From: a bacterium
Lineage (GTDB): Bacteria; JAHJDO01
Direction of reading: 5' to 3'
Assembly: GCA_030652805.1 (NCBI GenBank)
Contig: JAUSPT010000024.1
Span: 37,050-101,049 of the forward strand
Length of the DNA stretch: 64,000 bases
This document shows positions 1 through 64,000 of this stretch, one piece after another; position 1 is the first letter of the stretch, and each line of letters starts with the position of its first letter. A program made the position numbers and the translations under genes. Under the pieces are notes generated by a model. The model searched no databases. It was not told the DNA's origin and saw only the letters and a program-made list of their open reading frames with translations.

Positions 1-210
1 CTTTCAGCATGGACAGACCTTTTTATATATCCCGGATATAAATTTAAAGTAGTGAACGCTATTATTACAAACTTTCATCTTCCAAAGTCAACGCTATTAA
101 TTTTAATACATGCTTTTGCGGGCAGAAAACTTATAACAAAGACATACAAAGAGGCAATTAAAAAGGAGTACAGGTTCTATAGTTATGGAGATGTGACGTT
201 TGTCACATAA
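1..210 (+). CDS. queA: S-adenosylmethionine:tRNA ribosyltransferase-isomerase, C-terminal fragment (5' truncated by window edge)
   Basis: Frame-1 translation ends ...[45 protein letters not shown], matching the conserved QueA C-terminus (HLPKSTL...YRFFSYGD). Confidence 0.55.
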
Positions 211-274
211 TAACTTGACAATCAATAGCCAATAACTATAATGCCAGCGATGAATTAAGAAATTGGGAGGAAGC

Positions 275-1015
275 ATGAAGCTTGGTGGAAAAACAGCAGT
301 TGTAACTGGTTCAGCTCAGGGTATTGGAAAGGAAATAGCGTGTAGTCTGGCAAAGGAGGGCGCAAATGTTGTAGTTTCCGATATAGATCTTGAACTTGCA
401 GAACAAACAGCAGCCGAGATAAGAAAAATGGGAAGAGAAACGCTGGTTATAAAAGCTGATGTTTCTATGCCAGAGGAAGCTGCAAACATTATAGAAAAAA
501 CGATTGACAAATTAGGAAGCCTGGATATACTCATCAACAATGCTGGAATAACCAGGGACAACTTTATTTTACGCATGAAGGATGAGGACTGGGATAAGGT
601 GTTAGCAATAAATCTTAAGGGGACATTTAACTGTATTAAAGCGGCTGCAAAAGTTATGTTAAAGCAAAGAAAAGGCAAAATAGTAAACATGGCATCCATT
701 ATAGGATTAATAGGCAATGCTGGGCAGGCGAATTATGCTGCCTCTAAAGCAGGTGTAATTGCCCTAACCAAGTCCGCTGCCAAAGAATTCGGCTCAAGAG
801 GAATAACTGTTAATGCTATAGCACCTGGTTTTATAAGCACAAGAATGACAGAAGTGCTTAAAGAAGATACAAAACAAAAAATGCTGGGCAATATTCCTCT
901 AGGTAGATTTGGCTTACCCACTGATGTTGCAAATCTTGTTTTATTTCTTGTCTCTGATGAAGCAAATTACATCACAGGACAGGTAATTAATGTAGACGGT
1001 GGAATGGTAACTTGA
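275..1015 (+). CDS. fabG: 3-oxoacyl-[ACP] reductase (SDR family)
   Basis: [19 protein letters not shown] Rossmann motif, NNAG, YAASKAG catalytic motif; GGGAGG RBS precedes ATG at 275 (ORF track begins at an upstream TTG); fabG-acpP-fabF synteny. Confidence 0.9.
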
Positions 1016-1043
1016 AGTTTTCAAAAAAAGGAGGAGATTGAGT

Positions 1044-1277
1044 ATGTCAAGTGAAAAAAGAGTGAAAGAGATTATTGTTGAACAGCTTGGTGTAAAGCCG
1101 GAAGAGGTTACTAATGAGGCATCTTTTGTTGATGATTTAGGCGCAGATTCATTAGATACAGTAGAACTTGTTATGGCACTTGAAGAGGAATTTGACATTG
1201 AAATACCCGATGAAGATGCAGAAAAGATTGTTACAGTTGTCGATGCGACAAACTACATAGATAAGCACGTCCAATAA
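1044..1277 (+). CDS. acpP: acyl carrier protein
   Basis: [20 protein letters not shown] phosphopantetheine-attachment motif; AAGGAGGAG RBS before ATG at 1044. Confidence 0.92.
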
Positions 1278-1296
1278 GAGCATTTCGGTTATAGTC

Positions 1297-2538
1297 ATGG
1301 AGAAAAATAGGGTTGTTATAACAGGTATAGGGGCGGTAACGCCTGTTGGTAATAATCCTGATATTTTTTGGAAAAACATATGCGATGGAAAGAGCGGGGT
1401 AGATCGCATCAGCTTGTTTGATCCATCAGATTTTGATAGCAAGATAGCTGGACAGATTAAAGATTTTGATTCTTCTATGTATCTTAGCCAAAAAGATATA
1501 AAAAGGATGGATCGTTTTGTGCAATTTGCTGTTGCCTGTAGTAAAATGGCTTTAGAGAATAGTGGATTAGATACAGATAAAGAGGATAAGAGCAGAATAG
1601 GTGTTCTTATAGGTTCTGGGATTGGCGGATTAAAGGTAATTGAAGATCAGCACAATGTGCTCTTGCAGAAAGGCCCTTCAAGGGTATCTCCTTTTCTTAT
1701 TCCGATGTTGATAATAGACATGGCTAGTGGACAAGTTGCAATTCAATTTGGTCTTAAAGGTCCGAATTTTGCGATTGCTACTGCGTGCGCTTCCGGCTCT
1801 CATGCAATAGGAGAGGCTTTTAGGATTATTCAAAGAGGAGAAGCAGATATAATGATAGCAGGGGGAACAGAGACTGCAATAACTCCTATTGGTGTTGCCG
1901 GCTTCTGTAAGATGAAGGCTCTTTCTACAAGAAATGATAAGCCTGAGAAAGCAAGCAGACCATTTGACAGGGATAGAGATGGTTTTGTAATTGGGGAAGG
2001 AGCAGGTATTCTGCTTCTTGAAGATTTGGATCATGCAACAAGGAGAGGTGCATACATTTATGCAGAATTAGCAGGTTTTGGTATGACTGCTGATGCATAT
2101 CATATAACATCTCCATCTCCTGAGGGTGAGGGAGCTGCGCAAGCAATGAAATTGGCTTTGGACGATGCGACGCTAAATCCTGAAGATATTGATTACATTA
2201 ATGCACATGGCACTTCAACCCCTTTCAATGACAGATGTGAGACAAAGGCTATTAAAACTGTATTCGGCAAGTATGCAAAAAACATACCTGTGAGTTCAAC
2301 GAAATCTATGACGGGTCATCTTTTAGGAGCGAGTGGAGGGGTTGAATTGATAACATGTGTCTTAAGCATAAAGCATGGCATTATTACTCCAACTATAAAC
2401 TATGAAAATCCGGATCCTGAATGTGATCTTGATTATGTGCCTAATACTGCGAGAGAATGCAAGGTTCAATATGCGATGTCAAATTCATTTGGTTTTGGCG
2501 GTCATAATTCAGCTTTAGTTGTAAAGAAATTTGAATAA
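1297..2538 (+). CDS. fabF: 3-oxoacyl-[ACP] synthase II
   Basis: KAS II hallmarks: active-site Cys in [30 protein letters not shown]; follows acpP. Confidence 0.92.
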
Positions 2539-2572
2539 TGATGATTTCTAAAATTTCAAGGAGACAATAGTT

Positions 2573-4486
2573 ATGAAAAAACTTTCAATATTCTTATTAA
2601 TATTTTCAGTAATCTTAACCAGTGTAACTCCTGCATATAGTTGGCCGTGGTCCAGAAATCGTCGTCCGCTTCCGCCCAAAACAGCAACAATCCAAGGCAG
2701 AGTAACAAATTCCCTAACAAATCAAGCCATATCCGGCGCAGCAGTCCGAGCAGGCAGTTACAGAGCCAGTACAAATGCAAATGGGCAGTATGTAATAAAA
2801 AATATTAATGTATGGTTCTGGGGAAGAATATATAGAGTAAGCGCATCAGCAAATGGATATTACTCAAGTTCTAAATGGATATATGTGAGAGCAGGAAGAA
2901 CATACACATTAAACTTCAGATTAAGACCCAAAAAACCGCTAATATTAGTCAAGATAACTTCCCCTGAAGACAATTCATACATAAGCGGGTCAAGCTTAGA
3001 TGTAAAAGTAGCATGGCAGGGCAGAGCAGGAATAATAGACTTATATTTAGATAATAGTTTAGCTGGAAGCTACAGAACATGGCGCTGGTGGCATAGAACA
3101 GGAATTCATACATTTAAAATAGACATTTCAGTTCAACAAGATGGAGAGCACAAGCTCAAAGCAATAGCATACAGATCACACATGAGAAAAGGCTACAAAG
3201 CAGAGTCTAAAGAGATAACATTCGTGTTAGATAACACCTCCCCTGTAATTTCAGCTCTATTACCAGAAGATAACGCTTTAATTAACAACAACCAGCCAGA
3301 GATCTCAGCAGTGTTGTCGGATGCTACAAGCGGGATTGGCAAAGAGACAATCATATTGAAACTTGATGATGCAGAAGTGACTTCAGCTTATGATGAGGTA
3401 ACAGGGGAACTAAGTTATACACCAGAAACAGCGCTTGAAGACGGAATTCATACAGTTTCTATTGAGGTAAAGGATAGAGCGGAAAATGAAGCAAGTGCAA
3501 GCTCAACATTTAGAGTGGAAACAGACACAACACCGCCAAGCATAACTGATTTATCTCCAAAAGACGCTTCCACAATCTACTACACAACGCCAAAAATCTC
3601 AGTAAAATATTCTGATGATAAATCAGGTATAGATAAAACCACAGTAAAGATGTTGGTAAACGCAGTAGATGTAACAGCAAGCAGTATAATTACAGATGAA
3701 GGTATTTCGTACAAACCTACAGAAGAACTCACAGAAGGCGGAGTAACAGTAAATATAGAGGTGAAAGACAAGGCAGGGAATCTAGCAACGAAGGAATTTA
3801 GTTTTGAGATAAAGATATTGACAGCGGAAGATCTTTTGCAGGCAGTAAAGAATAATCACGACTCAATTACCAGTATGAAGACAGACTATACTGTTGAATC
3901 GTTGTTAAATTCAGAGCCTGTTCTTGAGACGCAGTATGTAAGGTGTTTTTACAAAGACCCTTCAAAAACGAAGTTATATACTTATGAAGATTCAGATATG
4001 ACAAACAAGCTGAGTATATTAATAATGGATGATACAAGCATATACGATGTAGATCCAAACACAGGAGATATAGACGAAGTAAATACTTTTGAAGCAGAGG
4101 GGCTTGGAATTGAGTTTGAAGCATACGGTGATACAGAACTGTTTTTTGAATCTCATGACGTAACCAGTGAGACAATAGATGGAATGAGTGGCATAGGAGA
4201 AATAACAGCAGTCCCTGAGAATGCCAATGATACCTATTCCAAGATAAAGTTAAAAATAGATTATCCCAAAGAGATTATCGTAGGAATGTCTTTTTATGAC
4301 AATGATGATGAATATATAAGCGGATTTGAGGTAGTTGAAGCTGTAGAGATTGACGGTATCTGGGTTCCAAAGAAAGTAATTGAAACACCTGCGTTAGAAG
4401 GGATGCAGGTTATTCAAACATACAGTAACATTGAAATAAATGTTGATATTCCTAATGACGCATTTGATCCGGGAAAGCAGTTATGA
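2573..4486 (+). CDS. secreted multidomain protein (signal peptide, carboxypeptidase-regulatory-like beta-sandwich, repeated Ig-like domains, C-terminal LolA-like fold?)
   Basis: N-terminal MKKLSIFLLIFSVILTSVTPAYS signal peptide; GRVTN...NGQYVIKNI CarbopepD_reg-like motif; repeated TPP..T/S-rich ~90 aa modules. Confidence 0.6.
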   Translation: MKKLSIFLLIFSVILTSVTPAYSWPWSRNRRPLPPKTATIQGRVTNSLTNQAISGAAVRAGSYRASTNANGQYVIKNINVWFWGRIYRVSASANGYYSSSKWIYVRAGRTYTLNFRLRPKKPLILVKITSPEDNSYISGSSLDVKVAWQGRAGIIDLYLDNSLAGSYRTWRWWHRTGIHTFKIDISVQQDGEHKLKAIAYRSHMRKGYKAESKEITFVLDNTSPVISALLPEDNALINNNQPEISAVLSDATSGIGKETIILKLDDAEVTSAYDEVTGELSYTPETALEDGIHTVSIEVKDRAENEASASSTFRVETDTTPPSITDLSPKDASTIYYTTPKISVKYSDDKSGIDKTTVKMLVNAVDVTASSIITDEGISYKPTEELTEGGVTVNIEVKDKAGNLATKEFSFEIKILTAEDLLQAVKNNHDSITSMKTDYTVESLLNSEPVLETQYVRCFYKDPSKTKLYTYEDSDMTNKLSILIMDDTSIYDVDPNTGDIDEVNTFEAEGLGIEFEAYGDTELFFESHDVTSETIDGMSGIGEITAVPENANDTYSKIKLKIDYPKEIIVGMSFYDNDDEYISGFEVVEAVEIDGIWVPKKVIETPALEGMQVIQTYSNIEINVDIPNDAFDPGKQL

Positions 4487-5466
4487 AAAAAATTAGTTTA
4501 TTACTATTTATACTCACAATATGTTTAGCTGTAACTATACCTTCTTACGCAAAAAGGCTAAAAGGATGTGATTATGTAAGTTATCATAGTCCCTGCTGGA
4601 TGCCTGATTCAAAACATATCGTGTACATAAAACATATAAGTCATCACAAGTATCGTTATGGCTGGCTGGCTGCGGTGAGCAAGAGCGGAGATTTATGGGT
4701 GGGAAACGATTATTATATCTACAAGATGAATGTAGAGACGAAAAAAGAAGAGATAATTAAAAAATATTTTTCAAAGGTAGATCAGATAAAGTCTAAGTAT
4801 GAGTATTTTGTTGACGAGAACGGAAAAGCAAAGAGATTTCCATATAAAATGGAATCTTTTAAGATAGATTGTTCTAAAGACGGGAAATGGATATGTTTTA
4901 ATTCGGGGACGTTGCATCTTTTAAGCGCAGACGGAAAGATATTAAAAAAACTGCCTGTAGCTGGTGGCATCCCCAAATTTTCCCCGGATGGCAAAAGAAT
5001 ACTTTACGGTGTTTCTAGTGATGTAAGAACACATGAAGGAAAATATGTATGCAAGAAAGACGATTTAAGACTGATAGATGTAGATGGAGAAAATGACAGA
5101 TTATTGGTTGAAAATGCTACACATGGCATCTGGCATCCAAGCGGAGAGAAAATAGGATATCACAGAGAAAAAGATAAAATAGATTTCTGGACAGTAAATG
5201 TTGATGGAACGAATAAAAAAGCCGAGTTCAAAGCAAATTGTTATCCATGTGATTGGTCGCCTGATGGTGGGTATATAAACACTGTGGGAAGATTTCTCGA
5301 TATGCAAGGAAAGAGAATGAAGACAGGTTTTAAAAGTATTCCCTCATATGGAAAATTTTCACCTGATGGACTCAAAATGGTTGGAGAAAGTTTAGGCATA
5401 ACTTTCTCCAAAATTGGAGACGAAAAAGAAACGGTATTGCTTAAAGATTATTCAAAGGAATATTAA
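4483..5466 (+). CDS. lipoprotein/secreted TolB-like beta-propeller (PD40 repeats) protein
   Basis: Signal peptide MKKISLLLFILTICLAVTIPSYA; repeated SPDGK/WSPDG PD40-like motifs; start overlaps upstream stop (ATGA). Confidence 0.55.
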   Translation: MKKISLLLFILTICLAVTIPSYAKRLKGCDYVSYHSPCWMPDSKHIVYIKHISHHKYRYGWLAAVSKSGDLWVGNDYYIYKMNVETKKEEIIKKYFSKVDQIKSKYEYFVDENGKAKRFPYKMESFKIDCSKDGKWICFNSGTLHLLSADGKILKKLPVAGGIPKFSPDGKRILYGVSSDVRTHEGKYVCKKDDLRLIDVDGENDRLLVENATHGIWHPSGEKIGYHREKDKIDFWTVNVDGTNKKAEFKANCYPCDWSPDGGYINTVGRFLDMQGKRMKTGFKSIPSYGKFSPDGLKMVGESLGITFSKIGDEKETVLLKDYSKEY

Positions 5467-5481
5467 ATACGGGAGAGAAAG

Positions 5482-8187
5482 ATGAGAAATAAGAGATTTA
5501 ATTTTCTAATAATATTATTGTGTACGATGTTTTTGTTCACATCTTTTTCAATAGAGGCAGACCAATTATACACAACGGAAACTGCTTGGGAGGATAATCT
5601 GGATGTTTACCGTCCTTGTCCTGTATTATTCCTTCACGGTTTTGCAGCAGGTTCGCCGGAAACATGGCAAAAGGTAGTAGATAACCTTAAAACTCATCAT
5701 TTTGATTTCTATTATAGGGGAGAGAAGTATGGACACAGTTTTGGTAATAAAGTTAGTCCGTATCTAGAATCTATTCAATTCTTCAATGAAGCTGATGAAC
5801 CGGTGGTAGGCAAGAACAACTCCGTAGATACATACAAAGCGGGAGACTGTTATGTGGACAGAGGCTTGAGGGATATAAATGATCCGGGTGGAGCTAATAA
5901 GGTTTACTATTGGCTGCACAAACGTGTTCCAGATGGTGTTAATGACAGATTATCTTTTCTTGATAAGGAATCCACTCCAATAATTGGGACTTATACAGTT
6001 GACAGTGAAAAGCCAAAGGTAAACATGATTTGCCACAGTCTGGGAGGATTGTCTGCAAGGCAGTTTTTGAAACAGTATGGGGATGAAAATGTGGCGAAGC
6101 TGATAACCGTGGGCACTCCTCATTTAGGCTCTCCTCTTGCTGCAGCGGCGCATGGTGGATATGTGGGAACTCAGCTTATAGCCAAGGCAATTGCATCTAC
6201 ATTCTATATTCCAAGACTATCAAAAATTCTAATTCCAAAGATTGAGGGAGCCTCATTATGGCCGCCAAAGATTAAGATAGGCATCAGAAAATCCACTTTT
6301 ACTTCCTATGTTTCAGGTATAAAAAACACACGCGTTAATCTTCCTGATTTAGCAGATATTGATATTCAGGGAGACGCAGTAAGCGATTTGGTACCCGGAT
6401 GTGAATTTTTAAATCAGCTAAATAGTTCTGTTCCTGGCGGTCCGAAATATTACTGCGTTTACGGGCAGTATTCTGCAATTCCATATATTCATATTGGAGT
6501 CAATGCGATAGGTGGAGATATGGTAGTTCCTGTAGCCAGCCAGAGAGCCGATGGAGTGGGAATTCCATGGAAGGAAATGAAGAGGATTTATACATATCAT
6601 TCAAACGAAGGAGCCACTTTAGCGGAGAATGATTGTAAAACTCTTTTAGGATTCCTTGATGATACAGAACCAGTCCTTGACTTAGTCCGAGTTTTAGAAT
6701 CAAAAGACATAAATCTTTCAACGCTTCCTGAAAGGCCGGAAGGAGATTGGGACAATGAAGACACTGACTGGAGACAGCACTCAGCAGGTGGAAGTGTAAT
6801 AGAACTGGATATATTGAAATATGGCAAGGTTTACATCGAAGGTAAAGTTGACAACGAATATCTTCCTGCAACAAGTGAAGTAAAGATAGCAGTTTTTAAA
6901 AGGGATAAAAATCAATCAGCCACTTATGATGAAGATGAATTAGAATACTGGGGGTATGAATCTGATGATTTTGGCTATGTAACAAAGAAATGGAGTAATC
7001 TTGAAGAAGCAAAAGAGACTAGATGTTTAAAGCCTTATGCAAATCAGATACCAGCACCAGCAGGATTCAGATATAAGGTAGAATTTAATTTTAAAGACCC
7101 AGATAAACCAGAACCTGGAATATATGAAGCAAAAGTCTTCGTTGAAAACCCAGCAGGCTTGAAATCAGAGGTAAAATCTTTAAAAGTAACGTTTTTTGAC
7201 AGTAGCACAGGATTAGATTGCGGATATTGGAATGGTAGTTTTGCCTTTATCCATAAAAATGCCTATGAACCGCCTATGATTTATAAACATCCAAATTATG
7301 AGCTAATAGATATAGAGTGTCCAGAGTTGTTGCCTTTACGTGGTAATTACTTAAGTGATAAATGGTATTATGATGGTGATAGTTGGAATGAGATCTATGA
7401 GCCAGACTGGGGTGAAGGGGATTGGAGTGATAGAGGGACAAGCTCTATACAAACCACAGGTAATGAACCTTATGGTAAAATAACTAAATTAGGTAAAGAG
7501 ATAAACGTCGATGGCGAAAACAGATATTATTTTAAAGCGCGCATTTGGCTTCTTTCTGGTGGAGTATGGAGTTATACTGACCATATAGGTGGTTATGTTT
7601 ATGATGGACAGTGCTATGAAGAGGGATGGGCGTACGCTAGTGGAGGAGTACAAGGTGCATGGAAATGGGGCAATGATATATGTTATTTAGCGGCACATGG
7701 TACTTCTCATGGTACTTATGCTATGTATTGTAAAAATGGGGTTTATTTAGGTACAAGTTTATTCTCATATCGTGGAATTGGTCTTACAGTTTGTCCCAAT
7801 TTAGTTTATGCAAGAGCTACTTCTTATTATGCACGGGCTGATTATGGTCTTGCTAGACCAGATGGAATAATAACCTTAGAGAGGATAGGTCATATACCTC
7901 CTTATTATGGCTCTTATCACGCTTTGTCTAATGGTTGTTTGCGAATTAAAAGCACTTCTCAACGTCAATATGAGTATTATATTGATGCTGTAAAAAATAG
8001 TGGCACTTACTCTTTGCCTCAATATAACGGATATGAGTTTAGCGGCATAAGTTTCTATCGTAACAGTGGGAATGAAGTTATTGCGATAGTAAGTAGTTGG
8101 CAACATCCTGATGAAGATATGACAAGAATAATGAGCTTTAATCCCATAACAAATAGCTGGACAGATTATGGAGAAGTTCCGTGGTAA
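5482..8187 (+). CDS. secreted alpha/beta-hydrolase (lipase/esterase-like) with large W/Y/G-rich C-terminal domain
   Basis: Signal peptide; lipase nucleophile elbow CHSLGG (G-H-S-L-G) at aa ~185; PGAP1/lipase class 2-like N-terminus; ~600 aa C-terminal region of unknown fold. Confidence 0.6.
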   Translation: MRNKRFNFLIILLCTMFLFTSFSIEADQLYTTETAWEDNLDVYRPCPVLFLHGFAAGSPETWQKVVDNLKTHHFDFYYRGEKYGHSFGNKVSPYLESIQFFNEADEPVVGKNNSVDTYKAGDCYVDRGLRDINDPGGANKVYYWLHKRVPDGVNDRLSFLDKESTPIIGTYTVDSEKPKVNMICHSLGGLSARQFLKQYGDENVAKLITVGTPHLGSPLAAAAHGGYVGTQLIAKAIASTFYIPRLSKILIPKIEGASLWPPKIKIGIRKSTFTSYVSGIKNTRVNLPDLADIDIQGDAVSDLVPGCEFLNQLNSSVPGGPKYYCVYGQYSAIPYIHIGVNAIGGDMVVPVASQRADGVGIPWKEMKRIYTYHSNEGATLAENDCKTLLGFLDDTEPVLDLVRVLESKDINLSTLPERPEGDWDNEDTDWRQHSAGGSVIELDILKYGKVYIEGKVDNEYLPATSEVKIAVFKRDKNQSATYDEDELEYWGYESDDFGYVTKKWSNLEEAKETRCLKPYANQIPAPAGFRYKVEFNFKDPDKPEPGIYEAKVFVENPAGLKSEVKSLKVTFFDSSTGLDCGYWNGSFAFIHKNAYEPPMIYKHPNYELIDIECPELLPLRGNYLSDKWYYDGDSWNEIYEPDWGEGDWSDRGTSSIQTTGNEPYGKITKLGKEINVDGENRYYFKARIWLLSGGVWSYTDHIGGYVYDGQCYEEGWAYASGGVQGAWKWGNDICYLAAHGTSHGTYAMYCKNGVYLGTSLFSYRGIGLTVCPNLVYARATSYYARADYGLARPDGIITLERIGHIPPYYGSYHALSNGCLRIKSTSQRQYEYYIDAVKNSGTYSLPQYNGYEFSGISFYRNSGNEVIAIVSSWQHPDEDMTRIMSFNPITNSWTDYGEVPW

Positions 8188-8273
8188 AGAAAATTGGAGG
8201 CATAACCCATTACAACGCTAACACTCGCAATGACTTGGCAGGATAGGAATAATTAACCTAAGGAGATAGACAT

Positions 8274-9413
8274 ATGGATTTTAGTTTAACAGAAGAACAG
8301 CAGATGATGCTTGAGGAAGTTAAGAAAGTTTGTAAAGAAAAAATAGCTCCAAGAGCAGAGGAGGTTGACGAAAAAGGTGAATTCCCGAAAGAGAACATTG
8401 ATCTTTTGGCCAATATGGATTTACTTGGGCTTGTTATCCCTGAGGAATATGGCGGTCTTGGCATGGGTTTTTTAACATGGGCTCTTGTTGCTGAGGAGAT
8501 TTCAAAAGCATGTGGAACAACAGGTCTTATTTTTGGAGCTAATTTGCTTTGTGTGTATCCACTGATGACTTTTGGCACAGAAGAGCAAAAGAAAAAATAT
8601 CTGCCGTCTCTGGCAAAGGATAAGCTCGCAGCGTTTGCTCTCACTGAGCCGGAAGCAGGCTCTGACGCTGGAAACGTCAAGACAACCGCAAAGCTTGAAG
8701 GAGATCAATATATAATAAATGGCAGAAAGATCTTTAATACGAATGGTGGAGAAGCAAGCATCTATATTATTATTGCAAGTACACATCCGGCTCAGGGGCC
8801 TCGCGGTCTGAGTGCGTTCATAGTCGAGGAAGACACTCCTGGATTTACAATAGGGCAAAAGTTTAACAAGATGGGGTTCAGTGCACTTCCGAATGTAGAA
8901 CTTGTTTTTGATGATTGTAAGGTGCCAAAAGAAAATCTATTATTAAAAGAAAGACGTGGTTTTCGAGTTGCAATGGAAACATTTGATGCAGGCAGAATCG
9001 GAGTTGGCATAGGCGCGCTTGGCATTGCTGAGGCAGCGTTCGAAGCCGCTCTCAAATACGCAAAGGAAAGAGTGCAATTTGGAAAGCCGATAGCCTCTTT
9101 TCAGGCGATTCAACATATTTTGGCTGATATGGCAACAGAGATTGAGGCAGTAAAATTGATACTTTATAAATCAGCATGGCTTAAGGACCAGAATCAGCCT
9201 TTTGAAAAATATGCTTCAATGGGAAAACTAAAGGCTTCAGAAGTTGCTATGCACGTATCTACAAAAGCTGTGCAGGTTTTTGGCGGATACGGATATATGA
9301 AGGAATATCCTGTGCAGAGGTATATGAGAGAAGCCAAACTGTTTGAAATAATAGAAGGCACCTCTGAAATCCAACGCAGTGTTATTGCAAACTTTTTATT
9401 AAAGGGACGTTAA
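8274..9413 (+). CDS. acyl-CoA dehydrogenase (short/medium chain)
   Basis: ACAD family motifs (LTEPEAGSDAG, GGYGYMKEYPVQRYMREAKLFEI.EGTSEIQ). Confidence 0.88.
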   Translation: MDFSLTEEQQMMLEEVKKVCKEKIAPRAEEVDEKGEFPKENIDLLANMDLLGLVIPEEYGGLGMGFLTWALVAEEISKACGTTGLIFGANLLCVYPLMTFGTEEQKKKYLPSLAKDKLAAFALTEPEAGSDAGNVKTTAKLEGDQYIINGRKIFNTNGGEASIYIIIASTHPAQGPRGLSAFIVEEDTPGFTIGQKFNKMGFSALPNVELVFDDCKVPKENLLLKERRGFRVAMETFDAGRIGVGIGALGIAEAAFEAALKYAKERVQFGKPIASFQAIQHILADMATEIEAVKLILYKSAWLKDQNQPFEKYASMGKLKASEVAMHVSTKAVQVFGGYGYMKEYPVQRYMREAKLFEIIEGTSEIQRSVIANFLLKGR

Positions 9414-9416
9414 ATC

Positions 9417-10208
9417 ATGCAGTTCATTGTTTGTATAAAACAAGTTCCTGATACTGAAGAGATAAACAATGTTAAAATAGATTCCCAGACAAACACAATG
9501 ATTAGAGAAGGGATAAAGAATGTTATAAATCCCTTTGATGAGAACGCAATTGAGGAAGCTCTTAAGTTAAGAGAAAAATATGGAGGCAAGGTCACTGTTA
9601 TCAGCATGGGGCCTCCACAGGTAGAGGCTGCGCTTAAATCTGCTCTGGCAATGGGTGCAGATGAAGCGATACTTATTTGCGATAGAGCATTTGCTGGTTC
9701 AGATACACTTGCTACATCATACACATTGGCTCAAGCCATAAATAAAATAGGGAAGTTTGACATTGTATTATTTGGTAAACAGGCTATAGATGGTGATACT
9801 GCCCAGGTTGGACCTGGTGTTGCAGAACAGCTCGGTATAGCGCAAATAACATATGCCCGAAAAATAGAGATTAATGACAATATATTAAGGGCTGAGAGAG
9901 CATTAGAGAATTCTTTTGAGGTTGTAGAGGTAAAGCTTCCATGCGCGGTGACAGTTACAAAAGAGATTAATGAACCACGTTATGCTTCGATGAAGGGGCT
10001 TCTTATGGCAAGGAAAAAGCAGATTCATGTTTGGAGCGCTGAGGACTTGGATGTTGATAAGGACAAGATAGGGCTGGATGGTTCTCCTACTCAGGTAGTT
10101 AAAATATTCACTCCACAGACAAAACATGAAGGTGAAATTCTGGATGGGACATCTTCAGAAGTTGTAGATAAACTTGTTTCAAAATTAACAGAACATAAGC
10201 TTTTCTAA
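9417..10208 (+). CDS. etfB: electron transfer flavoprotein beta subunit
   Basis: MQFIVCIKQVPDT...NPFDENAIEEAL, ETF-beta signature; follows the ACAD; no etfA follows (tRNAs instead). Confidence 0.88.
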   Translation: MQFIVCIKQVPDTEEINNVKIDSQTNTMIREGIKNVINPFDENAIEEALKLREKYGGKVTVISMGPPQVEAALKSALAMGADEAILICDRAFAGSDTLATSYTLAQAINKIGKFDIVLFGKQAIDGDTAQVGPGVAEQLGIAQITYARKIEINDNILRAERALENSFEVVEVKLPCAVTVTKEINEPRYASMKGLLMARKKQIHVWSAEDLDVDKDKIGLDGSPTQVVKIFTPQTKHEGEILDGTSSEVVDKLVSKLTEHKLF

Positions 10209-10230
10209 TCTTTTATCCTCAAACTAACAT

Positions 10231-10304
10231 GTGCCTGTAGCTCAGTTGGATAGAGCGTTGGGTTGCGGACCCAAAGGTCGGAGGTTCAAATCCTCTCAGG
10301 CATG
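10231..10304 (+). tRNA. tRNA-Arg (anticodon GCG as parsed)
   Basis: Cloverleaf folded by hand: acceptor GTGCCTG/CAGGCAT (G1:U72), D-arm GCTC/GAGC, anticodon stem TTGGG/CCCAA, loop TTGCGGA, T-loop TTCAAAT. Confidence 0.6.
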
Positions 10305-10311
10305 CCGCAAT

Positions 10312-10398
10312 GGAGAGATCGCGTAGCCTGGCTTAGCGCGCACGCTTGGAAAGCGTGTAACCTGAAAGGGTTCGAGGGTTCAAATCCCTCTCTCTCCG
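10312..10398 (+). tRNA. tRNA-Ser (anticodon GGA), long variable arm
   Basis: Acceptor GGAGAGA/TCTCTCC, anticodon stem CACGC/GCGTG loop TTGGAAA, long variable arm, T-loop TTCAAAT, discriminator G. Confidence 0.75.
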
Positions 10399-10418
10399 CC
10401 GGTTTCTTTCAGCTTCTT

Positions 10419-12344
10419 TCATTCACGGTGCCTTTTTCCAAGAAGCATAATATCTCGTAGTCCTTCGATACTTTTAGCATGTAACCAGTCTTTGTCAAAG
10501 TTTGCATCTTGAGTAATTTGTGCAATTGCTGATAAAGCGCGCAGATGAAAATTCCTTTCATCACGTGTGCCAACTAATATGAATACAGCATAAACAGGAG
10601 TTGACGATTCTATAAAGTTAATGCCAGCTTCACATCTTACTATAACCAGTTCGAATTTGTGCTTGCCGTCAATAATTATATGTGGAATTGCCAATCCTGG
10701 CTTTATTACTGTTGTTGAAGTTTTCTCCCGCGCAATTAAAGAATCGAGCACTTGCTTTGCGTCCATGTTTAATCTGCTAGCGAGTTTTTCTGCAATAATT
10801 GCGAAGAATTCTTTAAGTGTAACTTGTTTTGTTATATCAATTACTTTGCATCTTTTTACTAATTCGTCAAATCTGTCTTCTATTATTTTGTCCCGTTCTT
10901 TTAGAACTTCGCGTAGCTCAGCTCCTAATGAATCACCTGCAATCTCTTTGGCAGTTATACGCTCAACAATATGTATTAGAGCGGACTTGCGCATGGATAT
11001 CTTGCGAACATAAATCCTATGCCATAAAATACAGGAAAGGATAAAGCTTCCCGTTCCAAGGATTGCTATAGTTCCCATCTTATATATTAGAAACCCATAA
11101 CAGATGATTCCTGCTATTTGTAACCAGGGATACAATGGCGAGCGGAATGTTGGCTTATAATTCAGAATTTTGCTTTCACGCATAACAATGCATGCTAGGA
11201 ACGCAAATATAAATAATACGAGCTGCATGGTGGAGGCTACTTTTACAAGATTTTCAAGATTTAGAAAAAGCATCACTATTATCATGAAAATTCCTGTAAA
11301 TATTATAGAAAAATGTGGTGTGTTAGATCGTTTGTTTATGTTTGCAAGAAATCCTGGCAGAAGATGATCACGACTCATTGCCATAGGAAAACGTGATGCA
11401 GCCAGTATACCCGCGTTGGCAGTAGTAATAAAAGCAAGTATTGCAGCGATTGCCATAACCAAGCTGCCAATTTTACCAAATATTTTATATCCCCCAGTTG
11501 ATATTGGAGTCAGGGAATGCGCCAGTTCATGCTTGTCGAGCAAGCCCACTGTTACAAAAATTGCTAAACCATAAAGAAGCAGTACAACGCAAAATGCCAG
11601 TATCATTCCGTACGGGATGTTCTTTGTTGGATTCTTTACCTCTTCTGCAACACTTGCAACCTTTGTCAATCCACAAAACGATATAAAGACCATACCGGCT
11701 GCTGCAAACAGCGCGTGCTTGTCAGACAGCATAAAAGGAGTGTATCTGTTGACATCAATAAACATTGTTCCGCGAGATATATATAAAACCAATAAACCGA
11801 TGAGCAGAATTACAAAGAAAACCTGAAACCTTCCTGTGAATTTAACGCTTGTCAGGTTGAGAATTATAAAAAACACACAGAATCCTACAGCAATGAGTTT
11901 AATCTGCCAATCTGTGATATTTGGGTTGATCAATGTTGCAAATACACCAATGCCAACTAATGAGAACGCGCTTTTAAGACTGAGCGAAAACCAACTGGCG
12001 AATCCACCCATTGTGCCTGCCGCTGAGCCCATACTTCGCTCAATAAAGAAGTAATCGCCGCCGGCTTTAGGCATAGCTGTAGTCAATTCAGCCTCAGAAA
12101 ATAACGCTGGTAGAATGAGTATGCCTGCCAGAATATAGACTAGAATCACTGCTGGACCAACTTTAGCATAGATCAGTCCAGGAAGGATAAACAGTCCTGA
12201 ACTAATCATTGCGCCAGCAGCGATGCAAAATACGTCAATACCCCTCAGTTGGCGGATTAATCTTTTGCCTTGATTATTATGAGACATAATCTGTATATTA
12301 TACTGCCAAATCTCATAATTGCGAGAACTTTTAGAAAAACGCAA
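10419..12344 (-). CDS. APC-family amino acid permease fused to C-terminal PTS EIIA(Fru/Ntr-type) regulatory domain
   Basis: 12 predicted TM helices with APC motifs (GAMISSGLF..PG), then C-terminal ~150 aa PTS_EIIA_2-like domain (GLAIPHIIIDG...VFILVGTRDE). Start may be the internal MSHNNQ at 12287. Confidence 0.7.
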   Translation of the reverse strand: MRFSKSSRNYEIWQYNIQIMSHNNQGKRLIRQLRGIDVFCIAAGAMISSGLFILPGLIYAKVGPAVILVYILAGILILPALFSEAELTTAMPKAGGDYFFIERSMGSAAGTMGGFASWFSLSLKSAFSLVGIGVFATLINPNITDWQIKLIAVGFCVFFIILNLTSVKFTGRFQVFFVILLIGLLVLYISRGTMFIDVNRYTPFMLSDKHALFAAAGMVFISFCGLTKVASVAEEVKNPTKNIPYGMILAFCVVLLLYGLAIFVTVGLLDKHELAHSLTPISTGGYKIFGKIGSLVMAIAAILAFITTANAGILAASRFPMAMSRDHLLPGFLANINKRSNTPHFSIIFTGIFMIIVMLFLNLENLVKVASTMQLVLFIFAFLACIVMRESKILNYKPTFRSPLYPWLQIAGIICYGFLIYKMGTIAILGTGSFILSCILWHRIYVRKISMRKSALIHIVERITAKEIAGDSLGAELREVLKERDKIIEDRFDELVKRCKVIDITKQVTLKEFFAIIAEKLASRLNMDAKQVLDSLIAREKTSTTVIKPGLAIPHIIIDGKHKFELVIVRCEAGINFIESSTPVYAVFILVGTRDERNFHLRALSAIAQITQDANFDKDWLHAKSIEGLRDIMLLGKRHRE

Positions 12345-12423
12345 GATATTACAAATTAAGGCAATATAATTTGAGAAATATAGTTATGTTAAAGATACAC
12401 TCTCTCAAAAAGGAGTATTAACT

Positions 12424-14118
12424 ATGATGACAGATTTAGAAATTGCACAAGCCGCAAAACTTAAACCAATTCAGGAGATTGCCAAAAATATTGGGCTAAA
12501 AGATGATGAACTAGAATTGTATGGTAAGTACAAGGCAAAAATTATTCTTGAAGTCCAGGATAGGTTACATACACAATCAAATGGTAAGTATATTGATGTA
12601 ACAGCCATTACTCCTACTCCTCTTGGTGAAGGAAAAACTGTTACAACTATTGGCCTGAGTATGGCACTCAACAGAATAGGCAAAAAGACAATTACTGCAA
12701 TAAGACAGCCTTCAATGGGTCCCACATTTGGAATTAAAGGTGGTGCAGCAGGCGGAGGATATTCACAAGTTGTACCTATGGAGGATTTCAATCTTCATCT
12801 TACAGGGGATATACACGCTGTAGGAGTAGCTCATAACCTTCTTGCAGCATTTATTGACAACTCTCTTCAGAAAAAGAATCCATTAAATATAGATCCATTT
12901 AGTATTACATGGCGCCGTGTTGTTGATATCAGCGATAGAGCTCTGAGAAATATTGTAATAGGCCTGGGCGGCAAGATAGATGGAGTTCCTAGGGAAACCG
13001 GTTTTGATATAACTGTAGCTTCAGAAGTTATGGCAATCCTTGCTTTAACAACAGGCTTAAAAGATTTAAGGAAAAGGTTGGGCAGAATAGTAATTGGTTA
13101 CACGAGAGATGAGGAGCCTGTAACAGCGGAAGATCTTAAATGCGCAGGCGCAATGACTGTTCTGATGAAAGACGCGATAAAGCCAACTTTAATGCAGACA
13201 TTAGAGAATACGCCTGTGTTTGTGCATGCAGGTCCATTTGCAAATATTGCACACGGCAATAGTTCTATACTGGCTGACAAAATAGGATTAAAACTTGCTG
13301 ATTATGTAGTAACAGAGAGTGGATTTGGAGCAGATTGCGGAGCAGAAAAATTTCTTAACATCAAATGCCGTTATAGTAAACTAATTCCCGATGCGGCTGT
13401 AATAGTATGTACTGTTAGGGCACTTAAGATGCACAGCGGTGATTTTACAGTTGTTGCTGGAAAACCGCTTGATGAGGGATTAATCAAAGAAAATCTGGAT
13501 GCTATTGAGCGTGGAGCTTGTAATCTGGAGAAACATATTGAAAATATAAAATTGTTTGGAATTCCTGTAGTAGTTGCTGTGAATAGATTCACTACTGATA
13601 CAGATAAAGAAATAGAATTAATAAGAGAAATAGCTAAAGGGGCTGGCGCGGAAGATGCGGTTGAGAGTACTGTGTGGGCTGAAGGAGGTAAGGGAGGAGA
13701 AGAACTTGCAAAGAAAGTTGTTGAAGTTGCAGAGAAACCCAGTAATTTTAAATTTCTATATGATTTAGAACAATCAATAGAAGAGAAGATGACTATCATT
13801 GCAAAAAAGATTTACGGAGCTGATGGGATAGATATTTCTCCTGTGGTTAGAAAGAAGATCCGTATGTATGAAAAAAATGGGCTTGATAAACTACCTATCT
13901 GTATGGCAAAGACACATCTTTCACTTTCTCATGATCCAAAATTAAAGGGAAGACCAAAAGGTTTCACAGTTCCAATAAAAGACATTAGACTATCTGCAGG
14001 AGCAGGTTTTCTTTACCCTCTACTTGGAGACATGCGAACAATGCCAGGACTTCCGACTACCCCTGCTGGTACAAAGGTAGATATTGACAGTACAGGGAAA
14101 ACTGTTGGATTGTTTTAA
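12424..14118 (+). CDS. fhs: formate--tetrahydrofolate ligase
   Basis: [17 protein letters not shown]-loop and full-length FTHFS conservation. Confidence 0.92.
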
Positions 14119-14208
14119 TAATTTGAAAAAAGGGCTTGTATTTTTTTTAAACTTAATTAGAATTAGATAAACGTTTGAAAAATTAACTTTGGAAGGAGGT
14201 GTAGAAAT

Positions 14209-14469
14209 ATGTGGAGTTTAATTGGAGGAATAGCTGCTATAGTACTTGGAGCTCTGGGATTAAAAATATGGTGGTTGCTTTTTCTGAAAGGTCTTGCTGC
14301 TACTGTTCCAGCAATATTAGTTCTTGGCGGCATAGCTGCTGTTGCTGCTGGTGTCAGTTCTATTAAAGATGATATTGCGGCTAAAAAGGAGAAGGAGGAA
14401 GAGAAGGAAAAGCCAGCTGCTGAGGAAGTAAAACCAGAGGAGAAAAAGGAAGAAGAGAAAAGCGAATAA
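14209..14469 (+). CDS. small membrane protein with lysine/glutamate-rich C-terminal tail
   Basis: Two hydrophobic helices followed by KKEKEEEKEKPAAEEVKPEEKKEEEKSE; followed by a strong terminator. Confidence 0.45.
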   Translation: MWSLIGGIAAIVLGALGLKIWWLLFLKGLAATVPAILVLGGIAAVAAGVSSIKDDIAAKKEKEEEKEKPAAEEVKPEEKKEEEKSE

Positions 14470-14487
14470 AAATTTTTTATATGGTTA

Positions 14488-14534
14488 AAGGGACAGAGTA
14501 AGTCACAGGACGTGTGATTTATCTGTCCCTTTTA
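14488..14534 (+). terminator. intrinsic terminator
   Basis: 10-bp stem AAGGGACAGA...TCTGTCCCTT, with an inner TCACA/TGTGA stem inside the loop, followed by TTTT. Confidence 0.7.
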
Positions 14535-14626
14535 TTGTGCTTGACATAGCATGCTGTAATTGATATGTTTCCCCTCGATATGTGTCCTGATTTAGGGTAA
14601 CTTACTTAATAGCATAGGAAGAAGTA

Positions 14627-16696
14627 ATGCAAATTGGAGATGTTAAAAAGATAAGAAATATCGGCATTATGGCTCATATTGATGCGGGTAAAACGACAAC
14701 AACAGAAAGAATGCTATTCTTTGCAGGCAGGATACATCGCATAGGCGAAGTTCATGACGGGGCTGCTACAATGGACTGGATGGAACAGGAAAGAGAGAGG
14801 GGAATAACAATCACGTCTGCGGCCACAACATGTATCTGGCGTAAGCATCATATTAATATCATTGACACTCCAGGGCATGTAGATTTCACTGCAGAGGTAG
14901 AACGAAGTCTAAGGGTTTTAGATGGTGCAGTAGCAATATTTTGCGCAGTTGGCGGTGTAGAGCCGCAAACTGAAACTGTATGGAGGCAGTCGGAAAAATA
15001 TAAAATTCCCAAGATTGTCTTTATTAATAAAATGGATAGAATTGGAGCAGATTTTTTTGCTGTACTTGAGATGATAGACAAGAAACTTGGAGTTAACTAT
15101 GTGCCAATTCAGTTGCCTATTGGAAAGGAAGATAATTTTCATGGCATTATAGATATTGTGGAAGAAAAGGCATTTTTCTTCAATCCGGAAGACGCTATGG
15201 AAGAGCCGAAAGAACGAGAAATTCCAGAAGACTATGTAAAGATGACGAAGAAATATAGAAATGAGCTAATAGAAAAACTTGCTGACACAGATGACAGTCT
15301 CATGAATAAATATATTGAAAATCAGCCCATTACAATAGAGGAAATTAAGAATTCTCTTAACAAAGCAACTATAAAATCCGAGATATTCCCTGTGCTGTGC
15401 GGCGCAGCTTTCAAGAACAAGGGAGTCAGGAGGCTTATGGAAGCTGTTGTCGATTACCTGCCAAGTCCAGAAGAGGCCCCCCCTGTAGAAGTTATAGATA
15501 GTGATTCAGGAGAAAAGAGCCTGTTCAGTTTCGGAGAAAAAAAGGATTTATTGGGGCTCGCTTTTAAGATTGCTGTTGACCCTCATATTGGAAAACTTGT
15601 TTATTGCAGAATATATTCGGGTTCAATAAAACAAGGTGAATATGTTTTCAAGGCAGGGTCATCAAAGAAAGAAAGAATATCCCGTATTGTAAAGATGCAC
15701 GCTAATAAAAAAGAAGCTGTGAATAGTCTCAGCGCAGGAGATATAGGAGCAATAATCGGGCCAATGAACATTACTACTGGAGATACAATATGTAAACAAA
15801 ATTCTAATCTTTTTCTCGAGAACATAGAATTTCCAACACCTGTAATTTCAGTGGCAATTGAAGCAAAGAACAAGATTGAGCAAGAGAAACTTTCGGATTC
15901 CATAAGAAAATTATCTAATGAGGACCCGACATTTAATTTCTTTTTTAATGAAGAGACATCCCAAACTATTCTTTCTGGTATGGGTGAACTGCATCTTGAG
16001 ATCCTGGTAGATAGATTAAAGAGGGAGTTTAAAGTGTCTGCGAATGTAGGCAAGCCTAAAGTTGCTTTCAAGGAGACAATAACCAATATTCAGGAAGAAA
16101 AATACAAACATCAGAAGCAAACTGGTGGAAGAGGGCAATTTGCAGAAGTACACATAGAACTAATTCCTGCAAAGAGAGGTGAAGGGTTCGAATTTATTAA
16201 TGATATCAAGCAGGGAGCTATTCCAAGAGAATTTATTCCTGCTGTTGAAAAGGGCTGTATTGAGGCAATGGAAGCAGGAATTTTTGCGGGATATCCTGTA
16301 ATTGATGTAAAAGTAAGATTATTTGACGGAAGATTTCACGAAGTTGACTCTTCTGAAATAGCTTTTAAGGTAGCCGGGTACTATGCATTCAAAAGTGCGT
16401 TTATGAAGGCAGGTCCAAGGCTTGTTGAGCCGATTATGACAGTAGATATATCTACTCCGGAAGAGTATTTTGGTTCAATCATGTCTGATATAACATCAAG
16501 AAGAGGTAAGATAATCCTGATAGAAAAAAAGGCTAAGAGCCAGTTAATAAAGGCTGAGGTTCCGCTTATGGAACTTTTCGGTTACGCTACACAGCTGAGA
16601 TCACTATCACAGGGACGAGCAACAGAGTCTATGCGGTTTGAAAGATATGACAAAGCTCCTCCGCATGTTGTCAGTAAAATAATAGAAGACAATTAA
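14627..16696 (+). CDS. fusA: elongation factor G (likely a second EF-G paralog; not in an rpsL-rpsG operon)
   Basis: [13 protein letters not shown]1 motif, [16 protein letters not shown] domains IV/V ([13 protein letters not shown]). Confidence 0.85.
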
Positions 16697-16702
16697 ATTA
16701 AC

Positions 16703-16722
16703 GGGTCAAGCACGCTTGACCC
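16703..16722. terminator. bidirectional hairpin between convergent fusA and the HD-domain gene
   Basis: GGGTCAAG-CACG-CTTGACCC perfect 8-bp stem; weak flanking T/A runs. Confidence 0.4.
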
Positions 16723-16725
16723 CTA

Positions 16726-18177
16726 CTAGATATTTGTAGACAGAGCTTCCCTTGTTCTGAATATTTCTTCAAATGCTCTGACTAGTTTCTTTTTATGTCT
16801 ATAGTCATGAGCGTATATCCTGCAGAGGTAGACTCTGGAAGGCACAAATTCAAATAGCTCCTTTAACGTTTCTTTCTGGACCTTTCCAGACGCAAGCTCG
16901 TATAAGAAAATCTGTTTGTCTCCCATAGCCATGGGATTATCAGGCATTGGATCAAGGGCAGGAATATCTATGCGAAAATCTATCTTATCAGGAGAGAGGT
17001 TTTCCTTTATTTTCGCTTCCAATCTTTCAACATCTGAATAGAAAATATCTGCATAATTTTCTGTATCCTTTAATCTTTCAAATTTCTCATAAACCATTTT
17101 CCACTGCCTTTGTCTCATAAGAATCTTCTCCCATTCTCTGCCAAGCCGGCAGATACTTTGATTTAGGCTGTATTTCCATTTATCTACACTCGCAAACAAT
17201 GACCATTCTGTAAGATATAAATAATCATTGAGATGATTTATAGGATTTTTATTTTCAAAGACCACTTTCATTGTTTCAGAGAATATATCCTTTAAACACA
17301 GATCTATGGACCTTGTAGCTCTGTGGTAATAAACAGCAGAATAAAGACTCAATCTGGCATTAACAAAATTGAGCAATGCTGTCTTCCCAGCTCCATGAAG
17401 CGTTAAACCTTTTGATGATATAAATGTATAGTGCAGAATGCGTTCAAGATCAATAATGCCTCTGGAAAAGCCTGTTATATACGAATCTCTTAATACATAG
17501 TCAAGATTATCTACAGTATATATTCCACTAAAAAGAGGTAGTAAGAATTTAAGCCACTTTGGGAAAGATGAGCGAGTTCTGTCTTTTTTAGGCTTTTCAA
17601 TAAGAAAAGATATGTACAAAGGGTCAATAACCTCACCTTTAGCAAAATCTCCGGATGGACTTCTTTTGATTTTCTTTAATAATGAGGCTAGCTTTGCTTT
17701 TATTATTGTCTTTGATATTGTCTCATGGGAAACATTAAATTGTTTGAGATAATTGTCATCAAAAAAATGTCCGAATGGTCCATGCCCTATATCATGAAGC
17801 AGGCCTGCAAGTCTCATCAGCTCTTCTAGGTAATTACTTGACGGGCAATCCGGACAGACTTTTTTTATTGACGGATATAGATGCAGGGCAAACCTGCCTG
17901 CTACATGCATTGTTCCAAGTGAATGCTGAAATCTGCTGTGCTCAGCTGAAGGAAAAACCCAGAATGCGCTTTGAAGTTGATGTATGCGTCTGAGCCGCTG
18001 TACCCACGGATTATCAATAATATCACGTTCTGTAATCTCTGTTTTATCTTCCTCAGTTGGAGAAGTAAATTTGATGTAATTATGTATAGGGTCGCTTATT
18101 AGATCTATGCCTGAATAAAAAGAATCGTTTTCACCTAGCTCTTTTGTTTCCATTACCTGAGCCTCACATTTTATCAA
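16726..18177 (-). CDS. HD-domain phosphohydrolase, dGTPase/SAMHD1-like
   Basis: HSRFQHSLGTMHV...LLHDIGHGPFGH HD motif typical of dNTP triphosphohydrolases. Confidence 0.75.
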   Translation of the reverse strand: MIKCEAQVMETKELGENDSFYSGIDLISDPIHNYIKFTSPTEEDKTEITERDIIDNPWVQRLRRIHQLQSAFWVFPSAEHSRFQHSLGTMHVAGRFALHLYPSIKKVCPDCPSSNYLEELMRLAGLLHDIGHGPFGHFFDDNYLKQFNVSHETISKTIIKAKLASLLKKIKRSPSGDFAKGEVIDPLYISFLIEKPKKDRTRSSFPKWLKFLLPLFSGIYTVDNLDYVLRDSYITGFSRGIIDLERILHYTFISSKGLTLHGAGKTALLNFVNARLSLYSAVYYHRATRSIDLCLKDIFSETMKVVFENKNPINHLNDYLYLTEWSLFASVDKWKYSLNQSICRLGREWEKILMRQRQWKMVYEKFERLKDTENYADIFYSDVERLEAKIKENLSPDKIDFRIDIPALDPMPDNPMAMGDKQIFLYELASGKVQKETLKELFEFVPSRVYLCRIYAHDYRHKKKLVRAFEEIFRTREALSTNI

Positions 18178-18252
18178 TAGTTACTTTTCTATTAGTATAC
18201 AAACATTCCTTTGTGTGTCAATAATATCAGATGATCACGGATTTCCCAGTTT

Positions 18253-19584
18253 TTACCGGGATAATAAACAGGCTGGAATAAACAGGGCTTGAGTATCGTT
18301 TAACTGTCGGCTGTCAAGGAAATCTTTTGTAACAACCAATGTATTTTTAGCATTTATCTGACTCATGCCACTTTTCATTGCTCTGGGAACCTTTGCCGAT
18401 TTAAGCGGTTGATATTTAACTTCAATAGCCATATCCCTGATTAAAAAGTCTATTTCGGTACCACTGTAAGTCCTCCAAAAGGATACGGGGTTGGCTATAT
18501 CTTGAAGTCCTGCCAGTAGTTGGAATATTACGTTTTCAACCAGATGACCTTTATCTATCCGATCCGATAACGGAAGGAACTGATTAATAAGTGCATTGCG
18601 TATGCCTGTATCATAAAAATATGTTTTAGGTGATTTAATAACTCTTTTCTTCACATTAGAAAAATACGGCGGTATCAAGTCAACTACGAATGTAACCGAA
18701 AGGATATCCAGATACCTCTGCAGGGTGCGATATGTGATTCCAAGGGGAGTAGTAAGTTCAGAATAGACCGTCAGGCTGCCTATTTGACCGGCCAGAATCT
18801 TAATCAACTGAGTAAAAGAGCCCAGATGATCTATATCAAATAGGGTGTGAATATCCTTGCGCAGATAATCATTGATAATACTCTGAAGGCGTTTCTGCTT
18901 AATATCTGCTGAATCGGCCATAACCACGGCTGGGTGACCACCGTAAACAGTATATTCTTCAAAAAGCGGTATCAGTCTCTGTAGAAAAGGTTGTATCGCA
19001 GGAGGCTCTGGCATCCTTTTCCCAAAGATATTTCGCAAACAAAATTTTTCGGTGAGTTCCGATAACTGATGCTCCTGCCTAAAATTGAGAAATTCTTTGA
19101 ATGCAAGAGACTGTAGATGAAATTCCTGTTTCCTACCGGGCAGAGTGTCCTTGAATTTTTTCCGTAATCCGGTAGATGAGGAACCCGAAGCGATTATTTT
19201 TATTTCAGGGTGGTGGTCAACAAGAAGTTTTACCAGTTGAGATGGATTGTCCAAATACTGAATTTCGTCAATGAACAGATAAAGAATACGTTTTGAATGA
19301 AATTTTTTCCCGGCCAGGCGCAAATGTTCTAATAAAGCTGAAACACCGCTATTACAGATTTCCAGGTCGGCAGAAGATTCTAAGTCGAAAAAAGCTATAT
19401 TTTCAAGATTTGCTATTTTAGTCTTAAGTAAATACTGGGCCAGAAGAAACATAAGGCAGCTTTTTCCCACCTGTCTGGAACCAACGATAATAATAGATTC
19501 ACGTTCAGACAACCATGGGATAATTTGTTCCATAATATCTCTTTTGTTTAACTTGCGATTGACGACATCTTCAGTTTTTATCAT
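18253..19584 (-). CDS. AAA+ ATPase with C-terminal DUF4143-like domain
   Basis: Walker A IVGSRQVGKS, Walker B LFIDEIQ; architecture of the widespread archaeal-type predicted ATPase. Confidence 0.7.
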   Translation of the reverse strand: MIKTEDVVNRKLNKRDIMEQIIPWLSERESIIIVGSRQVGKSCLMFLLAQYLLKTKIANLENIAFFDLESSADLEICNSGVSALLEHLRLAGKKFHSKRILYLFIDEIQYLDNPSQLVKLLVDHHPEIKIIASGSSSTGLRKKFKDTLPGRKQEFHLQSLAFKEFLNFRQEHQLSELTEKFCLRNIFGKRMPEPPAIQPFLQRLIPLFEEYTVYGGHPAVVMADSADIKQKRLQSIINDYLRKDIHTLFDIDHLGSFTQLIKILAGQIGSLTVYSELTTPLGITYRTLQRYLDILSVTFVVDLIPPYFSNVKKRVIKSPKTYFYDTGIRNALINQFLPLSDRIDKGHLVENVIFQLLAGLQDIANPVSFWRTYSGTEIDFLIRDMAIEVKYQPLKSAKVPRAMKSGMSQINAKNTLVVTKDFLDSRQLNDTQALFIPACLLSR

Positions 19585-19757
19585 ATTAGTGCCTCCATAG
19601 ACAATTATATCATGGAAAATATTGTTGTCAATGTCAAAAATTTTCTATTAAATAAAAATAATAGATTGTTTTGTAGTAATAAGTTATAATTAAATTTCTA
19701 ACGAGGTTTAGCTGATGGCTTTGCCTACCAAAGAAAGGATTTGGAAGGGAATTAAAA

Positions 19758-21455
19758 ATGGAAGCAAGAAAAACAGGAATTGATATTTTAGGCAATAAGC
19801 CCTGGGGTACACACTTCTGCCAATTTTACCAGACCAAAAATGATTTAATTGATATTCTGGTGCCGTATTTTAAAGCGGGATTAGAAAATAATGAATTTTG
19901 CATGTGGGTTACTTCAGAGCCTCTAAATGTTGAAGAAACAAAGGAATCGTTAAGAAAGGCTGTAAAAGACCTGGATAAGTATATCAAAAAAGGTCAGATA
20001 GAAATACTTGATTACAGCCAGTGGTATACCAAAGCAGGAAAATTCGAACAGGATAGGGTATTACAGGGCTGGGTCAAAAAGGAGAAGGAAGCCATAAAGA
20101 AAGGGTTTGACGGTCTCCGCCTCACAGGCAATACTTTCTGGCTTGAGAAAAAGGACTGGAAGAGTTTTGCTGATTATGAAGAAGTGGTAAACAATGTTAT
20201 AGGTAAATATAAAATGCTCGCAATCTGCACCTATTCCCTTGAAAAGTGCAATCTATTTAAAGTCCTGGATGTAGTCAAAAACCACCAATTCGCTCTCATA
20301 CAGCGTGCAGGTAAATGGGAGATTATTGAAAGCGCCGAGCTCAGGAAGGCGGAGGAGGAGCTAAGGGAAAACGAAGAGAAGTATCGAGACTTGTGGGAGA
20401 ACGTAAATGACCTTATTCAGAGCGTTAAACCAGATGGTACGTTTGTATATGTTAACCGTGCCTGGCGAGAAACTCTTGGGTATAATGAGAAAGAAATCCC
20501 AGATCTCTCGTTGTTGGATATCATTCATCCCGACAGTCATGCGCACTGTATGGAGATATTTAAGCGTTTGTTAGCTGGAGAAAAGGTCGAATACATTGAA
20601 GCTGCGTTCCTGGCCAAGGATGGCAAGACAATTATGGTCGAGGGAAGCGCAAACTGTCGCTTCGTAGATGGCAAGCCTGTTACTACACGCGCTATTTTCC
20701 GTGATGTCACCGAGCGCAAGAAGGTGGAGAAGAGGAAATCGGAATTTCTTTCTCATGTATCCCACGCCTTAAGGACACCCTTGGCTTCGATTAAATCCTT
20801 TGTAGAGATTCTCTTAAAGTACAAAGATGTGAATCCGACCGAACAAAGTGAGTTTCTGACTGTAATTAATAATGAAACTGACCGTTTAACTCGCCTGATA
20901 AATCAACTTTTAGATTTAGACAAGATAGAACAGGACGAGTTAAAATGGAAATTTGTGTCTTGTGATATCTCGAATATAGTTCAGAACGCAATTAGTGAGC
21001 TAGAGCCATTGATACAAGAAAAAAATATTGTAGTTAATATGAATCTTCCTTCTCAGGATTTGATTGTTAATGGAGATAAAGATAGATTAAATGAGGTGTT
21101 CATAAATCTAATAGGCAATGCAATTAAATTTACTCCTAGTAAGAGAGAGATTAGGATAACCGTTAAAAATAAAGGGAAAGTTGTCGAAGTCAGTATAGCT
21201 GATACAGGTATAGGAATACCCAAGGATGAGTTGACCAATATCTTTGAAAGGTTCAAGAGATTAGATAACTCCATTAATAGAAAGCTAACAGGAACAGGTT
21301 TGGGCTTATACATATGCAAGCAAATTATAGAAAAGCATGAAGGTAAGATTTGGGCTGAGAGCCATGGAAGTAAGGGTGCTAAATTTATTTTTGTCTTACC
21401 AAAGTATAAAGCTAAGTCAACTAAAAAGAGAATCGAACCCAAAAGAGGTTCATAG
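19758..21455 (+). CDS. sensor histidine kinase: MEDS domain - PAS - HisKA - HATPase_c
   Basis: N-terminal WGTHFCQFY (MEDS signature), PAS (VNRAWRETLGY), H-box FLSHVSHALRTPL, G-boxes DTGIGI/GTGLGL. Confidence 0.8.
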   Translation: MEARKTGIDILGNKPWGTHFCQFYQTKNDLIDILVPYFKAGLENNEFCMWVTSEPLNVEETKESLRKAVKDLDKYIKKGQIEILDYSQWYTKAGKFEQDRVLQGWVKKEKEAIKKGFDGLRLTGNTFWLEKKDWKSFADYEEVVNNVIGKYKMLAICTYSLEKCNLFKVLDVVKNHQFALIQRAGKWEIIESAELRKAEEELRENEEKYRDLWENVNDLIQSVKPDGTFVYVNRAWRETLGYNEKEIPDLSLLDIIHPDSHAHCMEIFKRLLAGEKVEYIEAAFLAKDGKTIMVEGSANCRFVDGKPVTTRAIFRDVTERKKVEKRKSEFLSHVSHALRTPLASIKSFVEILLKYKDVNPTEQSEFLTVINNETDRLTRLINQLLDLDKIEQDELKWKFVSCDISNIVQNAISELEPLIQEKNIVVNMNLPSQDLIVNGDKDRLNEVFINLIGNAIKFTPSKREIRITVKNKGKVVEVSIADTGIGIPKDELTNIFERFKRLDNSINRKLTGTGLGLYICKQIIEKHEGKIWAESHGSKGAKFIFVLPKYKAKSTKKRIEPKRGS

Positions 21456-21472
21456 AGTAATAGGAGAGATCT

Positions 21473-22159
21473 ATGGCTAAGAGAACAATCTTAGTAGTTG
21501 ATGATGATCCTAATATCATTCAAGCGGTCTCTTTTGTTTTAAAAAAGGAAGGATATATAGTTACTACAGCTGTTGATGGAAAAGAAGCATTTAAAAAAGC
21601 TAAAGAAGAATTACCTCACCTAATTATTCTTGATGTTATGTTACCGAAACTGAGTGGATTTGAGGTCTGTAAACGATTAAAAGCTAATACTCAAACCAGA
21701 AAAATTCGTACTATTATGTTGACTGCTAGGAGTGAAGAAAAGGATAAAAGGTTGGGTGAGAAGTTAGGTGTGAATGCTTATATTACTAAACCTTATAATA
21801 TTGATGAGGTTCTATTTACAGTAAAGAGAGCTATAGAGAAAAAAGAATTACAGAGATCAATTGAAAAAATGAAAAAAGCAGCCTTGGTGGGGTATATGGG
21901 AGAGGCGATGTCTCATGAGATATTTAATCCTTTATCTGTTGTTTCTGGCTCCGTCCAACTTTTAATGAGCAGGATTAAAAAAGGCAAAAAGCTAACTACA
22001 AAAGAATATGAAGATTTCTTTAAAAATATTACTAAAAATGTAGAAAGGTGCATAGAGATTATAAATATTTTTAGGAAATTTTATGCATCTATAGGCATTG
22101 AGATTAAGCCTAGAAATTTAGAAGAAACGTTAAGGGATATATTGGAAGGCAAGATATGA
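21473..22159 (+). CDS. response regulator receiver with C-terminal HisKA-like dimerisation domain (no ATPase domain)
   Basis: ILVVDDDPN...LIILDVMLPKLSGFEV receiver; C-terminal EAMSHEIFNPLSVVSGSVQLL H-box-like. Confidence 0.7.
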   Translation: MAKRTILVVDDDPNIIQAVSFVLKKEGYIVTTAVDGKEAFKKAKEELPHLIILDVMLPKLSGFEVCKRLKANTQTRKIRTIMLTARSEEKDKRLGEKLGVNAYITKPYNIDEVLFTVKRAIEKKELQRSIEKMKKAALVGYMGEAMSHEIFNPLSVVSGSVQLLMSRIKKGKKLTTKEYEDFFKNITKNVERCIEIINIFRKFYASIGIEIKPRNLEETLRDILEGKI

Positions 22160-23229
22160 TTATGAGTAAAGAGTTTAGCAGAGCTCTGTTTGAGTACAAT
22201 CCTATTGAAACCGTAGTCGTGGATTTGGAAGGAAGAATAATCGACTTTAATCTGGCAAAAAAGAACTCAGGGGATAGATTGCCCAATATTGGGGATGGGA
22301 TGTACAAGGATTATGCAGCTCATCATGAGATTGACATGTATGCTGAATTGATAAAATGTATCAGAACAAGTAAGGTAAAAAAGTTTCCTGAGAAAAAATA
22401 TAAAAAGAGGTTTCTATCCATAACAATAGCTCCCTTTCCCAAAGGGGCAATTATAACATCTCTAGATGTCACCGAGCACAAGAAAGAGACAGAAATAGAG
22501 AGGAAAAGAGCTACAGAGGCGAAAAAGGATTATGAACAACTACAAGCCAATAAGGACGATTTGATTCGCTCCGAGAAACTTGCCTTTACCGGCCGCATAG
22601 CCGCAAATATTGCTCATGAGATAAGAAATCCCCTGACCAATGTAGCTATGGCAGTCCAGCAGCTTGGGAAAACCATTAAACAGGAAGGACACATTGCTAA
22701 ACATATGGACATCATTAAAAGAAACACAGAAAGGATTAACTATTTAATTACTGAACTCCTAAATTGTGCCCGCCCGCCAAAACTTAATATACAGCCATGT
22801 AATATTCATAAGGTATTAGAAGATATTTTAGAGTCCAACAAGACTAAGATTAGTTCAAAAAATATAAAGATAATTAAAAGGTTTACCTCTGACACATTCA
22901 TAATAAAGATTGATAAAGAACAAATGCAGCGTGCCTTCTTAAACATAGTCATCAATGCTATTGAAGCTATGCCCAAGAGAGGCAAATTGACCATTATTAC
23001 AGAGTTTAAGGGAAATCTTTTTGAGGTGAAGGTTCAAGATACAGGTAAAGGCATTCCTGAAGAAGATATTATCAGGATATTTGACCCTTTCTTTAGTTCC
23101 AAGTCCGGGGGTGTAGGCTTAGGATTGACTATATGTTATGGGATTATTGTGAGCCATGGCGGTACTATAGAGGTAGAAAGCAAGCCGAAAGAAGGGTCTA
23201 TCTTTATGGTATCTTTGCCAATTGGGTAA
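22156..23229 (+). CDS. sensor histidine kinase (PAS-like - HisKA - HATPase_c), cytoplasmic
   Basis: H-box IAHEIRNPLTNV, N-box, G-boxes DTGKGI/GVGLGL; start overlaps upstream stop (ATGA). Confidence 0.8.
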   Translation: MIMSKEFSRALFEYNPIETVVVDLEGRIIDFNLAKKNSGDRLPNIGDGMYKDYAAHHEIDMYAELIKCIRTSKVKKFPEKKYKKRFLSITIAPFPKGAIITSLDVTEHKKETEIERKRATEAKKDYEQLQANKDDLIRSEKLAFTGRIAANIAHEIRNPLTNVAMAVQQLGKTIKQEGHIAKHMDIIKRNTERINYLITELLNCARPPKLNIQPCNIHKVLEDILESNKTKISSKNIKIIKRFTSDTFIIKIDKEQMQRAFLNIVINAIEAMPKRGKLTIITEFKGNLFEVKVQDTGKGIPEEDIIRIFDPFFSSKSGGVGLGLTICYGIIVSHGGTIEVESKPKEGSIFMVSLPIG

Positions 23230-23326
23230 AGATCAAAAGTTAGAAAAAGTAAAATTTTGAGATAAAAAAGGCACAAAGTGACAAAGGCGCAAAAGATGCT
23301 CGTTTACATAACGGAGAGTGAATATA

Positions 23327-23407
23327 AACTCACCCTGACCCTCTCTTGAGTAGAGAGGGAATGTTCCCCTTCTCTGTCAAGAGAAGGGGCGAGGGGATGA
23401 GTTGAGT
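23327..23407. repeat. composite inverted pair of a short dispersed repeat (second copy at 60721-60753)
   Basis: AAACTCACCCTGACCCTCTCTTGAGTAGAGAGGG ... CCCCTTCTCTGTCAAGAGAAGGGGCGAGGGGATGAGTTGAGTT. Each half is a hairpin (CCCTCTC..GAGAGGG) plus GGGTGAGTT tail, matching 60721-60753 in both orientations. Confidence 0.55.
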
Positions 23408-23439
23408 TCACTAAATATTTACGACGACGGAGTGTAATA

Positions 23440-24048
23440 GTGGAAATAAAATATGATATTAGAAGAGGCGCAGATATATATCGGGCAATTTATGGAGCTC
23501 GATTACAGAAATGGATTCTTGCAGGTAAGATAAAGCGAGGAGAAGTAATTGTCTGGCGAAGCGGTCTTTCAGGCTGGCGCAAAGCCGAAGAACTTGAAGA
23601 ACTGGCGCCATTTTTTGAACAGTGGGAAAAAGAACAATTAAGAGAAACAAAGAGGCAAAAAGAGCAAGTCTTCTTAAGGAAGAAACAGAAGAAGATAAAG
23701 AATATTTTGATAATAGACGATGAGAAGGATTTGTGTTCGCTCCTGTCTGACGCCTTAATCCAGAGAAACTACAATGTATCGATTGCAAACACAAAAAGAG
23801 AAGCTATGGCTTATCTTAAAAAGAAATCACCTGATTTAGTTCTGTTAGACCTAAAACTACCTGATGGCGATGGAATAAAAATCCTTCCTAGGATCAAAAG
23901 GGTAAATCCAGAGACAGTAGTGATTGTAATTTCTGCCTATGGAAGCGAAGAAAGCAGACAAATGGCAAAAAAGGGAGGAGCTTTTACCTTTATAAACAAG
24001 CCGTTTACTGAAGAAGATATATTAAGGAGTATAAAAGTACTCTCATAA
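23440..24048 (+). CDS. response regulator: N-terminal DUF4339/GYF-like domain, K/E-rich linker, receiver domain
   Basis: GWRKAEELEELAPFF (DUF4339-like), then ILIIDDEKD...LLDLKLPDGDG receiver. Confidence 0.65.
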   Translation: MEIKYDIRRGADIYRAIYGARLQKWILAGKIKRGEVIVWRSGLSGWRKAEELEELAPFFEQWEKEQLRETKRQKEQVFLRKKQKKIKNILIIDDEKDLCSLLSDALIQRNYNVSIANTKREAMAYLKKKSPDLVLLDLKLPDGDGIKILPRIKRVNPETVVIVISAYGSEESRQMAKKGGAFTFINKPFTEEDILRSIKVLS

Positions 24049-24059
24049 CAGAGGGCAGC

Positions 24060-25439
24060 ATGGAGACGATTCTAATAGTAGATGATGAGAAGGACTTGCG
24101 TTTTAATCTTTCCAACATTTTGAAGGACGAAGGTTACAACGCAATCGCTGTGGGAGACGGAAGGAAAGCGCTTAATGCAGTTAAGAAAAATTCTCCCAAT
24201 TTGGTCCTGCTGGATATGAAGCTTCCTGAAATGGATGGGATGCAGATTCTAGAGAAGATGAAGCTGATTGATAAGGATTTGATTATTATAATGCTTACTG
24301 CTTATGGAAATCTAAATGGAGCGGTAAAAGCAATGAAATTAGGGGCATTTGACTATCTTGCCAAGCCTTTTGATAATGAAGAATTAATTCTTGTAATAAA
24401 AAGGGCTCTTCGGACCCAATATTTAGCCAAGGAAGTAGAAACTCTAAAAAAACGGGTTGGTGAAAAAATTACAGCAGAAGAGCTAATGGGAGAAAGCCCT
24501 CAAATAAAGCAAGTCTTAAAACAGATTAAGATAATTGCTCCGACCAATATGACTGTAATACTTCAAGGTGAAAGCGGAACAGGCAAGGAATTGATTGCTC
24601 AGATGATCCATCAGGAAAGTCCGCGAAAAAATGACCCTTTTATTGCTATAGACTGTGGCGCAATTCCCGATACATTGGCTGAGAGTGAACTCTTTGGTCA
24701 TGAGAAAGGCGCCTTTACAGGAGCTGATGCTCAAAAAGAAGGCAGGTTTGAAGAGGCTAATGGAGGAACTCTGTTTCTGGATGAGATTACAAATCTCTCT
24801 TCTACTACGCAGAGAAAACTTCTCAGAGTGATACAGGAAAGAAGGCTTCAGCATATAGGCGGCAAGAGAAGTATAAAAGTTGACGTCAGAATAATCGTGG
24901 CTACGAACATTAATCTCTCAGGCGCGGTAAGGCGGGGTAAATTTAGAGAGGACCTCTTCCATAGGTTAAATGAATTTCATATTTCACTTCCCCCGCTTCG
25001 GGAAAGAAAAGATGACATCCCCCATTTAGCCATGCGTTTTTTGGGGGGAGGAAATCAGGAATTAAATAAAAAAATAGAAGGGTTTTCTTCTGATGTAATG
25101 AAATTGCTTCTGGATTATCCCTGGCCGGGCAATGTTAGAGAATTAAAGAATGTAGTCAGAAAAGCAGTGCTTCTGTGCGATTCCAATCATATCAAACCGG
25201 AACACTTTCCATTAGATAATATTGCTTCCACTAAAAAGCTTGAATTTCAGCAGGATTTGGATAAAGGAGTCTCCCTCAAAGAGATAACTAAAAAAGCGAC
25301 AGGACAGATAGAAAAGGAAGCTATTGAGCAAGCACTGGCAAAAGCCGGCGGCAATAAAAGTAAAACCGCCAAAATCCTCAAAATAGACCGCATGACCCTC
25401 TATTCTAAGATGAAGGAATATCAGATACGTAGACTGTAA
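24060..25439 (+). CDS. sigma54-dependent transcriptional activator, NtrC family (receiver - AAA+ - Fis-type HTH). Candidate gas-vesicle regulator, GvrA-like
   Basis: Receiver LLDMKLPEMDG; Walker A GESGTGKE; GAFTGA motif; ESELFGHEKGAFTGA; C-terminal HTH KTAKILKIDRMTLYSKMK; immediately upstream of a sigma54 promoter and gvpA. Confidence 0.9.
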   Translation: METILIVDDEKDLRFNLSNILKDEGYNAIAVGDGRKALNAVKKNSPNLVLLDMKLPEMDGMQILEKMKLIDKDLIIIMLTAYGNLNGAVKAMKLGAFDYLAKPFDNEELILVIKRALRTQYLAKEVETLKKRVGEKITAEELMGESPQIKQVLKQIKIIAPTNMTVILQGESGTGKELIAQMIHQESPRKNDPFIAIDCGAIPDTLAESELFGHEKGAFTGADAQKEGRFEEANGGTLFLDEITNLSSTTQRKLLRVIQERRLQHIGGKRSIKVDVRIIVATNINLSGAVRRGKFREDLFHRLNEFHISLPPLRERKDDIPHLAMRFLGGGNQELNKKIEGFSSDVMKLLLDYPWPGNVRELKNVVRKAVLLCDSNHIKPEHFPLDNIASTKKLEFQQDLDKGVSLKEITKKATGQIEKEAIEQALAKAGGNKSKTAKILKIDRMTLYSKMKEYQIRRL

Positions 25440-25511
25440 ATCGTATATCGTATACAGCACACGGCTAACGAAATACGGACGACGAAATACGAAATACAGC
25501 ATGCAAAGCGC

Positions 25512-25529
25512 TGTAGAATAGAGTCTACA
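25512..25529. promoter_or_regulatory. palindromic upstream activator sequence candidate (TGTAGA-N6-TCTACA)
   Basis: Perfect 6-bp inverted repeat about 190 bp upstream of the -24 element; shares the half-site with the 25567 palindrome. Confidence 0.5.
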
Positions 25530-25566
25530 CTATATAAAGGAACACGTAGGGTTGTTGTAAAATAAA

Positions 25567-25584
25567 TTCTACACAGATGTAGAA
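25567..25584. promoter_or_regulatory. palindromic upstream activator sequence candidate (TTCTACA-CAGA-TGTAGAA)
   Basis: Perfect 7-bp inverted repeat about 120-135 bp upstream of the sigma54 -24/-12 element; typical bEBP enhancer distance. Confidence 0.55.
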
Positions 25585-25701
25585 ACAACTCTACGCTTTT
25601 TGCCTTTAAATTTCCTCTGCTTTTAAGCTCCTCAGAATTCTTTCAAAAGATATTTTTAAAAAAGAGGATACGCAAGCCGAAATTTTTTTTAGCAGATACT
25701 T

Positions 25702-25717
25702 TGGCACGGAATTTGCT
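25702..25717 (+). promoter_or_regulatory. sigma54 (RpoN) -24/-12 promoter of gvpA
   Basis: TGGCACGgaatTTGCt. Exact match to TGGCACG-N4-TTGCW with correct GG/GC spacing; about 113 bp upstream of gvpA ATG; NtrC-type activator encoded immediately upstream. Confidence 0.8.
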
Positions 25718-25830
25718 TTTACAATACAGATGGTCGCAGATGAAAAATCGCAGATGGGTACAGATGTTCAATCTGCGCTGGTCTGTGAAAATAATCTGCG
25801 CTAATCTGTGAAAGAGGGGAGGTGGAAAAA

Positions 25831-26037
25831 ATGGCAGTAGAAAAAGCAATCGGTTCATCTAGTTTGGTTGAGGTTATTGACAGAATCCTTGACAAGGGTG
25901 TTGTGGTTGATGCATGGGTTAGAATTTCTTTAGTTGGTATTGAATTACTCGCTATTGAAGCAAGAGTCGTAGTCGCATCAGTCGAGACATACCTGAAGTA
26001 TGCTGAAGCAATTGGTCTAACCGCAACAGCAGCTTAA
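25831..26037 (+). CDS. gvpA: gas vesicle structural protein GvpA
   Basis: [60 protein letters not shown]. Near-identical to the canonical GvpA core; AGGTGG RBS before ATG 25831 (ORF track starts at upstream GTG). Confidence 0.95.
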
Positions 26038-26226
26038 GTATAGTTTAAAAAAAGGATTCTTGCCGAGCCACCCTTTTGAGCGCAGATTGGCGCAGATGTA
26101 AAAGACAGATGCACACAGAGAAATCTGTGATAATCAGCGTAAAAAAATCAGTGTTAATCTGTGGTTTAAACAGCATGGTTCGCCAAGAGATTCCTTTTTC
26201 CGTTCTGAGAAAAAAGGGGTAAAATT

Positions 26227-26925
26227 ATGGGAAGTGCCGAGGAAATGAAGAATTTGGCGCAAGGAATTGTTTCTTCTTATCAGGCCAGAGTTTCTGAAGT
26301 AGCCACGGTCATGGACAATGCTCACCAAATTCTTGAAGATTTTAAGCTCAAAAGAAGTGAGATGAGCAGTCAACTTAGAGAAACCCTTGCCAATGGAGAG
26401 TCTCTCAGAAAAAAGGATTTTGATAATATGATGAAAGGCATCCTTTCCCATCAAGAAGAAAGAGAAAAAGAGGTAAAAGATTTATTAAAGACTTTTTTTG
26501 AAGAACAAAAAGAAATAGCTGAAGCCATTAGGAAGAATTTGGCCGAAGGCGAAAGCGTGAGAATAAGTGATTTTAAAAAGATGCTCCAGGATATTCAGGC
26601 AAGGCAGAAACTCAGGGAAAATGAAGTAAGAACGACCCTAAAGGAATTTCAGGAAGGACATAGGGAGATGGCTGAGTCTTTGCACAGCCTTTTAAATAAA
26701 GAAGAGTCCTTACGGATTGAGGACTTTAAAGAGATGCTAAAAGATATTCGTTCAAGACAGATAGAGCGGAAAAAAGAAGTCAGAACCAAACTTGATGAAT
26801 TCAGGAAAGAACATCAAAATATGACTTCCGAATGGAATAAACTAACCGGTCTTATGGCCGAGAAAAGAGCCAGCAAGCTGAGAGGAGGTGAGAGAGAGGA
26901 AAAGTTGGAAGTTGCCAGGGTTTAA
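26227..26925 (+). CDS. tandem-repeat coiled-coil protein, candidate GvpC-like gas vesicle scaffold/strengthening protein
   Basis: Three ~50-aa repeats of pattern L..GES.R..DFK.ML.DI..RQ..RE.EVR..L.EF...H..M; hydrophilic, predicted all-helical; directly downstream of gvpA as gvpC is in cyanobacteria. Confidence 0.5.
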   Translation: MGSAEEMKNLAQGIVSSYQARVSEVATVMDNAHQILEDFKLKRSEMSSQLRETLANGESLRKKDFDNMMKGILSHQEEREKEVKDLLKTFFEEQKEIAEAIRKNLAEGESVRISDFKKMLQDIQARQKLRENEVRTTLKEFQEGHREMAESLHSLLNKEESLRIEDFKEMLKDIRSRQIERKKEVRTKLDEFRKEHQNMTSEWNKLTGLMAEKRASKLRGGEREEKLEVARV

Positions 26926-26995
26926 TTTTGGATCCTGGGTAAGTAACCTGATGTATGGGAACTAAGAAACTAGAAGTTTAAGAGGAGGAATAAAG

Positions 26996-28027
26996 ATGGG
27001 AATAGCAAGTGATATCAAAGCACTGGGTGAGGACATTGTTGCCTCTTATGATACGCGAGTAAGGGCGATAGGTGTGCTTGTCAAGGACGTCGACAAAATG
27101 CTTAAGGGTCTTCATACGGATCATAAGAGTATGGCTGCCAATCTTAAAGCTGGCCTTAACAAGGGAGAAGAAGATAGGCTCAATGCCTTTAAGCCAATGA
27201 TAGCAGAAATTCAGAAGCGGACAAAGGAAATAGAAGTCTATGTTAAAACTCTGCTCAAAAAGTTTCACAGCGAGCATATGGAAATGTCTGCCAATCTTAA
27301 TGCCTCTCTTGCAAAAGGAGAAGAGGATCGACTTAAGGACTTTAGAGCAATGATGGCTGATGTTAAGAAGTTTGTAGCGGATATGGTTGATACGACTGCG
27401 AAACTGATGAAGCAAATTCAGGCTGAACAGAAAGATAGAAATAAAGGAGTAGCTGATCTCCTTGCAAAGTTTGCGCAAGACCATGCATCTATGGCAGATG
27501 AGCTTAGAAAAAGCCTTGCAAAAGGAGAAACAAACAGGCTTGAAGACTTCAAAAAGATGATAGATAGTATCCAAAAATATGTGGCTGATGTAATTAGTGC
27601 GACTAAGCAGCTAATTAGCGAAATTCAAGCAAGGCAGGATGAGAGAAACAAAGAGGTTCTTGCTCTCTTACAGGCATTCCAGGCCGAAAGAGAAAAGATG
27701 GCTGCTAACTGGCAGGCTCTGGCTGCAACAATGGAGAAGAGAAGAGGCGGTAAGCCGATTCCAGTTAAAGTAGAAGCCAGGCAGGAAGTAAAGACTGTTG
27801 AAGAGGCAGTGAAAGAAAAACCCAAAGCTAAACCTAAGGCTGGGCCTAAACCCAAAACACCTGAAGGTCAGATATTAGCTTTGCTTAGGGAGCATGCTGA
27901 AGGCATGAGCTTGCCGAATTTAGGAAATGAAGCAGGCTGCCACTTTATAAAGCTGACCAGTCCAATGAGAGGTCTGCTGGATAAAGGCAAAGTTAGAAAA
28001 GAAGATAATCTTTACTTTATTGCTTAG
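26996..28027 (+). CDS. tandem-repeat coiled-coil protein (paralog of 26227 gene) with K/P-rich linker and C-terminal winged-helix-like domain
   Basis: Repeats ...SLAKGEEDRLKDF.AMM.D..K.V.D...; KPKAKPKAGPKPKTPEG linker; C-terminal ILALLREHAEGMSLPNL... Confidence 0.5.
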   Translation: MGIASDIKALGEDIVASYDTRVRAIGVLVKDVDKMLKGLHTDHKSMAANLKAGLNKGEEDRLNAFKPMIAEIQKRTKEIEVYVKTLLKKFHSEHMEMSANLNASLAKGEEDRLKDFRAMMADVKKFVADMVDTTAKLMKQIQAEQKDRNKGVADLLAKFAQDHASMADELRKSLAKGETNRLEDFKKMIDSIQKYVADVISATKQLISEIQARQDERNKEVLALLQAFQAEREKMAANWQALAATMEKRRGGKPIPVKVEARQEVKTVEEAVKEKPKAKPKAGPKPKTPEGQILALLREHAEGMSLPNLGNEAGCHFIKLTSPMRGLLDKGKVRKEDNLYFIA

Positions 28028-28043
28028 TGAATGGAGGTGAAAG

Positions 28044-28364
28044 ATGAGCGAGATAAAATGTGCTTTCTGCAAAGGCACGGGCAAGGATCCATTTGATCTT
28101 CTATCCGAGCTTGCTGTCTGCCAGGTTTGCGGAGGCAGGGGTAAAGTTGAGGTAAAAGAGCCGGCAATCAAGTGTGTCTTTTGTAGCAGCACCGGTATCT
28201 ATCCTCGTAGTCGAGTTACCTGCACTGTATGTAATGGCAAAGGAATGGTTGCGGTTAAAGGCGCGACTGACGAGTGCCCTAAGTGCAAAGGCACAGGCAG
28301 AGCAATAGATAGCGGACTTCCCTGCATTAAATGTGGAGGCAAAGGGGTCGTTTCAAAAAAATGA
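28044..28364 (+). CDS. DnaJ-type cysteine-rich zinc-finger (CxxCxGxG repeat) protein
   Basis: Six CxxC(x)GxG motifs (CAFCKGTG, CQVCGGRG, CVFCSSTG, CTVCNGKG, CPKCKGTG, CIKCGGKG), as in DnaJ CR domain. Confidence 0.7.
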   Translation: MSEIKCAFCKGTGKDPFDLLSELAVCQVCGGRGKVEVKEPAIKCVFCSSTGIYPRSRVTCTVCNGKGMVAVKGATDECPKCKGTGRAIDSGLPCIKCGGKGVVSKK

Positions 28365-28546
28365 CTGAATTAAACTCCTCCAGGGAAGACTTTCTTAGAA
28401 AAAGAAAGGAAGCGTTAGATAAGTTGAGTTCCTGCCGGGAAGGTTTTAGAAGGAAGGAGAAGAGAATAAAAGCGGATTTGGCAGAGGCGGGCAAGACTTG
28501 GGAGAAAGTGAGCCAAAAGTTCAAGTGGTGGCAGTCTCTGCCCTAG
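28361..28546 (+). CDS. small basic hypothetical protein
   Basis: ATG overlapping upstream stop (ATGA); MTELNSSREDFLRKRKEALDKL...; no recognisable domain. Confidence 0.3.
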   Translation: MTELNSSREDFLRKRKEALDKLSSCREGFRRKEKRIKADLAEAGKTWEKVSQKFKWWQSLP

Positions 28547-28586
28547 AGGAAAAGAAAACAAAAATCAAAAAAGGAGGTAAGATAAG

Positions 28587-29507
28587 ATGGCAGCTGTTGA
28601 GGAGATGACCACAGTACTTGAACCAAGTCCTTTATCAGACTTTGTGGAAACAAAGTATGTGAAGGATGTCACTAATCGGACACTTTCCTATATTAAGGCC
28701 GGTTTTCCGGTCCATTTTCGAGGTCCTTCAGGGACAGGAAAGACCACTCTGGCTATGCATGTAGCCAGTAAGGTTAAAAGGCCGGTGGTAATGATTCACG
28801 GGGATGAAGAGTTTACAACCTCTGATTTGGTGGGTGGTGAACATGGCTACAGGTTTAGAAAGGTTGTAGACAGATTTGTCTCCAGGGTGTTGAAAGTGGA
28901 AGAAGATATGGTAAAGCGCTGGGTGGATAACCGTTTAACGGTTGCCTGTAAGTATGGTTTTACCCTTATCTATGATGAATTCACACGTTCCCGTCCTGAG
29001 GCAAACAATATTCTTCTCTCTATTTTGCAGGAGAAGATGATGGATCTGCCAGTGGGAAGAGGCGGAGAAGAACCGTATTTAAAGGTTGACCCTGATTTTA
29101 CCGCTATTTTCACATCAAACCCTGAGGAATATGCCGGAGTTCATCGGAGTCAGGACGCTCTTAGGGACAGAATGATAACCATGGATTTGGACCATTTTGA
29201 TTATGATACGGAAATAGGTATTACCAGGGCAAAATCCAAACTCTCTAAACAAGATTCTGAGAGGATAGTTAATATTGTAAGAGGATTGAGGGAATCAGGA
29301 AAGTGTGAGTATGCACCAACCGTACGCGGCTGTATTATGATTGCTAAGACGCTTAAAGTTCTGGGCACTGCTCCTGCTAAGAGTAATGGTTCCTTCAGCG
29401 CGATGTGTCAGGACATATTGGCTTCTGAGACCAGTAGAGTTGGCTCAAAGACGAATCAGGACAGGGTAAAGGGGATAGTTAAGGAGTTGGTTAAGAAATA
29501 TAGTTAA
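28587..29507 (+). CDS. gvpN: gas vesicle protein GvpN (AAA+ ATPase)
   Basis: Walker A GPSGTGKTTLAMHVA, Walker B LIYDEF; length and position typical of GvpN (CbbQ/NirQ-like AAA+). Confidence 0.88.
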   Translation: MAAVEEMTTVLEPSPLSDFVETKYVKDVTNRTLSYIKAGFPVHFRGPSGTGKTTLAMHVASKVKRPVVMIHGDEEFTTSDLVGGEHGYRFRKVVDRFVSRVLKVEEDMVKRWVDNRLTVACKYGFTLIYDEFTRSRPEANNILLSILQEKMMDLPVGRGGEEPYLKVDPDFTAIFTSNPEEYAGVHRSQDALRDRMITMDLDHFDYDTEIGITRAKSKLSKQDSERIVNIVRGLRESGKCEYAPTVRGCIMIAKTLKVLGTAPAKSNGSFSAMCQDILASETSRVGSKTNQDRVKGIVKELVKKYS

Positions 29508-29585
29508 AAGACAGAGGGCAGAAGGCAGAAAGCAGAAAAATCTGCTCTCAGAAATCTGGTTTCTGAATAAGAGAGGAGAAAGAAA

Positions 29586-29756
29586 ATGACACTGATGAGG
29601 ACGTTTTCTAAAGTGGAAAAAGATGGGAAGATAAAACTTCCCGGTAATATTCAGCGAGCAGCAGGTCTTAAAGAAGGCCAGTTGATTGAGCTGAAGATTG
29701 TAGGAGCAAGCAGGAAGAAGAATATCTTGCTCTCGGCTAAAGATAGCGCAAGATAG
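29586..29756 (+). CDS. AbrB/MazE/SpoVT-type swapped-hairpin DNA-binding protein (56 aa; not in ORF track)
   Basis: MTLMRTFSKVEKDGKIKLPGNIQRAAGLKEGQLIELKIVGASRKK. Classic AbrB-N pattern (KVxxxGxIxIPxxIRxxLGIxxGDxV); preceded by TCAGAAA-TCTGG-TTTCTGA palindrome and GAGAGGAGAAAGAAAATG RBS. Confidence 0.5.
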   Translation: MTLMRTFSKVEKDGKIKLPGNIQRAAGLKEGQLIELKIVGASRKKNILLSAKDSAR

Positions 29757-29791
29757 GTCTGTAAGTTTCTCACATTATAAGGGAGAGAACA

Positions 29792-30127
29792 ATGAAGGAT
29801 GTTAATAGTCTGCCGGGACTCCATAAGTTGAGGACTATGTTTAGTGCCAAGAAGAGGTCCATACCAAAGGTTCAAAGCTCGGGTTATTTAGATTTGTATA
29901 TGCTCGGGAAAGAGAAAGAGAGACTCCTGAAGGAAGATGAGAGGCTGGATATGAGAAAAGACACTCTCAAGAAGCGCCTGGAGGAGATAGACCTGGAGAT
30001 GAATCAACTACAGGAGGTCTCGAAAAGCGGGATTAAATCTGCTCCGGACATAGGTTTTTCAGGAGGCACTTTCACGCAGAAAAATGGAGTCAAAAAAGAG
30101 TGGAAAAAGATGTCTTTAAATTATTAA
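29792..30127 (+). CDS. hypothetical protein (gvp-locus accessory)
   Basis: ORF with coiled-coil central region; no recognisable motif. Confidence 0.4.
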   Translation: MKDVNSLPGLHKLRTMFSAKKRSIPKVQSSGYLDLYMLGKEKERLLKEDERLDMRKDTLKKRLEEIDLEMNQLQEVSKSGIKSAPDIGFSGGTFTQKNGVKKEWKKMSLNY

Positions 30128-30148
30128 CAACTGCATAGGTGGTTGAGA

Positions 30149-30541
30149 ATGAATTGGAACACATTTGACTTTAAAAGCGGGAAAAGCGGAAGAACCAGGT
30201 CAGGACGAAGGATAGGTGAGATTTTGGAAGGGGATAAGTTTAGATGTTCATTATGCAGAGGCACAGGGATATTACCCCGAACCAAGGGCACAAGATGTCA
30301 TGTATGTAAAGGCTCAGGCATAGTTTCCTTAACCGGACCGGCAGTAGTATGCGCTTACTGCAAAGGCAGAGGCGATTATCCGCCGAGGACAAGTCTTACC
30401 TGTACGGTTTGCGGAGGGAAGGGTTTAGTTAGCATTACCAAACCCATTGAAATATGCGAACATTGCCGGGGAACCGGTGCTGAGCCGGGCAATAAACTAC
30501 CTTGCTTAAAATGCAAAGGTAAGGGTGTGATTACAAAATAG
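30149..30541 (+). CDS. DnaJ-type cysteine-rich zinc-finger protein (paralog 2)
   Basis: CSLCRGTG, CHVCKGSG, CAYCKGRG, CTVCGGKG, CEHCRGTG, CLKCKGKG; AGGTGG RBS, ATG at 30149. Confidence 0.7.
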   Translation: MNWNTFDFKSGKSGRTRSGRRIGEILEGDKFRCSLCRGTGILPRTKGTRCHVCKGSGIVSLTGPAVVCAYCKGRGDYPPRTSLTCTVCGGKGLVSITKPIEICEHCRGTGAEPGNKLPCLKCKGKGVITK

Positions 30542-30558
30542 AAATCGGGAGAGAGACT

Positions 30559-30816
30559 ATGAAAATAGAAGAAGTAGAGAAGGCGATCACAGATTTCTTT
30601 AAGAGCAGTCTTGGTGGAAAGGCAAAAGTAATAAAGATAGTAAAATCTCAGGATGGCTGGACAGGTGAGGCAGAGATTTATGAGGAGAGTTCATTTATTA
30701 AATCTTTAGGACTATCTACCAGAGTTCAGGATAGGAATATTTACGGGATTAAATTGACTGATGCCTTGGAAGTGGTCTCTTACGCGCGAAAAGAGGGATC
30801 TGTAAAAGAGGAATAA
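30559..30816 (+). CDS. GvpO/GvpR-like gas vesicle protein
   Basis: DGWTGEAEIYEESSFIKSLGLSTRVQDRNIYGIKLTDALEVVSYARKE resembles GvpO core (GW.A.VEVVER...DTQD..GRYE..LD...V.GY.R.RR). Confidence 0.55.
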   Translation: MKIEEVEKAITDFFKSSLGGKAKVIKIVKSQDGWTGEAEIYEESSFIKSLGLSTRVQDRNIYGIKLTDALEVVSYARKEGSVKEE

Positions 30817-30831
30817 AAATAAGGAGCAATT

Positions 30832-31128
30832 ATGACTAATAAAATGGCTCATGCTACTGAGGCGACGAATCTTGCGGATATTTTAGAAAGGGTTCTGGAT
30901 AAGGGGATAGTTATTGCCGGGGATATTAAGATCCAAATTGCCGACATTGATCTTCTCACTATCAAAATAAGGCTGTTGGTTGCCTCTGTGGATAAGGCAA
31001 TGGAGATGGGGATAAATTGGTGGCAGCAGGATTCTTATCTTTCTTCTGAAGCAAAAGAGAAAGAAATAGAGAACGAAAATAAATCCTTAAAAAAGAGATT
31101 AGAACGGTTAGAAGCGAAGATAAAATAA
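30832..31128 (+). CDS. gvpJ: GvpA-family minor gas vesicle protein (GvpJ/GvpM-like)
   Basis: ANLADILERVLDKGIVIAGDIKIQIADIDLLTIKIRLLVASVDKAMEMG, GvpA fold with extended C-terminus. Confidence 0.85.
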   Translation: MTNKMAHATEATNLADILERVLDKGIVIAGDIKIQIADIDLLTIKIRLLVASVDKAMEMGINWWQQDSYLSSEAKEKEIENENKSLKKRLERLEAKIK

Positions 31129-31132
31129 AGAA

Positions 31133-31441
31133 ATGACCAGTATGGAGCGTGAGACTTTAGATGTTATTGCTGAAAATGAGGAGAGAGTCCATTATTACTT
31201 AATAGCTCAGGAATTAAAGGTAAGCGCTCATTATGCCTATGTGATTTGCAAAGGGCTTGAGAGAGACAAATATGTTGATTTTGATACATTTAAAGGAGTA
31301 TGCAGCTTAACAGAAAAAGGTAAAGAAACAGTGGAAGAGAATTGGCTTTTTAAACTTAAGCAGCAAAAGCAGAATATTCAGAAGAGAAGAAAAGAAAATA
31401 AGGGAAAAATTTCTAAGAATGTTGAGGTTGTAAATTATTAA
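31133..31441 (+). CDS. small winged-helix DNA-binding protein (MarR/ArsR-like)
   Basis: LDVIAENEERVHYYLIAQELKVSAHYAYVICKGLERDKYV. HTH + wing pattern; basic C-terminus. Confidence 0.5.
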   Translation: MTSMERETLDVIAENEERVHYYLIAQELKVSAHYAYVICKGLERDKYVDFDTFKGVCSLTEKGKETVEENWLFKLKQQKQNIQKRRKENKGKISKNVEVVNY

Positions 31442-31444
31442 GAC

Positions 31445-31657
31445 GTGAGTATAACAGCTACAGAATTAGAAATACTAAGAATTATAAAAAAGAAAAACGG
31501 TTTAATATCTATGAAAGAGTTAAGCAGTAAAGCAGGGTTTGAGATAGGCTATACCTACATGTTGTGCAAGTCCCTGGAAAAGCAGGATTGTATTGGGTTT
31601 TTTACCCATTCATCTTGTAGAATAACTGCAACAGGCAAAGGTCTGATAAGCGAATAG
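31445..31657 (+). CDS. small winged-helix DNA-binding protein (paralog)
   Basis: ELEILRIIKKKNGLISMKELSSKAGFEIGYTYMLCKSLEKQDCI. Same HTH pattern as the 31133 gene. Confidence 0.5.
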   Translation: MSITATELEILRIIKKKNGLISMKELSSKAGFEIGYTYMLCKSLEKQDCIGFFTHSSCRITATGKGLISE

Positions 31658-31666
31658 GAGGTCGAA

Positions 31667-32053
31667 ATGAGCTGGCAAACAATGGAGTGGAATAAACAAA
31701 AGATCGGGCGCAGAGGAGAGATTTTAACCAGGGATGTCTACAGATGCGGTTTTTGTAGAGGCACAGGTCTCCTTTCTTCTAAAAAGGGGATAAAATGTCC
31801 TGTTTGTTTAGGTAATGGAGAGGCAAAGGTTTCATCTCCGGCTGTAATTTGCGCTTATTGCAATGGAACGGGAAAAAGACATCCTCGAACTACCCTCACC
31901 TGTACTGTTTGCCGAGGAAAGGGTGTTGTGAGCGTGGGAACTTCTGATATTGAAGCTTGTCCTACTTGCAAAGGAATAGGCAGGGAACGCGGCAGGACTC
32001 TTCCCTGTTTAACCTGCAAAGGGACAGGCGTTATTCCTAAAAAGAAGAGATAA
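31667..32053 (+). CDS. DnaJ-type cysteine-rich zinc-finger protein (paralog 3)
   Basis: CGFCRGTG, CPVCLGNG, CAYCNGTG, CTVCRGKG, CPTCKGIG, CLTCKGTG. Confidence 0.7.
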   Translation: MSWQTMEWNKQKIGRRGEILTRDVYRCGFCRGTGLLSSKKGIKCPVCLGNGEAKVSSPAVICAYCNGTGKRHPRTTLTCTVCRGKGVVSVGTSDIEACPTCKGIGRERGRTLPCLTCKGTGVIPKKKR

Positions 32054-32085
32054 TATTTTAGTATTAAATGTACAGGGAGAAAAAA

Positions 32086-32604
32086 ATGGCTAAAGAAAAG
32101 AAAAAAAATGAAGAAGCGGTAGGTTTTGATTTTGGCATTGGTGGGCTGTTTAAAGGTATTGAGAAATTAGTTGACCTGGCAGCAGATTTAAAAGAGGCCG
32201 GAGGGGAGATTAAGAAAGAAGGCGAAATAGACCTGAGCCATCTTAAGAAAGGGATGAAGGGAGTATTTGGATTTTCTGTAAAAAGCGCGGTGGGAGGAAA
32301 ACCAACAGTTGAGACATTCGGCCACAAAATTAAGAAGACCCCTGAAGGTCCCACGGTTGAAGAAGAGAGAGAGCCTATCATAGATGTATTTGATGAAAAA
32401 GAAGAGATCCGAGTCTATGCTGAGATGCCGGGGGTAAATGACGAGTCTATATCGGTTGATTTAAAAGGGGATATATTAGAAATAACAGCTGTAAGTAAGG
32501 ATAGAAAATACCGCAAGGAAATTTTGCTTCCTGCTAAAGTTGAATCTAAAACTTTAGAGAGGAGTTTTAAAAACGGTATCTTAGAAATAAAAATAAAGAA
32601 ATGA
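32086..32604 (+). CDS. gvpH: Hsp20/alpha-crystallin-domain protein, GvpH-like
   Basis: C-terminal ACD: IDVFDEKEEIRVYAEMPGVNDESISVDLKGDILEITAV...ERSFKNGILEIKIKK; RBS AGGGAG before ATG 32086 (ORF track starts at 32068). Confidence 0.75.
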   Translation: MAKEKKKNEEAVGFDFGIGGLFKGIEKLVDLAADLKEAGGEIKKEGEIDLSHLKKGMKGVFGFSVKSAVGGKPTVETFGHKIKKTPEGPTVEEEREPIIDVFDEKEEIRVYAEMPGVNDESISVDLKGDILEITAVSKDRKYRKEILLPAKVESKTLERSFKNGILEIKIKK

Positions 32605-32607
32605 TAT

Positions 32608-33543
32608 ATGGCATTAACAGGATTAAGAGAAGATGCGTTAAAACTGGTTTTATTTGGAGGGAAGGGCGGCGTAGGAAAGACAACCTGTGCATCAAGCACA
32701 GGCTTTTATTTAGCAAAGAATTTCAGGACATTGCTTTTTTCAACAGACCCGGCACATTCGCTCTCTGATAGTTTAGAGCAGGACATTGGCAGTAACATAA
32801 TAGAGGTGAAAGGGACAAAAAACTTGAGTGCTTTTGAAGTAAGCGCAGAAAAAGCTCTTTCTAGATTCAAGATAGAACATGAAGACCAGATAAAAAAGAT
32901 TTTGGATACCTCTACCTATTTAGATGAGGAAGACATTGATTCCATCTTTGATTTGCCTATTCCCGGGATGGATGAAGTGATGGGGTTCAAGACAATTGTT
33001 GATTTAATAGAGGAAGCTAAGTTTGACAAGTACATTGTAGATACCGCGCCTAGCGGTCATGCGATGAGACTTCTGACTTTACCTGACCTGCTGGATGACT
33101 GGGTCAAGGTTATGGCAAAGATGAGATGGAAGTATAGATATATGGTGGAAAGATTTGGCGGAAGATATAATCCTGACGAAGGCGATGATTTCTTATTAAC
33201 TATGAAAAAGACCGTAAAGAGAATAGAAAATCTTCTTAAGGATCAAAAAAGGTGTGAATTTATAGCAGTTACCATTCCGGAAGATATGGCAATTTTAGAA
33301 ACCGGGAGAATGATAAATAATTTGAACGACTATGGCATAAAAGTGAGGCAATTAGTAATAAATAATGTTGTAGAATCGCAGGATTGCGGATTTTGTAGAG
33401 AAAGAAGAAAAGGGCAGGAGAAACATATAAACAGGATAATGAAAAAGTTTGATGACTTAAAAATAACAATTGTCCCTTTGCAATCAAGGGAGGTTAAAGG
33501 TATAGATACCTTGAATAATTTTAAAGAGATGCTATTTCAATAA
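32608..33543 (+). CDS. ArsA/Get3-family P-loop ATPase (single ATPase domain)
   Basis: Deviant Walker [11 protein letters not shown]; ArsA/Get3 signature [12 protein letters not shown] (cf. DTAPTGHTLRLL); [11 protein letters not shown]. Confidence 0.75.
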
Positions 33544-35711
33544 TGGGAAAAAAGAACTCAGCTCTTACACTTAAAGTAAAAGAAGCTCTGCCAAAGGATG
33601 CAGGAAGGGCTATCGCCAGGATTGACCCGGAAGATATGAAAACTCTTGGAATAGAAGTGGGCGAGGTTGTAGAGATTGACGGTAAAAGAAAAACTCCTGT
33701 CAAAGCAATGCCATCTTACGTAGAAGATAGAGGGAAAAAGACTATTCAAATGGATGGAATATCCAGAGAGAATGCGCAGATTGGACTGGATGAAAAGGTA
33801 AAGATCAGCAAGATTGACTATAAGTCTGCTAACAAAATCACACTCTCGCCTCTAACTGCATCAAGTCTGCTTCAAAGAGATAAAGATACCAGATATATCG
33901 GGTCGCTTATGGAGGGGCTTCCTGTAACCAGCGGCGATAGGATTAGAGCTACGCTTTTTGGCTCAAGATCCTGCGATTTTAAGGTGCTGGATACTATTCC
34001 TGCGGGTGTAGTTTTAATAAACCAGACTACTTCAATAAAGATGAAGACAAAGGGAGCAGAAAAAGAGAGGTCAGCCAAAGTTTCATATGAAGATATTGGC
34101 GGGCTTGATAAGCCAATCCAAAGAATCAGGGAGATGATAGAGCTTCCTTTAAAATATCCTCAAGTATTTGAAAGATTAGGAATTGATCCGCCGAAAGGCG
34201 TTTTTCTCCATGGTCCTCCGGGTTGTGGAAAAACCTTAATCGCTCGGGCCGTGGCTAATGAAACAGATGCTTATTTTACCAGCATAAGCGGACCGGAAAT
34301 TATGGGGAAGTTTTATGGGGAGAGCGAAGCTCGCCTCCGTTCCATATTTGAAGATGCTCAGGCACATGCGCCTGCTATCATATTTTTGGATGAGATTGAA
34401 TCTATTGCTCCAAAAAGAGAAGATATGGGCGCTGAAAAACAGGTTGAGCGAAGAGTAGTAGCTCAGCTTCTGGCTCTGATGGATGGATTAGAATCAAGGG
34501 GACATGTTGTTGTTATAGCTGCAACCAATTTGCCTAATACAGTTGATCCGGCTTTGAGACGGCCAGGCCGTTTTGACAGAGAATTATCTATCCCTATTCC
34601 GGATAAAAATGGGCGATTAGAAATTTTACAGATACATACAAGAGGAATGCCTTTGGCAGAAGATGTGAGTTTAGAGAGATTAGCTGAGATTACTCATGGA
34701 TTTGTGGGCGCGGATTTAGAATCATTAGCAAGAGAAGCAGCAATGTCAGCGTTAAGAAAGATTTTGCCTAAGATAGATTTTGAATTAGCGGAGATACCTT
34801 ATGAGACTCTTTTAGAATTGCAGGTTACTATGGACAATTTTTTGGAGGCATTGAAAGAAATAGAGCCTTCTGCTATCCGCGAGGTATTTGTTGAGATTCC
34901 TGATGTCCGGTGGGATGAGGTTGGTGGATTAGATGAAATAAAGAAGTCTTTAATTGAAGCCGTGGAATGGCCTCTTAAATACAGCAGATTATTTGAGCAC
35001 GTCAAAACAGAGCCGCCTACAGGCATTTTGCTCTCCGGTTCTCCGGGTACGGGAAAGACTTTGGTAGCCAAAGCATTAGCTACTGAGAGCGGGGTTAATT
35101 TTATTTCTGTTAAAGGCCCTGAGATTATAAGTAAGTATGTGGGTGAGTCAGAACGCGCTGTCCGTGAGATATTTAAAAAGGCAAGAATGGCTGCTCCATG
35201 TATTTTATTCCTGGATGAAATAGACAGTCTGGTTCCTACACGCGGAAGCGCTGGAGGGGATTCACAGGTAACCGAGAGAGTGATCAGCCAATTTCTTACC
35301 GAACTTGGAGGGATAGAGAGATTAAAGGGCGTAGTAGTGATTGGTGCGACCAATAGATTAGATATGATAGACACCGCAGTATCAAGGGCGGGAAGGTTTG
35401 ATATCCATTTAAACTTTCCATTACCTGATAAAAAGACAAGACTCAGAATTTTTGAAATTCATGCTAAAGACAAACCATTAGATAAAGATGTAAATTTAGA
35501 AAAATTAGCAGATCAAATAGAAGAATATTCCGGAGCAGATATTGAAGCTGTTTGCCGTCGCGCGTCTATGCTTGCTATAAGAGGATATATAGAAAATCAA
35601 AAGGCAAAAAGCAAAGATCAAAAATTAGAACTCAAGATATCAAAGAGCAATTTTGAAGAAGCTATTAGTTTACTAAAAGAACAGAAGAACGAAATAAAGG
35701 GGGGTGGTTAA
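33543..35711 (+). CDS. CDC48/VCP-like AAA+ ATPase (N-domain + D1 + D2)
   Basis: CDC48-N-like start; two AAA modules with Walker A GPPGCGKT and GSPGTGKT, Walker [20 protein letters not shown] regions; archaeal/eukaryotic-type architecture. Confidence 0.85.
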
Positions 35712-35712
35712 A

Positions 35713-35847
35713 ATGGCAGGGATTATTGAGAAAATTAAAAACTTTTTTAGCAGCATGTGTATATGCAAAGTTAAGAAGGAAAAAGAAGAACCTAAACTGC
35801 AACAGGAAGAGCCTAAGGTAGAGGAAAAACCTGAAGAACAAAAATAA
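35713..35847 (+). CDS. small protein with K/E/P-rich tail (44 aa; not in ORF track)
   Basis: MAGIIEKIKNFFSSMCICKVKKEKEEPKLQQEEPKVEEKPEEQK; tail resembles that of the 14209 gene product; AAGG..GGTGG RBS. Confidence 0.3.
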   Translation: MAGIIEKIKNFFSSMCICKVKKEKEEPKLQQEEPKVEEKPEEQK

Positions 35848-35862
35848 TAAACAAGGTGTAAA

Positions 35863-36867
35863 ATGGCTGAAATTGGAAAATATATTTATGGAATTATAAG
35901 TTCTAATACGAACTTCCGCCTTTTTATCTCGGAGGATAGCATACATGCGATTCCTTATCAGGATATCTCGGCTGTAGTAGGAGACTCTGAGATAATCGAT
36001 TACACCTGTATATCTAAAGGTGATGTGGCGAAAATGCTGGTCAGGCATCAAAAGGTTATTGAAGGCGTTATGAGTTCAGGGCTTACAATTATTCCTATGA
36101 AATTAGGTACATTCGCTGTTTCGGAAATTGAGGTCAAAGATATTTTGGATAGAGGATATAACCTCATTAAGGAGATTATGGAGAAGACGGGCGATAAAAT
36201 AGAGATTGATATAGTCGCCACATGGAGTGATTTTCCTTCAATTCTTAAAGAGGTTGGGGAAGAGAGAGAAATTAAAGAATTCAAAGAAAGGCTTTTAGCT
36301 AGTCCAAAAGAGATAACCATAACTGAGCAAATGAAAGTAGGGCTTATGGTTAAGAAAGCATTGGATACAAGAAAAGAAAAATATGCTGAAAAGATAAAGA
36401 ATGCACTGGAAACTCTAAGCCAGGATCTAAAGTTGCATGAACTCATGGACGATAATATGGTTGCTAATATAGCCTTTTTGATAAATAAAACCCGGCAAAT
36501 AGAATTTGATAAAAAGATAGAAGACCTAAACACTGAATTTCACGATGAGTTAAATTTTAGATGTATAGGTCCGCTTCCGCCTTATAGTTTCTATACGCTT
36601 GAGATAAAAAAGATGAAATTTGACGAGATTGATTGGGCAAAAAAGAAGTTGAGGTTAAATGATTTTGCAGGTAAAGATGAAATTAAGAAAGCTTATCGAA
36701 GAGTAGCCGCCTCTTCCCATCCTGATAGAAATCCGGATATACCGGCTAAAATTTTTGATGATGTAAACAAAGCTAATAAGATACTTATTGATTATTGCAA
36801 AGCTCGTGAACAAGCAGGCGAGGAAGAATTTGAAAAGAACGCAATATTGATCAAAGTGAGGGAGTAA
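35863..36867 (+). CDS. GvpF/GvpL-family protein fused to C-terminal DnaJ J-domain
   Basis: N-terminal YIYGIISS...AIPYQDISAVV (GvpF/L hallmark); C-terminal KKAYRRVAASSHPDRNPD...ANKIL J-domain with HPD tripeptide at nt 36718-36726. Confidence 0.8.
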   Translation: MAEIGKYIYGIISSNTNFRLFISEDSIHAIPYQDISAVVGDSEIIDYTCISKGDVAKMLVRHQKVIEGVMSSGLTIIPMKLGTFAVSEIEVKDILDRGYNLIKEIMEKTGDKIEIDIVATWSDFPSILKEVGEEREIKEFKERLLASPKEITITEQMKVGLMVKKALDTRKEKYAEKIKNALETLSQDLKLHELMDDNMVANIAFLINKTRQIEFDKKIEDLNTEFHDELNFRCIGPLPPYSFYTLEIKKMKFDEIDWAKKKLRLNDFAGKDEIKKAYRRVAASSHPDRNPDIPAKIFDDVNKANKILIDYCKAREQAGEEEFEKNAILIKVRE

Positions 36868-36874
36868 TAGGAAT

Positions 36875-37645
36875 ATGGAGAAAGAAGGTAAATATATCTA
36901 TTGTATTATCGCAACATCGCAGGAGAGGAACTTTGGGTCAATAGGAATAGGTGGCAGGGGCGATGAGGTATTAACCATTGGCTATAATGATCTGAGCATG
37001 GTTGTAAGCAGTCATCCAATGACTAAATTTACTGTTAATCGCGAGAATATGCTGGCTCATGAGAAGGTAATTGAAGAAGTGATGAAGGAATTTGATAGTG
37101 TTCTTCCAGTCAGATTTGGCACAGTTGCCTCTAATGCCGATGAGATAAGAAATCTTCTGGATAAAAGATATAGAGAATTTAAGGACTCATTAAGAAATAT
37201 GGATCATAAAATAGAATTAGGGGTTAAAGGGATATGGAAGAATATGGATATCATCTTCAAGGAGATTTCAGAAGAGAACAGAGAGATTAAGAAGGCAAAA
37301 GTGAAAATTCAAAACGGCAAAGGGAAAAAGAATATACAATCTAAGATGGAGGTTGGTAAAGAGGTTTTTGAAGCTCTGCAAAAGAAAAAAGAGAAAGAGG
37401 CAGAGAAGATAGTAGATGCCTTAAGAAGAACATCCTTTGACCATAAACTTAATGAGACTATTACTGATGAGATGTTTATGAATGCAGCCTTTTTGGTGGA
37501 TAAAGGGAGAGAGAAAGAATTTGATAACATAATGGGTGATTTAAGTGAAGAATATAAGGATAGAGTAAAGTTTATGTATGTAGGTCCTTTACCTGTTTTT
37601 AATTTTGTGAGCATTGCAATTTATCCTGAAGAATGGGAGAAATAA
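36875..37645 (+). CDS. GvpF/GvpL-family gas vesicle protein
   Basis: KYIYCIIATSQERNFGSIGIGGRGDEVLTIGYNDLSMVVS; YVGPLP near C-terminus. Confidence 0.8.
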   Translation: MEKEGKYIYCIIATSQERNFGSIGIGGRGDEVLTIGYNDLSMVVSSHPMTKFTVNRENMLAHEKVIEEVMKEFDSVLPVRFGTVASNADEIRNLLDKRYREFKDSLRNMDHKIELGVKGIWKNMDIIFKEISEENREIKKAKVKIQNGKGKKNIQSKMEVGKEVFEALQKKKEKEAEKIVDALRRTSFDHKLNETITDEMFMNAAFLVDKGREKEFDNIMGDLSEEYKDRVKFMYVGPLPVFNFVSIAIYPEEWEK

Positions 37646-37646
37646 G

Positions 37647-38414
37647 ATGGAAACGGCTGTAAAACGAGGTAAATATATATATTGCGTAATTGAGTCAAAT
37701 CAAGCCCAATCATTCGGTTCGCCGGGAGTTGGCGGAAGAGGGGACGAATTGCATACTATTTGCTTTAACGATATAGCAGTTGTAGTGAGCAATTCTCCAA
37801 TAATAAAATACCCGGTATCAAGGGAGAATACACTTGCTCATGAAAAGGCAATTGAGGAAGTGATGGAAAAATATGTAGTTTTGCCGGTAAGATTTTGTAC
37901 AATTGCTGAAGACGAGAAGAAGGTAAAAAAGATTTTAGAAAGAGAGCATGATAAATTCAAAGATTTGTTGGATGAGATCAAAGGGAAAAAAGAGCTCGGA
38001 TTAAAAGCAATATTTAAAGAGGATGTTATTTATAAAGATATCCTGGAAAAACATGAAGGCATAAGAAAGTTAAAAGAAGGGCTGGCTTCTAAACCCCCTG
38101 AAGCGACCCATTACGAACGTATGGAAATAGGAAAAATGGTGGAAACTGCTCTACAAAAAGAAAAAGAGATTTGTGAAAAGGAAATTATTAATGCTCTTTT
38201 GCCTTTGGCAGTAGAGCATAAGACGAATAATACCTATGGTGAACGAATGATTATTAATGCGGCTTTTTTAGTGGAGAAAAGCAAAGAAACAGAATTTGAT
38301 CAGAAGGTTCAGGAACTTGACGGAAAATATGGTAATAAAATAAAATTTAAATATGTGGGCACATTACCGCCATTTAATTTTGTCAATTTAGTAATTAATA
38401 TAGGAGAGTATTAA
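37647..38414 (+). CDS. GvpF/GvpL-family gas vesicle protein
   Basis: KYIYCVIESNQAQSFGSPGVGGRGDELHTICFNDIAVVVS; YVGTLPPFNF; ATG 37647 directly after upstream stop. Confidence 0.8.
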   Translation: METAVKRGKYIYCVIESNQAQSFGSPGVGGRGDELHTICFNDIAVVVSNSPIIKYPVSRENTLAHEKAIEEVMEKYVVLPVRFCTIAEDEKKVKKILEREHDKFKDLLDEIKGKKELGLKAIFKEDVIYKDILEKHEGIRKLKEGLASKPPEATHYERMEIGKMVETALQKEKEICEKEIINALLPLAVEHKTNNTYGERMIINAAFLVEKSKETEFDQKVQELDGKYGNKIKFKYVGTLPPFNFVNLVINIGEY

Positions 38415-38653
38415 TGTTTTTAATTGATGATATATTCCTTGCGCCATTGAAAGGGGTGGTTTGGCTTGGCAAGAAGATGAATGAGGTTATAGAGAAGGAA
38501 ATCTCTGATGAAGGGCGGATAAAAGAGAAACTTATGGAATTACAAATGCAGTTTGAACTTGATGAAATAAACGATGAAGAATATAAGAAGCAGGAAGAAG
38601 AACTTTTAGCGCGATTGGACGCTATTAGAAAAGCAAAAGAAGAGGAGGTGTGA
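38414..38653 (+). CDS. gvpG: gas vesicle protein GvpG
   Basis: MFLIDDIFLAPLKGVVWLGKKM... typical GvpG N-terminus; ATG overlaps upstream TAA. Confidence 0.8.
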   Translation: MFLIDDIFLAPLKGVVWLGKKMNEVIEKEISDEGRIKEKLMELQMQFELDEINDEEYKKQEEELLARLDAIRKAKEEEV

Positions 38654-38913
38654 AGATGGCTAATATGGAAGAAGCTAAGAAAGCAGTTGCAGAGTTTTTA
38701 AAAAAGACCCTTAATGTCAAAGATGTAAAGGTTATTAAGGTTGGAAAGAGCGAAAAGGGCTGGGAGACAGAAGCAGAAGTATATGAAGAAAGTTCATTTA
38801 TAAAGGCTCTCGGACTTCCAACAAGAGTAAAGGACCGGAATATCTATGAGATTAAATTGGATGATAAGTTGGAAGTAGAGTCTTACGAACGTAAAAAGGA
38901 AGAGAAGGAATAG
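38650..38913 (+). CDS. GvpO/GvpR-like gas vesicle protein (paralog of 30559)
   Basis: KGWETEAEVYEESSFIKALGLPTRVKDRNIYEIKLDDKLEVESYERKKEE. About 55% identical to 30559 product. Confidence 0.55.
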   Translation: MKMANMEEAKKAVAEFLKKTLNVKDVKVIKVGKSEKGWETEAEVYEESSFIKALGLPTRVKDRNIYEIKLDDKLEVESYERKKEEKE

Positions 38914-38959
38914 AGGCAGTGATAAGAGAGAAGAAGGGAGGCAATAAAGGAGGAACGAG

Positions 38960-39325
38960 ATGGCTTTAGAGGCGACAAGAGGTAATGGTGGTGATAACGG
39001 AACTCTGGTTGACGTAATAGACCGCATTCTGGATAAGGGTTTAGTCATCAATGCGGATATTACTGTATCCGTAGCGGGGGTTGAATTACTTGGTGTAAAG
39101 GTTCGGGCAGCTCTGGCTTCATTTGAAACCGCAGCAAAATATGGTTTAGAATTCCCCTCAGGCACTAATTACGAAACCGCGGCATGGAAAGAGGCGGCAA
39201 AAGGTAAAGATGAATGTCCGCAGTGTGCTAAAAAGGTACTGACAGATGAACTGATGAATAAAGGATGCCCTTGGTGCGGCTGGCAAAGCGCTAAGGCAAA
39301 ACTAAAACCAAAACAAATAGTCTAA
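38960..39325 (+). CDS. GvpA-family domain fused to C-terminal zinc-ribbon
   Basis: [48 protein letters not shown], then CPQC...GCPWCGW. Confidence 0.75.
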   Translation: MALEATRGNGGDNGTLVDVIDRILDKGLVINADITVSVAGVELLGVKVRAALASFETAAKYGLEFPSGTNYETAAWKEAAKGKDECPQCAKKVLTDELMNKGCPWCGWQSAKAKLKPKQIV

Positions 39326-39330
39326 ATTCT

Positions 39331-39597
39331 ATGAGCAAAAAGGAAAAATCGAGATTAGGCGGGTTTAATCTTCTAGGCATTCCTCTAGACCCTACTTTGG
39401 GTGTAGGAGATAAGGTTTTAGACCATGTAGATGAATCAATAGAAGCTGAAAAAAGAAAAGAAGCGGGTTCTAAATATTGGGCCCGTTGCTCTTTCTATTA
39501 CACTGTTTGCCCTAAATGCAGTCGTAAGGTAATTACTGAAGAGTTGGAAGAAAAGGGATGTTTTGTTTGTGGATATAAACCTAATAAGGAGGAGTGA
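39331..39597 (+). CDS. stand-alone zinc-ribbon protein homologous to C-terminus of the 38960 gene product
   Basis: CPKCSRKVITEELEEKGCFVCGYK parallels CPQCAKKVLTDELMNKGCPWCGWQ. Confidence 0.5.
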   Translation: MSKKEKSRLGGFNLLGIPLDPTLGVGDKVLDHVDESIEAEKRKEAGSKYWARCSFYYTVCPKCSRKVITEELEEKGCFVCGYKPNKEE

Positions 39598-39600
39598 CAT

Positions 39601-39990
39601 ATGCGCGTTAAAATTAACACAAATAGAGATATAAAAAGTAACATGGACATTGCAAGAAAACAGAAGATACCATCTATGACATCAAAGATAGAGGATATAG
39701 TAAAGGCAGAATTGGAAGAAGAATTTGGACCAACATTGACAGAGGAAGAACTCTCTAAAATAGCCCAGAAGGAAAAAGAGAGAAAAGTAAAGCGGGATTT
39801 GGCCTTGAAAAACTCTAGGATGAAAATAATGAGGGTAAAGGAAAAGGCGAGGGAGACTCAGAGGATAAGACAGGAAATAGCTAAGGGGAAAACTTGCCAC
39901 CACATCAAGGATTTTAGCGCGGGGGCAAACCTCAAAGTTAGCGGAGATTCTAGAAAAGAGAGGTTTAAGAAAATGAATATTGAATACTAA
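39601..39990 (+). CDS. hypothetical highly charged protein
   Basis: ORF in gvp locus; K/E/R-rich; no motif recognised. Confidence 0.4.
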   Translation: MRVKINTNRDIKSNMDIARKQKIPSMTSKIEDIVKAELEEEFGPTLTEEELSKIAQKEKERKVKRDLALKNSRMKIMRVKEKARETQRIRQEIAKGKTCHHIKDFSAGANLKVSGDSRKERFKKMNIEY

Positions 39991-40038
39991 TCTTGCTGCA
40001 AGTTGTTTTATTTGTGGATATAAGGGAGGATAAAGGAA

Positions 40039-40605
40039 ATGGATGAAGAAAAAAAGCGAAATCCTGAGAAGCAAAGAGATAAAAAGAAAGAACCTGGTAG
40101 AGAAAAGGAAGAGGGTATAGCAGGAGAAACTCTTAAAGGGATTGGTAAGATGATTCCAGGATTGGGTGGATTGTTCAGGGGTCTGAGAAAATCTCCAGTA
40201 TTCAAAGAAAGATTAAAAAAGATTGATGAAGAAGTAGAGCGCAAGTTGAAGGAAGCTCCCTTAGAAAAGACAGAAAAAGGAAAATTTAAGATAGAGGGAA
40301 AGTTTGAAGCAAGGCATTTAGCTCCAGATAAACCATTTATGAGAAAGGAAGTTTCTCCTCCAATGCCACAGGAAAGGTCAGCAGATATTTTTGACGAGGA
40401 AGATCATATTAAAATAATAGCTGAAATCCCCGGCGTAGATGCAAATGATATAAATCTTAATTTGCAAGGGAATAAACTTACTATATCTGTAGATACCCTT
40501 GACCGTAAATATCATCAGGAATTGAAACTACCCTGCGAACCTAAAGGGGAATTGCAGAAGTCTTATAAGAATGGGATCTTAGAAGTAAAGATAAAAAAGG
40601 AATAA
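40039..40605 (+). CDS. Hsp20/alpha-crystallin-domain protein, GvpH-like (paralog 2)
   Basis: ADIFDEEDHIKIIAEIPGVDANDINLNLQGNKLTISV...QKSYKNGILEVKIKKE. Confidence 0.75.
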   Translation: MDEEKKRNPEKQRDKKKEPGREKEEGIAGETLKGIGKMIPGLGGLFRGLRKSPVFKERLKKIDEEVERKLKEAPLEKTEKGKFKIEGKFEARHLAPDKPFMRKEVSPPMPQERSADIFDEEDHIKIIAEIPGVDANDINLNLQGNKLTISVDTLDRKYHQELKLPCEPKGELQKSYKNGILEVKIKKE

Positions 40606-40629
40606 TTTTTCATTGGAGCAAAATGACAT

Positions 40630-40953
40630 ATGCCAATAGATATTGATGAGGATAATCTAAAACACGGGGTTTTAGGGCTGGTTATTGCTTTAGTGGAGGT
40701 AATTAAAGATGCTCTTAATCTCCAGGCAATGAAACGTATGGAGGGAGGATCTCTTACGGAAGAAGAGATGGAACGATTGGGCGAAGCCCTTATGGATTTA
40801 GATGTGGCAATTGAGGATATAAAAAAGGAACAGGGTGTTACTGAGTCAGTTAAATCCGTAAGGGATGGATTGGATAGTATTGTGGATGATGTATTAGACA
40901 AGATGATAAATCCAGAAAGATGGAGGAAAGAAGCAGAGGAGAAAGGAATTTAA
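40630..40953 (+). CDS. gvpK: gas vesicle protein GvpK
   Basis: GVLGLVIALVEVIKDALNLQAMKRMEGGSLTEEEMERLGEALMDLD matches GvpK signature (GLAKLVLTVVELLR..LERQA.RR...GSLT.EE.ERLGEAL.DLD). Confidence 0.8.
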   Translation: MPIDIDEDNLKHGVLGLVIALVEVIKDALNLQAMKRMEGGSLTEEEMERLGEALMDLDVAIEDIKKEQGVTESVKSVRDGLDSIVDDVLDKMINPERWRKEAEEKGI

Positions 40954-40954
40954 G

Positions 40955-41719
40955 ATGAATGAAGCAAGATATCTTTATTGTATAGCCGATGGAAATAAAA
41001 AGATAACATTTGGCAATATTGGAATAGAGGATAGCGAAGTCTACACTATCCCTTATGAAGATTTATGCGCTGTAGTTCATAATTGTCCTTCAGAGCCCTA
41101 CAAATCAGAGGATAATGAAGTGGTGAAAAAATGGGTAACGGCTCACCAGAAGGTTGTTGATACTGTCTGGGGAAAATTTGGCACTGTCTTACCATTGGGT
41201 TTTGATACCATAATTAAAGGCGAGAAGGGGACTACCCCGGATAAGAATATGAAGAATTGGATTAAAGAAGATTACAAAAATTTAAAAGAAAAGATAGCTA
41301 AGCTTAAAGGCAAGGCTGAGTATGGGGTTCAGATTTCCTGGGACCCTAAGGTGATTGGAGAAAAGTTAATAGAAAGTAATCAAGAGATTAAGAAATTAAA
41401 TGAGGAGATAAAATCCAAATCCAAGGGTCTTGCTTATATGTATAAACAGAAACTGGAGAATCTCTTGAAGAAAGAGATGGAAGTGGAGGCGGAAAGGCAT
41501 TTTAAAGATTTTTACGAGAAAATTAAAAAATGTGCGAATGAAATTAAAGTAGAAAAGACTAAAAAACTTGAAGAAGGAAAACAAATGCTGATAAACCTTT
41601 CTTGTCTTTTACCCAAAGAAAAAAGCAAGGTATTAGGCGAGGAGTTAGAAAAGATTAACGATATGGAAGAATTCTACGTTCGCTTCACTGGTCCCTGGCC
41701 GCCATATAGTTTTGTATAG
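40955..41719 (+). CDS. GvpF/GvpL-family gas vesicle protein (4th paralog)
   Basis: RYLYCIADGNKKITFGNIGIEDSEVYTIPYEDLCAVVH; FTGPWPPYSF. Confidence 0.75.
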   Translation: MNEARYLYCIADGNKKITFGNIGIEDSEVYTIPYEDLCAVVHNCPSEPYKSEDNEVVKKWVTAHQKVVDTVWGKFGTVLPLGFDTIIKGEKGTTPDKNMKNWIKEDYKNLKEKIAKLKGKAEYGVQISWDPKVIGEKLIESNQEIKKLNEEIKSKSKGLAYMYKQKLENLLKKEMEVEAERHFKDFYEKIKKCANEIKVEKTKKLEEGKQMLINLSCLLPKEKSKVLGEELEKINDMEEFYVRFTGPWPPYSFV

Positions 41720-41727
41720 GATAAAAA

Positions 41728-42834
41728 ATGGAACCGACCCGCAATGTTCAGGCAACTTTGGTTGATTTATTGGATAGGATACTGGATAAGGGGCTGGTAA
41801 TCAACGCCGATATTATCATCTCTGTGGCTGGTATTCCTTTAATCGGCGTTAATTTGAGAGCGGCGTTAGCAGGAATGGAGACTATGCTTAAATACGGGGT
41901 GATGCAGTCCTGGGATGAGAAGAGCAGGGCATGGGAGAGGGAACATCAGAAGAAGGCTCTTCCTTCTCTGGTTGAAGGGGAGAAGATCGCCCTGAAAATA
42001 TATGGTTCTTATTATTATAGTAAAGGAATATATAATGCCTGGAAACCAGGCTATTTTTATTTAACTAATAAAAGGCTTATTCTTCACCGTCAGGATTTTG
42101 ATGAAATCACCTTTCAGATACCATTAGAAAAAATAAAAGCATTAATAGTGAAAGAGGAAGAGCATTTTGTTAAAGAAAAGAAAAAACAGGTGCTTTATCT
42201 TATGGATAGACAGGATCAAGCGCATCGGCTTAGCGCAGTAGAGGCAAACCAATTAAAAGAGGCTATTGAACAAAGAATAAAGGATATGGGACTTTGTCTG
42301 GAAGAAAATCCTGTTCTTCCAGAGTTTGTGGATGAGCGAATTGCAGGTTCGCTGATGGAAGAAGAAAAGGTTAGTCATCAAGGGAAGAAAGTGTGGTATT
42401 TAGTGCCGCCTGAAGGAATTCAACAAGAGACCTGGAGACCGGGTCATCTCTATCTTACCAATAAAAGATTATTTTGGTGGTATGATTTTGATAAAAGAAT
42501 AGTTTTTGATGTTTCTGTTGATAAAATAGTTGGCGTTAATGCCGAGATGAGAAAAACAAGCGGTCTTGATAGTAAGAAAGAGAAAATCCTTGATATACTA
42601 TACGGGGTTAATTCAACAAAAAGAACAGCTTCTTTTGCCGGAAAGGAAATAGATGAATGGGCGGAAGCGCTAAACAGGATTGTTCCCGGCAAGATAAATG
42701 AGGAAATCGAAACCTGCCCCCAGTGCGGCAGGCCCGCCCCGGCCAAAGAATTATTAGAAGAGAGTTGCCAGAGCTGTGGCTGGGTCAGCCCTAGATTAAA
42801 AAAGAAGATAGCTCAAGCGGCTTTATCAGCATGA
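41728..42834 (+). CDS. GvpA-family domain fused to two GRAM/PH-like domains and a C-terminal zinc ribbon
   Basis: N-terminus ATLVDLLDRILDKGLVINADIIISVAGIPLIGVNLRAALAGMETMLKYG (GvpA fold); two W(K/R)PG(Y/H)(F/L)YLTNKRL modules (GRAM/bacterial PH signature); CPQCGR...CQSCGW. Confidence 0.7.
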   Translation: MEPTRNVQATLVDLLDRILDKGLVINADIIISVAGIPLIGVNLRAALAGMETMLKYGVMQSWDEKSRAWEREHQKKALPSLVEGEKIALKIYGSYYYSKGIYNAWKPGYFYLTNKRLILHRQDFDEITFQIPLEKIKALIVKEEEHFVKEKKKQVLYLMDRQDQAHRLSAVEANQLKEAIEQRIKDMGLCLEENPVLPEFVDERIAGSLMEEEKVSHQGKKVWYLVPPEGIQQETWRPGHLYLTNKRLFWWYDFDKRIVFDVSVDKIVGVNAEMRKTSGLDSKKEKILDILYGVNSTKRTASFAGKEIDEWAEALNRIVPGKINEEIETCPQCGRPAPAKELLEESCQSCGWVSPRLKKKIAQAALSA

Positions 42835-44039
42835 GAAGTTATTTAGATACTATAAGAAAACCGGTTAATTTACCTTTGCTTCAGGGCGAAGAAGTGCTTA
42901 AGTATTTTACGGCGAGCTACGATGTTGGGAGTTCACTTGCCTCATCCTGGAGACTGGGAAATTTATATCTTACCAATAAGAGACTGCTTTTTGTCCAGGG
43001 AAGAAAGATACTATTTGAGGGCCTGCTCAGCCAAATAAAGACTATAAATATAGTAAAGAGAAGATGGATTTTGGGTAAGAAAGTAAAACAACTAAGTATA
43101 GTATCTGAAGGCAGGAGAGCGCCATATATTGCCATAAAAGACCCTGAAGAATGGAAAAAAGCAATCCTTTCTGATCCACAGTCCCCAGTCCATAACTCGC
43201 AACCTGATGAAGTAATTTTAAAAGGAAGGGGTGGTTATTTAACTCCCGGTCAATCAAAGTGGAGGCTTGGCACTCTTCTCCTTACCAATAAAAAACTCGC
43301 ATTTTCCCAGTTGAGGGGAATTGTATGGGAGACGCCACTCAGCAGTATTAAGGGTTTAAGAATAGAAAAAAGAGTTTACGGGGTCAGTAAAAGTGATGCG
43401 ATATGTGTGGAATATGAATCTTTGGGTGAATTATTAAAAGCATGGATTATATCGCTTAATTTAGAGACTTGGAGAAAAGAGCTATATGAGAGAGTATTAC
43501 TAAAAGTAGATCGGGAGACATTAGATAAAATTGTTACCGAATTGGATCCAGGTTCAAAAGGGATACTCTGGTTTCTTTATGAGAACCGACACGCAAGAAT
43601 CGATATCTTAGCCAAGCTCATAAAGTCTCCTACCCATATGGATGTTTTACTTAAAATAAGGGAGATTATAAACCCAACAGCTGAAAAGCTCATCGGCTAT
43701 CCTATACTCTCATTCGAGAGTTCAAAAGTTGACTGGGAAACTGGCGAGAAAGTTACGTTTAGCTGGTGGCTCGCTGGTCAGCCTTATAGAGAGAAAATGG
43801 AGCCGCTTCTGGACATATTTGATGAGGATGCTGAGCTGGTAGTCTATTTAGAGATGGTAGGTATTAAAGAAGATAAGTTATGCTTAAGTGTGGTGAATAA
43901 CAAACTTATTATTGATGCAGATAAAAATTATCATAAAGAAATTTCTCTTCCCGCAGTGGTTAATACAAATAGTTTTACCAAGAGGTATAAAAATAATATA
44001 TTGGAAGTAAGGTTAAAAAAGGGAAAGTGTAACAGGTGA
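42831..44039 (+). CDS. two GRAM/PH-like domains fused to C-terminal Hsp20/alpha-crystallin domain
   Basis: WRLGNLYLTNKRLLFVQ and WRLGTLLLTNKKLAFSQ modules; C-terminal ACD LLDIFDEDAELVVYLEMVGIKEDKLCLSVVNNKLII...KRYKNNILEVRLKK. Confidence 0.7.
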   Translation: MRSYLDTIRKPVNLPLLQGEEVLKYFTASYDVGSSLASSWRLGNLYLTNKRLLFVQGRKILFEGLLSQIKTINIVKRRWILGKKVKQLSIVSEGRRAPYIAIKDPEEWKKAILSDPQSPVHNSQPDEVILKGRGGYLTPGQSKWRLGTLLLTNKKLAFSQLRGIVWETPLSSIKGLRIEKRVYGVSKSDAICVEYESLGELLKAWIISLNLETWRKELYERVLLKVDRETLDKIVTELDPGSKGILWFLYENRHARIDILAKLIKSPTHMDVLLKIREIINPTAEKLIGYPILSFESSKVDWETGEKVTFSWWLAGQPYREKMEPLLDIFDEDAELVVYLEMVGIKEDKLCLSVVNNKLIIDADKNYHKEISLPAVVNTNSFTKRYKNNILEVRLKKGKCNR

Positions 44040-44716
44040 GAAAACTTATTTATGTGCCGATTATACATATGAGCGCTGACTTAGGCAGTGTTGCCAAGCA
44101 GGTAAATAAAAGAGGTATTGCAGATTTTGGAGAGGAATTCTGGAAGAAACACAGAGAGACTGTGTCCGGCTTTTGGGATTCGATTGTAAAATATTTTGCC
44201 AATTTAGAGGTTAAAGATTTTAAGATATACCAGGATGGCTTGGTAGCTGATGGAGAAGTTGGCCAAAAAATAGTGGAGGAAGGCGTTAAATCCGGCAGTA
44301 AAAATTATGAAGTTATCGATGATTTATTGAAGAAAGGGGGGATTTTAGTCCAGACAGAGGATTTCCCTCTGGTTAAAGAAGAAAGAGATCGTATTGTTAA
44401 AATTACCCAGGCTAAGACGATAACAACGAAGTTAATAGCATATTTAGGATATAGATTGACTAAGGATTGGTTACTAAGGAAAAGAGATAATTATATAGCT
44501 AAGAGGATAGATGAAACTTTAGAACATGGCGGAGAAAAGGGCATCCTCTTTTTAGGTGCATACCACAACATAATACCTGAACTCTCTAAAAAAATTCAGA
44601 TAACTGAGGTAAAGGAAGCAAAAAAAGTAAGGGATTATCAAAGATTGCTTCTCTCATTTAGAAAGAATAAAGAAGAATTTGAAGAGTTAGCAAGATATTT
44701 AATCTCACCAATATAA
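44036..44716 (+). CDS. hypothetical protein, last gene of gvp locus
   Basis: ORF contiguous with cluster (alternative GTG start at 44036, ATG at 44066); no motif recognised. Confidence 0.4.
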   Translation: MRKLIYVPIIHMSADLGSVAKQVNKRGIADFGEEFWKKHRETVSGFWDSIVKYFANLEVKDFKIYQDGLVADGEVGQKIVEEGVKSGSKNYEVIDDLLKKGGILVQTEDFPLVKEERDRIVKITQAKTITTKLIAYLGYRLTKDWLLRKRDNYIAKRIDETLEHGGEKGILFLGAYHNIIPELSKKIQITEVKEAKKVRDYQRLLLSFRKNKEEFEELARYLISPI

Positions 44717-44889
44717 AAGAACCCTTTACTGCTTTTTTCTCTTTCATCGTTAATCCCATAGACCATCTCCTGTTTTAATCTTTTCCCCGCCTTTATATCA
44801 GGAGATAGTCTATAACCTAAATTTTTGTGTAGATTTTTACGTGAGGCAATGATACAATTCCCTGTTAACTAAAATCCGTGGTACTATAA

Positions 44890-44962
<73 letters not shown>

Positions 44963-44992
44963 CAAACTTATCATAACTTTATGGGAGAATAT

Positions 44993-45349
44993 ATGGCAAA
45001 ACACAAAGTTTTTAAAATACATGATAAATTACACGTTACTATAACAAGTAAACAAATAGAATTAACATCTAAACTTAGGGATTATATTCAGCAGAAAACT
45101 TCAAAATTAACAAAATACTTCTCTCATATATCTGACATACACATTATCATAAATGAAGAAAAATATAGACATGTTATAGAAATTAATGCATTAACTAACG
45201 GAATAATAATGCCGGGCAGAGCAGAGCATACAGATGTTCATACAGCGTTTGATAAAGCACTTGCTAAGGTCGAAAACCAAATCAGAAGATATAAGGACAA
45301 AATCGTAACTCATACATCTAAGCAAGAAAAGACAGAGAGTAATTCCTGA
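44993..45349 (+). CDS. hpf: ribosome hibernation promoting factor / sigma54 modulation protein (short form)
   Basis: KVFKIHDKLHVTITSKQIELTSKLRDYIQQKTSKLTKYFSHISDIHIIIN. RaiA/HPF fold; GGGAGA RBS before ATG 44993. Confidence 0.8.
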   Translation: MAKHKVFKIHDKLHVTITSKQIELTSKLRDYIQQKTSKLTKYFSHISDIHIIINEEKYRHVIEINALTNGIIMPGRAEHTDVHTAFDKALAKVENQIRRYKDKIVTHTSKQEKTESNS

Positions 45350-45365
45350 TAAAAAAGGATATAAG

Positions 45366-45839
45366 GTGAGACTAACTGATTTTATTAATAAAGGTGCAGT
45401 TTGTATAGATTTGAAATCAAATGATAAAACAGCTGTGCTTTATGAACTGGTTGATATTCTCCAGAAATCTGGAGGAATTAAAAATGGTAATAGTAATAGA
45501 GAAAAATTGTTTAACATTCTATGTGAGAGAGAGAAACTCGGCAGCACAGGAATTGCTAATAGAGCGGCTATCCCGCATGGAAAATCTGATTTGGTAAAAA
45601 GCATAACCATTGCTATTGGTATTTCTCCTAATGGAGTTGATTTTGATTCTATTGACGGGCAAAAGACATGTATATTCGCTCTTTTAATTGCGCCTCCTAG
45701 CTCTGCAGCTCCTCATTTAAGAGCACTGGCCAGAATAGCCCGTCTTTTTAAAAATAAGACTTTCAGGCATGTTTTAATAAATGCTAAATCTCCAGAAGAC
45801 GTAATAAGACTAATTGCAACAGAAGAGAAAACTCTTTGA
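45366..45839 (+). CDS. ptsN: PTS EIIA-Ntr (nitrogen regulatory IIA)
   Basis: PTS_EIIA_2 domain with phosphorylatable His in AIPHGK; follows hpf as in rpoN operons. Confidence 0.8.
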   Translation: MRLTDFINKGAVCIDLKSNDKTAVLYELVDILQKSGGIKNGNSNREKLFNILCEREKLGSTGIANRAAIPHGKSDLVKSITIAIGISPNGVDFDSIDGQKTCIFALLIAPPSSAAPHLRALARIARLFKNKTFRHVLINAKSPEDVIRLIATEEKTL

Positions 45840-46398
45840 GGGTCCAATGATAAAAGCGGCAGTTAAGACAGAAAAAAGAACAATGACTCATGGAGTTTTA
45901 TTGGATGTGCATGGATCTGGTGTGTTAATTACAGGTAAAAGCGGTGTGGGAAAAAGTGAAGCAGCACTTGATCTGATTACAAGAGGACAGCGGTTGGTTG
46001 CAGATGACGTTGTTAATATTAAATTAGTCGCAGAGAAATTTCTGATGGGCTCCGGGTCTGAACTCACTAAACATAAGATGGAGATCAGAGGTCTGGGCAT
46101 TATAGACGTTTGCGCTATCTTTGGAATAGGAAGCATAAGAAATCGTAAAAGGATAGAATTGGTGATAAAACTTGAACACTGGGACAGCAGTAAGGAATAT
46201 GAAAGATTGGGGCTGGAAGAAAAAATACACTGTATATTGGGGATAGGCATTCCAATGATAATTATTCCTGTAAGGCCTGGACGTAATATTGCAACAATTA
46301 TTGAAGTTGCTACGAAAAATCACAGATTAAGAAGAATGGGTGCTTTTGCAGCAAAAGAGCTGGATGAAGAATTAATTAATATGTCGAAAAATAAATAG
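45814..46398 (+). CDS. hprK: HPr kinase/phosphorylase, C-terminal kinase domain only (short form)
   Basis: Walker A GKSGVGKSE, LVADD, MEIRGLGIIDV...GIG motifs of HprK C-domain; lacks N-terminal domain. Confidence 0.75.
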   Translation: MQQKRKLFEGPMIKAAVKTEKRTMTHGVLLDVHGSGVLITGKSGVGKSEAALDLITRGQRLVADDVVNIKLVAEKFLMGSGSELTKHKMEIRGLGIIDVCAIFGIGSIRNRKRIELVIKLEHWDSSKEYERLGLEEKIHCILGIGIPMIIIPVRPGRNIATIIEVATKNHRLRRMGAFAAKELDEELINMSKNK

Positions 46399-46421
46399 TA
46401 AATTAAGAGAGGAAAAGGTAT

Positions 46422-47183
46422 ATGCGTAAGCCGTTAATAGCTGGGAATTGGAAAATGAATAAAACTGTGAGCGAAGCAGCAGATTTTGCAAATAACTTAA
46501 AGTCAGCATTAAGAGACCTGCAATATGTTGAAATTGTTATATGTCCTGCTTTCGTTGCTTTAAGTGAAGTTAGTAAAATACTGGAAGGAAACAGCGCAAA
46601 GTTAGGTGCTCAGAATATGTATATGCAGGAGAATGGCGCATATACAGGAGAAATATCGCCTCTAATGTTAAAGGAACTGGGTTGCAGGTATGTTATAATA
46701 GGGCATTCTGAAAGGAGAGAATATTTTAAGGAAGATAATAAATTAATTAATGCTAAGATAAAGTTGGCCTTAAAATACCAATTGCGTCCAATTTTGTGCG
46801 TTGGCGAAACTCTCTCAGAATACCAAAACAATCAAACTATTGATATTGTAAAAACAGAAATTAGAGAGGGTTTAGCTGGTATAGATGAGGAGCAAATGAG
46901 TCAAGTAGCTATTGCATATGAGCCGATTTGGGCTATTGGAACAGGGGAAACCGCTACTCCAGATGATGCTAATAGAGTTCATAAGATTATAAGAAAGATT
47001 ATATCAGAGATGTTTGATGCTAAAACTGGCGAAAAAACGAGAATACAGTATGGAGGCAGTGTAAAACCAGATAATATAAGCGCTTTGATGGAAAAATCCG
47101 ACATAGACGGGGCTTTAGTAGGTGGAGCAAGTTTGTCTGTTGAATCATTTATAAGAATAGTCAATTATGATAAAAAAGACTGA
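46422..47183 (+). CDS. tpiA: triosephosphate isomerase
   Basis: IAGNWKMNKT, IIGHSERR, AYEPIWAIGTG, GGSV. Confidence 0.9.
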   Translation: MRKPLIAGNWKMNKTVSEAADFANNLKSALRDLQYVEIVICPAFVALSEVSKILEGNSAKLGAQNMYMQENGAYTGEISPLMLKELGCRYVIIGHSERREYFKEDNKLINAKIKLALKYQLRPILCVGETLSEYQNNQTIDIVKTEIREGLAGIDEEQMSQVAIAYEPIWAIGTGETATPDDANRVHKIIRKIISEMFDAKTGEKTRIQYGGSVKPDNISALMEKSDIDGALVGGASLSVESFIRIVNYDKKD

Positions 47184-47448
47184 TATAAAAAGAATAGTTG
47201 TTATAAAGAATACGCTTGGTCTGCATGCAAGACCAGCAGCTTTATTTGTTCAACTTGCTAATAAATTTCAATCGGAGATTTTTGTAGAGAAAAAAGAGCA
47301 AAAAGTAAATGGGAAAAGCATCATGGGAATAATGACATTGGCTGCTGGCAAAGGGCAGAAAATAACTATAATAGCAGACGGAAATGATGCTGAAAAAGCT
47401 GTAAAGGCCTTAGAAAAATTACTTAAAGATAAATTTGGAGAGGAGTAA
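47167..47448 (+). CDS. ptsH: phosphocarrier protein HPr/NPr
   Basis: NTLGLHARPAA with His15; Ser46 region KSIMGIM. Confidence 0.85.
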   Translation: MIKKTDIKRIVVIKNTLGLHARPAALFVQLANKFQSEIFVEKKEQKVNGKSIMGIMTLAAGKGQKITIIADGNDAEKAVKALEKLLKDKFGEE

Positions 47449-47454
47449 ACTAGA

Positions 47455-49203
47455 TTGTTGAATGGAATTCCTGTATCACCCGGCATAGTAATCGGGAAAG
47501 TTCTATTATTGGATAGTCGAATATCTGCTGTGCCTAAGTATAAGATTAACAAAGATGGAATAGTAAAAGAAATAATCCGCTTTACAAGAGCGCTTAGCAA
47601 AGCTAAAAGGGAGCTTACAGAGATTCAGAGAAAATTTGTTGACAAGGTTGGAGAAACGCACGCCGCTATCTTTGATGCGCATTTGTTAATTCTAGAGGAT
47701 TCATCACTAATAGAAAAAACCATAGAACAAGTAAGAAATGAACAGTTTAATGTGGAGTTTGTATTTTCCCAGGTACTGGAGAAGGTAATTAAAAAGTTTT
47801 CTGGTATTAATGATGAATACATGGGGGAACGTGTAGCTGATATAAACGACGTTGGCAGACGCGTTCTCAAAAATCTTTTAGCCAAGAAGCATGTGGATTT
47901 GTCTAATTTAAAAGAAAGGGTTGTGCTCGTAAGCCATGATCTTTCTCCATCAGACACTGCCCAAATGAATAAGAATAAAGTCATAGGCTTTGCGACTGAA
48001 ATAGGCGGGCGAACTTCGCATACAGCAATCATGGCAAGAACGTTAGAGATCCCTGCTGTTGTAGGAGTAGAAAACATTACTCAAAAAGTGATTACAGGGG
48101 ACACTATTATTATAGATGGGGTTAAGGGAATAGTAATAGTAAATCCTTCTCCGTTTATTCTTGAGAAATATTTGAAGAAGCGGGCAGAAATTAAGTCATT
48201 AGAAAGAAAGCTCTCAAGACTTAGATACGTACGCGCAGATACGCTTGATGGGCAGAAAATTTTGCTGGCGGCAAATATAGAATCACGAAACGAAGTCCAT
48301 TCAATAATAACACATGGCGCAAACGGGATAGGACTTTATAGAACAGAATTTCTCTACTTAAAGAGAAATACTATGCCTAGCGAAGAAGAGCAGTTTAACG
48401 CTTATAGGTATGTTGCTCAAAAAATTAATCCGCAGAATGTGGTTATAAGAACTCTTGATCTGGGAGGAGATAAGTTTATATCAGAGTTAGGAATGCCAAA
48501 AGAAATGAATCCCCTTTTAGGTTTGAGGGCTATTAGATTTTGTTTGAAACGGCCGGATATATTCAAGCCTCAGTTACGGGCCATTCTAAGAGCAAGCCAT
48601 TACGGTAATGTGTCAATGATGTTCCCTATGATATCAGGATTGTCAGAACTAAGAGAGGCAAAAGTGCTTGTTGAGGGGGTAAAAAAGGAACTGGATAGGG
48701 AAAATCTTCCTTATGACAGGAATATTAAGGTTGGCGTTATGATAGAGGTGCCTTCCGCGGCATTAATAGCTGATATATTGGCGAAGGAAGCAGATTTTTT
48801 TAGCATAGGAACTAATGACTTAATTCAGTATTCTTTTGCGCTAGACAGAGTTAACGAAAAAATCTCCTATCTCTATAGACCTAATCATCCGGCAGTTTAT
48901 CGTTTAATCAAAATGATTATAGACGCTGCGAATAAGGCTGATATTCCTGTCACTATATGTGGAGAGATGGCAGGAGTGCCAGCATCTGTATTGGCCTTAT
49001 TGGGATTGGGATTGTTTCGTTTCAGTATGGCCTCTGTAATAATTCCTGAAATTAAAAAACTGATTCGCCACGTAAACACTAATGATGCAAAAAAAGTTGC
49101 TAAACATGTTCTCGAATTATCAACAGGTAAGGAAGCAGACAGGTATCTGAGATCTAAGATTGAAAAGATTATCTCAAGGGCTGAAATTGAGATATATGGC
49201 TAA
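47455..49203 (+). CDS. ptsI: phosphoenolpyruvate-protein phosphotransferase (Enzyme I)
   Basis: GGRTSHTAIMAR (phospho-His domain), PEP-utilising TIM barrel motifs (LGGDKF, IGTNDLIQY, CGEMAG). Confidence 0.88.
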   Translation: MLNGIPVSPGIVIGKVLLLDSRISAVPKYKINKDGIVKEIIRFTRALSKAKRELTEIQRKFVDKVGETHAAIFDAHLLILEDSSLIEKTIEQVRNEQFNVEFVFSQVLEKVIKKFSGINDEYMGERVADINDVGRRVLKNLLAKKHVDLSNLKERVVLVSHDLSPSDTAQMNKNKVIGFATEIGGRTSHTAIMARTLEIPAVVGVENITQKVITGDTIIIDGVKGIVIVNPSPFILEKYLKKRAEIKSLERKLSRLRYVRADTLDGQKILLAANIESRNEVHSIITHGANGIGLYRTEFLYLKRNTMPSEEEQFNAYRYVAQKINPQNVVIRTLDLGGDKFISELGMPKEMNPLLGLRAIRFCLKRPDIFKPQLRAILRASHYGNVSMMFPMISGLSELREAKVLVEGVKKELDRENLPYDRNIKVGVMIEVPSAALIADILAKEADFFSIGTNDLIQYSFALDRVNEKISYLYRPNHPAVYRLIKMIIDAANKADIPVTICGEMAGVPASVLALLGLGLFRFSMASVIIPEIKKLIRHVNTNDAKKVAKHVLELSTGKEADRYLRSKIEKIISRAEIEIYG

Positions 49204-49408
49204 CTATTATGAAGATGAAATATCAAATCACAAATAACAAATCTCAAACAAATTCAAAATTTCAATTTTCAAAATTCAAAGACAGAGCAATTTTGATCAT
49301 TGGTTATTTGGTCATTGTGATTTGTTTGTTATTTGGTACTTGGTACTTGGAATTTTAAAATTTATACTAACTTAGAGTTAAACATTTACAAGAGAGGAAA
49401 TTTTTTTT

Positions 49409-50467
49409 ATGGATGTTTTGGATAACTTAGAGTCAATAAAGAAAATAGATGTATCTAATATGTTTGATTTGATATTGAATTTTGACTCTCAGTGCGAGGA
49501 GGCTGTTTCTGCTGCCCGGTCTTGCGATATTCCTCGGGAATATTCACAGGTTGAGAAAATTATAGTCATAGGTATGGGTGGTTCAGCAATTGGAGGAGAT
49601 ATTTTATCAAAACTTCTCATAGATGAAATAAAAGTTCCAGTATTTGTTAATCGCAATTATCGTTTGCCTAATTTTGCAGATAAGAAAACTCTTGTATTTG
49701 CTACAAGTTATTCAGGTAATACTGAAGAGACACTTTCGTCTTACAACGATGCGAAGGGACGTGGTTGCAGAATAATTTGTGTAACAAGTGGGGGAAGACT
49801 GGCTGAGAATGCAGAGTCTGACAGTCTTCCACTCATAAAAATACCCGGTGGTCAGCCTCCGAGAAGTGCGTTAGGATACATGTTTCTACCTGTGTTAATA
49901 GTTATGCAAAATCTAGGACTTACTACTTCAAAGATGGAAGATATAAGCGAAGCTATAAGTATTTTGAAGAGGTTAAAAACTGTGTGGGGAAATAAATTCT
50001 CTGATTCAAACCTGGCAAAAAAACTTGCAAAGACATTATACAATAAATTCCCTCTGATCTATTCTATAGATGGCTGTCTTGGGCCAGTAGCTCTAAGATG
50101 GAAAACACAGCTGAATGAAAACAGTAAAATTCTGGCGTACAATAATGTTTTCCCTGAGCTGGATCATAATGAAATAGTTGGCTGGGAAGGGCTGGATAAT
50201 CTAACCAAGAGTATGTCAGTCATAATACTCAGAGATAAAGGTGATTTTGAGAGAAATTCAAAGCGCATTGTTATAACAAATTCAATCATAAAAGACAAGC
50301 CAAGTGAAATTACTGAAGTCTGGACAGAGGGTAATTCTGTATTAGCCAGAATGTTTTCACTTATTTATCTTGGAGATTTTGTGAGTTTTTATCTTGCAAT
50401 ATTGTATGGAGTTGATCCAACACCTGTTGATAAAATAGAAACATTAAAGAAAAAACTGGTAGAATAA
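49409..50467 (+). CDS. bifunctional phosphoglucose/phosphomannose isomerase (SIS domain, archaeal type)
   Basis: SIS motif VIGMGGSAIGGD, ATSYSGNTEETL; PGI/PMI family architecture. Confidence 0.75.
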   Translation: MDVLDNLESIKKIDVSNMFDLILNFDSQCEEAVSAARSCDIPREYSQVEKIIVIGMGGSAIGGDILSKLLIDEIKVPVFVNRNYRLPNFADKKTLVFATSYSGNTEETLSSYNDAKGRGCRIICVTSGGRLAENAESDSLPLIKIPGGQPPRSALGYMFLPVLIVMQNLGLTTSKMEDISEAISILKRLKTVWGNKFSDSNLAKKLAKTLYNKFPLIYSIDGCLGPVALRWKTQLNENSKILAYNNVFPELDHNEIVGWEGLDNLTKSMSVIILRDKGDFERNSKRIVITNSIIKDKPSEITEVWTEGNSVLARMFSLIYLGDFVSFYLAILYGVDPTPVDKIETLKKKLVE

Positions 50468-50483
50468 CAGAAGGAGGAATTAG

Positions 50484-51647
50484 ATGGTAACAAAGAGTAG
50501 CAACAACTATTTATTTACATCAGAGTCTGTAACTGAAGGACACCCTGACAAAATGGCAGACCAGATATCTGACAGTGTTTTAGATGTTATTATGGAGAAT
50601 GACCCAAATGGAAGAGTTGCATGTGAGACACTTGTTACGACAGGCATCGTATATGTTGCCGGAGAGATTACAACTTCGTGCTATGTAGATATTCCTACAA
50701 TTGCAAGAAAGACTATTAGAGAGATTGGCTATACCAGTGCTTCTTATGGATTTGATTACGAAACATGTGGTGTTCTTACTGCTATACAATCTCAGTCTCC
50801 AGACATTGCTCTCGGTGTTGATCCAGGTGGTGCAGGAGACCAGGGTATGATGTTTGGTTATGCGACTGAGGAGACAAAGGAACTTATGCCCTTGCCAATC
50901 ATGCTTGCTCATAAACTTTGCAGAAGACTGGCTAAGATAAGAAAAGAAAAAATCTTAGATTACTTAAGGCCTGATGGGAAGTCACAGGTAACGGCTGAAT
51001 ATGTAGATGGAAAACCATACCGCATAGAAGCAATAGTAGTATCAACACAGCATGATGGCGATATTGATATGAACATCTTAAAGGATGATATAAAAGAACA
51101 TGTGATAAGACCTGTTATTCCTTCTAATCTGATGGATAGCAAAACCAAGATTTTTATAAATCCAACAGGTCGCTTTGAGATAGGTGGACCGCATGGAGAT
51201 ACTGGTTTGACAGGGAGAAAGATCATAGTTGATACATACGGCGGTGTAGGCAGCCACGGTGGGGGCTGTTTTTCTGGTAAGGATTGTACCAAAGTTGATC
51301 GATCTGCATCTTATTTTGCCCGCTACCTTGCAAAGAATATAGTGGCAGCTGGTTTAACATCTGAGTGTGAGATTCAGCTGGCATATGCAATTGGAGTACC
51401 GGAACCAGTTTCAGTTATGGTAAATACATTCAATAAAGGCAAGATAGCCAAAGATAAAATTAAAAAGCTTCTTATCGATAATTTTGATATGAGCCCGAAA
51501 GGGATAATTAATCATCTAAAACTTCGCAGGCCAATCTATAAGAAGACTGCTTGCTATGGTCATTTTGGCAGGGAAGAAGCTACCTTTACATGGGAAAAGA
51601 CAGACAAAGCAGATTTTCTTAGAAAAAAGGCTGGACTGTGCTCGTGA
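50484..51647 (+). CDS. metK: S-adenosylmethionine synthetase
   Basis: [35 protein letters not shown](C)TKVDRS. Confidence 0.92.
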
Positions 51648-51658
51648 TTAATATATAG

Positions 51659-52927
<1,269 letters not shown>

Positions 52928-52940
52928 CTCAGTTAATGTT

Positions 52941-53135
52941 ATGATTAAAAAAATAATAAAAACTACGACACATGCCAAACAGGCAATAGATGATCGAAAA
53001 TTCTGGCAATCACAAACGTCCGAATATAGGTTGAGTACTGTAGAAAAGCTGAGAATTGAGGCGGGGAATTTTTTGTATGAATATCCAGCAAGACTTCAAA
53101 GAACTATTAGAGTTACTCGAAAAACATCAAGTTGA
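52941..53135 (+). CDS. small hypothetical ORF overlapping start of nucleotidyltransferase gene
   Basis: 64-aa ORF, different frame from 53077 gene, 59-nt overlap; possible partner protein or spurious. Confidence 0.2.
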   Translation: MIKKIIKTTTHAKQAIDDRKFWQSQTSEYRLSTVEKLRIEAGNFLYEYPARLQRTIRVTRKTSS

Positions 53136-53517
53136 ATATATGATTGTCGGCGGATATGCCGTCGCTTTTCATGGTTTTCCGAGATTTACAAAAGATATTG
53201 ATATATTCTTTTCCAGTTCTTCCAAAAATGTTGAGAAAATCATAGCAGTGCTTGTTGAGTTTGGCTTTTCAAAAACTGACCTATCCCCTGAATTGTTTCT
53301 TAAAGAAGGGAATATTGTTACTTTCGGGATAGCACCTGTTCGGGTAGATTTTGTAAATAAAATTGATGGTGTGGATTTTTCAGCAGCATGTCCAAGACGT
53401 GTCAGAGGAAAGTATGGCAGCGTTGATGTTTATTTTATCGGGAAGAAAGATTTGCTGACAAACAAAAGCTCAACTACGAGAACTAGGGATAAAGCGGACG
53501 TAGAAGAATTGTCATAA
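53077..53517 (+). CDS. minimal nucleotidyltransferase (Pol-beta superfamily, MNT-like)
   Basis: MIVGGYAVAFHGFPRFTKDIDIFF. G[GS]x9-13Dx[DE] NTase motif; ATG at 53077 preferred over track start 53056. Confidence 0.55.
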   Translation: MNIQQDFKELLELLEKHQVEYMIVGGYAVAFHGFPRFTKDIDIFFSSSSKNVEKIIAVLVEFGFSKTDLSPELFLKEGNIVTFGIAPVRVDFVNKIDGVDFSAACPRRVRGKYGSVDVYFIGKKDLLTNKSSTTRTRDKADVEELS

Positions 53518-53525
53518 TAAAAATT

Positions 53526-56500
53526 CTACACTTCCCAGCACACACATCTAAAATTGCAATTATCGCATTTTGTTTTATCGTATTCTGAAAGCTTCTCAAA
53601 TTCAAGATTGTGAATCCTCTTCCATACGTCAATAATGAGCTTCTTCATATCTTCTGCCATTTTATCAGTTATTGTAAGCTCGAGTGTTTTATATTCTCCT
53701 TCTTCTATATCGTATTTTTTGACCGTTCTTTTTGCGGGCTCTAAAAACTCAAGTTTGCATGATGCTACTTTATAGGGCTCGGGTTGATTTTCGAGTATTA
53801 ATTTATATGCTATTAGCTGGTGAAGGTATGGGTCGCAGTCTTTATTAAGAGGGTCATTGTTGTCTGTAATGCTTTTTATATGTCTATATGCATCTCCTGT
53901 TTTGTAATCAATAACGCACACGTTTCTATTGTTTCCAACAGTATCTATTCTGTCAAACCTTCCTGAAAAAGGGATATTCTCATTTATAAATATTCCAAGG
54001 CTTTTCTCTATGAATAAAACGCACGCAGGGCTTTCAGCCTTCTTCTGATACCAGTTTCTGAGCTCCTCAACTTTCCCAAGGCAGCCTTGTTCTATCCTTT
54101 GTCCCGGGGACATATTTTCCAGACAGGTCTTAAAAACATTCTCAAAAAAACTAAATCCGGGGAGACTTCGCCTCGAGAGACTTTGTCTCTTTTTGTATAT
54201 TTCATAGGTTTTGCTCAATGCTTTGTGTACACATGTTCCAAATAGCAGGCTTTCAGTTAATTCACTTGGAATCATTAACAGGTTATTGTAGAGAAAAGAT
54301 CTCTTGCATTTTACATAGTCATTTACATTTGTTGGATTTAGGGTTATGAATTTTACGTAGTCTTTGAGAATTTCATCTGTTTGCAAAAAGGGAGGACGTT
54401 CCTTAACTGTATCTATGGAAAATCTAAGAACATGTTCTTCAGGTATAAGGCATGGTTGAGGCTCAATATCCATGTTCTTAAGAAACATGCTGGTAATGTC
54501 TTTTTCCAGAGGAGCAGCAGTAAAAAATAGATTCGCTTTAGCCCTTGTACACGCTACATAGAATAGTCTTATTTCATCGTATATATGGAGTTTTTTCATC
54601 GCTTCCAAGGAACATACACTTTCAGGTATTTGAAGAATAGTTTGCGGAATAGGTATTAGGTCTGTAATTAGTTTTTTAGGCCATTTTTTATCATGAATAC
54701 AAAAAGGAATAAAAACAGTATGAAATTCAGTTCCTTTCCCACTGTGAGCTGTTAATACTCTGACCCCTTTTTGATGAGAACTTGCAAGTATACCTTGAAT
54801 TCCTATGCCGTAAGATTGCTGCAAATTGATATTTCCCACAAAATCAGTAATCGTCATTATAGGATTGGTAGTTACCTGTTCCTTTACACACTCAATAAAA
54901 GAAGAGATTGCTCTTAAATCTCTTACTTTTAATATCTGGTCTGTTTCGTACTGTGCTAATATAAACTCCAGCATTCCGGAATCCTTTATATACTGAAGTA
55001 TTAGCTGATGAACCGAACGCGTGCCGGAATCCTTAATAAGTCTTTGAATCGCCCATGAGAATTTATGTAACTTTAGAGGTTTTTTAAGGTTGATATGTTT
55101 TGTTATTTTTAGTTGATTTGATTCTTGCTCTGTAGGCGAAGTGTTTCCTGGAAATCCTGATGTTATTTCTTCGAGGAAAGTAATTGATTTATTCCCATTA
55201 ATATTTTTCCTCTTTTTTAAGCTTACATAACTCAGCAAAGCAGTCATATCACTTACATCTATTTCAAAATAATCAGAAGCAAGTAATTCAAATATATACC
55301 TATCTGCATGCTCAGGATTATGCGAATTTACTGCAAGGTTTAGAGCTGAAAACAGCTGCCTGACACGCAGATGGGAGCTTATATCCTCCTTGCCATCTGT
55401 TACATACGGAATTCCTGTTTGCAGGAATGCATCAATAATAGGCAGTATGTCTTTTCTTGTTCTAAGGAGTATAGCTATATCGCTGTATGGGTCATCACCT
55501 GGTATAATCTTCTCTCTAACAAGCCGTTTAATTTCCTCTACAATAAAAGATACCTCTTCTCTGAGGGAACCGAATTTTAATGATTTTACCCCATTAGAGA
55601 AAACCACTGACTTTAGTCGGTGGTGCGGGACTAAAGATTTCTGTGATATTCTCTTATGCGAAGGGATTTCTTCTATGAGTTTTCTTGATATATTAAGTAT
55701 TTCAGGAGTTGAGCGATAGTTTTCTGTAAGCGTCATTTGTGTGAGATTCTTAAATCTGTCTTTTATTGTCCTGAAGTTTGCAATAGATGCGCCCTGAAAT
55801 CTGTATATTGACTGGTCATCATCTCCAACCACACATAGATTAGTTTTCTTGGGATTAATAAGACTTAGAAGCAGTTTGAGCTGAGCTTTGTTTGTATCCT
55901 GAAACTCGTCCACCATAATATAGCTAAATTTCCCCCTGTACTTTTTACCCAGATTCTTGTCATGATTCAGAATATGAGTTGCCATAATTATCATATCATC
56001 AAAATCATATCTTCCCCTCTCATCAAGAACATGTTTTTCTCCTGAATCCTTGAGCTCTTCATACATTCTGTAAACCTTTTCAAATTGGTTAAGTTTTGGG
56101 ATATGTTTTTCCTGAATAATCTCTCCGTCAGTAAAGATATTACTCAGACATTGGGAAAAATCGTCGGGGGTGATACCTTCCCTTTTTAGAATATTTATGT
56201 TTCTGATAATCTCCTTTTCATAATGATAAGGCGCTCTAAAGGGTCTGATTTGTGAGATATTATCTAAATTGTCCAGAATGTATCTTATAAGTTTGATTCT
56301 CTCTGTGTCATGCAGTTCTATTTTTTCTCCAAAGGCCTCAGATACTTCCTCTGATTCAGTAATGATGGAATTTGCAAGGCTGTGATATGTCTCAACTTCT
56401 ACAAAGTAACCGTCAGCGCCAATAATTTCAACAATCCTTTCCCTGATAGTTCCGCTAGCAGCATTGGTAAAGCTCAGGATAAGGATATTTGACGGCGAAG

Positions 56501-56651
56501 CATTGTTTCTTTTTAGTATATTTGCCGTTCTTACAGAAAGCACCTGAGTTTTCCCGGTGCCTGGTCCGGCCAGTACAACAACATGTTCTTTAATGTTGTC
56601 AACAACTGCTTTTTGTTTATCATTTAACTGGTTATAATAATTGCTGTACAT
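53526..56651 (-). CDS. UvrD/PcrA-like superfamily-1 helicase fused to C-terminal PD-(D/E)xK (RecB/Cas4-like, Cys-cluster) nuclease
   Basis: Walker A LAGPGTGKTQ, motif II MVDEFQDTN, helicase motifs through GKGTEFHTVF; C-terminal nuclease core RFDRIDTV...VIDYKTG and terminal CDNCNFRCVCW cysteine cluster. Confidence 0.8.
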   Translation of the reverse strand: MYSNYYNQLNDKQKAVVDNIKEHVVVLAGPGTGKTQVLSVRTANILKRNNASPSNILILSFTNAASGTIRERIVEIIGADGYFVEVETYHSLANSIITESEEVSEAFGEKIELHDTERIKLIRYILDNLDNISQIRPFRAPYHYEKEIIRNINILKREGITPDDFSQCLSNIFTDGEIIQEKHIPKLNQFEKVYRMYEELKDSGEKHVLDERGRYDFDDMIIMATHILNHDKNLGKKYRGKFSYIMVDEFQDTNKAQLKLLLSLINPKKTNLCVVGDDDQSIYRFQGASIANFRTIKDRFKNLTQMTLTENYRSTPEILNISRKLIEEIPSHKRISQKSLVPHHRLKSVVFSNGVKSLKFGSLREEVSFIVEEIKRLVREKIIPGDDPYSDIAILLRTRKDILPIIDAFLQTGIPYVTDGKEDISSHLRVRQLFSALNLAVNSHNPEHADRYIFELLASDYFEIDVSDMTALLSYVSLKKRKNINGNKSITFLEEITSGFPGNTSPTEQESNQLKITKHINLKKPLKLHKFSWAIQRLIKDSGTRSVHQLILQYIKDSGMLEFILAQYETDQILKVRDLRAISSFIECVKEQVTTNPIMTITDFVGNINLQQSYGIGIQGILASSHQKGVRVLTAHSGKGTEFHTVFIPFCIHDKKWPKKLITDLIPIPQTILQIPESVCSLEAMKKLHIYDEIRLFYVACTRAKANLFFTAAPLEKDITSMFLKNMDIEPQPCLIPEEHVLRFSIDTVKERPPFLQTDEILKDYVKFITLNPTNVNDYVKCKRSFLYNNLLMIPSELTESLLFGTCVHKALSKTYEIYKKRQSLSRRSLPGFSFFENVFKTCLENMSPGQRIEQGCLGKVEELRNWYQKKAESPACVLFIEKSLGIFINENIPFSGRFDRIDTVGNNRNVCVIDYKTGDAYRHIKSITDNNDPLNKDCDPYLHQLIAYKLILENQPEPYKVASCKLEFLEPAKRTVKKYDIEEGEYKTLELTITDKMAEDMKKLIIDVWKRIHNLEFEKLSEYDKTKCDNCNFRCVCWEV

Positions 56652-56912
56652 GACTTAATATATTAACATAAAACTGGGACACAATAAAGAAAGCCCGTTT
56701 ATATTTGCCATTGCGAATCCCGAATGCTTTCGGGATGAAGCAATCTCATCTTTTTGAATTTTTATATTGTAGGGGCGGGGCTTGCCTCCGCCCTTTTTCC
56801 TTTTGTCTATTTTTATTGAGGTTTTAAGTAATTTGAGGTAAGGTAATATTAAAGCAGAAGTAATTGTTCAATAGTGTATTTTAAAAGAACTTTTATGATA
56901 TAAAGAATTAGT

Positions 56913-57953
56913 ATGAAAAAGAAGTTGGAAATAAATACCACACTATACACAGACGTAAAAAAGCTGATTGAAAGTGCCCGCACTGCTGTTGCACAGACAA
57001 TTAATGTCGGTCTTACGATGCTTTACTGGAATATTGGTAAAAGAATTAATGATGAGATTTTAAAAAATAAGAGAGCTGATTACGGCAAACAAATTTTCTC
57101 TACGCTGTCGCACAAATTGACAGAGGAATATGGCAAAGGATTTTCTCGTTCAGCATTAACCAGAATGTGTTTATTTAATGAAAAGTTTCCTGATCTCAAG
57201 ATTGTTGCGACGCTGTCGCACAAATTAAGTTGGTCACATTTTATTGAAATTTTACCTCTCAGCAATGAACTCCAACAAGATTTCTATGCTCAAATGTGCC
57301 GGATTGAACAGTGGAGTGTCCGTACGCTGAGGAAAAAGATTGATTCCATGCTGTTTGAACGGACAGCTATCTCTAAAAAACCAGAGGAATTGGCAAAACT
57401 TGAACTAAAAAATCTACAGGAGAATGACAAGGTAACTCCTGATTTGGTATTCAGGAGTCCTTATATTCTTGATTTTTTAAACCTGAAAGACACCTATCAA
57501 GAAAAAGACTTAGAGAAAGCCATACTAAATAAAATAGAGCAGTTTATTCTTGAACTTGGCAAAGGTTTTACGTTCGTAGAACGGCAAAAAAGAATGATAA
57601 TTGATGATAAAGACTTTTATCTTGATATGCTGTTTTATCATCGCAAACTCAAGCGGCTTGTTGCTATTGAATTAAAGCTAGGTAAATTTAAGGCTTCATA
57701 CAAAGGGCAGATGGAGCTTTATTTGAAATGGCTGGGAAAATATGAAATGGAAGAAGACGAAGATCTGCCTATTGGTTTGATATTATGTGCGGAAGGGAGC
57801 AAAGAGCAAATTGAACTGTTGCAACTTGAAGAAAGCAATATCAAAGTTGCTGAATATATTACTAAAATTTTACCAAAGAAGTTATTAAAAGAAAAACTGC
57901 ATCAATTCTATCTGCAAAGTAAGAGTTTGATTGAAAATAGGGACAGGTGTTGA
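56913..57953 (+). CDS. YhcG-like (DUF1016) PD-(D/E)xK nuclease-domain protein
   Basis: N-terminal TAVAQTINVGLTMLYWNIGKRINDEIL... typical of DUF1016/YhcG; C-terminal ELKLGKFKASYKGQMELYL nuclease core. Confidence 0.65.
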   Translation: MKKKLEINTTLYTDVKKLIESARTAVAQTINVGLTMLYWNIGKRINDEILKNKRADYGKQIFSTLSHKLTEEYGKGFSRSALTRMCLFNEKFPDLKIVATLSHKLSWSHFIEILPLSNELQQDFYAQMCRIEQWSVRTLRKKIDSMLFERTAISKKPEELAKLELKNLQENDKVTPDLVFRSPYILDFLNLKDTYQEKDLEKAILNKIEQFILELGKGFTFVERQKRMIIDDKDFYLDMLFYHRKLKRLVAIELKLGKFKASYKGQMELYLKWLGKYEMEEDEDLPIGLILCAEGSKEQIELLQLEESNIKVAEYITKILPKKLLKEKLHQFYLQSKSLIENRDRC

Positions 57954-58079
57954 ATAATAAGAAATTTCCGAAAAATTTTGGTTTGCAAAAAGTCGCTGTT
58001 CCTATTTTTTTACCCATATCATATACTATGAGTTGATTTCATTGTATGACCAAATTATTCGGCAAATAAAAGTTAAAGG

Positions 58080-59075
58080 ATGAGTAGAATACGATGCCAT
58101 ACCGTCCCCCAATTTTACCTAAAGTATTTTCTCATACCTAATTCTAACCTCTTTTGGGTATATGATAAGAAAGACTCCACTGCCAGAGAACAGTCCCCCA
58201 TCAATACTACCGTAATAGGTGACTATTATTTATCTTCATCAGATAAAGAAGGTAATAAAGATACGAGAATGGAAGACTTTTTTTCTGTGCTGGAGGATAG
58301 GACTAAACCATTATTTGATGCGTGGATATCTAATCCATTCAAATGGTCTGAAGATGATAAATCTTTAATTGCGATATTCTTATCTTTTATGTATACACGA
58401 GCTCCGAGAACAATTGAGTTAACAAAAGAAATGGGTGCTGTTGGTATTAATTATCGTCTTGATAAGTTAAAGGATGTTGCAAATGACGCAGGAAAATTTA
58501 AAAAGCTATATGAAGATTTTTGTGCTAGCAAAGAAGGGAAGGGTTGCAAAATTTCGTTTAAAGAATGTTCCCATCTAATGTCAGATCCACTAAAATATGT
58601 AAAAGTTCAAATCAATGAAAAACACGCTATTGGAGACAGCCTTCGTATGTCAGAAGCTATATACCGTGTTCTCATGAGTATGCATTGGGGTATAGGCTAT
58701 ATTGATGACGAGCATTTTTTTGTAACAAACGATACTCCTGTAAATATTTTTGTTCCAACCAATGACAAAAAAGCAATACTTGGTAGTGGTTTTGGTTCGC
58801 CCAAAGCAGAAATTAATTTTCCATTGTCACCAAAGCTATGTTTGCGGATAAGGCATACACCGATAAATAGATATCATCGCGTATATGCAGGTTTTGTTGA
58901 TGAAATAAACAGAAGAAGTGTTTATACAGCAGAACGTTATATTATTTCTTCTTTTAAAAGTAATAGAATTTATAAAATTGTTAAAGAAGCAGCTTCAACA
59001 TACGGAAAACCAAAGATAGATGCCGAGAAAATTAGGCAAAGATTGGAAGATGCCGGAGTGGGTAATAATCTGTAA
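58080..59075 (+). CDS. DUF4238-domain protein
   Basis: N-terminal HTVPQFYLKYF matches DUF4238 signature (H.VPQFYLR.F). Confidence 0.6.
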   Translation: MSRIRCHTVPQFYLKYFLIPNSNLFWVYDKKDSTAREQSPINTTVIGDYYLSSSDKEGNKDTRMEDFFSVLEDRTKPLFDAWISNPFKWSEDDKSLIAIFLSFMYTRAPRTIELTKEMGAVGINYRLDKLKDVANDAGKFKKLYEDFCASKEGKGCKISFKECSHLMSDPLKYVKVQINEKHAIGDSLRMSEAIYRVLMSMHWGIGYIDDEHFFVTNDTPVNIFVPTNDKKAILGSGFGSPKAEINFPLSPKLCLRIRHTPINRYHRVYAGFVDEINRRSVYTAERYIISSFKSNRIYKIVKEAASTYGKPKIDAEKIRQRLEDAGVGNNL

Positions 59076-59151
59076 CGGAAAGGGAAAAGGGGCAGAGTAT
59101 CGAAAGGGGCTAAGTTTTTATTGTTGATAAAACCGTTTTCAAATACGCATT

Positions 59152-59181
59152 TTGACAAAATAAGTTGTGAGGTGTTACTAT
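59152..59181 (+). promoter_or_regulatory. sigma70-type promoter (TTGACA-N18-TACTAT)
   Basis: Consensus -35 TTGACA and -10 TACTAT; drives the candidate sRNA/leader below. Confidence 0.5.
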
Positions 59182-59187
59182 CACATT

Positions 59188-59368
59188 AGCAACATTGTTC
59201 TTTAAAAATTAATTATTTTTCAGTTTTGCCTTAAAGAAGCTTTGGCTTCTCACCGCAAAGTGAGGTAGAGCTGTCATATCGCTGTCCTTCGGGATGGCGA
59301 GGGGTGGCAGTCTTTATCGGATTCACTTTGCGGTGGCCGATATAGATGTTTGCGCCCCTTTTTTATTG
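59188..59368 (+). ncRNA. candidate small RNA or structured leader (promoter to U-run)
   Basis: Begins downstream of TTGACA/TACTAT promoter; contains long-range inverted repeat CACCGCAAAGTG...CACTTTGCGGTG, CTTCGG-looped hairpin; ends GCGCCCCTTTTTT at 59357-59368. Confidence 0.3.
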
Positions 59369-59424
59369 GGAAGTGGACTAGAATGAGATATAATGGTTTT
59401 AAGAAAATAAAAATAGGAGATCCA

Positions 59425-59874
59425 ATGAACACAAAAAAAGGCTTTCTAAGATTAACAATTATTTTTTCAATTATTGTATATGCGATAACATTTGGGGTTT
59501 GTTTTATGGACTTTAATAATTATCGTCCTGATTATAGAATGAAAAGTAAATATAAGGCTACTGATAAAGAGACTGGAAAAACAGTTGCTTTTGATTGGGA
59601 AGGAGTAAATCCGCCTACTGAAAGTGATTTAGAGGAGATTTTTGCAAAAGCTAGAAATATATCCTCCCCCAAAACATTTAATCTTGATGTTAAACCTAAA
59701 ATTCTCACCGATGATGATATTAGACGATTTGATGCTAAAGAAAAATATGACAATGCTAAACTTAGCCTCTTATTAACTCCTTTGGCGTTTTTTGCGGGAG
59801 TTTGGAGTCTGTGGATAATCTATTTTATTATTAGAGTTCTATCTGTTTGGGTAATAAGAGGATTTAAAAAATAA
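59425..59874 (+). CDS. small two-helix membrane protein (paralog A)
   Basis: MNTKKGFLRLTIIFSIIVY... N-terminal TM and C-terminal TM; TAGGAG RBS before ATG 59425 (track start 59350 rejected). Confidence 0.55.
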   Translation: MNTKKGFLRLTIIFSIIVYAITFGVCFMDFNNYRPDYRMKSKYKATDKETGKTVAFDWEGVNPPTESDLEEIFAKARNISSPKTFNLDVKPKILTDDDIRRFDAKEKYDNAKLSLLLTPLAFFAGVWSLWIIYFIIRVLSVWVIRGFKK

Positions 59875-59883
59875 AGGAAAAGA

Positions 59884-60273
59884 ATGAATAAGAAAAAGGG
59901 ATTTCTGAGACTTACGCTGGTATTATCGATTATAGTAGGTATCCTATCAGGTGTAATTGGATATATTTCATATGAAGCTATGAATTTAGACCTAAGACCA
60001 TTAGAACTTAAACCAATCAGATTAAGTGATATTCCCGATACATTACCTACGCCAGGTTTTGTGCCCGATAAGCCAACACCAAGCTTTATACCAGATAAAC
60101 CCACATCTGGATTTGTTCCTGATGAAGTAATACCAGAATGGTCAAAAGTTACAGCTGGAATACTATGGCTGATTATAGGTTTTATTTCAGTTTGGACAAT
60201 CTATGGCTTTATAAGATGGTGTATTATTAACCTTACAACATGGATAATTATAGGATTTAAGACAAGTCAATGA
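59884..60273 (+). CDS. small two-helix membrane protein (paralog B) with tandem PDKPT repeats
   Basis: MNKKKGFLRLTLVLSIIVG...; LPTPGFVPDKPTPSFIPDKPTSGFVPDE repeats; C-terminal TM. Confidence 0.55.
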   Translation: MNKKKGFLRLTLVLSIIVGILSGVIGYISYEAMNLDLRPLELKPIRLSDIPDTLPTPGFVPDKPTPSFIPDKPTSGFVPDEVIPEWSKVTAGILWLIIGFISVWTIYGFIRWCIINLTTWIIIGFKTSQ

Positions 60274-60605
60274 AAAAACTTAAAATAATTTTACCAACAA
60301 TCTCTATCATAATGCTTTTATTGGCAATCCCTAAAGGATTATTTCCTTATAGCTATAATCTTCTCCGTTTTGTTGTTTGTGGAACAGGAGTATTCCTTGC
60401 GATAATATCATACAAAAGTAAGGATACTGTATGGACTTGGACAATGGGAATAGTCGCCTTTATTTTTAATCCAATTTTCCCTATACATTTGGGCAAAGAG
60501 ATTTGGGTTGTAATTGATATTGTAGTTGCAATTGTTTTTTCTGTTTATCTTTTTGTAATAAAATCCGGAAAAATAAAAAGGATAAAAAGGGATAGCAACC
60601 TTTAG
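60270..60605 (+). CDS. small polytopic membrane protein
   Basis: Three hydrophobic helices; overlapping start with upstream gene. Confidence 0.45.
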   Translation: MKKLKIILPTISIIMLLLAIPKGLFPYSYNLLRFVVCGTGVFLAIISYKSKDTVWTWTMGIVAFIFNPIFPIHLGKEIWVVIDIVVAIVFSVYLFVIKSGKIKRIKRDSNL

Positions 60606-60720
60606 GAATAAACACTGGATTCTGCGATTAAGCCGCAGAATGACAGGCGAGATTGCCACGTCGCTACGCTTCTCGCAATGACGGACTTGGGTGAATATAT
60701 AGTATAGGAATTTCCATTTT

Positions 60721-60753
60721 CCCTCTCTGTCAAGAGAGGGTCAGGGTGAGTTT
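60721..60753. repeat. second copy of dispersed hairpin repeat (see 23327-23407)
   Basis: CCCTCTCTGTCAAGAGAGGGTCAGGGTGAGTTT immediately before the ATG at 60757. Confidence 0.5.
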
Positions 60754-60756
60754 AAT

Positions 60757-61842
60757 ATGATTGATAGAAGATTGTTGGAAAATTTTGATTTTATTTTATT
60801 CTTTACAACAATTGTATTATGTCTGGTGGGTATAATATTTATCAAAAGCGCTACCAGTACACTGGAAATTGACTACGCAAAAAGGCAGCTTTTATACTTC
60901 TCTATTGGATTAGTCGGGCTGATAATTGCAGTAATGTTCAATTATTCTAAGATAGCTAAGCATACAATACCAGTTTATGCGTTATCTGTGCTGTTATTAA
61001 TAACGGTTCTTCTTATAGGCGAAGGCGTAGGTGGGGCAAAAAGGTGGATTTCTCTTGGTATAGTAAGTTTTCAGCCGTCGGAATTATTTAAAATTACATC
61101 TATCTTAATGATAGCGTATTATTTGGATAAGGTGGGTAAGAGAGTAAGTAATTCTAAAATATTAAGTTACGTTTTTTTAATTGTGGTTTTACCAGTTTTA
61201 CTTATTATTATTCAACCGGATCTTGGCACTGCTCTCTCTCTAATTTTTGTGATCTTTACTGTTGTATTTGTCTCAGGAGGAAGCATTCGGAATATGTTGA
61301 TTGTAATTGGAATAAGTCTTGCTAGTTGTCCGTTTTTATGGGGATTTTTAAGAACGTATCAGAAGAAAAGACTGCTGGTTTTCATGAATCCAGATGTAGA
61401 TCCTTTAGGTGCTGGTTATGCTATAATTCAATCAAAGATAGCTGTTGGAGCCGGTGGATTATTTGGATATGGATGGAAAAGAGGTTACCAGACGCACCTT
61501 AACTTTATACCGGAACATCACACGGATTTTATCTTCTCAACAATAGCCGAGGAATGGGGATTTATAGGATCATGCGTATTGTTGTTACTTTATGCTGTTC
61601 TCCTTTGGCGTATGTTTAGTATAGCAAGCTTGGTAAGAGATAAATTGGGCTTACTTATAATTGTTGGGGTAATTTCTCTTTTTGGGGTACAGGTTTTTAT
61701 CAACATAGGAATGGCAATAGGGATAATGCCCATTACAGGCCTTACACTGCCGTTTTTGAGTTATGGAGGCTCATCCTTAATTGTAAATATGTGTTTAATA
61801 GGGTTAGTGCTTAATATAGGAATGAGGAGGTTTAAAGTTTAG
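60757..61842 (+). CDS. SEDS-family peptidoglycan glycosyltransferase (RodA/FtsW)
   Basis: 10-TM FtsW/RodA/SpoVE pattern (PSEL.K, GD.GSG, GL.LPF.SYGGSS). Confidence 0.85.
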   Translation: MIDRRLLENFDFILFFTTIVLCLVGIIFIKSATSTLEIDYAKRQLLYFSIGLVGLIIAVMFNYSKIAKHTIPVYALSVLLLITVLLIGEGVGGAKRWISLGIVSFQPSELFKITSILMIAYYLDKVGKRVSNSKILSYVFLIVVLPVLLIIIQPDLGTALSLIFVIFTVVFVSGGSIRNMLIVIGISLASCPFLWGFLRTYQKKRLLVFMNPDVDPLGAGYAIIQSKIAVGAGGLFGYGWKRGYQTHLNFIPEHHTDFIFSTIAEEWGFIGSCVLLLLYAVLLWRMFSIASLVRDKLGLLIIVGVISLFGVQVFINIGMAIGIMPITGLTLPFLSYGGSSLIVNMCLIGLVLNIGMRRFKV

Positions 61843-61843
61843 T

Positions 61844-62221
61844 ATGAATGTTATAGGAGTTGGGGTAGATCTAGTTGAGGTAAATAGAATTGAAACTGCT
61901 ATTAGAAGATTTGGAGATAGATTCCTGAAGAAAATATACACAGACATGGAAATAAAATACTGCAATACAGGAAAAGTAGCCTGCCAGCATTTTGCGGGGA
62001 AGTTTGCAGCAAAGGAAGCGGTATACAAAACATTAAATATTGATTGTGTTGTAAAATGGACAGAGATAGAAGTTAAAAATTTAGAACAAGGTCGTCCGTA
62101 TGTAGTTCTTCATGGTAAAGTAAAGAAAATTGCTAAAGAAAAGAATATTTCAAGCATTTTGGTAAGCATTTCTCATATAAAGACCCGCGCAGTAGCTTCT
62201 GCAGTGGCTCTGAGTGTTTAA
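61844..62221 (+). CDS. acpS: holo-[ACP] synthase
   Basis: IGVGVDLVEVNRIE...FAAKEAVYK, 4'-phosphopantetheinyl transferase motifs. Confidence 0.88.
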   Translation: MNVIGVGVDLVEVNRIETAIRRFGDRFLKKIYTDMEIKYCNTGKVACQHFAGKFAAKEAVYKTLNIDCVVKWTEIEVKNLEQGRPYVVLHGKVKKIAKEKNISSILVSISHIKTRAVASAVALSV

Positions 62222-63782
62222 AATATTGGAATTTAAAAATCTCTCCTTGTCTTTTATTTCAGGAATGCTGCTTGCAATTTCCTTTCCCAAAATTGATTTT
62301 GAATATGGTGCATGGATAGCTCTAGTTCCACTATTCCTGATTTTAGTAAATGTTGATTCAAAAAAAGCTTTTACTTTCTCCTATATAACAGGGGTAGTTT
62401 TTTTTGCATCCACAATTTATTGGATATCCTTTGTCAGCACATTAGGCACGGTGTTGCTTGTTCTATATCTTAGCCTTTACATGGCTGTATTTGGGTTTTT
62501 TACGAACTGCCTTTTTAGGAGGCTCAAATTACCGCTGGCGCTTATTGCTCCTCCTGTCTGGGTATTACTCGAATTTGCAAGAGCACATTTTCTTACTGGA
62601 TTTCCCTGGGTTTTGTTAGGCTATTCCCAGTATAAACAGATCACGCTTATTCAGAGCGCATCTTTTATTAGTGTTTATGGAATATCGTGTCTAATTGTTC
62701 TCATTAATGCCTCAATTGCTGATGTATGGTTATTTTTTAAGAATAGAAGTGGAGACTGGAGGTTCTTAATATGTCCAGTATTATCAGTTATTGCTGTTAT
62801 CGTTTTTTTGATTTATGGTAATGCCAGTATAAGGACAGAAAAGAGAGGAGGCGTTGAAGAAGGCATTAAGGTTGGGATTGTTCAGCCGAACATAACGCAT
62901 GAAGAAAAAGCAGAAGATGTTTACAGCTCAAGAGAGAAAGCTCTAAATATTCATCTAAATCTAAGTGAAGAGCTTCTAAAATTTGACCCTGATATCATTA
63001 TTTGGCCTGAAACTGCGCTGACCTATATGGATAATTACGACGAGAAATTGATTACTAAACTCAAAAATTTTGCAAAGCATAATAATTTACATCTTCTGAC
63101 AGGTGTTTGTTATAAGTCGCCCTTAACAAGTAAATTCTATAATAGTGTGTTTCTTTTTGCTCCGAATGGCGCAATACGGGAACGCTATGATAAAATACAT
63201 CTTGTGCCGTTTGGTGAATATATCCCTCTTAAGAAGCTTTTCCCGTTTTTGGGCAAAGTGGTTCCTATAGGAGATTTTGATTGTGGAAAAGAGTACACAG
63301 TATTGAATTTTTTTAGAGAAGGCAAATTAGATTCAGATCAAAAAATTAAGTTTGCTTGTACAATCTGTTTTGAAAATATATTTTCAGACTTTACTCGGCA
63401 ATTTGTAAGAAATGGCGCACAGTTTCTAGTTAATATTACAAATGACAGCTGGTTTGGTAACTCCAAAGCTCCATATCAGCATATGTCAATGTCTGTATTT
63501 AGAGCTGTAGAAAATCGTATACCAGTGATTTTCAATGCAAATACAGGTGTTTCTTGCTTTATTGATAAATACGGAAGAATAAGCAATAGAGTAAACGATG
63601 GCAATGACGATATCTTTATTGCAGGAACTGGTTTTGCTAATGTGTCTTTTAATAATAAGAAAACTTTTTATACAAAGTATGGAAATCTATTCGTGATATT
63701 TAACATAATTTGGCTGGTAATATTGACAGGTATTTATATATTTGTTAGAATCGCCCCTCATCCTAGTCTTTTGCCCACATAG
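62214..63782 (+). CDS. lnt: apolipoprotein N-acyltransferase
   Basis: N-terminal multi-TM then CN-hydrolase domain with catalytic Cys in CTICFENIF and VNITNDSWFG. Confidence 0.85.
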   Translation: MFKILEFKNLSLSFISGMLLAISFPKIDFEYGAWIALVPLFLILVNVDSKKAFTFSYITGVVFFASTIYWISFVSTLGTVLLVLYLSLYMAVFGFFTNCLFRRLKLPLALIAPPVWVLLEFARAHFLTGFPWVLLGYSQYKQITLIQSASFISVYGISCLIVLINASIADVWLFFKNRSGDWRFLICPVLSVIAVIVFLIYGNASIRTEKRGGVEEGIKVGIVQPNITHEEKAEDVYSSREKALNIHLNLSEELLKFDPDIIIWPETALTYMDNYDEKLITKLKNFAKHNNLHLLTGVCYKSPLTSKFYNSVFLFAPNGAIRERYDKIHLVPFGEYIPLKKLFPFLGKVVPIGDFDCGKEYTVLNFFREGKLDSDQKIKFACTICFENIFSDFTRQFVRNGAQFLVNITNDSWFGNSKAPYQHMSMSVFRAVENRIPVIFNANTGVSCFIDKYGRISNRVNDGNDDIFIAGTGFANVSFNNKKTFYTKYGNLFVIFNIIWLVILTGIYIFVRIAPHPSLLPT

Positions 63783-63845
63783 CTCAGTTGGCAGAGCACA
63801 TGCATGGTAAGCATGAGGTCATCGGTTCAATTCCGATTGTGGGCT
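63773..63845 (+). tRNA. tRNA-Thr (anticodon GGT)
   Basis: Acceptor GCCCACA/TGTGGGC, anticodon loop ATGGTAA, T-loop TTCAATT; precedes tuf as in many bacteria. Confidence 0.8.
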
Positions 63846-63895
63846 CTGTCAAAAAAAGGACTTGCAAGAGAAAGAGGATATGATATAATCCGTGA

Positions 63896-64000
<105 letters not shown>

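Follow-up and report, generated by a model that had tools for sequence, protein, structure and literature searches.

A GvpM-type gas vesicle protein carrying a PH-PH-zinc-ribbon extension, encoded next to a PH-tagged alpha-crystallin protein in a chaperone-rich gvp cluster

Gene content and organization of the locus

The stretch of DNA analysed here (the window, 64,000 nt) carries a gvp cluster (25.8–44.7 kb) with gvpA, N, F/L, G, K and O genes, and within it two overlapping ORFs, here called P1 and P2, which exist exactly as originally predicted. The genes of the immediate neighbourhood are the following.

38960..39325, + strand: GvpJ-type protein sharing the C-terminal zinc ribbon of P1 ('J-Zn'; halo GvpJ model, 2.3e-28)
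39331..39597, + strand: stand-alone zinc-ribbon protein of 88 aa, same module (domain HMM census)
40039..40605, + strand: stand-alone Hsp20-like protein (Pfam, NCBIfam)
40630..40953, + strand: GvpK (Pfam, 1.5e-18)
40955..41719, + strand: GvpF/L, ending 8 nt upstream of the P1 start (Pfam, 1e-67; sequence)
41728..42834, + strand: P1, gas vesicle protein of the GvpM type, extended by PH-PH-zinc-ribbon modules, 368 aa (ORF, Pfam/NCBIfam)
42831..44039, + strand: P2, PH-PH-mid-ACD protein, 402 aa (ORF, homologs)
44036..44716, + strand: 226-aa ORF that recurs in related gvp loci (GTGA overlap with P2)

The operon runs on a single strand in the order GvpK, GvpF/L, the 8-nt gap, P1, P2 and the 226-aa ORF, with the P2 start overlapping the P1 stop in ATGA and a GTGA overlap following P2. 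The 226-aa ORF gave no Pfam, NCBIfam or PDB match. Because a promoter and terminator scan of 35.5–45.2 kb returned no more sites than shuffled sequence, the operon limits given here are drawn from gene spacing alone. The window is rich in chaperones, with three Hsp20 domains, an ArsA/Get3-like ATPase, Cdc48, a GvpF/L–J-domain fusion and three DnaJ-type zinc-finger proteins; the Hsp20 at 32068 is the only one to match Pfam GvpH (E 5.7e-4; 20.4 bits, under the cut-off of 22).

P1 joins a GvpM-type core to two PH-like modules and a zinc ribbon

Four parts can be told apart in P1.

41728..41952, + strand: aa 1–75, GvpA-family core, GvpM type by sequence (Pfam, NCBIfam, tblastn, GvpA structures)
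41965..42297, + strand: aa 80–190, PH-like module a (Pfam GLUE/PH/GRAM/bPH_3; AF2; Foldseek)
42364..42687, + strand: aa 213–320, PH-like module b (AF2; hhalign against module a, 98.3% probability)
42703..42795, + strand: aa 326–356, C4 zinc ribbon, CPQC...CQSCGW (invariant Cys; paralogy to the ribbon at 38960)

The P1 sequence is identical to the database entry MDO9463984.1 (NCBI). Its N terminus had been read as a GvpA/J fold, and the profile similarity is indeed significant (Pfam PF00741 Gas_vesicle, aa 10–48, E 3.9e-17, 62.5 bits against a cut-off of 25), but the core proved to be specifically GvpM-like rather than GvpA-like. With phmmer, residues 1–80 matched the chains of cryo-EM GvpA structures (8gbs, 2.9e-10; 7r1c, 1.9e-8), and aa 6–58 aligned ungapped with the alpha1-beta1-beta2-alpha2 core of solved GvpA. 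Among the NCBIfam models the halo GvpM model was best (2.8e-28), followed by GvpJ (1.3e-15) and GvpA (about 1e-10 to 1e-11); the 97.4 bits reached with halo_gas_GvpM lie under the curated cut-off of 109 of this haloarchaea-specific model. The GvpJ-type neighbour at 38960 showed the reverse pattern, GvpJ scoring over GvpM. The best tblastn match of P1 in Halobacterium plasmids was gvpM, and the LRAALAG stretch of the core is the counterpart of the RAAIA motif of GvpJ/M. These sequence comparisons place P1 in the GvpA/J/M family, as a member of the GvpM type. AF2 modelled the core on a shallow alignment of 38 sequences with a pLDDT below 50 for aa 1–41, and because of this low confidence the predicted shell fold is taken from sequence alone.

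For the extension, the Vps36-GLUE model (Vps36_ESCRT-II) matched P1 above threshold in two stretches (34.2 against 24.1 bits), and the GRAM, PH and bPH_3 models fell slightly under their Pfam cut-offs (21.5/23.6, 22.4/25.1 and 21.8/23 bits, respectively). AF2 placed two helix-capped, seven-stranded beta-sandwiches at aa 87–186 and 215–318 (pLDDT about 75–90), for which Foldseek returned tandem-PH proteins with probability 1.0, namely BBS5 (6.7e-9), FARP1/2, FACT/Rtt106 and archaeal CheF. In the ribbon, C330, C333, C347 and C350, which form two CxxC knuckles, are invariant among 38 homologs; Pfam zinc-ribbon models matched it weakly, and the ribbon carried by the GvpJ-like protein at 38960 is its paralog. 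The architecture originally proposed for P1, a GvpA-family core followed by two GRAM/PH-like modules and a zinc ribbon, is thus borne out by Pfam, AF2, Foldseek and the invariant cysteines. Mean identity across phyla is 91% in the core, 70% in the zinc ribbon and 58–64% in the PH modules, with 31–54% in the linker and tail, which indicates that all P1 domains are under purifying selection.

P2 is a tandem-PH protein with a conserved mid domain and an alpha-crystallin domain

42864..43175, + strand: aa 12–115, PH-like module a (AF2; Foldseek; hhalign against P1 module a, 97.7%)
43206..43496, + strand: aa 126–222, PH-like module b (AF2; Foldseek; hhalign)
43500..43784, + strand: aa 224–318, 'mid' domain (AF2: four helices and a beta hairpin)
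43785..44024, + strand: aa 319–398, alpha-crystallin (Hsp20-like) domain, ACD (ArsA_HSP20, archaeal Hsp20, 4rzk)

AF2 and Foldseek (probability 1.0) identify the N-terminal half of P2 as a tandem PH, and every PH-clan Pfam match to the P2 modules alone lies under its cut-off. In all four P1 and P2 modules AF2 gives the same strand and helix order, a seven-stranded beta-sandwich closed by a C-terminal helix, and the four are mutually homologous (hhalign probability 84–98%, E 7e-6 to 1.4e-14, with controls at about 0.1%) and have the motif W..G..L.LTNK.L in common. Structure prediction and pairwise alignment therefore both agree with the earlier reading of the YLTNKRL modules as PH-like paralogs.

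That reading also gave P2 two PH modules and an alpha-crystallin domain, all of which stand, but it overlooked the helical domain of about 95 aa between them (aa 224–318). This mid domain is the best conserved part of P2 (mean identity 84%). It gave no significant Pfam or PDB match, either from single sequences or from a 24-sequence profile, and merely weak HTH-like matches (E >0.01); possibly it is winged-helix-like. The C terminus, scanned alone, matched ArsA_HSP20 (24.6 against 22.5 bits, 1.9e-5); it also matched the PDB Hsp20 entry 4rzk (9.8e-14) and shares 38% identity with the stand-alone Hsp20 at 40039, and the archaeal Hsp20 NCBIfam equivalog matched P2 with 4.9e-19 (68.5 bits, under its cut-off of 140). 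P2 had no match to Pfam GvpH (PF05455) at E <=0.1. A C-terminal I-x-I, the tail typical of oligomeric small heat-shock proteins, is absent, the sequence stopping ...NNILEVRLKKGKCNR right after the last ACD strand.

The fusion is conserved in gvp loci of about 20 phyla

A search for homologous fusions yielded more than 100 full-length homologs with the same architecture and Pfam pattern (60–87% identity). In the window and 80 related genomic loci the GvpM-PH fusion, in the form Gvp-PH(-PH)(-Zn), is found in 81 of 81 sequences. The 80 loci span about 20 phyla and include Methanothrix, ANME-1, Atribacterota, Desulfobacterota and Chloroflexota, and the module kept among them consists of GvpJ-Zn, the small zinc-ribbon protein, Hsp20, GvpK, GvpF/L, GvpM-PH-PH-Zn and PH-mid-ACD. 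J-Zn lies upstream of the P1-type gene in 57 of the 58 loci that have at least 4 kb of upstream flank. Where the downstream flank suffices (45 loci), a mid-domain gene accompanies the P1-type gene in 39 and a gene combining PH and mid in 33; among the 33 loci whose downstream flank reaches 9 kb or more, six lack any mid-domain gene. Loci from archaea (Methanothrix, ANME-1) keep GvpM-PH-PH-Zn together with a mid-ACD partner that has no PH module, and a finished plasmid of a cultured Streptomyces carries GvpJ-Zn / GvpM-PH-PH / GvpK / GvpL-F. The architecture of P1, its conservation and its gene neighbourhood are, in short, matters of observation. When the PH-PH region of P1 was compared by phmmer with 1.84 billion representatives, only 120 matches were returned, most of them beginning near residue 80, directly behind the Gvp core; as judged from these matches, this PH subtype appears almost confined to gvp fusions.

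The fusion had been put forward as one not known beforehand, and this is consistent with what we found: searches of the literature on gas vesicles together with PH, GRAM or zinc-ribbon domains returned no description of it. The GvpM-PH fusion is thus undescribed in the literature that we could search, though such proteins abound in sequence databases, where they are labelled "gas vesicle protein" or "GvpJ" (the RefSeq Streptomyces protein is a 'GvpJ'). For Methanothrix, the homolog search and cluster look-up gave only MAG entries, and none from a cultured isolate. Gas-vacuolate Methanothrix thermoacetophila expresses a gvpG / gvpA / 'gvpM' / gvpK / gvpLF block (PMC10470525), whose order equals the J-Zn / M-PH-PH / K / L-F order of Streptomyces; Mthe_0071 is a putative fusion.

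Relation to known gas vesicle and tandem-PH proteins

P1 is closest to haloarchaeal GvpM: the gvpM of Halobacterium salinarum is 50.7% identical to P1 aa 1–67, P1 has the RAA(I/L)A motif, and its gene too has gvpF/L, G and K around it. The accessory proteins F, H and L of Halobacterium bind to the C-terminal part. Haloarchaeal GvpM has 84 aa and a short tail that is dispensable, whereas P1 has a folded PH-PH-Zn extension of about 290 aa. Precedents for C-terminal additions to GvpA homologs are the GvpJ of Anabaena flos-aquae, with six 21-aa C-terminal repeats, and a GvpA-like–GvpK fusion (PMC10903477). Those additions are repeats or another Gvp protein; that of P1 is made of globular domains, two PH-like ones and a zinc ribbon, and the same modules recur on a chaperone. 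Earlier work had already pointed out Hsp20 genes in gvp clusters (PMC2963123, PMC7325909), and the P2 ACD is paralogous to the stand-alone Hsp20s of its own cluster. Unlike GvpH, P2 begins with two PH modules, followed by a mid domain, and is without a Pfam GvpH match or I-x-I, its ACD being nearest to the ArsA_HSP20 type.

Outside gas vesicles, BBS5, the Vps36 GLUE domain, FACT Spt16M/Pob3/Rtt106 and archaeal CheF have the same fold, the tandem layout and a strand motif of the G.LYLTN.R type, and most tandem PH proteins of this kind are protein-binding adaptors or chaperones; the sequence identity of these PH/GRAM-like proteins to the P1 and P2 modules is just 9–18%, however, and the P1/P2 subtype is apparently restricted to gvp clusters. 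The GvpU and GvpT proteins of Bacillus megaterium offer a parallel as cytosolic factors that act on the C-terminal extension of a GvpA-family protein, but they are Bacillota-specific, have no relation to P1 or P2 in sequence or fold, and serve clustering rather than nucleation.

A model for P1 and P2 in early vesicle assembly

We suggest, giving it about an even chance, that P1 is a GvpM-type subunit of the nucleation complex or vesicle tip with a cytosolic PH-PH-Zn docking arm, and that the PH-tagged, GvpH-like holdase P2 binds this arm or is targeted together with it. The hydrophobic alpha-beta-beta-alpha core of P1 would become a sparse component of either the nucleation complex or the conical tip, a placement modelled on the reported behaviour of GvpJ, GvpM and GvpS, which are not in the cylinder and are present in purified bicones (PMC10903477). 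The C-terminal arm of about 290 residues, with its two PH-like modules and zinc ribbon, would lie on the cytosolic face as a protein-docking platform; the C terminus of GvpA is known to be accessible to cytosolic GvpU/T (PMC10903477). P2, with its ACD and mid domain and with PH modules that are paralogs of the P1 ones, would be a holdase translationally coupled to P1 that docks on the arm or shares its targeting, and may hold aggregation-prone GvpM, GvpJ and GvpA assembly-competent where the vesicle begins, much as the GvpH of haloarchaea 'prevents GvpM aggregation' (PMC9501494).

That P1 and P2 bind one another or co-target through their shared modules, as the original prediction held, is plausible in light of the ATGA overlap, the co-occurrence in 39 of 45 loci, the paralogous PH modules and the GvpH–GvpM report. 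A PH-PH handshake cannot be universal, though, because the archaeal mid-ACD proteins have no PH module and six of 33 loci have no mid gene. The accompanying proposal that the chaperone is tethered to the vesicle rib is unlikely on steric grounds: an arm of 33 kDa cannot fit each 8-kDa lattice position, and P1 would therefore take a special or terminal one.

The modules are shuffled among shell paralogs (J-Zn and M-PH-PH-Zn) as well as chaperone-like proteins (PH-mid-ACD, Zn-ACD, Zn-Zn, free PH), from which we infer that within this type of gvp cluster the PH and the zinc ribbon serve as interchangeable adaptors. A wider scheme, which we hold to be doubtful, would see the whole cluster as a dedicated pathway of adaptor-based delivery serving a lipid-free organelle, in which a nucleus or tip of GvpM-PH-PH-Zn and GvpJ-Zn displays PH and Zn 'address' modules, and PH-mid-ACD and Zn-ACD holdases, with the ArsA/Get3-like ATPase, Cdc48 and the J-domain and DnaJ-zinc-finger proteins, dock there and hand over amphipathic GvpA, as the Get pathway does with tail-anchored proteins.

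Alternative explanations

The arm might instead contact membrane: PH/GRAM-like modules that bind anionic lipids would have GvpM-PH-PH nucleate at, or anchor to, the cytoplasmic membrane, with P2 co-recruited. Many GRAM, GLUE and PH domains do bind phosphoinositides, the best fold matches include the PH domains of centaurin, TAPP1 and GRK2, and the four modules are mildly basic (pI 8.9–10.0), although the pI of PH modules does not separate lipid from protein binding. We consider such a tether improbable, given that gas vesicles are lipid-free and located in the cytoplasm, that W..G..LYLTNKRL is no recognised lipid-binding loop but a structural beta-strand core found also in the protein-binding BBS5, FACT, TFIIH p62 and CheF, and that the top structural matches are protein-binding tandem PH proteins; a gvp-specific protein ligand fits better with a PH subtype restricted to gvp clusters. 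Alternatively, the PH-PH arm could fold onto or sterically cap the hydrophobic hairpin of its own Gvp core or of an adjacent one, as an intramolecular chaperone or as a terminator that restricts the points at which ribs begin or end, for instance to set tip geometry or width, and recruit no partner at all. GvpM does aggregate without helpers (PMC9501494), PH/PTB folds take up extended peptides by beta-augmentation, the tandem PH proteins FACT and Rtt106 among the fold matches are histone chaperones, and the steric argument given above would suit a terminator. This, too, seems unlikely to us, AF2 having predicted no confident core–arm contact (pTM 0.42) and the same PH module on an ACD protein and on a free ORF being left unexplained.

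Vesicle–vesicle clustering, or attachment to another cell structure, with PH and Zn modules bridging neighbours in the manner of GvpU/GvpT in Bacillus, is an explanation with a small chance of being right. Known clustering factors work through C-terminal extensions of GvpA-family proteins (PMC10903477), and adaptor modules repeated on several proteins could crosslink vesicles; against this, the genes keep company with J, K and F/L, the nucleation block, rather than with gvpA/C, a low-complexity or phase-separating segment is absent, and the Streptomyces module, consisting of J-Zn, M-PH-PH, K and L/F only, points to a role early in assembly. Finally, a frameshift or assembly chimera that fused gvpM to an unrelated PH gene has a negligible likelihood: nothing speaks for it beyond the source being a metagenome-assembled genome, and we reject it on the conservation data, the architecture being uninterrupted in more than 100 independent proteins and 80 loci that represent many phyla and assemblers, single-cell genomes and the finished Streptomyces plasmid among them.

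Implications for vesicle initiation and for gas vesicles as tools

GvpJ and GvpM are small, hydrophobic and of low abundance, and P1 bears on their position in the vesicle and their part in its initiation. A GvpM with a folded 33-kDa arm is in effect naturally tagged and should show in cryo-ET or subtomogram averaging, and the arm should be retrievable in pull-downs as a soluble domain, so that the location and the partners of GvpM become directly testable. That the C terminus of a GvpA-family protein accepts a big globular addition is also relevant to gas vesicles as acoustic reporters and display particles. The chaperone-rich cluster type is a distinct one that has spread horizontally and prevails in anaerobic and subsurface lineages (Atribacterota, Desulfobacterota, Chloroflexota, Methanothrix and ANME-1), groups in which gas vesicles have scarcely been studied, and its core module occurs also in Streptomyces, for which genetic tools are established.

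Results

The gas-vesicle cluster occupies one strand at about 25.8–44.7 kb and carries at its 3' end the two genes of interest, P1 and P2, which both lie, on the plus strand, where they had first been read from the sequence.

25822, +: gvpA
26227 and 26996, +: two repeat proteins
28587: GvpN
30832: second GvpA-family gene
32068, +: Hsp20, weak GvpH match
32608, +: ArsA/Get3-like ATPase
33543, +: Cdc48-like AAA+
35863, 36875, 37614, 40955: four GvpF/L genes, that at 35863 fused to a J-domain
38414: GvpG
38650, +: GvpO-like
38960, +: GvpJ with C-terminal zinc ribbon (J-Zn)
39331, +: 88-aa zinc-ribbon protein
40039: Hsp20
40630: GvpK
41728–42834, +: P1, 368 aa
42831–44039, +: P2, 402 aa
44036–44716, +: 226-aa ORF, GTGA overlap with the P2 stop

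P1 starts 8 nt downstream of a GvpF/L gene, and its stop overlaps the P2 start (gcATGAga). The original prediction gave P1 a GvpA/J-type N-terminus. The family holds: Pfam Gas_vesicle matches residues 10–48 (E 3.9e-17; 62.5 bits versus a cut-off of 25) and residues 1–80 align ungapped to the cryo-EM GvpA chains 8gbs (2.9e-10) and 7r1c (1.9e-8). Judged by sequence, the subtype is instead GvpM. Haloarchaeal GvpM ranks best in NCBIfam (2.8e-28), followed by GvpJ (1.3e-15) and GvpA, the opposite of the pattern given by the 38960 neighbour (GvpJ 2.3e-28, GvpM 1.1e-15); the best Halobacterium match (tblastn against plasmids) is gvpM, with 50.7% identity over aa 1–67; and LRAALAG is the counterpart of RAAIA, a motif of GvpJ/M (discussed in PMC8716928). 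Because its 97.4 bits fall short of the haloarchaea-specific GvpM cut-off of 109 bits (NCBIfam), we term P1 GvpM-type and not an equivalog; haloarchaeal GvpM/J are the closest relatives of its core.

Behind the core, AlphaFold2 (input, a 38-sequence alignment) predicts two beta-sandwiches (aa 87–186 and 215–318; pLDDT mostly 75–90), each closed by a helix, and then a small ribbon with a terminal helix. Since the Gvp core has pLDDT below 50 in the same model, the shell fold rests on sequence and not on the model. In Pfam, Vps36-GLUE matches the post-core part above threshold and PH, GRAM and bPH_3 slightly under it, and Foldseek retrieves from the PDB tandem-PH proteins with probability 1.0 (BBS5, E 6.7e-9; also FARP1/2 PH-PH, FACT Spt16M/Pob3, Rtt106, centaurin and archaeal CheF). 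The YLTNKRL modules are PH-like in structure prediction, as proposed, and the proposed ribbon is borne out by four cysteines invariant among 38 homologs. An identical protein is MDO9463984.1 (NCBI, 'MAG: gas vesicle protein [bacterium]').

P2 had been read as two PH modules plus an alpha-crystallin domain. Both elements were recovered, and a middle domain had been missed: the model has PH modules at 22–113 and 128–222, a four-helix plus hairpin domain at 228–314 and a beta-sandwich at 320–397. Foldseek returns the same tandem-PH matches as for P1, and the C-terminus matches ArsA_HSP20 (24.6 versus 22.5 bits, scanned alone), archaeal Hsp20 (4.9e-19) and PDB 4rzk (1e-13), GvpH/Hsp20 being the closest relatives of P2. 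The middle domain, the most conserved part (84% mean identity), gave no significant match in Pfam and PDB searches. More than 100 full-length P2 homologs were found. The 226-aa ORF downstream has no match in Pfam, NCBIfam or PDB; its homologs occur, in varying positions, in about 30 of 80 related gvp loci.

All four PH modules are linked by profile–profile comparison (probability 84–98%, E 7e-6 to 1.4e-14, against about 0.1% for unrelated domain pairs) and have W..G..L.LTNK.L in common. The P1 ribbon is paralogous to the C-terminal ribbon of the GvpJ-like protein at 38960–39325, and the 88-aa ORF (39331–39597) consists of the same ribbon. Between the P2 alpha-crystallin domain and the stand-alone Hsp20 at 40039, identity is 38%. 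The ribbon pattern CPxC...GCxxCGW stands at 38960–39325 (GvpJ-like end), 39331–39597 (stand-alone ORF) and 42703–42795 (P1 end), all on the plus strand; in related loci the P1-type ribbon also occurs as tandems and once with an alpha-crystallin domain.

A search for homologous fusions brought out a family of more than a hundred members in bacteria and archaea. The best 120 of 934 P1 matches are almost all of about 365 aa, 60–87% identical, with the Pfam pattern of P1, and their sources include Atribacterota, Desulfaltia, Actinomycetota, Bacteroidales, Thermodesulfovibrionales and Methanobacterium; judging by this identity between phyla, the cluster has probably spread horizontally. A survey with one genome for each species yielded 310 related stretches; the 80 loci retained come from bacteria (Desulfobacterota, Atribacterota, Chloroflexota, Nitrospirota, Verrucomicrobiota, Ignavibacteria, Acidobacteriota, Zixibacteria, Planctomycetota) and archaea (Methanothrix, ANME-1 (Methanophagales), Methanocellales, Bathyarchaeota, Nanoarchaeota). 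Alignment-derived domain HMMs were run against all ORFs of the window and these loci.

Domain architectures in the window and 80 loci (HMM census; Zn, zinc ribbon; mid, middle domain; ACD, alpha-crystallin domain)
Gvp-PH-PH-Zn: 55
Gvp-PH-PH: 16
Shorter Gvp-PH forms: 9
Gvp-Zn: 62
Zn-Zn: 17
Zn alone: 15
PH-mid-ACD: 29
PH-PH-mid-ACD: 9
mid-ACD: 8
Free PH: 9
Zn-ACD: 1

Shorter fusion variants (loci L012, L013, L039, L055 and others; L044, L047, L075, L078, L080) either lack the ribbon (about 331 aa) or have a single PH module (about 240–260 aa), and a truncation or frameshift in the gene call may account for some of them. Of 58 loci with 4 kb or more of flank, 57 have J-Zn upstream of the fusion; of 45 with 5 kb or more downstream, 39 have a middle-domain gene, which carries PH in 33 of the 45. 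Mean identity within P1 is 91% for the Gvp core, 58–64% for PH, 70% for the ribbon and 31–54% for linker and tail, a sequence pattern that shows constraint on every folded part. When the P1 PH-PH region was run with phmmer against 1.84 billion representatives, no more than 120 matches came back, mostly beginning at about residue 80, right behind a Gvp core, so this PH subtype is practically private to these fusions.

Among cultured hosts, Streptomyces sp. SGAir0924 carries a four-gene module on a finished plasmid (locus L081; NZ_CP027299.1, 7001–9594): J-Zn (151 aa, same ribbon as the window proteins), M-PH-PH, GvpK and GvpL/F. Its fusion, WP_137962300.1 ('GvpJ', 303 aa), is 34% identical to P1 over the core and both PH modules, and the ribbon is absent. 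Neither gvpA nor gvpN occurs in the 15 kb covered. The four genes may form an independent 'nucleation' module, or their function may lie outside buoyancy. A B12-binding-domain protein adjoins it. In Methanothrix MAGs, J-Zn is followed in order by M-PH-PH-Zn, Zn-Zn and mid(-ACD). The gas-vacuolate isolate M. thermoacetophila has Mthe_0069–0073 annotated as gvpG, gvpA, 'gvpM', gvpK and gvpLF, all expressed (PMC10470525); this gene order fits Mthe_0071 as a candidate PH fusion.

Discussion

We have demonstrated the architecture of P1 and P2, the paralogy of their modules, their translational coupling and their conserved neighbourhood. The structural side of the original prediction is supported, and its functional side, a putative P1–P2 link through common modules, is plausible. 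GvpJ/M/S are absent from the cylinder and present in purified bicones, and cytosolic factors can reach the GvpA C-terminus (PMC10903477). In Halobacterium, GvpF/G/H/L bind C-terminal parts of GvpM and GvpJ (PMC8716928), and GvpH prevents GvpM aggregation (PMC9501494). We suggest that the P1 core would take a place, as a sparse subunit, in the nucleus or at the tip, its arm forming a docking platform on the cytosolic side, and that P2 would act as a GvpH-like holdase drawn there by its PH and middle domains; for this reading as a whole we see about equal grounds for belief and doubt. P1 would not be rib-forming, since a 33-kDa arm cannot fit every 8-kDa lattice position. Shell paralogs and alpha-crystallin proteins carry PH and ribbon modules in shuffled combinations (J-Zn, M-PH-PH-Zn, PH-mid-ACD, Zn-ACD, Zn-Zn, free PH), as would be expected of adaptors linking components of one machine.

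Archaeal partners of M-PH-PH-Zn are without PH, so a PH–PH handshake cannot be universal; the conserved partner core is mid-ACD, and the P1 arm may bind this or another Gvp protein. That the arm tethers vesicles to lipid or membrane seems unlikely to us, and an intramolecular cap or solubility device similarly so; vesicle clustering we consider improbable, and an artefact is refuted by the conservation of the fusion to the point of being negligible.

In a literature coverage that excludes most subscription journals, we found no account of a Gvp protein bearing PH/GRAM-like domains, an absence that is not proof; databases label P1/P2-type proteins 'gas vesicle protein', 'GvpJ', 'Hsp20 family' or 'hypothetical'. 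Other GvpA-family fusions on record are the GvpJ of Anabaena, which has 21-aa repeats, and a GvpA-like–GvpK fusion (PMC10903477). We regard the finding not as a new system but as an elaboration, undescribed, conserved and widespread, of those gas-vesicle proteins that are least understood, and the fusion offers a natural handle to locate GvpM and find its partners.

The cluster has further features, chaperone-type ones among them, all on the plus strand. The GvpF/L protein at 35863–36867 is another such fusion, ending in a DnaJ J-domain (GvpL_GvpF 8.3e-50, DnaJ 3.2e-10 in Pfam; HPD motif). Scattered across the cluster, three small proteins (28044–28364, 30143–30541, 31667–32053) consist solely of DnaJ-type CXXCXGXG repeats (Pfam DnaJ_CXXCXGXG, 3.6e-13 to 2.7e-11). 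Adjacent at 32068–35711 are Hsp20 (GvpH sub-threshold, E 5.7e-4), the ArsA/Get3-like ATPase (4.6e-79) and a Cdc48-like double AAA+ ATPase; earlier papers (PMC2963123, PMC7325909) already note that gvp clusters can contain Hsp20 and ArsA genes, and we found no mention of Cdc48 in PMC2963123. Directly downstream of gvpA, the helical repeat proteins at 26227–26925 and 26996–28027, one with three 51-aa repeats and the other with 69-aa spaced repeats, have no family match and may be putative GvpC-like shell stiffeners. Two small winged-helix ORFs (31133–31441, 31445–31657; weak MarR/HTH_24 matches) are possible regulators, and the ORFs at 38650–38913 and 30559–30816 are paralogs of about 86 aa, matching GvpO at 4.4e-6 (above cut-off) versus a weak 0.13.
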